The notes beneath the pieces were generated by a model that saw only the letters and a list, made by a program, of their open reading frames with translations, was not told the DNA's origin and did not search any database. This document shows positions 1 to 33,179 of a DNA stretch of 33,179 bases, one piece after another. This DNA comes from Dirinaria sp. TL-2023a (Eukaryota). Positions within the stretch are counted from its first letter, which is position 1. The number at the start of each line of letters is the position of its first letter. Location: positions 1 through 33,179 of the forward strand of contig JAVEBF010000075.1 in the NCBI GenBank assembly GCA_051941275.1, given 5' to 3'. Both the position numbers and the translations under genes were made by a program.

Positions 1-474
1 GACAGTTCCTACGCTTGTCAACCGGGAGGCCCAATGCGCGTCGGCGAGAAGCCTGGCTGGGATGGACTGAATAACAGTGTCGTTTTTACGTGGGGATTTG
101 TTGAAATGCTCATTTGGTTCTGGGTCAGTCTCAAATTCTGCTTTATCACACGGCCTATACCTTTAACGATTGATACGCAGATTTTCACCACTCTCAGAGA
201 GGAGCGCCAAGTACTGGCAACGCAGATTCAGGAACGAAGGAGTGCCGAAAACAACATGTTATAACAATCACTTCATTCTACCGCCCTGGATTGGCTTTCC
301 GCCTGAATTCCATTGTGCTGATTTCTTCCAAGCCTTTCATGCTAGTAATGCTGGGTATGGGACTGATCTTCTTCCAATAACGCCGCTATGCTTCATGTAC
401 CCTTGTCCCTGTATGTACCGCCGCTATGCAACGTCCCGTAACAGTGGCAAGGGCGATCAAGTAATGAATAAGAA

Positions 475-3400
475 TCAGGGGAGGTTGCCTACCTGATCGA
501 TCGCCTTCAAAATCCCCTCGGTCGCATCGACCCAGCTTTCTACGATGGCGGCGGCCTTGCTCTCCATGCCCCTCTGGCCAACCAAAGGCTCCAATGCTTT
601 GCCAATGGCATCCTGCTCCTCTCCAGATCCAAACAAACACAAATGAGCCAGATTTTTGGCTACATCTTGTTGGCGGAGTTTTTCCAGGTGCGATTGAACA
701 GACAGCTTCATTTGTGCAAGAAGACCTCGGATAATGTCGTCCAGACGGTGGCATCTTGCTTCAAGGAACGTCGTGTCTACACCTGGACTTATCTTGTTTG
801 CACTGACCAAGAATCGAGCAGCGGCTCGGCAGATTTGACAAAGATCTATAATAACGAAGTACCAATTGAAGTATGTCCAGTTCATGTGCAAGTCCAGAGC
901 CGAGGGGCCGTTCGAGTGCAACGTGCCATCTTTCAGGTCATCATGACGAAGTGTAAAGTATTTTTCGATGGTCGAGAAAATTTCCTGCATCGATCGCTCC
1001 CTGTCCTGGTTCTGGGGAGAGCGCAGGATATTGCCACGGAGGCTACACTGCTGCTGGAGTAGGCCGAGTATCCAGTAGGATCCACATTCGATCGTTGTCA
1101 TGTACTTGTAGACGTCGGAGTCACTCCCCAGCATGGAGAGGATTGCGCTCGCATTTATGCTCTCTTTGTTATGGAAATGATCCCATAGCCAGGCGGATTT
1201 CAAGGCGAGTAGTAACCATCGTTTCTGGCAGCAGTGGCAATCAGCTACGGCTAATCAAACTCGATAGCCCATGCGCACTCACGTCAAGCTTCTCCATTGT
1301 AAGTACGCAATTCCTGAATTCCTGACATTCCAGGCTCTGGATTGAGGATTCACAGTTTGGAAAGGCTGCAACGTCCATGTTGTCTTCTACTTCACCAGTC
1401 CATTTAACTGTAGTGTAGCCATCAATCACCAATTAGGATCGTAACAGGATCGGACTTACTAACCCAAAGTATCCGTATAATCCGGATTCCACGATGCACT
1501 TGTCAAGCGTTCAAGGCGTCGCAACTCACACCAAGTGAGAATTTTCGAGTACCCTTTCGCAAGCTTGTTTCCGAGCCCGAGCGCATCCAAAATCATATCA
1601 TATTGGCCTTTTTGTAGCATTTTTATAATAGATTCTTTGTTGATGCCCTCAGCCAGCTTGTGCCAATTCAGAGCATTCTTAAGAATCTCTGACGGGTCCA
1701 TGGCTATGGGTCTGTCCGATATAGAATGATGAACTGGATGTGGATGAAGCGTCGATAGCCGAGAGAACAGCATCCAAGAGAGTGTTGCATGCTGTATATT
1801 CTTGACGGAAAGCTGAGAGTAGCTGTCTATGGCCAATGACGTGGTTCCAAGAATTAGATACAGCCGGACTTGCCATGCTAAAGCATCGTAATTATGTTTT
1901 GAGCCAGTGAGGATGCAATTCAGGATGACACAACACCTTATCATGGCATAATTGTCCGCCAAGTCCTTATGCTCAAATATGTGAAACATGGCCATTGCGG
2001 CTAATGTAGCAACATCATCTCCGGGCCGCCGTTCGCTTACCGACCGTCCTAGACCGAGCTTCAAGGAGATTCTATAGAGTCGCAAAGCATTGCAGATGAA
2101 CGCTTCGAGTAGAGACCTTGCGTTGTAGTTAGGGTGTTTCGATACGTGAAGGAAGTAGTCCAGTTTCAACACGTTGATCTCTGCAGTGATCCAGCTAATG
2201 GCTTTCGACTTGAAAGGAATTTGTCAGCGATGGCAAAGCAACATAAGTCTGCAGAATCTCACTTCTGGCTCCTGGGGAAGGGGCTTAAGATTTCGAGCCT
2301 GCTCTGCCGACAGCTTAAGAAACTCCCATTGACGCGCCCTGCTGAGCCGGACAACATAAGGGCGAAGATCATGGAAACAGACTACCTTAGCTAAAAAGTC
2401 CTCGAAGTATTGAAGGCAAGCTAAAAGAAGTTTTGCTTGACTGTCAACGCCTTCTACCGGGTCCGAAGCGTAGAGTTGAAGCAGCGCCAAGCGGGCATTA
2501 CGTGAGGATGATGCGCACAACTGTATGATGCCTTCTGTGAGCGCAAAATTCCTGCAAGCATCAGCTCAGCTATAGTTTCAGCAGTCTTTAGTTCACCCAC
2601 ACTTTAGTACTGATATGGCTCGTCGCAGCTAGCAGCCCTGTCCAAACTTTCCAATCGTCACCAGCTCTACCAAATGCAAGGCTTTGAGGTTTGGATTGCT
2701 CTTGGTGTATCTTCGTGGAAGCATCTTCCAACAATGTGTTGCAGTAGTCCCAGAGTGCCTCCCACTGATCGCTCAGTTCCAGCAGTTCGATCTTTTGCCT
2801 CACAAGTGTCCACTGCTTCTTGCCGATTGGAGAATTGATTCCAATGCGACTGTCATCCAGCACTTCTAGAGCCTCTTTGTATTTATTCTGTGATCGATAG
2901 ATCCTCAATAGCAAAAGCAAGTCTTCCGAAGTATGGAGTGCTAAACCAATGCTAGTCGAATCCTATGAAGTTTAGTGACGTAGAAGCATTTACATTTGAA
3001 GACATGAGATTTCAAAAGAAGCTTACACCTGAGACAGCCCCGGCGGCGGCAGCTTTAGCAATAGTCTTAGAGCTGAGTTGCCCATATAGAGTCCGCTCTC
3101 GGTCCTCCAACGTAGGGAGACTTGATAGGATGTGGTTTGCGACGATGTACCAAAAATGGGAGTCTTGCCTCTTGGGAAAGGCGTTTCTATACAGCAGTGC
3201 TGCCTAGAGTCGTGTTCCTTGTAAGCTCCGTGAAATCGTACAGTGATATGGAAGGTCAAGGGTTTTGACCTTCTGCGCTCCGTTATAAGACCCTGTCGCC
3301 AACGCCGCTGCAAACCACCTTCTGTACAATTCTTCCTCGTTCGGCCGTGCTTTAGCTGCTCGTTCCCACAGAGATGTATATGGCCTGTCGGGTTCCCGTC

Positions 3401-3770
3401 TATACACTGCGAACTGTGTTATATACAGAAGCACTTCGATATCTGTGATTGGTGGATTTTTGTCGAGGAGTGCATCTAACTCCTTGCGGCCTTGTTCTCT
3501 GCGGTTCGGATCTGGGCATTCTAGGAGGACATGGGCCTTTGTTGCCTACGAGAAGTCTTCAGCCGATTCCATTCCAAAAAAGGTTTCTTCCAAACAGGGG
3601 GAGATTTCCGATAGATCAAGTCAAAGACCTACAAGTGCCTCATCGCTCTTGTCACCTTTCTTGATGCGCTTTTCGCAAGTACTGATGGCTTGTCTCCATA
3701 ACGAAGCGGCGACCAATCCTTCGAGCTGTTTGTCGTTACCACCTTTGTGCCTGAATGGTGGCCGAGCCAT
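475..3770 (-). CDS. MDM20: NatB N-terminal acetyltransferase non-catalytic (auxiliary) subunit, Mdm20/Naa25 family; multi-exon (about 8 exons)
   Basis: ATG at 3770 (MARPPFRHKGGNDKQLEGLVAASLWRQAISTCEKRIKKG). GT..AG introns at 3632-3546, 3269-3204 and 3026-2963 join the minus-strand ORFs in frame; further introns near 2600-2550, 2250-2195, 1465-1410 and 1283-1226 are approximate. Family-typical peptides include LWERAAKARP, 'GAQK|AALLYRNAFPK...FWYIV', 'YFEDFLAKVVCFHDLRPYV', 'RRPGDD', 'SKHNYD...LYLILG' and 'LSVKNIQHATL'. Stop TGA at 477-475. Confidence 0.85.
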
Positions 3771-4412
3771 GGCCTTGCACTCATAAATAATTCAGCCGGC
3801 AACACATCGTCCCAGGTAATGATAGATACTACATGCAGCGCAACGTTTATTCCGCAAGGTAAGATGCAATAACTAATGCCAACAGGTAGCAACTGAAAAG
3901 ACCTGGCAAGGCTGAGGGGCGGACGGCGAGTTGCTGCTTCCCCGTGAAGCTTGCTTGATCGTTGCCAAGCCAAGATCTACGAGGTTCTAACTTGGCCCAA
4001 AAGAGAAGCAAAAAGGGAGGAAATCCAGCTCCTACCCAGTAAACGTACGCTCATAATCGCTCTAGTGTTGCTGGTGCTACGGAGAAATCGATCGAATCAC
4101 AGTATGAGGATTTGGTCTGGCTGATGCCCCCTCAACATTGCCTCACCTGGATGTTCTCAACCTTGCCATTTGGCGACGAGCTAACCAGGCTTCTCTCAAT
4201 ATACTGTAAGAATTATTTTATGCGTGCGCCATTGTTTACCTCGGGATGCCATCCGAGCCGGCTTTCTAGGGGCATGTGGTCTCTTTTCAGACAATGACTC
4301 CGGTCGATGGCCAACATTTCCTATAGTCCCCGAAAATCATTCTTCAGCAACAGGTAAGTGGCCGTATTCGCTGCCTCAACGATTCGCTGTCACCATGCGA
4401 TGCCACGCTATG

Positions 4413-4904
4413 CTAGAACACCAGTTCGCCTGCCTTTCGCTTCGCTGCTTTGCGCTCCGTCGTCTATCTCATGGTCAACTTAAAAGACTTTTTGGATTTC
4501 ATATCTGTGCCCGCATACCCATTGCTTCTTGCAATCTCGATAAGCCCTAGAGTTGAAGAGCTTCGTCAGCTTGCTGTCCCGAGAGACGAATACCTGGTTG
4601 GTTGCGACCATCGCTGCAATGTGGTACAGGGTAGGGGGAGGCAGGGATACCAACGTACTGAAAGTAATCGGAGCACATGTCCCTATCGCCGTTGTTCCTG
4701 TGAAGGCATTTCCAACTGCGTGTGGCAGCTTCTTGACAGGGATCGAGGTATTCGCTGTTTCTCTTGCTGATCATGGTCAGCTGTGAAGGAGTGGGCAGGA
4801 TGACAATTGGGCGCTGCAACCAAGATAGTAGAAGAAGTAACATACCTTCCGAAGGCTTTTTCAGCCTTTGACCAAGCCGTGACTTCCGTGTCTGCTTTCA
4901 CCAT
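4413..4904 (-). CDS. COX23: Mitochondrial twin CX9C protein, cytochrome c oxidase assembly factor Cox23 (81 aa)
   Basis: Exons 4904-4846, 4766-4659, 4546-4519 and 4463-4413 splice in frame to [81 protein letters not shown]. It has two CX9C motifs plus the Cox23 signature 'S.Y.DPCQE' / 'YFQAYRDCKK.W'. Confidence 0.9.
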
Positions 4905-6284
4905 GGCATGTGCATACCTTACGATAAGAAGGAGCCTTAAAGTTAAGAGAGTGGTACCTTAATAATGTGAGGTCAAGTCAAGCGACCAGAGCAACGGCTA
5001 ATGGTTTTTGGGTCATGTAAGTAAGGGTAAAGGTACTGTAAGGTAGGTAAGGTAGGTACCTGAAAGTGGCACTGTTACCTTATCGATGAGGCACGGTACC
5101 TACTCGGACCTTACCGAGTACCGAGAGGAAATAGCCCTACCTTAACCCCTCGAGGCTCGAACCAAAGGAAGGAAGCTAATGTGCTTGGCGTGTCCGGGAA
5201 TTTGTCGATGCAGTTTATGCTTCGTCATTACTGGTAGGTACCTTGTTATTCCCAACTGGTCAGGCATTCCAACTGATAACTGGCTGTACGAAGCATGTAG
5301 TACTAGATGCTTGGAATTTCATCACTGTATCTGCAATTATCTGATCCCGATCCCGAGGCCTGCGTTATCGACAGATTGCATTATCAAGCGCTAACGGAAG
5401 GGGAAGGCTGTGATGGAAGAGAAGCAGTTGCATTTCCAAAAAGACGCGCCAAAATCTTCGTCTGATGCTGCCACTACCAGCCTGTCAACGACGCTGCGAG
5501 GTCTGCGCCTTGATCACTGGAGGTTATGACTTGTGTATCTTCACATCACCATGCTGCGACCAGGGTATTCAGGCTTGTTCGTGGCATCGCCACGACTGTG
5601 GTTAAGGCAGGGGTTCTGCGCGATAGATCTATATCCATTACCTACCAGAATCTTCGTAGCTGTCCCGATCAGGCAATAGAATCCAGAATCCAAGTCCGTC
5701 TCAAGCGCTTAGTAAGACTGGGTCCCACTACTCCTCCACACCTTTTGAACGCCACAGTCTAAAGCACCGTTTTTACTTATCTTACCTCGATCGATGCTGC
5801 AGGCAGCGTAAGAATTGCCTTTCCCCGGTCTCCTACCACTGCTCTTCCAGAATTAGTCCTCATAAGGATGCTGCCGATCTCATGTGTCAAGACACATACC
5901 GATGCAGCAGCCAGGCTATCGATGACCTGCAATGGTGCTTCGCAGGCTTGATTGTGGCACCCTGATCGACAGGTCCAAAGAAAAAAAGCCGTACGACCAA
6001 GCCAAAGCCGGTAAGAGAGTCCATGTACTCTTCCGTTGCGTCCCCTCTGGCGCTTCTGTATGCAAAGCCTAATCTATCAACTGCTTGAAGAATATCGGGC
6101 ATGAAGTGGCTTTTCGTTGTCAGACACTACTGCTCATCGGCCAGCATTGGAGGTCACGGTTCTCATACCAAACCTTCCCCTCCACACCTTATGGCTGGCA
6201 CAGTCACTGAGCCAGCGGGTCTTTCTTCAATATTGTGGATTCATAGGTTTTCCAGCCCCGGACGGTAACAGCTCAATCGAAGGA

Positions 6285-6290
6285 TATAAA
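6285..6290 (+). promoter_or_regulatory. Putative TATA box of the Fe2OG-like gene
   Basis: TATAAA about 330 nt upstream of the ATG at 6615, followed by a pyrimidine-rich leader and a probable 5'-UTR intron. Confidence 0.4.
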
Positions 6291-6482
6291 GAAGCTTGAA
6301 ATCACCGAACCAAGCAGTCCATTCGAGAGCTCCTCTGAAGGCCCACAAGATCTTACGTCGGCGCTACTAATATCTCATAATCCCTACGTCTGGCTTCCTG
6401 TCTCTGCTTTCTCAATTGTAATTTACGTCTGCACGAAAGGTGGTTTTCAAGGGTCTCTTCCCACTCCCATATTCTGGAGGTT

Positions 6483-6604
6483 GTATGCGCTATTGCGCAT
6501 CAGCTTCGATTAGCACTAGCCCAGACATCGTATATTCCTAATATTTGGCGAACAAGTACATGTTGAAAAATCATTTATACCCGAGTTCGACTAATGTCCA
6601 TCAG
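6483..6604 (+). other. Probable 5'-UTR intron of the Fe2OG-like gene
   Basis: GTATGC donor at 6483, GACTAAT branch site near 6589 and CAG acceptor at 6602-6604, 10 nt before the ATG. Confidence 0.55.
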
Positions 6605-6614
6605 TTAGTTAGCT

Positions 6615-8009
6615 ATGGCTACTGAGGTTCACCCTCCGATGGAGGCTATGCTGCCTACATGGATAGATGGAGTTTCCGCTGGACGGGCGGAGAACGCACT
6701 CGGTGCCGATGATTTTGATCCGGGCAAACACTTGGTAAGAATATTTCCTTCTGAATTCACATCTCGAATGCAAGAGGTCTACAGGAGCCTTCCGGAGGAG
6801 CACCGGCCCTTCATCTGCGACTCATATTTATCCATACGCATTAGGTATACTGACTCCGGGATGGTCCGACCAAGGCATTCAAACCGCCTTCAAAAGTCTA
6901 TACTATGAAAGAATTGAATTTCCCTGACGGTGCTGGAGTATCACCTGTGGCCGTCTCCGAACCTTTCTCCCTCTTCACTCAAGATGCCATTCAGCGGATG
7001 CGGGCAGAAATATTGAGCAGTAAAGTCTGGGAGAACTGCCAGTATTCCAGCAATCTAGCACAGTGCCAACTGCGAGGCTTTGCTTCCCAGTGAGTTCATA
7101 TGGATATTCTCTCACTGGGCAGGCGCTTAATGTCGAGATAGATATGCCCCGTTCGTCTACGATTCGTGGAAGAACCCTGAGGTACTCGCCATCATCTCGA
7201 ATATCGCAGGTGTCGATCTCGTGACTGCCATGGATTTTGAAATCGCGCATGTCAACATCTCCATGAAGTCGGAGAAGCAGAAAGTGGAAGAGCTTGAGGC
7301 TTTCATCGACAAGCGCCTTACGGAAGCCGACGAGGGCATTGCGGGATGCCCGTGGGAGGATGACAAGCCAATCGTCGATTGGCATACGGACGGCTATCCC
7401 TTTGTCTGCGTAACCATGTTGAGCGACTGCACCGACATGGCCGGTGGAGAGACGGCACTGCGCACAGGGTCTGGCGACATCCTGAAGGTGCGAGGGCCAC
7501 AGATGGTAAGACCTTTTTCTAAGTATTACCTCATCCATCGTTGACCCTGCTAGGGGTGTGCTGTTGTCCTGCAGGGCCGCTATATTGAGCATCAGGCGCT
7601 TCGCGCACTGGGGCAGACCGAGCGGATTTCTATGGTAACCTCCTTTCGACCTCGTAATTTCAGCTTGCCGGACGACACCGTCCTGACTACAATCCGCCCA
7701 ATTTCTGACCTGTCGGAGCTTTATTTCCAATTTAGCGAGTACCGTTTGGAAATACTTGAGGAGCGTATTCGGGATCAGCTTAGGGCTCTAAGAGAGACAA
7801 AACGGCTGGGGAGGAAATTAAATGTGAGGCGTTTCAAGAACTTCCTTTGGGAGCAAGGCGAGTTCCTTGCTCACATGAACAAAGAACTTGTTGAAGATCA
7901 GCTTGTCATCAAAGGCGAAATAGATGACAGCCATCTATTGAAGAGTACTGAAGCTCAAGACGGAAAGAAGAAGCGCAAGCAGATGGGGGATATTGAAATG
8001 AAGCTCTGA
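6615..8009 (+). CDS. Uncharacterised fungal Fe(II)/2-oxoglutarate dioxygenase-fold protein (384 aa)
   Basis: Introns 6735-6874, 7090-7141 and 7506-7553 give a continuous frame. It has an HxD..H facial triad (VDWHTDGYPFVCV ... GRYIEHQALRA), the GGET motif and a distal Arg (ERISMVTSFRP) typical of 2OG binding. Confidence 0.8.
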
Positions 8010-8879
8010 AAAGACTTCGGGGTCACTTGCACTCATTCTCGACACGATAGTTCATTGAGCTCGCATGACATAGGGTGGCGATCTGATTTTGGTGCTTGGG
8101 TTTCCAAACGCAAATCTCAACGTCGTATTTGACTGCGTGTATTCATTTACTCGTGACTCTAAGCACTCAAAGTAATCGATATGACTAGGTCAGGTGTTTG
8201 CGGCAGTTTTTAAGACAGCGCATCAGCTACACTGGCGAAATTAATGACCTACGCAGGAAGTGTGACCAATTGGTTAGGGCCTTGAACGCGTGCTTTAAAC
8301 AGCTGGCTCAGAATCAAACATTTAAGCTAACCGCAGTCGCCTTCATGGACGGTAAGATTGCGTGTTCAATCATTGAATCAGCCCTTGGATTGGCGAGGCG
8401 GCATGAATGCCGGTGTTGTTTCTTATCCTAGCTCAGGAGTGTCCAGAGGCCAGCTACATGTCTCTCCACTAGCCGAAGCATTGTGTTCTCTCCATGGAGA
8501 TGAATCGAAAATGATTTGTTTTGACGTCAGAGGGACTCACAATCATTAGGTCCATCAATTTCCTTTCAGCAGACTAAAATCGCCCGGAGATATCCGTCAG
8601 GATGGAGCTTCATTGACGCCTTGAGTGCTTTTACATGTGGCCCCATCTATGATTCCAAATTCCGGCTCATTTTTTGATGGCTCAAGGAGCCACTTCGTAT
8701 CACGGTGTACTAGCCTCCATCAAGGCTGACACTTGTTGGGACCTTCATCTACAAGGCAATTCTTATTCAACCTTATTGTGATTCAGATTTGCCCTTTGAC
8801 CTCCGGCTTTGCTTCTTCAAGATTCCACACCTCCTTCTTGGATCGCTGGAAGAATAACTATCATTTCTATCACGTTGAT

Positions 8880-9287
8880 ATGCCAGCTCCGGTAGTACCC
8901 ACCCACCATAGCATCAGAATGAGGCCGCGCCTCGACCTCAGCCTAGATGAACTCTTCAAGCTATGCCTGTACAGCATCTATCTCTCACCGAGCCCTACAG
9001 TAGTAGCTTCGGTACTCAATCAACGCCTCAAACCGGTCCCACGACTGACCACTAAAGATGTCATGGTCACTTATCTCCATCTCCATGACTGCGAGCACGA
9101 GAGCTGGGTGCGGGCAAGGGACATGAACAAGCTTGAAAAGGAACTTTTGCGCAACATATTGGCCCGGGAAGGAGTGGAGGCGGAGCTTCTAAATGTCGAT
9201 CTTATCCAGCCTGTGGGCCCTATCGGTTGCCTCGCCAGTCTGGATCTCAGGGAACAGGTGGAGGATTGCATAGGTCAAGATGGCTGA
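8880..9287 (+). CDS. Hypothetical small protein (135 aa), no recognised family
   Basis: Intronless ATG..TGA ORF with protein-like composition (helical C-terminus RDMNKLEKELLRNILAREGVEAELL), lying in a 2.1-kb gap between two genes. Confidence 0.5.
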   Translation: MPAPVVPTHHSIRMRPRLDLSLDELFKLCLYSIYLSPSPTVVASVLNQRLKPVPRLTTKDVMVTYLHLHDCEHESWVRARDMNKLEKELLRNILAREGVEAELLNVDLIQPVGPIGCLASLDLREQVEDCIGQDG

Positions 9288-10156
9288 ATCTTGTCGGACC
9301 TACAATGTATCTTGATGTATCTTACATGGGAAAACCGTGATGCTTTCTTTGACCTTTCTTCGAACGTTGCTGGAAAGGGGCTTCAACTAAGATAAACGAA
9401 GCATGAACGCGATCATGATAAAAGTTGAGAGGGTTGAAAATCTTCAATCTGGGACTCAAGTACACATTGTGATGCATTGCCCCAATCGTGACATTAAATA
9501 ATACCTACATGTACCTTAGCAATTCTTGACTTACGAAGGTACCGTAGACCCAAGGTACGATATGTGAGTGAAGGTACTCCGTAGAAGTCTATCGGAACAC
9601 TAAATGCGCCAAGCCTCACCCAACATATTCGAATTCATCTACCGCCCTCGAGCCGCCTTGGCTAATACAGTACAAAGCTTTCCAGGTTGATTTCATTTAC
9701 TTTAGTTGGGTTTCTTACCTAAGGAACCCTCGGACGCTACCTTAAGGTAGTGGCCTACCTTACTTAACAGAGCAAGGTGCCAAGGTACGACCGTACGAGG
9801 TAGGTACACACCTACAGTACATGACCTTACCTTGCCTTACTGAACTTCCCTTTTACTAGGCGCTCAAAGCATTTATTGCAAACTCCCTGCCAAACCTCTC
9901 CAATACTGCTCCACTGTTCAAGAGCAGTGCGTGGAAAGCTCTGTGGCCACCTTCAATACTCATCGCAGCGGTCCAAAGTGCTATTGTCTTCTATCAAGCA
10001 TCCCAGGCACAGAGGTCCTTCTAGGAGGCACCTCGGTCGTGTCTCCGGAGTCCTTCGACTTCCCACTCCATACCAGCAATGAGCTTCCTTGAGTAAACAA
10101 GCTAACGCATCATCCCTGCGTTCGTGTCCCTCCAGCATCGGCACGTAGAAATCGCC

Positions 10157-12238
10157 ATGGAACGCTCAGAAAGCATTCGTTATCCGGTCGACCAGAGTGG
10201 CTTACTACAAACACTCGAAAAGAGCCTCGATGACTTGAGGGCAATCGTCACCTGCCGCATCTGTATTCGCCCACTCTACGAACCGTATACAATTGCTTGT
10301 GGCCATACTTTCTGCTACGGTTGCCTACGACAATGGTTCGATCGTGATCCAAGGCGTAAAACCTGTCCAGATTGCCGTACCGTTGTTATACGTGAACCCG
10401 CTCCATCATACTTGGTAACAACCCCATTGGGTCCTTATTTTTGAGACTTCACACTAACCTCTACTTCATAGCTTCGGGATATAACTCAAATTTTCGTAAC
10501 GCGAGCTGAATTACTACCACCAGGCGAGAACACTGAGGACCACAGACGGCTTCAACAGCAGGATGCAAACGCCATCGAGCAAGACAAAGGTAGGGGAAGG
10601 GACTCTTCGGTAAGGCGAGGTCTATTTGGTGGACGCTTTCGTGGCACTCTCCCCCAACATGTGCCAGTGATCAGAGATGAGGAAGACGGTGTGGAACGCT
10701 GTCCACAATGCACTTGGGAGCTTGAAGAGGGTGCTTGCGAGAGGTGTGGATATGGAATGAGCGATGAAGATGATAGTTCCTTCATGGACGACGAACCGTT
10801 CCTCGAACAAGTCGTTGAGAGGGCTATGGCGGAGGGCGACTTGGATCTCTACCGCATGCCCGACGGCTATATTGACGACGACATCTCTTTAGATGACGTA
10901 AATGAGGGGCTGGACCGTGAACAACCGGATTTATATCCTTATGAAGCCTACTATGGAGGCCCTTACGGGGCTCCTGTTCCAACCAGGGCCCGACGCGCAC
11001 TGGAGAGAGTAGGGGCACGCCGTGTGGATAGGGAGCAAAATGGCTCAGTCCGTCGGTGGCCAAGGCTACCACCATCACTTTCTCCAGGAGATGATTTTGA
11101 CGATCATGAGGGGCGAGCGTTCGATACCGAGTCATATGACAGTGAAGATGATGAAGCAGGATCTTTGGATGATTTTATTGAAGATGACGCTCAGGGAAGG
11201 TCTGTTTCTCCTGCTGTTTCTTCGAGTTCTCATTATGAAACCGACAACGAAACTGCCACAGCATTAGGCTACGACACAAATGGTTCCAATGAAGGTTTCA
11301 GCCCTTTGCGTCATGATGATGATGCCCGTACCACAGAGTCGCTTAGAAACACACAAGATAGCTCAGAAGACGAAAGCGAAGCACTTGTACACAGCCGAAG
11401 CCGGAGACAGCGACATGTGCGTATTATATCCGACGACGACGACGACGACGATGATAACGATAGCCCTAATTCTAACAGTTTCGTCACGCATGACAGCCAC
11501 ATATCAGCACGAAATGGAGACGGCACATATCCACGGAATCTGGACGATCTTCCCCCACGGCTCGGATCACAAGCTGGAAGTTCAACGCAAGCTCCAATAG
11601 AGGTCGACAGTGATTCTGAACCTGTGCGAATGTCACGCACGCAGAGAAGAAGGCCCGTAGCGGTTCACCACAGCTCCGACGACGCTGCCATAAATCCAAG
11701 CCATCTCCCTCACAGCTCCGCCACCGTCCACCAACGGCATTTGAACGTCGATCAAGAGACAGCCCCTTCTGTCCCTCGAGGGTTCAGTCCGTCATTCCCT
11801 ATCGCGCTCGACTCAAGTCCAGCGCGAACAACATTGACTCAAGGCCGAGATAATTCTAACGCTCTTAGAAGCTCTACCCGTACAAATCACTCTCGACATC
11901 ATCGTTCTCGTGGCAGTGTTTCTGGTGGCTTTCAGCTTTCTTCAGACTCAGGGTCCTTAGATTCCGAGCCCGAAACCGAGCCCGAAACCGAGCCTCGACC
12001 CGCAACTCTAGAGGTAAGGTCTAGGGGTTCGCCGCCACAACGTCGTATCACACTGTCGTCACCCAGATCACACTTACCAGCTGATGGGGCTAGTCCGGCT
12101 GGTCGCGTACGATATCAAACGACCCCGGAACGAGCGTCCTCCAAGGCATTGAGGCGTTTGGCAAAGCGTCACCGGCGAAGAATGGTTCAGGAGCAAGCCA
12201 ACAACGTAACACAGAGTTCTGAGCAGACGGCTGTTTAA
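10157..12238 (+). CDS. PSH1: C3HC4 RING E3 ubiquitin ligase, Psh1-like (674 aa)
   Basis: RING motif CRIC..LYEPYTIACGHTFCYGCL.QWF...KTCPDCR. Intron 10415-10471 (CTAAC branch). A second zinc motif 'GLFGG...DEEDGVERCPQCTWELEEGACERCG' and an acidic 'SLDDFIEDD' tract match yeast Psh1 architecture, followed by a long disordered tail. Confidence 0.75.
11963..11994 (+). repeat. In-frame 12-bp tandem repeat (CCGAGCCCGAAA, about 2.6 copies) encoding EPETEPETEP
   Basis: ccgagcccgaaaccgagcccgaaaccgagcc is seen directly in the sequence. Confidence 0.8.
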
Positions 12239-12705
12239 AGATCTCAAGGATGGTTTGAGATCTTTGGGCGCAAAGGGTATCTTGGTCCTGCCCAAGATTT
12301 TGAACCAGACATTTGCTCTGATGACGGATGTTAGATGGACTTTGATCGTTTCCGGGCCACTTCATAGGAGTAGTACTAAACTTACTTCGTTCAGCGTGGC
12401 GCTTTGGGCACACATTCTCGTATGCTCATGGGGCTATCGATGGCAAGGAGCATATGCTAAGCAAAGTCAATGAGCATCGTCTAAGGCCGGGTTTTGCACC
12501 TCATCACTCGATGTCCAAAGGAGCAGTTCAATGCAGTAGCTCAACAGCTACTTTACTTCGCATGAGGTATTTGATGCTAAAGTATTCATCATCCGTAGCC
12601 CCATTAGTGCTTTTATTTCCGCCGCATCCGCCATCTAAAAATTTGTAATAACATGTCTCTAACTTGTCAATGATGGTGGTCACGATCAACGCGTGCCAAA
12701 GCTTT

Positions 12706-14499
12706 TCAGGGCACTAGCTCGTCGTCTTCTATCTTACTATGATCAGTAACTTGAGTTCGTACAATTTTCGGTACTTCCAGCACCATTGCGCCGTTCTTTC
12801 CCTCAACCTTGATCCACCGCCCTAGTCTATGCTCTCTACCTGTAGCAATTACAATGCAGATCCCGTGCATGCCTCTATCACCTCGCTCGAAGACACCGAT
12901 ATCATTCATAACACCTCGAATCGGCCCGTCTGGATCTCCCTCGTTAGCCGGATTCTCTACGGTCTCATTGATTTGCGCAACCACCCCTACGGCACCCATG
13001 GCTTCTATCCGTCGCTTGTCGCCACTGACTCGCCAGACGCGTACATTGCCATCCCAGCTCCCACTAAGTATGAGGTCGCTATACGGAACGGTTGCAAGTG
13101 CAGTAATCCACCGAGGCTGCGGCTCTCCTGGCACCTCCTGGTCGGGCGTTTCCTCCGCAAAGGCTTCCTCGGGCTTCAGCGGAGGGTCCAGACCGTGTGC
13201 TACCGGCACTGTGAAAACCGGCTTCTTTTTATGTAAAGTCCAAAGCGATAGACTTCCGTTGTCGGAGCCGGTGACGAACATCTCTTCGTCAACCAGCGCA
13301 ACCCGGTCGATGCTCCCTTCTGCAAATGATGCAACTGCTTGGCCTGAACCTCTGTTCTTTTCAGAAACCCTACCGCCACCTCCCCGAAATACTAATTGGG
13401 TCTCCTCCACCACTTTCCACAACCTGGCTGTCCGGTCTCTTGCACCAACGCTAACGCATTGCTCTTTGGCCAGAGCTGCTACGTCCACAACCTCATCTTG
13501 ATGTCCAAATAGCGTTTCCACATATGCTAGGTCATCCAAGCTCCACGTCTTGATCGTACGATCCTTGGACGCAGAATACAGTTGGTTTGTGCCGCGGCGG
13601 AATGCAACGCTTGTAATTGCATCCCGATGTTGCGTAAAAACTCGAAGTGGTGTTAGGTCTTCAGCGGACCAGATTATAAGACGCTTGTCCGCGCCGCCGG
13701 TAGCGACGAATTTGCCGGAGCCGGAGGCGGCAATTGCCAGGATAGATGCCGTATGGTGCATAAAAGCCGAGTCCCCGGCCTTACTTTTGTTACCCCGCGT
13801 ACTCAGTAGTCTCGTGGGACGGCGGACTTTTGGAGGGTTCGTTCTTTTGGGGGGTTTCCGTTGTTTTGCCTCAGCGTGTGAGGGGCTCGGGGTGGGAAGT
13901 TCCCACTTTATGAGTGAGATGTTTTTGGATACCGTGTAGGCGAAAGGAGGGCATACGGCGATAGAAGTAATGGTGTCGGTGCTGATGCGGAATTGAGTTT
14001 TTGTTGCTTGAGGGAATGCAAGATCCGTTACAATATGGCGATAGAGGCGGCCTTTGGTGTCGGCCTTGAAAATCGGTTAGCGGCGAGCAGTCATGCCAGA
14101 ATCCGCATTTTTTCATACAACGTCCTCTTGAAGCCGTTCTGCGATCAAATCCCTATCGATTTGCTCCGCGTCGAAGCCGGCTTCATCCACCTCGCCCTTG
14201 ATGTTTTCCAAATACTGCTCTGCAAGACGTAATCGACGTTCAGCGGCGGTCTCATCTTCCGAGCCGGAATCACTGCTAATAATATCCTCCTCTTGGCCTT
14301 TTGAAGCTCTGCCCGTATCGTCCTCGGAGCCGCTGCTCGATATAGATTCATCTCGTTGAGGTCTCTGAGCCCCAGCGCGCTGAGGCCCTTTGGCGTTGCC
14401 CCGGGCAGTCGTGGATCTTTTCTTGGTGATGGGGGGAGCAGAGACATCTTCGCGTTTCCGTTTGCGCTGTGAGGCCGGAAGCGTGAAGAATGACGACAT
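12706..14499 (-). CDS. RRP9: U3 snoRNP-associated WD40 protein Rrp9/U3-55K (579 aa)
   Basis: N-terminus MSSFFTLPASQRKRKR, 'ETAAERRLRLAEQYLE' and 'DAEQIDRDLIAERLQEDV'. Intron 14118-14065. WD40 repeats include 'YVETLFGHQDEV', 'ARLWKVVEETQLVFRG', 'WITALATVPYSD' and 'GREHRLGRW'. Confidence 0.95.
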
Positions 14500-14775
14500 G
14501 GAGCTCAAAGAGCAACTTTCCTTGCACCTTCTTCGGAGTACAGCTTTACTTACATTACCTACTTTAGCTGAAGGGTCGGAGGGGGAACTTTTTTCATCTG
14601 TGTGGAAGGCGGTCCTCCGGTCTTGGCGCTCTCGCCGAAACTTGCCCTTTCTGGCGTCCTTTCTAGGCCCCCCAAGCTCACGCGTATCTTCATGGAGCTC
14701 GACCCACTTCCATCATTCTTCCCAGTGCCTGAAATTCGCTTTCTCGAAGCTATTTCATCCCCATAATCACCTACA

Positions 14776-15631
14776 ATGTAAGGCCGGTCAATACGGAAAC
14801 TATACATCGGACTGACATAGCTCCAGGGAGGTCTTACTTGGTATCACAGGCAAGGATTTCACCATCCTGGCCGCCTCGAAAGCCGCAATGAGAGGTGCAA
14901 CTATTCTCAAGGCCTCCGATGACAAAACGAAAGAACTGAACAAACACACTCTTATGGCGTTCTCTGGTGAGGCTGGCGATACTGGTGTGTAGGACGTATT
15001 GGGCTAGAAAGACAATCAATAACGATTGTCAGTACAATTTGCGGAATACGTACAAGCCAACATTCAGCTTTACTCCATGCGAAATGATACCGACTTAGGA
15101 CCCTCGGCTGTTGCAAGCTTTGTACGTGGAGAACTAGCTAAGAGCTTGAGGTCAAGAAAGCCGTATACGGTCAATTTGTTGCTGGGCGGTCTGGATCCAA
15201 TAACGAAGAAACCGAGCTTATACTGGCTCGACTATCTGGCGGCGCTCGCACCCGTTCCTTACGCAGCTCATGGATACGCTCAGTAGGTCATTTCCCTCGA
15301 AACATGGGCAGATTCAAGAGTCAAGTTCAAAGCGAGAGAGAATGTGGCTAATGCAATCTGAAAGGTATTACTGTCTATCTATACTGGACAAACATCACCA
15401 CCCCGACATCGACTACGAAAAGGGCATAAAGATACTGCGAATGTGCACAGATGAACTCAAGAGAAGGTTACCTATCGACTTCAAAGGCGTAAGGCGCTCC
15501 TTGAGCAACAGTCCCAACATAATTGGCGCGCAAGGCTAACAATGAATTGGTAGGTGTTGGTCAAAGTGATTGATAAGGATGGCATCCGAGAAGTCGAGTA
15601 CGATGATAGCAAACCTGTAGCAAGTGCATAA
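14776..15631 (+). CDS. PRE1: 20S proteasome subunit beta type 4 (Pre1/PSMB2), 203 aa; start codon split by intron 1
   Basis: Exons 14776-14777, 14827-14984, 15033-15282, 15365-15488 and 15554-15631 give [12 protein letters not shown]...[20 protein letters not shown]...[12 protein letters not shown]...[19 protein letters not shown]...[23 protein letters not shown]. Confidence 0.95.
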
Positions 15632-15945
15632 AATGGCGTTTCAATTGGTAGCAAACCTGTGAATCCACATCTCCATTTTGGCAGCTTGATCTAGCATCGA
15701 TTTCTGTGAATGTCCGGACTCTCTTGTAATTTAGTGATTGGTTTACAGTAGATCGCGCTATTCTTTCAGGTAACAGGTACCTGAGAGGTTATGAAAGGCC
15801 AAATCTGTCCACGAGGTCGGTACTTACCTCAGGGTTTAGGCTTGTAGATACACCTCATGATCAATCTGAACCCTAGATTGTATAACATTCAAACATCCCA
15901 TGCGTACCTGTTGCAATCGCTGCACAATCTCATAATCGCCCAACA

Positions 15946-17705
15946 ATGGCTAAACGACATGCAGATGAGCCGCTAGAGAATGTCGTGGCTAGGAACTCTC
16001 CAGCTTCCAAGAAAGTTCGTGTAGACGAGCCGTTCGATATAGCTGTGACAGCCAACGGGTACGGTGCTATTCCTGGTACTGCCCAAGTTTCGACAAATGG
16101 ACATAGGCCTGAAGCCGGTGGAAGAAGCGGAGGCAGTATACTGGCAGCCGCCGTGGATGAAGAAGAGGAACTTGAACAGGCAGTTCCCTCACCAGACCAG
16201 GATGAGGCGCGCGAGGATGAATCAGCATACTCGACTATATCACGCCAGACCGCGCCTCTGGAAGGATACACCGATCTCTACCTGGATACAGTCGATCGAT
16301 CTGTCCTCGATTTCGATTTCGAAAAGTTGTGCTCGGTCACGCTCTCGAATATCAATGTCTATGCCTGTCTTGTCTGTGGGAAGTATTACCAGGGTCGAGG
16401 GCCTAAGTCGCATGCTTATTTTCATGCGCTGGAGGTTGGACATCATGTTTACGTGAACATGCAGACGAAGAAGGTGTACGTACTACCAGAAGGGTACGAA
16501 GTGAAGAGTAAGAGCTTAGAAGACATCAAGTTCGTTGTAGATCCGAAGCTATCGAAGGAAGAAGTGAGCAAGCTAGACAAGGAAGCCAAGGACGCTTGGG
16601 ATATCAATGGCAAGAAGTATAGACCAGGTAGTTGCCCCGCGTGGATCAAAGTCTCCCACAGTATCTAACAATTTCCACGGCAGGTTTTATCGGCATGAAT
16701 AACATCAAGGAGAATGACTACTTTAACGTTATAGTTCAAAGCCTAGCCCATGTTCCTCCGTTACGCAACTTCTTCATGCTCGAAGATCTCTCTCAGAAAT
16801 CGGAGCTCGTCCAGCGCTTTTCTGTGCTCCTCCGGAAAATCTGGAATACCCGTGCGTTCAAGACACATGTTTCTCCTCACGAGCTCCTCCAACAAGTCTC
16901 CCGCCAGTCAAACAAGAAGTTTGACCTTTTGCACCAGTCGGATCCAGTCGACTTTCTCAGCTGGTTCCTTAACAACATGCATTTGGCCTTGGGAGGCAGC
17001 AAGACAAAACCAGGAACTAGTATAATACACCGTGTCTTTCAGGGAAAGCTCAAAGTCGAGAGCCAGAAAATCACAGCGAAAGCGGACGTGGGTGACCGGC
17101 TACGTTTCGAGGAAGCCGCAGAAGTTACTGTTGAGACGATACGGTACTTGATGCTGACCCTCGACCTGCCCTCTGCGCCTTTGTTTCAAGACGAATTAGA
17201 CAAGAATATCATACCTCAGATTCCCTTAACCTCGATTCTTTCAAAGTACGACGGCCTTAAATCTCAAGAAGCTACAAACACCCGGAAGCGCTATCGCCTA
17301 CTGCATCCTCTCCCGCCTTATCTCCTATTGCATATAAAGCGCTTCAGCGTCAACAAATTCGTGTCGGAGCGCAACCCCACCATCGTCACCTTCCCTGTCC
17401 GCTCTCTCGATATGTCACCTTACGTGGAGCCGAATCCGACGGTACATCCGCCCGGTGAACCGATCTGGTATGATCTAGTGGCCAATATAACACACGAAGC
17501 GGTGCGGACGAGAGACGATAGCGTCGAGGGAGAAGCGGAGCGGAAAGTATGGAGAGTGCAAGTCAAGGACCGAGCGCGAGAAGAGTGGCTAGAAGTGCAA
17601 GATTTGTTTGTGGAAAGAGTAGCTACCGAGACCCTCTTCACCAAAGAAAGCTACCTGATGGTTTGGGAAAAGAGAAAGGAGGGCAAGAGCAAAGGGGCAG
17701 GGTAA
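15946..17705 (+). CDS. SAD1: U4/U6.U5 tri-snRNP protein Sad1/USP39 (ZnF-UBP plus catalytically inactive USP domain), 567 aa
   Basis: 'LYLDTVDRSVLDFDFEKLCSVTLSNINVYACLVCGKYYQGRG'. Intron 16628-16683. The Cys box reads GMNNIKENDYFN (Asp replaces the catalytic Cys); 'FKTHVSPHELLQ' and 'ERNPTIVTFP' are also present. Confidence 0.95.
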
Positions 17706-18372
17706 ATCTGGATCAAATCCGATATATTGCTCTGCCTGAGCTGCTGGTCAAATCGTACCGTCTCCTCAAGAACAATCCTCACAACATTGTGAACGATCCA
17801 GGAACAAGCCGCAGAGATTGCTTACACCGTTGCCAACGCATTTGACGGAAAGGTCAGCCATGGTGGGTGCTATAATATTTAGAACAGCCTGGTCCCACTT
17901 ATGGAAGTCTAGTTCTTCGAGATCGAAATTTGTAGCGGTGAACGAGCTTCACGTGAGGCAGAACGGCACAGACTTGAGTTGCTCGCTATACTGGTTGACT
18001 TGGCCGCTGGTAGATTGCCTTCGCAGAGTGGGAAGTGGGAAATCGAATATGCCATGTGCAAAGCTCGGGCGATGCGGTGGCGCAATTGTGAGATCTGGTC
18101 CCAGGATACCGTAAATAGGGGCGCAAACGAGGGTTTGTTTCCTGGAAACCAAGCATACACAAACGGTCTTTGGACTGCGAGATGGCTTTACGGTAAAAAT
18201 GTGACTTGAAAATTATTTTTCCATCATTTAAGGGTTACTTCTGGCCTGTGTAGGTACTGTAATTTAACCGCTCGAGTCTTTTGGGTATACTATGCATAGT
18301 TATACACAACAATGCGCTGCTCCACGGCCAAACGCCCTTAGCAATGTCGAAGCGGCCATCTCCATCACTGTG

Positions 18373-21040
18373 TCAGCTGAAAGTGCCCCAGCCGAACCTC
18401 TTGCGTCCTAGCAGCCAGGCAGCACCCGTACTGAATTGCCAGATCCCCATGCCGACCGCCAGCTCAAAGACGCCGCACATGGCCATGTTCCTAACGTAGT
18501 TGCGGACACCGCCAGAACCTGTGCCCATCCCAAACCAGCTCCGTAAGGGAATCACCTGATCTCGCCACCGCGCTGCTGGACTTGAAGGTCCGCCGCTCGC
18601 GGAAATGCTGAGGGAGCTCAGAGCCACCGAGCGCACAAACAGCGCTTCCAGGGGCAGGAAGATGAGATCGGCAAGGTGGGTCGAGAAATGCATGGCGAGT
18701 GTGTCGGCCATATGTGCCGTCAGAGCAGTCACGTGGTGGTGCTGGATGTCTGCTACCCGGGAAGTGTTAGCGTAAAGAAACGTCACTCGAAAGATGTTAT
18801 AATCGTTGACCCTCAGCTTTGGGTGATTGCAGCTGATCTCCAACGAATAATGTTATGATCGACCAAATATCCAATTGACTGCTCCAACAACGCGAGGCAC
18901 GTGATAGAGGAAATGCAACTGAGATATACTCGTCGTATCCTCCAGCTTCTCTTACCAAACAAGCAACGTACTTACAATCAGAAGTCTGCCGAGTGTCCTG
19001 AAGAAGTTCATCATCAATCGCGTGAGGCGCCTCGTCCCCTTGTCCAGGCAGGTCTGCGATGAATGCTGCTTGCAGTTGTTCGCCCAAGTGCTGCGTGTCA
19101 GGCGACTCGACCAAGTCCGTGGCAGATGACGGCTGCGGCTCCTGCTCCTGCGGTGGGGACGATTGCATGCCGGAGGAGAAATCTACAACGCTGTTACCAC
19201 CGCTCGGTTGAAGCCTATTACCAATCGCTTCTCCCATGTCCATTTGCTGTATATCTCGTAGTTCGGGACCTGGACAACCTTCGCTTAGCGGATCATGCAC
19301 TATTTCGGGTTCTGGCTCGATCAAATTCAGCCATTTTTTCAACACCAAGGTCGCGTCCTCCAGTTTCCAAACAATCCTTTGGAAGTCGTGCTTGATCATT
19401 TCTCTGAACCCTCTCCGACCTCGCCGTAGGCCGAGGATATGGAAGTGGGTGAGCTCGGCATTAAAAGCTGCTTCCATCGAATCGTGGTCTGGGTTCGATG
19501 GACTGGGTAGAGCGTTCCTGATGTAGATGAAGAGTCGCCCGTCAAACCGTTTTTTTATTCGCAGCAGTACCCAAAGCAACGGTAGCGGTGACAGCAAGAA
19601 GGAGATACCACCGATGTGAAGCATCGAAAAGGCGAATTGCGCTGGCGGCGCGATGTTCAACGTAGCCAGCCTGACCGAGGCTTTCAGATGTGGGAAAAGT
19701 GGCCAAGCGTGGACCAAATCCAGGCGCTGAAGGGTTGCAAAAAGTTCCAGTGGTGTAATGACCATGAAAGCAAGCAACTTGAGGCTAAAGTCCGTAGTGT
19801 TCAGCGACGCAGACTCTCTTTCTCACGCCTTTTTTGTGCCACTTACACTTTCTCCGAAACATCCATGACCCTGCTGATCCGCTGCTTGCGAAAAGGAGAC
19901 TGTATGCGCCATACAAAACGACGCATCAGATCGTTGTAAATGCTTCTCAAGCACTGAGGTATGGCATTTTCAATATATCGAAATGCCAAGCTAGCTACTG
20001 TTCCGGCAAAGAGGAAATGGACAGCACCGAAATGTTGCCATTCGGTCCTAACAATCGATCCGAAAGGGACGCTCGAGTAGAACCCGAAGACCTAACAACC
20101 ATGCTTTAGTCCGTATTGAAGCCACGGTCATTCCATATTATCCAGATTACATACTTGCATACGTTGCCGTAAGCCTAACAAGCACATGTTCGATATCGAA
20201 AATAAAAACCAGTCGGTCGTCGATAAAAATAGCCCGTACTCATTCTCCTTCATAATTGCTCTAATGGCAGGCCTCAAGTCGTCATCCTCCTCCACACCCC
20301 CATGAGCAACAATAGACTTCGTTCCCTTGTTCACACGTTCACATACACCAATCGTTGTTAGAACCTCATTCTGAGCCCTTCTCGACTCGCGAACCAACTC
20401 TCGGGAGATAGAGTTTTCAGGATGGCCCTGACGGTCGTATTGCTGTGCACTTTCAACGGACCGGTGTATTGGATCGACATTTTGGGAAGGGTTCGCTGGG
20501 TCTTCGGAAGAGGATGAAGCTACTGGCGGTTGATGTGCCGAGCGACCCTATAATTGCCCATCAAACATGGTCACAAGGCTTTCATGGCTCAAGGCAGAGC
20601 AGGTGTGTGATTAGATAAGTGTCAGATATGAAGTGAATCATGGGTACTGTTCAGAGAAGAGACCTCTCATGTAGACGCTAGTCTGTCCCTTTGCACCCAA
20701 ACGTGGGGTCTTAGGGAGGCTCTTCAAGCGTTTCGTTTTACCCCTGCCCTAGGTTGATTAAATGCGCAAGATGCGTTGCACGACCACTCAAAGCACAAGT
20801 CTCGTATTGGCTCCGCAGGGTTGAGCTGCTCTAATATAATGTACAATGCTTCTAGAACCTTTGTAAGGCCCCAACAATTCTTGAAAATCTTCACGGGATG
20901 GGATAGCACAGATGAGAAGAGCGAGAAATCGAAGACACGCATTCGCTGGATTTTGAAGCATGTCTGAAGTTGCTAATCATAAGGACAAAAAAAGAAGAAC
21001 TTACCAGTACTACACGGGTCACATAAGGTTGTCGGCCCAT
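18373..21040 (-). CDS. Uncharacterised multi-pass membrane protein (620 aa); probable snoRNA host gene
   Basis: Exons 21040-21005, 20547-20155, 20091-19847, 19784-18976 and 18752-18373 splice in frame with GT..AG ends: MGRQPYVTRVVL|GRSAHQP...QYDRQGHPEN...RRAQNEVLTTIGV...HHVTALT...PLEALFVRSVA...GRKRFGWGTFS. Several hydrophobic segments are present. Introns 1 and 4 are 457 and 223 nt long. Confidence 0.75.
18792..18940 (-). ncRNA. Candidate intronic box H/ACA snoRNA (about 149 nt)
   Basis: Hairpin-hinge-hairpin-tail layout inside intron 4. The 5' hairpin pairs GAUaCGAC/GUCGAUC, AUAUC/GAUAU and CAGUUG/CAAUUG. The H box AUAACA is at 18856-18851. The 3' hairpin pairs CGUUG/CAACG and UCAGCU/AGCUGA around an internal pocket. 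ACA is at 18797-18795, 15 nt from the top of the pocket. Confidence 0.65.
20645..20961 (-). ncRNA. Candidate structured intronic RNA (possibly a long H/ACA snoRNA) in intron 1
   Basis: Three closing stems (AUGCUUC/GAAGCAU, CCCUGC/GCAGGG, GAAGAGCCUC/GAGGuCUCUUC) are separated by ANANNA-type boxes (ACAUUA or AGAGCA, then AAACGA), with ACA at 20650-20648. Confidence 0.35.
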
Positions 21041-21064
21041 GAATAGCCTTTTGTTTATTTTCCT

Positions 21065-21109
21065 TTCTTCTTCTTCTTCTTCTTCTTCTTCTTCTTCTTC
21101 TTCTTCTTC
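21065..21109. repeat. (TTC)15 / (GAA)15 microsatellite
   Basis: Perfect 45-bp trinucleotide run 24 nt upstream of the minus-strand ATG at 21040. Confidence 0.95.
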
Positions 21110-21660
21110 AAGCAGAGGTTATTTTCAAGGGTAGAGAAGACGGTGTGAGCGCATGTTGGTACCTCAAGTCCTCAATCGTACTACCCTTGTACCTGGAGGT
21201 ATGTCATGTACTTACCCTTATCGACTTAGGCTCACCTTAGGGTTTGAAATCAGCCGCATCAAACACGCCTTTGAGCAAATTTGCGGTATGACGCAAGCAA
21301 CCGCGAATTGATGCCTTGCCTAAAGTACTGTATGTACTTTACTTTTGTTATAAACTTCACTACTGCCAGTACCTCACTGCTTGCACACTAAAGCAAGTTA
21401 GTTCCCCCAGAAAGAATCTGAGGCCATGGACCCCTATTTTACACAACGGCTGCGCTCGCAGAACACTTGACAGAGAAGAGAAATCCTTGTCAACTCCCTC
21501 CCCCAGTCCACATAGATAGGCCGTCCATCTCACCAATCACTTCAGTGCCAGTATCATCTACCCTCCACGATACCACTTCCACAATTTGGCCAAGTGAGAC
21601 AGACAGCACTCTTGTCCCTATAGTCGGCTCCTGAGGGTCCAAGCTGCGCAAAAAGTTACA

Positions 21661-23427
21661 ATGGACGATGACGCTCTTGCAAGCTTCACCTCCATAACAG
21701 ACACTACGCCTGAAAGAGCCCAGCAGTATCTCAGTCTGACCGACGGCAACCTTGAACAAGCCTTTGAACTGTTTTACGCTAACGATGGAGCTGACCTGGA
21801 AGGTACCACGTCTTCGTCAAATGCGCAACAGAGTTCGCAAGCGCCTACAATACCGCCGCCCTCTACCCGTTTCCCCGGCCATGGACAAGCATATGAAGAT
21901 GATCAAGGAGTTGTTCACATAGATTCTGAATCTGAAGAAAATCTATCTGATGATGCGCAAGTGGGAACGTCTAGCGCAAGAAATAGAGGACAGCCATCGA
22001 GCGACGGCCGAAGGTCTATACCCCATGCAGGCACAACAACACGTAGCGGTTCAGGCGGGACCGCTGATCAAGACGAGCTGATGGCGAGAAGGTTACAGGA
22101 GGAATACTATGGTACTGCCGGGGTGGGCGCAGGTGAAATAAATTCAGATGGAGTAAGGGCACCGATAGCGCGAACCACAGAAACATTGGTCGGACCTGAT
22201 TCATTCGACGCCGGCGATGATGCCGAGATGCGCGCAGCCGTGTTGAATCAAATGCGTGCGCGAAGACAACCAACACCACGTCGTAGGTTCAGACCTATGT
22301 TTTGTTGAATGCTGTTGACGTCTGTATTAGACCGCCCGGGTATCTTTAATCAGAGTACCGCAGATTCCATCTGGAATGAATCCGAGAATAATGAAGCCGG
22401 CCATCGCTCTAGACTTGCACGCGCTACAGCTGGAGCCTCAGAATCGTCTTCAAAATCGAACATGCTTGCCGAAATGTATCGGCCTCCGTTCGAGATCATG
22501 TCACGACTACCTTGGGACCAAGCACGACAGCAGGGAAAGCAAGGAGAGAAGTGGCTCCTGGTAAACATTCAAGACCCTTCGATCTTCGATTGCCAGGTTC
22601 TAAATCGAGACATTTGGAAGAACGCTGGGGTCATGGAGACGGTGAAAGAAAATTTTATATTTATGCAGTATGCCAAAGACGATCCGCGTGGTAGTCAGTA
22701 TATCCAGTATTACTTTCAAGGTCGAGATAGCGCAAGCGCATATCCCCATATAGCCATCGTGGACCCCAGGACTGGGGAGCAGGTTAAGGTGTGGTCGGGC
22801 TTGCCAGCCCCAAAGGCTCCAGAATTTCTGATGCAGCTACACGAGTTCCTTGACCGTTATAGTTTGAAAGCATCGGCCAAAAACCCGGTCGCAAAGCGGA
22901 AACCAGAAGCTCGAAAAGAGACTCAAGTCGATAAAATGACGGAAGAGCAGATGCTGGAGATGGCCATGCAGAATAGCCTGGCTCCTCCAGAACCATCGAG
23001 AAGGGACAGTGACCCCGACATCCTGACGAGAAGCGTGGATCATTTGGAGTCAATCCATAGCAAGATCACGGAAGGAGACGCGGTCATGGCCGAAGCCGAA
23101 GCTGAAGCTACTCCCGCCAATGCCTCCAAGGATTCTGCATTCGTCGCTATCTCTACTTCGAATCTGCATACAGAACCGCCGCCGGATGTTCCTAGCACAC
23201 GTATTCAGTTCCGTCATCCGAATGGTAGAGTAGTACGCCGCTTCGCGCTTTCGGACCCTGTGAGAAGAATATACGAATGGTTAAAAGCTAGTCCCTTGGA
23301 GGGTAAAGAGGGTGTGGAGTTCGCACTGACTTGCGTCGGGAGGAACCTCATGGATCATCTCGACTCCACTGTCGAGGAAGCGGGGCTGAAGAATAGCACG
23401 GTAATGGTGGAGTTCAATGAATCGTGA
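21661..23427 (+). CDS. UBX5: Cdc48/p97 adaptor UBX-domain protein (Ubx5 / UBXN7 family), 572 aa
   Basis: N-terminal UBA-like domain (FTSITDTTPERAQQYLSLTDGNLEQAFELFY) and 'VRAPIARTTETLV'. Intron 22283-22330. UAS/thioredoxin-like domain (KWLLVNIQDPSIFDCQVLNRDIW...YPHIAIVDPRTGE), UIM (MTEEQMLEMAMQNSL) and C-terminal UBX (TRIQFRHPNGRVVRRF...AGLKNSTVMVE). Confidence 0.9.
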
Positions 23428-23682
23428 ACATACTTAGCATCTCCTCTATGTCGATTCGAAGTCGAGCACCGACGAGATGCATTTGACGGAGCATGGGCTC
23501 ATAGATCATTCCATCCGCTTGAGAGCATAGAAAGCCCGTGGCATAGTGTTGCAGCAAACTGTTTGGTAGGAATCTCAATCACTGCATCGAGTCGAAGCTC
23601 GATGAGGTCGTAGTTGTGCAACATGCCTACATCTATATGTCCCACGCATGTCTAGTAGAATTACATGGCCGTGGATCAACTT

Positions 23683-24900
23683 TTACAAAGGCTTTCCTTT
23701 TCGCTTACCGTTTTTGTGAGCCGATCCATTCGATTCAAGCTTGGCATCAGCCGCCTCGCTTTCTTTGGGTTGAGGAATATTGATATATTCCTCCTCGCCC
23801 TCCATGAGTTTCTCCTCACCTCCCAGCCGGGCGCCATATATCCTCTCCTTGGCTTTCCTATATCCCCAGACCGGTAATCGGACGAGCACCGTCTGCCTCC
23901 ATGTCGGTCGGGCGATCTCGTCCGGATCGAGTAGAAATTCGCCTAAGTTGCCATCCGCATCTTGCTCCTCCAAATACACGTTGCCCACCGAGTCTACAAT
24001 CAGCACTTTCCCATTCTCGGCCTGAACTCTCTTCTTCGCTCCTTGTGGGCCAATACTCTGCACCTCGGTCTGCTCCAGCGGAGTGCTTGTCCCACTCGGC
24101 TTCGTGCCGCTCTTTCCCTTCTTGCTCTCTTTCTTGTTCTCCTTCTCCTGCATTCTCTTCTGCCGTCTGTTGAGGGTCATGCCTGATGAATCCTCCTGTG
24201 CAGTCGCAGCAGCGGCCGGGGCGGACGCTGCATCAATTCCTGGAATGCCTGGAATGCCCACCTCATCACCCCATGCCGCACGCCTCGCATGCTTTATATA
24301 CCGTTCAACGAACTCCCTTTGCCGCTTCCAGCTCAAGTACAGCGCGGCATAATGTGCTCCGCCTCCACCAAGCACGAATAAACCCAGTAAGACAGACCCA
24401 AGTCCTGGCCGGAAACGAGCGTAATAATACCCAGTGCCTCTCCACTTGGGAAAACCATTCGCAAGAAAGAAATCGTAACGCTCGCGGCCAGGACCTTTGA
24501 GGATATTGGCAATAACCCCTAACCTTGCGAAACGTTCGCTTGCTTTCTTGACGTGGGCCTGGATTTCGCTTTCGGAAGGTGGTTTCGCAACGTGTACGCC
24601 CGGCTTCCGCTTTTTCTGGCCCGATTGGGGTTTGGAAGCTTTTTGAGCACGAGAAGCGATGAATGACTGCTTCGCCTTATCCGGGTGGATCAGCCGTGAT
24701 TTCTTGCGGTAAGATTTGCTTATATCTTCCTGAGATGCCGAGGATCGTACTCCAAGAAAGTCGTAGAAAGTGGTCTCTGGACCTTCGGTGGCGGCTATCT
24801 CGTCGCGCAAGCGAAAGATTTCATGATCCGCAGGCGTCCAAGAGGCTACCAGCGCGACGAGGGCAGTCCAGAGGAAGAGAGTAGTAGAGGAGATTCTCAT
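23683..24900 (-). CDS. ERJ5: ER membrane J-domain (DnaJ) co-chaperone, Erj5-like (405 aa)
   Basis: Signal peptide followed by 'WTPADHEIFRL', a J domain with HPD, 'RYDFFLANGFPKWRGTGYYYARFRPG' and a TM helix. The C-terminal KGKPL fits a KxKxx ER-retrieval motif. Intronless. Confidence 0.85.
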   Translation of the reverse strand: MRISSTTLFLWTALVALVASWTPADHEIFRLRDEIAATEGPETTFYDFLGVRSSASQEDISKSYRKKSRLIHPDKAKQSFIASRAQKASKPQSGQKKRKPGVHVAKPPSESEIQAHVKKASERFARLGVIANILKGPGRERYDFFLANGFPKWRGTGYYYARFRPGLGSVLLGLFVLGGGGAHYAALYLSWKRQREFVERYIKHARRAAWGDEVGIPGIPGIDAASAPAAAATAQEDSSGMTLNRRQKRMQEKENKKESKKGKSGTKPSGTSTPLEQTEVQSIGPQGAKKRVQAENGKVLIVDSVGNVYLEEQDADGNLGEFLLDPDEIARPTWRQTVLVRLPVWGYRKAKERIYGARLGGEEKLMEGEEEYINIPQPKESEAADAKLESNGSAHKNGKRKGKPL

Positions 24901-25704
24901 ACTGATTCTAAAGATATCATTGCCCTTGACTCATGTTTGGGTAGCGATGCTTTACGGAGTAATAATAAGATACTATTATCCGCAACCGATGGCCGGTAGT
25001 GTTGTATTATAGACTATGTACTCCGTAAGGTAGGTAGTAAGTAGTATTGGTGGCCTTTGGTTTAAATTTCTGGTCTGCCTCGGTCGCTCAGTTGCTATTG
25101 GATGCCAAGATGGTAAGTTTAGACGAAGCTTGGCAAAACCTTTCGTGCCGAAAACAAGTTTACTTTTAGGGAGTCAGTACCTACGGTAGTGTCCAGTCGG
25201 TGGTAAGTACGGTAGCTTAAAGTACGTTACCAAAGTACCTACCTTACTGTACCTCGTCCTTCCTTTCCTTTCTACTACAGAACGCTCATTCTGGGCTTGA
25301 CCTCGAAAAGTGGATGGTCTGCCCATCTGTGCCTCGTGCCAGGTCAGCAAATATCTGACCTCTGTGGCTCGGCTCCACCTGAGAAAAGGCCGTTCTCAGC
25401 CACTTAACCTTTGTCATTGTCTAACTATTATTGGGTCACTGCCCCAACAAAATTCCCCATCCGCATCACCTCCTTTATGAGCCAGCCACGACATCAGTAA
25501 AGATCCTGCACAGGCAACCATACCTAGAAATCGAGCCTCAAGCCGATTATAACTTGTTTTCTCGCAGTAACTTTGATATCCCTTTTACATCTGCATTTCC
25601 GTCACTCAATTTACTCCAATCCATCGAGCTACCTGAAGTTCGTACACACAACCAACTCCATTTGGGAACCCAAGTCTAGAGCGATTGTGTTTCTATTAGC
25701 ACAA

Positions 25705-26235
25705 ATGGCACGCATTCAAATTCCTCTGGACGCGTTGACCTCGCGGTTAAATTTGGGATCGAAATTTGAGAGCGTACGTTCTCAGTCAATCAGCACGAGA
25801 TTTGCCAACCTCAAACCCGTTTCCGAATTCCTCGACCTGAAGCGTCTCTCCAAGCCTGCAAATTTTGGGGAGGTACAAAGCAGGGTCAACTACAACCTAG
25901 GTTACTTCTCGAGCAATTACGTGGCAGTGGCTTGCATGCTTGCGATTTACAGCCTGCTGACGAACCTCACACTTCTTTTCGATATTATATTCCTCGGCTT
26001 CGGCCTCTTTGGGATCAAGAAGCTGGACGGCCGTGATCTAGAGCTAGGCTTCACCCGATTGACGACTTCCCAGCTTTACACCGTTTTACTAGTCATCACA
26101 GTCCCTCTGTTCATCTGGGCGTCGCCGATATCTACCGCATTATGGCTGGTTGGAGCTACCGGCGTGACGATCCTTGGCCACGCTTCCTTCATGGACAAAC
26201 CAATTGATACAGCTTTTTCCGAGGAGGCGGTCTAG
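25705..26235 (+). CDS. YIP3: Prenylated Rab acceptor PRA1 family protein Yip3 (Rab-GDI displacement factor), 176 aa
   Basis: MARIQIPLDALTSRLN...LKPVSEFLDLKRLSKPANFGEVQSRVNYNLGYFSSNY, two hydrophobic hairpins, and a C-terminus of GHASFMDKPIDTAFSEEAV. Confidence 0.92.
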   Translation: MARIQIPLDALTSRLNLGSKFESVRSQSISTRFANLKPVSEFLDLKRLSKPANFGEVQSRVNYNLGYFSSNYVAVACMLAIYSLLTNLTLLFDIIFLGFGLFGIKKLDGRDLELGFTRLTTSQLYTVLLVITVPLFIWASPISTALWLVGATGVTILGHASFMDKPIDTAFSEEAV

Positions 26236-26284
26236 GTGGTCGGCCGCGAACTCCATACGATATGCCCCATTGGGGAAGACCATC
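26214..26284 (+). promoter_or_regulatory. -1 programmed ribosomal frameshift signal: slippery heptamer U_UUU_UCC plus downstream pseudoknot
   Basis: TTTTTCC at 26214-26220 is phased X_XXX_ in the YIP3 frame and followed by a 6-nt spacer. Stem 1 is GCGGUC (26227-32)/GGCCGC (26242-47). The loop GGUGGUC (26235-41) can pair with GACCAUC (26278-84). The -1 frame is open to 27464. Confidence 0.85.
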
Positions 26285-27464
26285 AGCGGCTCGGCAGGGA
26301 AGGAGGCGCAAAGGTTGGGACACGTATGCAAGGCAAAAGGAGAATTGGCGTTTTGAAGACATAGATAGTGATACAGATAATAGCGACAGCGTCGGGTTAG
26401 AGGGTTCTTTCGTGAGCGATGAATTGCATTTTACGGGGGCTGATATAGGAGACCGCGGTCGGCATCGGCGTGCTATCACCCATGATTACAGTTCGGACTC
26501 GTCGGTCAATGATCCTGACGAAGAGTCAGAGGCCATGACCCAGTTGGCTTTGCGAGACAAGGAAGATATGCTCGTACAAAAGGCTTTGGAGCGTATACGG
26601 CGCGCACAGATGATGGGAAAATCAAATGTCAAATTATCTCAGCGCGAACTTGATGCACTAGAGCGCAAACAGCAAAGAAATCGATCGAAACGAAAACCTC
26701 CACGGTCGGACTCCAAGCTTGCAGGCAGACGGCGCAGCAGTGGTGCCACAGTTCCAGTACTGAAAGAAGAGAAGTCCCGAAAGAGAATCAAAGGTGTAGC
26801 ATCCGCACACGACGAAGGAAGGTCTTCAAGTCCCGCGTCTCCGCCAGGCATGTTGGTGCCTGGCCATGATGGGCCATCCAATATACCACTTGGCTACTAT
26901 CCGGTGACGACTAGGGCCCAAGGCAGGCATTGGGGACAAGCGTCTCCCAGGTTTTTGAGCCAACAACAGTCCAGCCCACCATTGGCGCAACACTCGAGAA
27001 GCCGAGGCCAGCAGAACCGACAATCACCTAGCAGCACTACGCCTTCACAGCCGACTCCTGTAAGCGGCACGCCATCGCTACATCGAAGTCTCCCTGATGA
27101 TCCGGCTTGGATCCCTCGCCCTCGCTCGGCATCTTCCAACCTACCTTACCCGTTAGATCCCTATCAATACCAACAACACTCCCCTCCGCATCCGCAAGGA
27201 CCGGGCCAATATGTGGCAAACCGGAGAATCGTCTCTGGTCCACCAGATGTTCATTATCCGGATATACAATACATGGGCACTCGCCGAGTAGTGGCCTTAG
27301 CTCAGCCGTCTGCAGCCTCCTCCGAGCCATCACTTTTGCGGCGAGAGTCCTCGTCTCGACGACTCGATCAAGGAACGTACAGTGAAGAGGACAGCGATTC
27401 TGAAGGCAATGGCGTCCAGGTCAATGTAGTGCCCTACGAGCGCGGCTATAGCGCAAATCCGTGA
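26217..27464 (+). CDS. YIP3: Frameshift-accessed C-terminal extension of Yip3 (415 aa in the -1 frame; fusion about 586 aa)
   Basis: The -1 frame reads FRGGGLGGRPRTPYD-MPHWGR... without a stop from the slip site. It includes a helical block 'QLALRDKEDMLVQKALERIRRAQMMGKSNVKLSQRELDALERK' within a Ser/Pro/Arg-rich disordered chain. Confidence 0.8.
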   Translation, partial: FRGGGLGGRPRTPYDMPHWGRPSAARQGRRRKGWDTYARQKENWRFEDIDSDTDNSDSVGLEGSFVSDELHFTGADIGDRGRHRRAITHDYSSDSSVNDPDEESEAMTQLALRDKEDMLVQKALERIRRAQMMGKSNVKLSQRELDALERKQQRNRSKRKPPRSDSKLAGRRRSSGATVPVLKEEKSRKRIKGVASAHDEGRSSSPASPPGMLVPGHDGPSNIPLGYYPVTTRAQGRHWGQASPRFLSQQQSSPPLAQHSRSRGQQNRQSPSSTTPSQPTPVSGTPSLHRSLPDDPAWIPRPRSASSNLPYPLDPYQYQQHSPPHPQGPGQYVANRRIVSGPPDVHYPDIQYMGTRRVVALAQPSAASSEPSLLRRESSSRRLDQGTYSEEDSDSEGNGVQVNVVPYERGYSANP

Positions 27465-27657
27465 TCCGAAACTTTGATGCCCAGGCCTTTGAGGGGCGAG
27501 CGGCAGAGGCTAGTCTTGAAGCTACGGTCTGATGTGGGTATATGACTAGGGCGTGAAAATCTTAGGATGCTAGCAACAGCCTTCCTTTCCGTATCACAGA
27601 AAGCATCATACATGCTGTGGATCCGCTCGATCAGTCGTCAAGTGCTGTCTGCATGTC

Positions 27658-28676
27658 CTAAACAAGCAGTATCTCTCTAATTTTCGCTTGCACTTGCTCA
27701 TCGACACCAACCTTATCTCTTAGATATTGTTTCACACCTCCGTGTTTGCTATCTAGCTCAAGGACAACAGCATCGACGAACCCTTCTGGACAGTCCGCAA
27801 ATTCCCTTCCCATCCCAAGCTTTGTAATTTCTTGAATCCTGTCATCCATTTCTGGCTCCAACTCCCTCCTACTGGTCATATAGTCCCGCGCTATAGCGTG
27901 GACGGGCACTTCGAGTAGCAATAGAAGCAATACGATCGCAAGTCCGGTCCTGTCCTTCCCCTGCGTGCAATGAACCACGATCGGGTATTGATGCTTGCCA
28001 GCAAGCAAGTGGAATACTTCCTGGATCTCGGCAGTGCTATATGCTAAAGTGTCCAGCGCTAAACCGATCAAGCCGCGCGATGCCATGACTTCAGCACCGA
28101 GAATTGATATGGCTTGCAGGCGGTAACCGAGAGCCATCAGAGAGAGCAGCTTAAACAGACTGCGCCACGAGAGCCGCCAGAGAAGGGCGCGTTCCATGGC
28201 GGTGCCGGTCAGCGAGACATAGTGATATGTTAGAGCCGGGATCTCAATCGAAACGGCGGATTTATGCTTCTCGATTTTCTGTACATGTTCCGTTCTATCT
28301 TACAGAGATAAGTAGGCCATCCAAGGGTTTATGAGCATAAGCAAGAAAGGGAGAGCGGACTTTGAACGTAGATCAATGATGCTTCGAATCTGCTTGTCAC
28401 TAACCAGAGACTCTCTGTCTTCACTGCTTGCCTCATCAGGCTTTTGCTGCGGTCAGTCTTGGAGCGGCAGCCAAAATCGACCGACTTACTCTGGCACTTC
28501 TGAACAACCTCCCTTCGCGCAAAACGCTGTAGCTAGTGAGCAGACTGAGAACGGTCTACCATGCTTTCTACTGACACATCACTCTGTAGACGATTCACTG
28601 TCTCACCGACATCACGGAAGTTCAGGATGCTTTTGAAAGGGCTGGAAGGAACTTCTTGGAGCTCTGCCGTCGCCAT
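27658..28676 (-). CDS. Protein tyrosine/serine phosphatase, PtpB/IphP-like (Y_phosphatase3) family, 284 aa
   Basis: Exons 28676-28576, 28526-28490, 28440-28361 and 28294-27658 give 'ILNFRDVG', 'GRLFRSARPDEAS', 'IRSIIDLRSKTE', the P-loop 'VHCTQGKDRTG' and 'IARDYMTS'. Confidence 0.88.
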
Positions 28677-29070
28677 CTCCGGCCGCGAGCGATCGAAACC
28701 CAAGTATCTTCTCCGGACCGAGTGCTATATATGCATGAGAGCATTCACCGTCAGGTTCAGAGAACGGATGAAGCTCCCGTCACGACCCGAAATGCATTGA
28801 ACGTCGATTCAAAATGCGTTTGGGGAAGCGCCGAATGAGGCGTTGATAGTGCCCGGTAACAATAATGTCGGTTCAGTAGTTTGGGAGTGAAATCGCAACA
28901 GCTATCGTCTACTCCACAGTCGACCCTATTGATGTCCAACTCGGGTTTATTTGATGGCCAATCAATGTGCCTCTCATGAAGATTCTAGACTGTACGTATT
29001 CTGGTGGACTTGGAAGATGCATGAAGTTAAGGTACTGATTCCTTCCCTGATCCTTGAACAATCAAATGTG

Positions 29071-29094
29071 CACTGCCACTGCCACTGCCACTGC
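29071..29094. repeat. (CACTGC)4 hexamer tandem repeat in a divergent promoter
   Basis: cactgccactgccactgccactgc is seen directly in the sequence. Confidence 0.8.
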
Positions 29095-29472
29095 TTGAAA
29101 CAAGAGAGGTGGCTGTCAGGTACGGCTACTACATTAAGGTACGAGTACCTCCCTTACTATACATACTTTAAGGTACTAAGGTATACCTTACATTATTACT
29201 TTACCAAGGTCGGAGTAAGAAAGTGACGGGAATTTAATAGGCGCCACGACGTCATATTCTGCCGCGGAGCGAAGTTGGCACTAGAGTATCATAGGTAGAC
29301 AGACTGAGTAGCCAGTAGCCCCAATCATTCTTGCGCCCTACCGAATCTCTCGTTTTGCAAGCGCCCTGCCACAGTATCTTCGACTTCACGCTACTGGTGT
29401 CTCTTCCTGCAACAATTAAGAATCTTTGCCTGGGGGAAGGAGGTCTAGATCTGAGACTCCCTATAGGCCAGC

Positions 29473-32400
29473 ATGGCCTCCACGAAATCACAGAAGCTTG
29501 AGGACCAGGGTACGTACATTCCGCTACGTCCACGTGGTAGGCTAACGGAGTGAAGCTGCTACTGCTGCACTCTATGTGACGAGAGGCGGAGCGAAAGGCC
29601 AAAGTAGTAGTAAAGCGCAGCCGAAAGGCACCTGGCCCCTTGACGAAGACAACAAACTTTCCTCAGCAGGTGCGCGATCCTGATTCTTTCCACGTGCTTC
29701 CCACTGACAACTTGCTGCAGGTGCAGCGACCTCGCTCAAGTATGCATCTCCCAAGGACCTACCGTCGTACCCAACTACCGGTATACCAAACACGGATTCT
29801 TCAGCTGGAGCCGCCGCGAGCTTGGCCAATGCCAACCACAAGGAGTTTGAACATTGGAGGCCGGAAGGCTCAACGCCGGCAACTAAGGCGGCGATGATGG
29901 CCAAGGACTACAAGATGGCTCCATTGTGGCAACCAGAGCAGAGTGCTGCAGGCTCTAAAGCTGCACTCCTTGCACAGAAGGATGGAGGTCAAGTCGATGT
30001 CTGGAGGCCAGAAACAACGGATGCGGGAAATTCAGCCGCAGGACAAGCCATGCGTGCCAAAGGCCTCGTTCCAAACGTTGACGCCGGTGTCACTGAGGAA
30101 GGTGAAAGAAAAGCTTTACTTGCAGCGACAGGTGCTATCTCAGGGAGCAGGAGAAGATCGGGATCTACGCCCACGGTGAAAAGTCAATACCCTGATTCTG
30201 AAAATGCTGCTTCGAATGCCCTCAGCGCTGCGACCGTTGCAAACAAGCCCGCAAAGAAGGCACCACAGCCAGCGCCAGCACCGGTGAGACCGCCTATAAA
30301 TGCGAAAAAAATCCATGATGCCGCTGTGACGAACCTGTCCCGTGAGATGTACACATCACACCCTCCTGTAGCTCCAGAACTGGAGGAGCAAAATAGACAA
30401 GCTGGTTTGCGGGCAGCAGCAATGTCCATGGCGAAGCAGATGTACGACATCCAGCAAAGAGCAATCAGCGAAGCGGGCGCTGGGAGACGGCCTGATAGCC
30501 ACTACGCTGCTGCGAGCGTTCACAATAGAGCGGACTCGGTGGCGTCCAGCGATGACTCGCACTATCCTCCAGCCCCTTACGTCAATTTACAAGAAGCGGC
30601 TCAGAAACTGGCGGCTGAACGTTTAGCAAAGCTGAACGATGAACATGCAGCTTACAGAAACTACTACGGTCAGAACTCCTCAAAGCCGCAATCTAAGCTA
30701 TCTATCCGCGGTCGACAGCGACGACGAGCCTCTAGTGACGGACAAAGCCGGGGCGATGACGAGGAGCGTTCTATGCAGATAAGGTCAGAAATGTCTCTGT
30801 TCCAGGACAAGCTGGCTCAAGTGGACGCCAAAAAGCGTCAAAAAGACCGTGACTCTCTGTTGGCAGCAGCGCAGAGAAATGTCCGAGCCAGCATGCATGG
30901 GATGGACGAAAGAGTCTTCTCCGAAACCGGAAAGGCTTCACCAGCTATGATGGAGGAATGGGAGGCCAAAGCGAAAGCACGTGCTGAAGCCGATAGTAGT
31001 GCAAGAATGACGAACCATGGCAAAGTCAATATCGGTGGCGGTAAATATCTCGATCAATCTGAAGTTGATGCGATTGCAGCTGCCAAAGTTCAACCTACTT
31101 TGGACGAGGTTAGTGCTAAAGCAGAGCAACAGCGGGCTCGTGATGAGCAAATTCGTGCGGAAAGGGAAGAGCGAGTACGTATTGCTAGAGAAAAGGAGGA
31201 AGACCAGAAGCTCCGCGATCAAATGACCAAAGAGGAGTGGCAGCGCTTCAAATGTAGTCTATACTCTCCTAAGGGATTTTGGTACTCTGCTGACGTAGAA
31301 CAGATGAAGAGAAGCGTGAAGCGCAAGCTAGGAAAGACGAAGAAAAGGCACGGAAAGCGGAGGAGAAGAGAAACAAGCGTAAATCCAAGGATACGAAAGG
31401 CGTCGAAGTGCCTGGTGAAGTATCTGAAACCGAATCAGAGCCACCAGCTCTTGATCCAATACCTACGACGGAGCCGATTACTGTGGAACAACCATCGATT
31501 GAGTCCTCAAACGTTGAGGAATCCAATCTCGAGCCTACCTCTACCACGGATACTAAATTAGGATCGACCACCACAGACGAGCCCGCTACTTCCGTCGAGC
31601 CAGAGACCACAAGAGAAAGCACGCTAGCTCAAGCAGGTCCTCTCGATGCTGAAATAATTGCTGAGCGTGTGCTCTCCGCACCTGTCGAGGATGAAATTTC
31701 AAAGCTGAGCACTCCAGCAGCACCGACAATGAATGATCCAAAGGCCAAAGACGTACCAGAAAGCCCTGTAGCTAAAAGTCCAGAGACTTCGCCTGCCTCG
31801 CCCATTAAACACACCGAACCAGTCACCAGTCGCATTGCTCCCTCAATTCCCCCAGGTCCAGCAACCGCACTAGCTCAAGCGCAATCAGGTACTAAGACAA
31901 CCGTCTCCGCTGGGGACCCGAAATCTCCTAGTAAAGACGGCAAATCCGAAGGCAAAGTCTCCTCCTGGCTAAAGAACAAACTGAAACGCAGTAATAAGAC
32001 CGCCAAGTCGACGTCCGAGCCGGGCAAGGAAGCTTCCTCCGAAAGCGCACCTCAGGAAAAAGGTTTTGTCGGCGGCGCTGCGCTAGCTGCGACCAGCAAC
32101 TCCAGCGTCAACCGCACCGGCACAGGAGACTCGGAGCGCGAGGTTGCCATGGCCGGTAAGCCGCTTGCTTCCGCTGCGCCAGCTCCGCCGACGACAACAA
32201 CGACAACAACGGACGGTGACCTCTACAGCGCTTCCCCCGCCGCCGCCGGACAGCCTCGCCGCAGCCTTTCGTCCTCATCCATTTCCTCCCTGTCCAGCTC
32301 TGAAGACGAAACTCGCGGTCGCACACGCCTCGCGCGGGAGCCCAAGCCCATGACGCATAATCTGCGCCAATCCCTGCGCGGCGAGCACCCCGTCGGGCCC

Positions 32401-32631
32401 ATCGCGGCCGGCGGAGCAGAAGCTGTGGATCCAGCCCCAGCTGCTACGGGCACGGGCAGAAATCTCGATCGGGATAGCAGCAGCGACGAGGCCGCGAGCG
32501 AGGAATTCGAAGAGGCGAAGGATACTTTCGACAGTGAGGCTTTGAAACCCCCGAAGACTGTTGGAGCCGAGGGCGGTGGCAGGGCGAGCGATAGTCCGGT
32601 CCGGGATAGCAAGTTCAGCGAGGATTTGTGA
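29473..32631 (+). CDS. EIS1: Eisosome protein Eis1-like (about 1003 aa)
   Basis: Exons 29473-29509, 29556-29669, 29721-31253 and 31304-32631 splice in frame. Ala-rich N-terminal repeats, 'NLQEAAQKLAAERLAKL', the Eis1 domain 'LLAAAQRNV...KVNIGGGKYLDQSEVDAIAAAKVQPTLDEV', a coiled coil, and a C-terminus of 'SKFSEDL'. Confidence 0.8.
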
Positions 32632-32673
32632 TACAGACTATGTGTGTGGAATTAATGAATTGAGGGGCAAATC

Positions 32674-33016
32674 AGAGAGAGAGAGACAGAGGAAGGAGAG
32701 CACTGATCTGGGGAATTTGAAGAAATTTGGTTCCCTCGGAACTGTTGTTTTCTTTTTTTGCTTTTTCCTCTGATCATGATATGATTTTTTTTTTTTGTGT
32801 TTGCCCGAATCTAAGACGTACTGTACTTTAATTTGGTACTTGTAATTGCGAGCGGTGCTTCACTTCTTGTTATGTTAATCCCTTTTCACCTACCTAATGC
32901 GTTCGTTTTCCATATGGGTCCTGTATTATTTTAAGCGAATGCCCTTTTTTTTTTTGTTTTTTTTGTGTGTGTGTGCTTGCAGTTTCAGCTACTTCCTATT
33001 TCCCCTCCCCCCCCCT
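32674..33016. repeat. Low-complexity downstream region: (GA)n, poly-T runs, (TG)n and poly-C
   Basis: Homopolymer and dinucleotide runs downstream of the EIS1 stop, typical of a 3'-UTR or terminator region. Confidence 0.6.
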
Positions 33017-33179
33017 TCTAACTATAGTAGTATAAATGAAGCGAAATTAAAGCGAGAAATCGAGAAAAAATATCGAAATGTCGAATCGTGCCACGCGTGA
33101 TGATTTTGCGGGACTTTTGTCCATGAATATGCCGCGTTTTTTCCTTTTCGCATCGTGCTGAAATTTGGTCCTGTTCTTG

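Follow-up and report, generated by a model that had tools for sequence, protein, structure and literature searches.

The window (the whole 33,179-nt stretch of Dirinaria sp. DNA that was analysed) carries on its minus strand a gene whose fourth intron is 223 nt long, has GT..AG ends and is spliced out in RNA contigs. A segment of this intron resembles a box H/ACA snoRNA. The intron is delimited by the following features:

18753..18975, minus strand: host intron (sequence, and RNA contigs of runs X1 and X2)
18975..18970, minus strand: GTAAGT, 5' splice site (sequence)
18771..18766, minus strand: GCTAAC, branch-site-like motif (sequence)
18754..18753, minus strand: AG, end of the intron (sequence)

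The junction 18752|18976 is present in one RNA contig of X1 and one of X2 and skips exactly 223 nt; the skipped stretch is bounded by CT..AC on the plus strand, i.e., by GT..AG on the minus strand. Both runs come from the same sample, a close relative, and their contigs are 95-99% identical to the window. The contigs of runs X3 and X4 stop short of this junction. Only exons are covered in X1-X4, with no contig over 18786..18947, but as these are low-depth contigs with library selection not given, the empty interval is uninformative on a small RNA. The initial annotation described the intron as oversized. Its length of 223 nt is now established by the RNA junction, while "oversized" reflects a comparison made by eye with two nearby apparent introns of the same gene, ~60 nt each and predicted from DNA alone.

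The rest of the window has no other sequence matching the intron, and a repeat or transposon origin was dropped because the intron has no second copy there. "Zipper" pairing of the intron ends is not significant, as 107 of 1000 window shuffles pair equally well; for end-to-end pairing of the orthologous introns of loci L064 and L065, 102 of 500 shuffles were as good in each case.

Anatomy of the H/ACA-like segment

Box H/ACA RNAs have an ANANNA motif in a single-stranded hinge and an ACA located 3 nt from the mature 3' end. The H or ACA box follows the top of the pseudouridylation pocket at a distance of 14-16 nt, and pairing with the substrate flanks an unpaired U and the next nucleotide. The core of our candidate (18939..18792, minus strand, ~148 nt) consists of a hairpin, a single-stranded AUAACA, another hairpin and an ACA followed by UCU:

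18857..18939, minus strand: 5' hairpin, 83 nt, an almost continuous rod of ~32 pairs
18873..18917, minus strand: apical part of the 5' hairpin, a block of 45 nt kept almost intact in one relative (read-through tail of protein P0001)
18851..18856, minus strand: H-box candidate AUAACA, matching ANANNA, in a single-stranded hinge (sequence, fold and detector)
18800..18849, minus strand: 3' hairpin
18837..18840, minus strand: putative pseudouridylation pocket, 5' strand GAGA (sequence and fold)
18809..18812, minus strand: putative pocket, 3' strand GGGU (sequence and fold)
18792..18797, minus strand: ACA-box candidate (18797..18795) plus UCU, with the predicted 3' end (sequence)

Folding of 18789..18945 gives a hairpin, a hinge, a hairpin and a tail in both the MFE and the centroid structures (dG -45.8, z -2.58, 4/200 shuffles as stable); the fold of the entire intron is unexceptional (z -0.82, 38/200 shuffles). 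Taken singly, the 5' hairpin (dG -26.9, z -2.85, 3/200 shuffles) and the 3' hairpin (dG -17.2, z -3.81, 1/200 shuffles) have z-scores flattered by the choice of hairpin boundaries after folding. The succession proposed in the initial annotation (hairpin, H box, hairpin, ACA plus 3 nt) is complete in both folds and is recognised by the detector introduced below. The proposed placement on the host strand and upstream of the GCUAAC branch site also fits: 36 nt separate the candidate from the 5' splice site, and the branch A follows 25 nt downstream of it.

The 3' hairpin is built of a 9-pair lower stem with one U/U mismatch (18849..18841 with 18808..18800), a 6-bp upper stem (18836..18831 with 18818..18813) and a 12-nt loop GCAAUCACCCAA. 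The internal loop between the stems is AGA/GGG, becoming GAGA/GGGU once the closing G-U pair opens. ACA starts 2 nt past the lower stem, and the distance from the internal loop to ACA is 15 nt, as in the initial annotation; the detector reports a (3,3) loop at this distance. This loop, or 4+4 with the G-U pair open, is unusually small; with 3-4 nt per strand, the pocket is about as small as a functional guide would allow.

The 5' hairpin has a terminal loop of 3 nt and no open internal loop in its MFE fold, and the detector finds no pocket there. If opened, the weak AU-rich stretch formed by 18931..18922 and 18871..18864 could serve as its pocket. On our reading of the MFE structure, the lower stem comprises 7 pairs and ends in such a way that the 3' strand of this segment starts 15 nt ahead of the H box, which would bring both hairpins into line with the spacing rule. 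The apex of the first hairpin is dispensable for H/ACA function.

We estimated how often such a layout arises by chance with a custom detector. A match must have both motifs (ANANNA and ACA), two single hairpins and, 13-17 nt from a box, an internal loop no smaller than 3+3. In dinucleotide shuffles of the intron the detector registered no match in 400 at the candidate's energies and one in 400 at loose cut-offs. Both strands of the window (66 kb) gave seven matches at loose cut-offs, the candidate and six others; at the candidate's energies one other match was found in the 66 kb, inside a 418-aa ORF. Judging from shuffles and window counts together, the H/ACA-like layout seldom arises by chance: our own estimate from the detector counts is roughly 0.3-2% for a stretch this long.

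The intron and its 45-nt block in relatives

In the closer relatives, represented by proteins P0001 and P0002, the intron is known from protein tails alone, which end before the H box. A phmmer search returned 59 relatives, and the tails of seven of them plus P0002 were examined. None of the examined tails extends to the H box, a search for shorter relatives gave no further read-through tails, and the P0001 block was the sole clear match when tails were compared with introns by tblastn.

The read-through tail of P0001 is CISSITCLALVEQSI, against CISSITCLALLEQSI in frame B of the window. Back-translation of the tail implies 1 change in the 30 determinable positions of the 45-nt block; in the stretch just upstream of it, 10 or more of 36 positions have changed and there is a 3-nt indel. 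The block spans both arms of the upper half of the 5' hairpin and contains, at 18905..18898, ATCACGTG, which resembles an E-box/Cbf1-type motif. In the species of P0002, by contrast, 11-12 of the 30 determinable positions of the hairpin apex appear to differ, and several pairs look broken. Among more distant relatives, P0015, P0017 and P0029 have long read-through tails (at least 76, 68 and 41 codons, respectively), suggesting that this position or its vicinity still has a long intron.

Host-exon relatives were also sought in metagenome contigs, where alignment A1 gave 309 pattern matches and 0 confirmed loci, and the A2 scan succeeded. The only orthologous intron readable as DNA is that of group 1 (L064-L067), which is 237 nt long; in the more distant orthologues L068-L074 the intron is absent. 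Where the candidate has its ANANNA hinge and its ACA, the L064-L067 intron has neither, and the detector found no match in any of the three group-1 introns tested. BLAST of this intron against the window intron gave no match either, and their global alignment is marginal (z 1.8-2.5). Its divergence, 17/237 (7.2%) vs 172/6432 (2.7%) for the locus, resembles that of other noncoding stretches: this intron evolves like neutral DNA. It contains two stable hairpins (z -2.8 and -2.7) but no boxes; a rod-like hairpin is seen in it, and so is a motif loosely similar to one of the window intron (GCAU.U.CUC..UAUC).

A covariance model of the candidate matched only itself at E <= 10, with no match in 11 related loci. 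Conservation of boxes or stems in related genomes, the lack of which the initial annotation named as refuting, was not borne out at the one depth readable as DNA. In fungi, lineage restriction is frequent among H/ACA families (PMC5824354), so this non-conservation weakens the claim without refuting it.

Search for targets and known RNA families

Target scans covered fungal 18S, 5.8S and ~97% of 25S, taken from contaminant rDNA contigs. Outside them lay ~90 nt of 25S just past the end of the 5' contigs, as well as the rRNA, snRNAs and tRNAs of this species itself. Genome searches for the missing ~90 nt of LSU returned weak bacterial-type matches or already known contigs only, and a scan for rDNA in viral contigs gave a single 380-nt LSU 3' fragment.

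No in-register substrate for the 3' pocket was found in fungal 18S, 5.8S and ~97% of 25S, in agreement with the earlier statement that no target could be assigned. With the pocket as drawn, no rRNA site scored above the cut-off, and bipartite complementarity of the kind linking an H/ACA snoRNA to its substrate was absent from the scanned fungal rRNAs. At least 8 contiguous pairs to the pocket were seen in 10 rows representing four rRNA positions, all leaning on G-U pairs: two 18S sites, one seen in three fungi and the other in a single fungus, and a pair of neighbouring 25S positions. By our own estimate, chance alone should produce about one such G-U-rich 4+4 site in each rRNA set. The LSU segment cited in the initial annotation as a near match out of register is indeed of this kind: AACCUAUUCUC occurs in the fungal LSU L006 in the wrong register, and the Pezizomycotina-like LSUs L037, L041 and L042 differ at this segment (CAUCCAUUCUC). 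This string and the neighbouring AAAUAUGUAAGAAG were rejected as targets, being partly complementary to both pockets with a mismatch or wrong register at the pocket top.

The covariance search against Rfam suggested at the outset matched no family, for the window or the candidate. The whole window gave no match at gathering score, and at E <= 10 the intervals 18600..19100 and 18785..18945 gave no H/ACA family; all matches there, to C/D RNAs and lncRNAs, had E > 2 and are attributed to chance. The group-1 intron likewise had no gathering-score match, and at E <= 10 it gave none of any use.

In filamentous fungi, intronic snoRNAs are mostly of the C/D class, defined by a C box (RUGAUGA) and a D box (CUGA) near the ends and by an antisense stretch complementary to rRNA over at least 10-12 nt. 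A box C/D snoRNA was rejected here, as the intron lacks both a C box and a long antisense element. The weak Rfam C/D matches are due to a UGAUGA in the upstream exon, and the longest intron-rRNA duplexes, of 10-14 bp including at most 2 G-U pairs, are never located beside a D box.

Possible nature of the element

We tentatively consider 18939..18792 (minus strand) to be a plausible lineage-restricted orphan box H/ACA snoRNA, with a probability that we put a little short of even. With neither a target nor a conserved counterpart found, it should be regarded as a candidate and not as a demonstrated gene. The suggestion of a new or orphan H/ACA guide is partly supported: it is upheld as far as the layout goes (a real intron, boxes, spacing and rarity) and weakened by the lack of conservation, in the L064-L067 intron and in the 11 related loci alike.

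Known fungal H/ACA RNAs offer a mixed precedent. According to the data available from the Neurospora crassa study, the 20 H/ACA snoRNAs include 2 intronic ones and 6 orphans; Nc ACA1 is an intronic RNA of 136 nt, and Nc ACA9 an intronic orphan of 201 nt (PMC2780460, Table 2). Our candidate would resemble these intronic RNAs in being the single RNA of its intron, on the host strand, with the same layout and a length of ~148 nt within their size range; a possible want of an rRNA target would also be shared with the 6 of 20 orphans. It differs in its pocket of 3-4 nt per strand and in matching no Rfam family, the comparison being one of descriptions with a predicted RNA. The same data place most N. 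crassa H/ACA snoRNAs in intergenic regions, and only 3 of 131 computational predictions overlapped validated RNAs (PMC2780460), a record that gives the candidate a low prior. As far as the accessible text of a survey of 147 fungal species goes, 22 of 50 H/ACA families are confined to a small subset of species, seven families are orphans, and the rate of lineage-specific gain and loss is high (PMC5824354). The candidate would be similarly patchy: recognisable in the window, it is unrecognisable in the more distant orthologous intron.

If the candidate is an H/ACA snoRNA, the spliced and debranched intron would be trimmed by exonucleases back to the particle in which Cbf5, Nop10, Gar1 and Nhp2 are assembled on the two hairpins and the boxes. 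By analogy with known guides, the 3' pocket GAGA/GGGU could hold a substrate of the form 5'-RYYY-U-N-UYUY-3', the unpaired U being converted into pseudouridine, and the 5' hairpin would have a structural role only. As no substrate was found in the scanned rRNAs, the RNA would either be an orphan or act on an RNA beyond those scanned.

The absence of any snoRNA is a serious possibility, if a somewhat less likely one: an ordinary long intron might fold into an H/ACA-like shape by chance and be degraded after splicing. The neutral-looking orthologous intron without boxes, the minimal pocket with neither target nor Rfam match, the ordinary stability of the intron as a whole and the six further detector matches, at least one of them in coding DNA, are all in keeping with this, as is the poor performance of computational H/ACA prediction in a filamentous fungus, mostly wrong in the available data (PMC2780460). 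Long structured introns without an RNA gene can have stable internal hairpins, as that of L064-L067 does; the window intron adds well-placed ANANNA and ACA motifs with 15-nt spacing. A chance fold accords poorly with this spacing at both boxes, with hairpins each more stable than their shuffles and with the lack of the layout in all 400 shuffles at the candidate's energies. Neutrality would also leave unexplained why P0001 has a near-identical 45-nt block beside a flank that is at least 28% different.

That block could instead be the centre of a different functional element, either an RNA hairpin regulating splicing or stability of the host transcript or a DNA-level regulatory site, with the H/ACA-like boxes being incidental. 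Conservation was indeed seen for the hairpin apex and not for the boxes or pockets, the L064-L067 intron, too, has a rod-like hairpin and a loosely similar motif, and the tails of P0015, P0017 and P0029 suggest that a long intron persists. We nevertheless find this unlikely, as the block does not appear to be kept in the species of P0002, the group-1 intron is neutral with marginal similarity to the window intron, and the E-box in ATCACGTG is a putative one. Highly improbable, in our opinion, is a precursor of a Dicer-dependent microRNA-like RNA formed by the 83-nt 5' hairpin and carried in the intron. Its long, almost continuous stem and the conserved block covering both arms of the upper half would suit such a precursor, but its terminal loop has 3 nt, and this reading, predicted from the fold, would leave the 3' hairpin and the boxes unexplained.

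Returning to the H/ACA interpretation, we can extend it, although such an extension must be considered quite unlikely, to a young H/ACA RNA, restricted to the lineage of a lichen-associated ascomycete, with a task other than guiding the pseudouridylation of rRNA. A non-rRNA substrate might fit its minimal 4+4 pocket, and the conserved apex of the 5' hairpin (18917..18873) might have a second function, e.g., protein binding or regulation of the host transcript. In that case, the H/ACA scaffold would have been caught early in evolution.

Under either reading the biology is ordinary, and no long-standing question hinges on the candidate. A chance fold would be a warning that a textbook-like H/ACA layout can arise in long introns, as hinted by earlier fungal screens in the part of the record available (PMC2780460). 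If the candidate is genuine, it would be an unannotated, probably orphan H/ACA snoRNA in a group of fungi hardly covered by snoRNA surveys: Lecanoromycetes have 0 occurrences in the main text of the 147-species fungal snoRNAome survey (PMC5824354). It would also represent gain or loss of an H/ACA RNA within one orthologous host intron.

The host intron and its gene

The candidate lies on the minus strand in a 223-nt intron, which the initial annotation took to be real and oversized; splice signals, phase and an RNA junction agree with the first claim, and the lengths of two neighbours with the second. The host gene and its intron signals are as follows.

18376..20547, minus strand: host gene, coding for an uncharacterised fungal protein
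18975..18970, minus strand: 5' splice site GTAAGT (from sequence)
18771..18766, minus strand: GCTAAC motif (from sequence)
18754..18753, minus strand: 3' splice site AG (from sequence)

On the minus strand, the exon upstream of the intron joins the downstream exon in phase. Public sequencing runs were compared with 18300..19900. One RNA contig from run X1 and one from run X2 contain the junction 18752|18976 and skip exactly 223 nt (CT..AC on the plus strand), which shows that the intron is spliced at the predicted place; X3 and the DNA-like X4 end short of the junction. X1, X2 and X3 represent a single sample, a lichen metatranscriptome. With 95-99% identity to the window, the X1 and X2 contigs stem from a close relative and not the same strain. 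Two neighbouring apparent introns of this gene, judged by eye from sequence only, are about 60 nt each, which makes the 223-nt intron a long one for its gene.

No Pfam domain was found in the host protein. A FLPLEALFVRSVAL-type motif is strongly conserved in its C-terminal exon and is common to 12 relatives. A (GAA)n run, coding for poly-Glu in an ORF, is located upstream of the gene (approximately 21060..21100, minus strand).

The H/ACA-like fold and its expected frequency

Both the MFE and the centroid structure of 18789..18945 consist of an 83-nt hairpin, a single-stranded AUAACA, a 50-nt hairpin, ACA and UCU, which is the layout originally drawn by eye.

18856..18851, minus strand: H-box candidate AUAACA, single-stranded in both structures
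18797..18795, minus strand: ACA-box candidate, followed by UCU (from sequence and fold)

This segment (dG -45.8, z -2.58) was matched in stability by 4 of 200 shuffles. The 5' hairpin alone has a z of -2.85 (3/200 shuffles) and the 3' hairpin alone -3.81 (1/200), both values being flattered by boundaries chosen after folding. As a whole, the intron does not fold unusually well (z -0.82).

The 3' hairpin has a lower stem of nine pairs including one U/U mismatch, a 6-bp upper stem and a 12-nt loop. Its internal loop, AGA/GGG, becomes GAGA/GGGU with the closing G-U pair open; the 3' strand of this loop starts 15 nt ahead of ACA, bearing out the proposed spacing. No more than 4+4 pairs can form in this pocket. 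The 5' hairpin is predicted to be a near-continuous rod of about 32 pairs; a pocket there, also 15 nt from its box, would require the opening of a weak AU-rich helix (18931..18922 with 18871..18864).

Our own layout detector requires both box motifs (ANANNA and ACA), two single hairpins and a loop no smaller than 3+3 that lies 13-17 nt from one of the boxes. It picks up the candidate, and in 400 dinucleotide shuffles of the intron it found no match at the candidate's energies and one at loose cut-offs. Scanning both strands of the real window at loose cut-offs gave seven matches. The single other match at the candidate's energies, 26817..26971 on the plus strand (H box AUACCA, loop 5+6 at 14 nt), was taken for a false positive, since it is located inside a 418-aa ORF (26208..27464) and is no more stable than its shuffles (z -0.54). 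Weaker matches on the minus strand are 28175..28047, 27673..27530, 20800..20667, 7719..7562 and 6604..6479. We estimate the chance frequency of the layout in a stretch of this size at about 0.3-2%.

Families, targets and relatives

No Rfam family reached its gathering score in the whole window and, in two local scans, no H/ACA family was matched even at E <= 10, so the covariance-model check suggested in the initial annotation came out negative.

The rRNA for the target search was taken from eukaryotic rDNA contaminating bacterial assemblies, located by a primer-site pattern search and mapped with Rfam. For 18S and 5.8S it was complete and came from several fungi; for 25S it covered Rfam-model positions 1 to about 2270-2290 and, from contig L034, the 3' part, with a gap of about 90 nt between the two. 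Many bacterial assemblies and MAGs hold such contigs, mostly fungal-looking (L001-L058). Several LSU contigs break at nearly one place (model position ~2270-2290), and the LSU 3' part of L034 is fused to about 155 nt of GC-rich sequence that is not rRNA.

At least eight contiguous pairs with the 3' pocket were found in 10 rows, which reduce to four rRNA positions. Two of these are 18S sites, the first seen in three fungi and the second in a single fungus, and the other two are neighbouring positions in 25S. G-U pairs underlie all of them. The pocket pattern should occur by chance about once in 4096 nt by our estimate, so about one site per rRNA set is expected. With a wobble-penalising score, no site in the fungal rRNA searched passes for the 3' pocket as drawn. 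The LSU string initially described as a near match out of register is indeed so: it is found in one LSU (L006), leaves three unpaired nucleotides instead of two, and was rejected as a target on this ground. Pezizomycotina-like LSUs differ at this place. A neighbouring LSU segment pairs at eight positions with the 3' strand of the 5' 'pocket' but has a mismatch at the pocket top, and was also rejected. As no substrate was found in the rRNA searched, the RNA, if genuine, would best be termed orphan.

A first metagenome scan for host-gene relatives returned no loci; a second, with the conserved C-terminal exon as the query (alignment A2), returned 11. Four of these (group 1, L064-L067; 65% identical) share the position of the host intron, and theirs is also long (237 nt).

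L064, 2813..3049: orthologous intron
L065, 1359..1595: orthologous intron
L066 and L067, 2813..3049: orthologous intron

The group-1 intron forms two stable hairpins (z -2.8 and -2.7). The sole ANANNA upstream of its hairpins is part of a stem, neither hairpin is followed by an ACA, and the detector gave no matches in the three introns tested. BLAST found no similarity between this intron and that of the window. Global alignment, splice signals included, gave z 2.5 for L064 (4/300 shuffles) and 1.8 for L065 (16/300). A few collinear short motifs are common to both, e.g., an 11/12 match in the second-hairpin loop; we do not regard the homology that they might suggest as established. L064 and L066, which represent two close lineages, differ at 17 of 237 positions in the intron and at 172 of 6432 over the whole locus, so the intron looks like unconstrained DNA. 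The other seven loci (L068-L074; 38-54% identical) have no intron at the host position. A covariance model of the candidate with its MFE structure, run without filters on the window and the 11 loci, found only the candidate itself: the other three of four matches at E <= 10 are in the window, with E of at least 0.7. Conservation of the candidate in orthologues was therefore not borne out in these loci. According to PMC5824354, 22 of 50 fungal H/ACA families are confined to a small species subset and seven are orphan. Such fast turnover makes an absent counterpart at 65% protein identity weak evidence against the candidate.

Large protein collections contain host-protein relatives, including prokaryote-style ORF calls running past the exon end into the intron. 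In P0001 (75% exon identity) this tail is CISSITCLALVEQSI, and the corresponding window frame B reads CISSITCLALLEQSI. Since the reading frame relative to the exon is not the same in the two species, it is the nucleotide sequence that is conserved.

18873..18917, minus strand: conserved 45-nt block at the apex of the 5' hairpin, holding ATCACGTG at 18905..18898 (from the P0001 tail)

Back-translation suggests one change in 30 determinable positions of this block, against at least 10 in 36 plus a 3-nt deletion directly upstream (at least 28% divergence); by a rough estimate the contrast is significant at ~0.01. The P0001 tail ends ahead of the H box, and the comparison covers no boxes. The apex of the 5' hairpin is not among the parts constrained by H/ACA function. 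In P0002 (58% identical) the block appears to differ at 11-12 of 30 positions, which would break several of its window pairs. Read-through tails of more distant relatives (at least 76 codons in P0015, 68 in P0017 and 41 in P0029) hint at a wide occurrence of long introns at or close to this site.

Weighing the explanations

In the N. crassa survey (PMC2780460), introns host 45 of the 55 C/D snoRNAs but no more than 2 of the 20 H/ACA snoRNAs, 6 of these 20 are orphans, and only 3 of 131 snoGPS predictions overlap validated RNAs, which makes the prior modest. We started from a prior of roughly 1% for each long intron and applied a likelihood ratio of about 40-200 for the layout; the estimate was then lowered because the pocket is minimal, no target was found and the orthologue has no boxes, and raised slightly for the uneven P0001 conservation. 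A genuine H/ACA-type snoRNA is the reading we favour, at slightly below even confidence: its intron, layout and 15-nt spacing stand, but it lacks an Rfam family, an rRNA target and boxes in L064-L067. A chance fold in the intron, to be set against the rarity of the layout in shuffles, is a serious contender of somewhat lower probability. A functional element of another kind, centred on the block preserved in P0001 and diverged in P0002, is unlikely, and a microRNA-like hairpin very improbable.

For an H/ACA snoRNA, exonucleolytic trimming of the excised, debranched intron, stopping at the H/ACA particle, would release the RNA, and its 3' pocket would offer Cbf5 a U between 5'-RYYY and UYUY-3'. 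If real, the candidate would be another H/ACA snoRNA of known type, in a poorly surveyed fungal group; if a chance fold, it would be an instructive false positive.

Follow-up and report, generated by a model that had tools for sequence, protein, structure and literature searches.

The window analysed here, a stretch of 33,179 nucleotides from Dirinaria sp. TL-2023a, carries a YIP3/PRA1 gene (ORF1) overlapped by a long second reading frame (ORF2), and the question it raises is whether these are two genes or a single gene read in two frames. ORF1 matches Pfam PF03208 (PRA1) over residues 32-172 (E 1.1e-38; score 132 bits, cut-off 30.1) and is 64-97% identical to ORF1 of the related loci. ORF2 lies in the -1 frame, is bounded upstream by a TGA at 26205-26207 and shares 25 nt with ORF1 ahead of the ORF1 stop. 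Its first in-frame ATG, at 26262, follows that stop by 26 nt and gives a 400-aa ORF (P0003). Re-reading of the sequence returned the same positions for ORF1, ORF2, the ATG, the stop and the heptamer as the initial annotation, which had described a 400-codon ORF in the -1 frame 26 nt after the YIP3 stop; this frame is open back to 26208. The features are collected in Table 1.

By simple arithmetic, the chance of 418 open codons is (61/64)^418, or about 2e-9. Judged from the sequence, the arrangement of ORF1 and a -1 ORF2 is beyond chance, since the 418-codon open frame is accompanied by 249 ORF2 homologues (E ≤ 0.001) and recurs in 55 of 55 informative loci. The homologues were found in lichen and other metagenome fungi, and those that are named all belong to lichen-forming ascomycetes.

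We consider it very likely that the locus is a PaYIP3-type programmed -1 frameshift, in which one gene and one mRNA give two proteins. Most ribosomes would make the 176-aa PRA1/YIP3 protein and terminate at the UAG at 26233, and a minority would shift back one base at U_UUU_UCC (26214-26220), prompted by a very stable, GC-based bulged stem 2 nt downstream that is probably part of a pseudoknot. Slipped ribosomes would continue in the -1 frame to 27461, and their product would join YIP3 residues 1-171 to a largely disordered tail. Its length, 171 + 1 + 414 = 586 residues, fits the product of about 586 aa that had been proposed alongside the 176-aa short form.

Table 1. Positions of the features of the YIP3 locus in the window
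Feature	Position	Strand	Remarks
Candidate (probable) 5' leader of YIP3 mRNA	25285..25704	+	From metatranscriptome contig starts
ORF1, YIP3/PRA1 short form	25705..26235	+	176 aa; ATG 25705; stop TAG 26233-26235
ORF2, -1 frame extension	26208..27464	+	Open for 418 codons; after a slip, reading would begin at about 26217-26220; stop TGA 27462-27464
Shift site T_TTT_TCC	26214..26220	+	Zero-frame GCT TTT TCC = Ala170 Phe171 Ser172 (26212-26220)
2-nt spacer	26221..26222	+	GA here, GG in others
Stem 1	26223..26254	+	5' arm 26223-26232; 3' arm 26242-26247 and 26251-26254
Stem 1 loop	26233-26241	+	Includes the ORF1 stop codon
Stem 1 3-nt bulge	26248-26250	+	From the fold
Small hairpin CCCC-AUU-GGGG within candidate loop 3	26265..26275	+	Seen in the fold
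Candidate pseudoknot stem 2, 3' arm GACCAUC	26278..26284	+	Pairs with loop 26235-26241 (GGUGGUC)
Early TGA, then recognisable ancestral C-terminal tail	27462..27503	+	Window ...ANP*SETLMPRPLRGER, same frame

Relation to the published YIP3 frameshift

The YIP3 frameshift event is already known, and the window very probably holds a lichen-fungus copy of it. Malagnac et al. (2013, PMC3777964), working on Podospora anserina, placed U UUU UCC at codon 170 in PaYIP3 and, 2 nt downstream, a stem-loop or pseudoknot with a 3-nt bulge in stem 1. According to that paper, the 3' ORF has no known domain, is restricted to Pezizomycotina and requires manual annotation of its gene models; the long form is made in vivo, as judged by GFP western blot, and the site gave about 1% shifting in a yeast reporter. 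The same source reports that the long form alone failed to complement the deletion mutant and that no phenotype was linked to the frameshift, and its authors suggested, for the extension, tissue-specific instability or a part in regulation. Protein extension by a cellular -1 frameshift of non-retroelement origin is very rare; YIP3, described in PMC3777964 as lacking a retroelement signature, was presented by its authors as the first such case. The event was covered in a 2016 recoding review (PMC5009743), the only work on YIP3 frameshifting after the 2013 paper that our literature search returned. An mBio paper of 2017 (PMC5487733) was rejected as a YIP3 source, the frameshift passages there concerning cpc-1.

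The precedent that the initial annotation had named is real, as far as the text of PMC3777964 describes it, and heptamer, spacer, bulged stem and domain-less -1 ORF are all present in the window; its statement that the event was not wholly new is borne out by that publication and the review. In both systems a 5' PRA1/YIP3 ORF is followed by a domain-less 3' ORF in the -1 frame, with U_UUU_UCC at codons 171-172 in the window and at codon 170 in P. anserina, and in both the spacer is 2 nt long, the stem base is GC-rich and stem 1 has a 3-nt bulge (PMC3777964). Both short forms are close to 19 kDa, and the two long forms also resemble each other in size. In a by-eye comparison, the window matches the published reporter oligo at 39 of its first 43 nt, and the four differing positions comprise a spacer base, one compensatory stem pair and a bulge base. 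Thus the window has C-G at pair 26228/26246, spacer GA and bulge GAA, against U-A, GG and GAG in PaYIP3. The host also differs, being a lichen-forming ascomycete, a group unnamed in the main text of PMC3777964; the window ORF2 is about 13 codons short at its C-terminus, and the window copy is known from sequence alone. By the shared cassette and the synteny with YIP3, the window gene would be the orthologue of the PaYIP3 frameshift gene. Frameshifting in Dirinaria sp. TL-2023a, whether by tandem or by P-site-only slippage, would follow by analogy.

Three other systems offer useful comparisons. YIP3 of Capnodiales and Ophiostomatales is the same gene with the same C-terminal extension, but there the extension lies in the +1 frame (PMC3777964), whereas it is -1 in the window and in the 55 informative loci. 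The ORF1a/1b signal of the coronavirus IBV likewise combines a slip site with a downstream H-type pseudoknot whose stem 1 has a G-C run at its base, a comparison drawn in PMC3777964; in contrast, IBV uses the canonical U_UUA_AAC and a 6-nt spacer, while YIP3 is a cellular gene of low efficiency, and the PaYIP3 structure did not raise the IBV heptamer to IBV levels (PMC3777964). Mammalian PEG10/Edr and Ma3 are also cellular genes whose protein is extended via a -1 shift, and a 3-nt bulge is present in the Edr pseudoknot as well (discussion of PMC3777964), but these genes are retroelement-derived and use canonical heptamers.

Conservation of the arrangement and of the cassette

Related loci from metagenomes numbered 58, of which three are truncated ahead of ORF1 and 55 are informative. 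In every informative locus YIP3 immediately precedes ORF2, which lies in the -1 frame and overlaps it by 22-361 nt, the position of the ORF1 stop is identical, and a 37-nt degenerate cassette pattern occurs exactly once. The kind of event is not a new one; what the window documents is an intact signal in lichen-forming fungi, with nucleotide conservation almost complete over 55 independent loci. These loci come from many assemblies, which, together with the fixed ORF1 stop and the lack of coding-region indels in the RNA contigs of a relative (below), makes it extremely improbable that the frame break arose through misassembly or through recent inactivation by mutation of an originally continuous gene. 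Some decay or error in the window copy is conceivable, because its ORF2 ends at an early TGA, while the close relatives P0004, P0005 and P0006 extend 13-14 residues further and end in ...GR(P/S)WRG(E/D/Q)R.

Constraint at the cassette is seen at synonymous positions of both frames. Among 27 representatives, pairwise identity at third codon positions stays at 0.33-0.57 along most of ORF1, rises to 0.67 at 26185-26214 and reaches 0.95 at 26215-26244. In ORF2, third-base identity at conserved fourfold-degenerate residues averages 0.93 within the cassette (n = 10) against 0.33 outside it (n = 18, maximum 0.58), which is the reduced synonymous variation that had been put forward beforehand as a check. 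Hardly any variation is seen at the synonymous bases 26276, 26279 and 26282. The ORF2 proteins of the compared fungi are only 31-61% identical, yet the cassette hardly changes.

These alignments also bear on whether ORF2 could be translated separately from the AUG at 26262, by reinitiation or from an internal transcript start, to give two proteins and no fusion. The ATG lies close to the ORF1 stop in the window, an ATG is found within 100 nt in 13 of 34 distinct relatives, public gene callers give ORF2 alone at about 400 aa (P0003 and many others), and an internal transcript start is compatible with the assembled contigs. In the other 21 of the 34, however, the first in-frame ORF2 ATG lies 101-545 nt past the ORF1 stop, yet ORF2 similarity begins at the cassette or no more than 11 nt from it, so that entry into ORF2 from ORF1 is required. 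The peptide SFFRGGGLGGRPRTP is, moreover, identical in all eight homologues whose gene models begin upstream of it, and a frozen slip site and stem would serve no purpose in separate translation. Tagging of ORF2 with GFP in P. anserina yielded a band of the size of the fusion (PMC3777964). We therefore regard separate translation as very unlikely, and return to the frameshift.

Slip site and junction residue

T_TTT_TCC occurs six times in the window against 5.66 expected, so the heptamer by itself is uninformative. The alignment of this site that the initial annotation had called for found 31 of 34 distinct sites identical (TTTTTCC), with TTTTTCT in two and TTTTTCA in one, all three differing at the last base only. 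The T at 26214, the third base of the Ala codon, is invariant in 27 of 27 representatives.

U_UUU_UCC is not a canonical X_XXY_YYZ heptamer and does not allow the re-pairing of both tRNAs, with Watson-Crick matches at two of three positions, that defines a canonical viral-type site; as argued in PMC3777964, the A-site tRNA-Ser must tolerate a G-U pair at the middle position. By analogy, the site would act like a viral-type -1 signal without belonging to the canonical class. The junction had been written as ...DTAF-FRGGG. Its flanks stand, but the Phe between them presupposes decoding of the -1 codon UUC, and tandem slippage with the A-site tRNA-Ser would give ...DTAF-S-RGGG instead. The junction residue may thus be Ser rather than Phe.

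RNA structure downstream of the slip site

Stem 1 folds with a minimum free energy of -14.2 kcal/mol, a modest result against shuffled sequences (z-score -1.43), and longer stretches (87, 62 and 65 nt) have no advantage over their shuffles (z 0.16, -0.07 and -0.08), so thermodynamics alone cannot single out the element. A search of 26100-26400 against Rfam returned no family match at E ≤ 1. Support for stem 1 comes from the alignment: all 10 pairs are 100% paired across 34 sequences, one double change replaces G-C by A-U (L025, L031), one pair goes from U-G to U-A (L049), and the difference from the P. anserina oligo at 26228/26246, seen in the by-eye comparison, makes a second compensatory pair. 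Stem 1 is probably part of a pseudoknot.

The constraint on the RNA reaches about 26284, past the fragment tested in 2013, and suggests a larger pseudoknot. Within the constrained region lies the invariant block GGGGAAGACCAYC, whose seven bases 26278-26284 can pair with the stem 1 loop at 26235-26241, enclosing the small hairpin, and we regard this pairing as a candidate stem 2. The distal stem of 7 bp is 97.9% paired, one of its pairs appearing as GC 17 times, GU 14, AU once and otherwise twice, and its duplex, at -10.5 kcal/mol, is more stable than the best pairing available to the proximal segment 26255-26270 (-6.0). A proximal 4-bp candidate stem 2 is 97.1% paired and shows no double change. 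The candidate stems 2 have only one double change between them, from a single sequence. The hairpin at 26265..26275 is 98.5% paired, with a closing C-G or U-G pair, and its support is weak because it, too, shows no double change. Overall, 15 of the 21 tested pairs never vary; covariation is sparse because the cassette itself hardly varies.

It is possible, though we put it forward only tentatively, that the frameshift stimulator extends beyond the 59-nt element assayed in 2013. The published PaYIP3 reporter oligo stops at the position corresponding to 26270 (PMC3777964) and thus lacks the distal arm of stem 2. The conserved downstream RNA block is accordingly absent from the only published reporter, which bears on the low efficiency measured. 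If the stimulator is indeed larger, the missing arm could explain both the roughly 1% efficiency and the failure to stimulate the IBV heptamer to IBV levels. The near-total invariance of the cassette would likewise be compatible with regulation of shifting by a conserved trans-acting factor bound to the structure.

Transcript evidence and introns

RNA evidence consisted of assembled contigs from one lichen metatranscriptome sample, from a relative at about 97% identity; such contigs drop rare isoforms and cannot show transcript ends. They are unbroken, with no joints, from about 25285 to beyond 27900. The contigs start at 25285, 25320 and 25354, and cover is absent at 25001-25284, which gives at most a weak hint at where the transcript starts, as contigs cannot fix the true 5' end. 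All 26 gap letters (indels of 6, 3 and 17 nt) sit in the 5' leader. At the other end, the contigs run on into the convergent downstream gene.

With these data we weighed the possibility that the frames are joined in the RNA, by a small intron, by RNA editing or by polymerase slippage adding a U in the U5 run. A homopolymer does lie at the junction, and five U is a short run for transcriptional slippage; the conserved structure 2 nt downstream suits a ribosomal mechanism. The contigs have neither joint nor indel across 25705-27464. The initial annotation had named an RNA-seq intron joining the frames as evidence against its reading, and none is present in the contigs (about 97% relative, one sample; minor isoforms can escape). 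A scan of the window for introns found 76 GT..AG pairs in the appropriate length class; no donor among them matched more than four of six bases, and those with four had no branch site. Public lichen genomes do contain annotated fusion proteins (for example P0049, P0067, P0071 and P0080, all PF03208), but these connect the frames at different and mutually inconsistent places, as expected of gene-caller workarounds. The P. anserina cDNAs are colinear with the gene, although an edited fraction of 1-5% would escape twelve cDNAs (PMC3777964) or assembled contigs. Joining at the RNA level therefore seems to us to have very little chance of being correct, and the programmed frameshift remains the preferred reading. 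On that reading, public lichen genome annotations mishandle the gene, either calling ORF2 alone or fusing it to ORF1 by inconsistent, invented joins.

The ORF2 tail protein

ORF2 matched no Pfam family at E ≤ 0.1, and its profile matched no solved structure at E ≤ 1. The AlphaFold2 model has a mean pLDDT of 51 and is confident only at the helices of ORF2 residues 106-135 and 145-162, in agreement with the disordered tail and one helical block described in the initial annotation. The tail is rich in Ser, Pro and Arg and is predicted by the model to be largely disordered, with one confident helix-turn-helix block; it may be cytosolic and phosphorylatable. Several short conserved motifs are present in it. 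A search of the ESM Atlas with ORF2 residues 60-180 returned only two clusters, both of low score (0.81) and auto-named 'Prenylated Rab acceptor 1'. Both are probably ORF2 orthologues, and we note them as a lead.

The YIP3 locus and its predicted shift site

The evidence supports the view that the window carries the known -1 frameshift of Pezizomycotina YIP3, here predicted in a lichen-forming fungus, and it is very likely that the locus works in this way. The coordinates in the initial annotation (ORF1, the -1 frame, ATG 26262 and the heptamer) were re-derived from the sequence and all proved correct, which confirms its observation; its frameshift interpretation is supported by a published precedent, a conserved cassette and an ORF2 in the -1 frame at 55 of 55 informative related loci. 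ORF1 residues 32-172 matched PF03208 in a Pfam search (E 1.1e-38), and the earliest ATG of ORF2, the -1-frame extension, lies 26 nt past the ORF1 stop. Six copies of the heptamer were observed in the window against 5.66 expected, and the heptamer alone is uninformative; its position, frame and surroundings carry the weight.

Features of the predicted YIP3 frameshift locus in the window
Feature	Position	Strand	Details
ORF1 (PRA1-family)	ATG 25705 to TAG 26233-26235	+	176 aa
ORF2, -1 frame	open 26208 to TGA 27462-27464	+	418 codons, directly after TGA 26205-26207
T_TTT_TCC heptamer	26214-26220	+	zero-frame GCT TTT TCC = Ala170, Phe171, Ser172
Stem 1, 10 bp	26223-26254	+	begins 2 nt past heptamer; computed fold
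Stem 1 5' arm	26223-26232	+	fold
Stem 1 loop, 9 nt	26233-26241	+	includes UAG stop; fold
Stem 1 3' arm	26242-26247 and 26251-26254	+	fold
Stem 1 bulge GAA	26248-26250	+	fold

The event type is already known and has been published for YIP3 of Pezizomycotina. The Podospora anserina precedent named for this locus in the initial annotation exists, and the signal in the window matches it. Malagnac et al. 2013 (PMC3777964) describe PaYIP3 as a YIP3-like 5' ORF with a 3' ORF in the -1 frame, the latter without known domain and confined to Pezizomycotina, and report 12 cDNAs colinear with the gene over the junction. The sequence proposed for the shift is U UUU UCC at codon 170, followed after 2 nt by a stem-loop or pseudoknot whose stem 1 has a basal G-C stretch and a conserved 3-nt bulge. 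The long form was detected in vivo through a GFP tag, and shifting was approximately 1% in a yeast reporter. Conservation held across all the Pezizomycotina examined there apart from Ascosphaera apis and Arthrobotrys oligospora, and a +1 variant occurs in two clades. The frameshift is restated in a 2016 recoding review (PMC5009743), and our full-text literature search found no later work on YIP3 frameshifting.

The residue at the junction would depend on the mode of slippage. In a tandem slip, the A-site tRNA would already have read UCC and the product would be ...DTAF-S-RGGG; if the P-site tRNA slipped alone, the -1 codon UUC would then be decoded to give ...DTAF-F-RGGG. Classical studies of retroviral sites underlie this distinction. 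The junction DTAF-F-RGGG proposed initially would therefore hold under P-site-only slippage, which the 2013 authors tend to favour (PMC3777964), and not under tandem slippage, which would place Ser there. The long form would have 586 residues under both modes.

Homologous proteins and related loci

ORF2 had 249 homologues at E <= 0.001; among the 120 listed, the closest is 85% identical, and the named hosts are lichen-forming ascomycetes (Heterodermia, Alectoria, Lecanora, Xanthoria, Lepraria and others), which places the window in a lichen fungus. The records are of two types, ORF2 alone (approximately 320-460 aa) and a PRA1-domain fusion (approximately 490-660 aa). In a 24-sequence alignment, the frame-switch points of the fusion records (P0046, P0049, P0055, P0067, P0071 and P0080) differ and are mutually inconsistent, as expected from gene-caller workarounds and not from a real intron. 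The YIP3 gene is systematically mis-modelled in public lichen genome annotations. The -1-frame peptide SFFRGGGLGGRPRTP is identical in all eight models that start upstream of it, several of which lack the Met that the window has.

A scan of metagenome contigs gave 58 related loci, three of which (L023, L044 and L054) start inside ORF2 and are uninformative. In all 55 others, YIP3 lies directly upstream (64-97% identity, tblastn) and ORF2 is in the -1 frame, overlapping ORF1 by 22-361 nt. A 37-nt degenerate pattern of the cassette occurs a single time in each of these loci and is absent from the three truncated ones. Counting the window, there are 34 distinct 105-nt sites, where the heptamer reads TTTTTCC in 31, TTTTTCT in two (L037, L055) and TTTTTCA in one (L042); variation is limited to the last base, for which re-pairing after a -1 slip is unnecessary. 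Because the arrangement recurs in 55 independent loci, an assembly error as the cause of the frame break is excluded.

The ATG at 26262 would allow ORF2 to be initiated independently rather than entered from ORF1, but in 21 of the 34 distinct relatives no in-frame ATG follows the ORF1 stop for 101-545 nt, and ORF2 similarity begins either at the cassette or no more than 11 nt from the stop. Splicing could also join the two frames. A scan for GT..AG pairs of 40-400 nt with a length of 2 mod 3 returned 76, none with a donor matching more than four of the six bases of GTAAGT; the four donors that match 4/6 are without a branch site, and their use would remove more than 100 PRA1 codons.

RNA contigs from four RNA-seq runs of a single lichen metatranscriptome sample were aligned over 24900-27900. 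The contigs are approximately 97% identical to the window and so come from a relative. They are unbroken from 25285, 25320 or 25354 to past 27900, and the frame-joining intron that the initial annotation had named as evidence against a frameshift does not appear, there being zero joints in these contigs from one sample, which drop minor isoforms, do not show transcript ends and run on into the convergent gene further downstream. The 40 listed substitutions all lie outside 26143-26404; 45 further differences are beyond that list.

The contigs also imply a long 5' leader (25285-25704, approximately 350-420 nt), in which no joint was seen and to which the 26 gap letters, three indels of 6, 3 and 17 nt, are confined. 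The P. anserina leader is likewise long and contains an intron.

RNA structure and constraint

Stem 1 folds at -14.2 kcal/mol, and its z-score is modest (-1.43). In the 34-sequence alignment it is paired in 100% of cells, with one pair being A-U instead of G-C in two sequences, another U-A instead of U-G, and no other variation. Covariation is sparse, since 15 of the 21 pairs of the tested structure are invariant. Compared by eye, the first 43 nt of the PaYIP3 reporter oligo (PMC3777964) have four mismatches to the window: 26222 in the spacer (its second base), 26250 in the bulge (its third base) and both partners of stem pair 26228/26246, a compensatory difference (C-G in the window, U-A in P. 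anserina).

For stem 2 of a possible pseudoknot, two candidate pairings were compared. The distal candidate (7 bp, loop 26235-26241 with 26278-26284) is 97.9% paired, one pair being GC in 17 sequences, GU in 14, AU in one and unpaired in two; the proximal candidate (4 bp, 26235-26238 with 26263-26266) is 97.1% paired and lacks any double change. The distal duplex is the stronger, at -10.5 kcal/mol, the best that the loop reaches with the proximal segment 26255-26270 being -6.0. Insertions in candidate loop 3 occur at loci L056 and L058 (3 nt ahead of the GCCCC block, 3 nt within the small hairpin loop). Retention there of stem 1, of the small hairpin's stem and of the GGGGAAGACCAC block is what unpaired inserted positions would predict.

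At ORF1 third positions (27 representatives, ORF1 ungapped), mean pairwise identity is mostly 0.33-0.57, with 0.67 at 26185-26214 and 0.95 at 26215-26244; T 26214 is invariant although it occupies the third position of an Ala codon. For fourfold degenerate ORF2 residues at least 90% conserved (30 representatives), third-base identity averages 0.93 at the 10 sites up to 26285, including 26267, 26276 and 26282, and 0.33 (maximum 0.58) at the 18 sites beyond. Both signs suggested beforehand for YIP3 loci, heptamer conservation and reduced synonymous variation, are present (34 sites; 27 and 30 representatives). The 2013 oligo terminates at the equivalent of 26270 (PMC3777964), so the frozen sites 26276 and 26282 extend the constrained RNA approximately 14 nt beyond it. 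Because the constraint outruns the oligo, the fragment tested in 2013 may, judging from sequence conservation, have missed part of the stimulator. Only how far the conserved RNA element extends may be new.

The ORF2 extension and its C-terminus

ORF2 has no Pfam match, and among solved structures nothing matched at E <= 1. Its AlphaFold2 model (24-row alignment) has a mean pLDDT of 51, and helices 106-135 and 145-162 are the only confident parts (block means 89-95), in agreement with the one helical block anticipated for the tail. Conserved motifs in the alignment include FTGADLG, the helical block ...LALRDKE..ALERIRRAQ..., PLGYY, LPDDP.W.PRPRSASS, GRRIVSGPPD, GVQV.VVPY and a terminal R.RRG.R. 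The tail is predicted to be cytosolic, given how PRA1 proteins are usually oriented, and RPRSAS may resemble a basophilic-kinase or 14-3-3 site.

The window's ORF2 ends at the TGA 27462-27464 (segment 27462-27503) where three close relatives (P0004, P0005 and P0006, 73-86% identical) read sense and have 13-14 more residues with the conserved end ...GR(P/S)WRG(E/D/Q)R. Beyond the TGA the window's sequence still continues in frame as ...SETLMPRPLRGER, and the ancestral stop is now a Gln codon. The early TGA could be a recent truncation, a site of stop-codon readthrough or an assembly error.

A convergent ORF at 27658-28299 (- strand) has an HC..GKDRTG (CX5R) motif of the kind usual in tyrosine/dual-specificity phosphatase-like proteins. 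RNA contigs from the YIP3 locus extend into this ORF, so the 3' ends of both transcripts may overlap.
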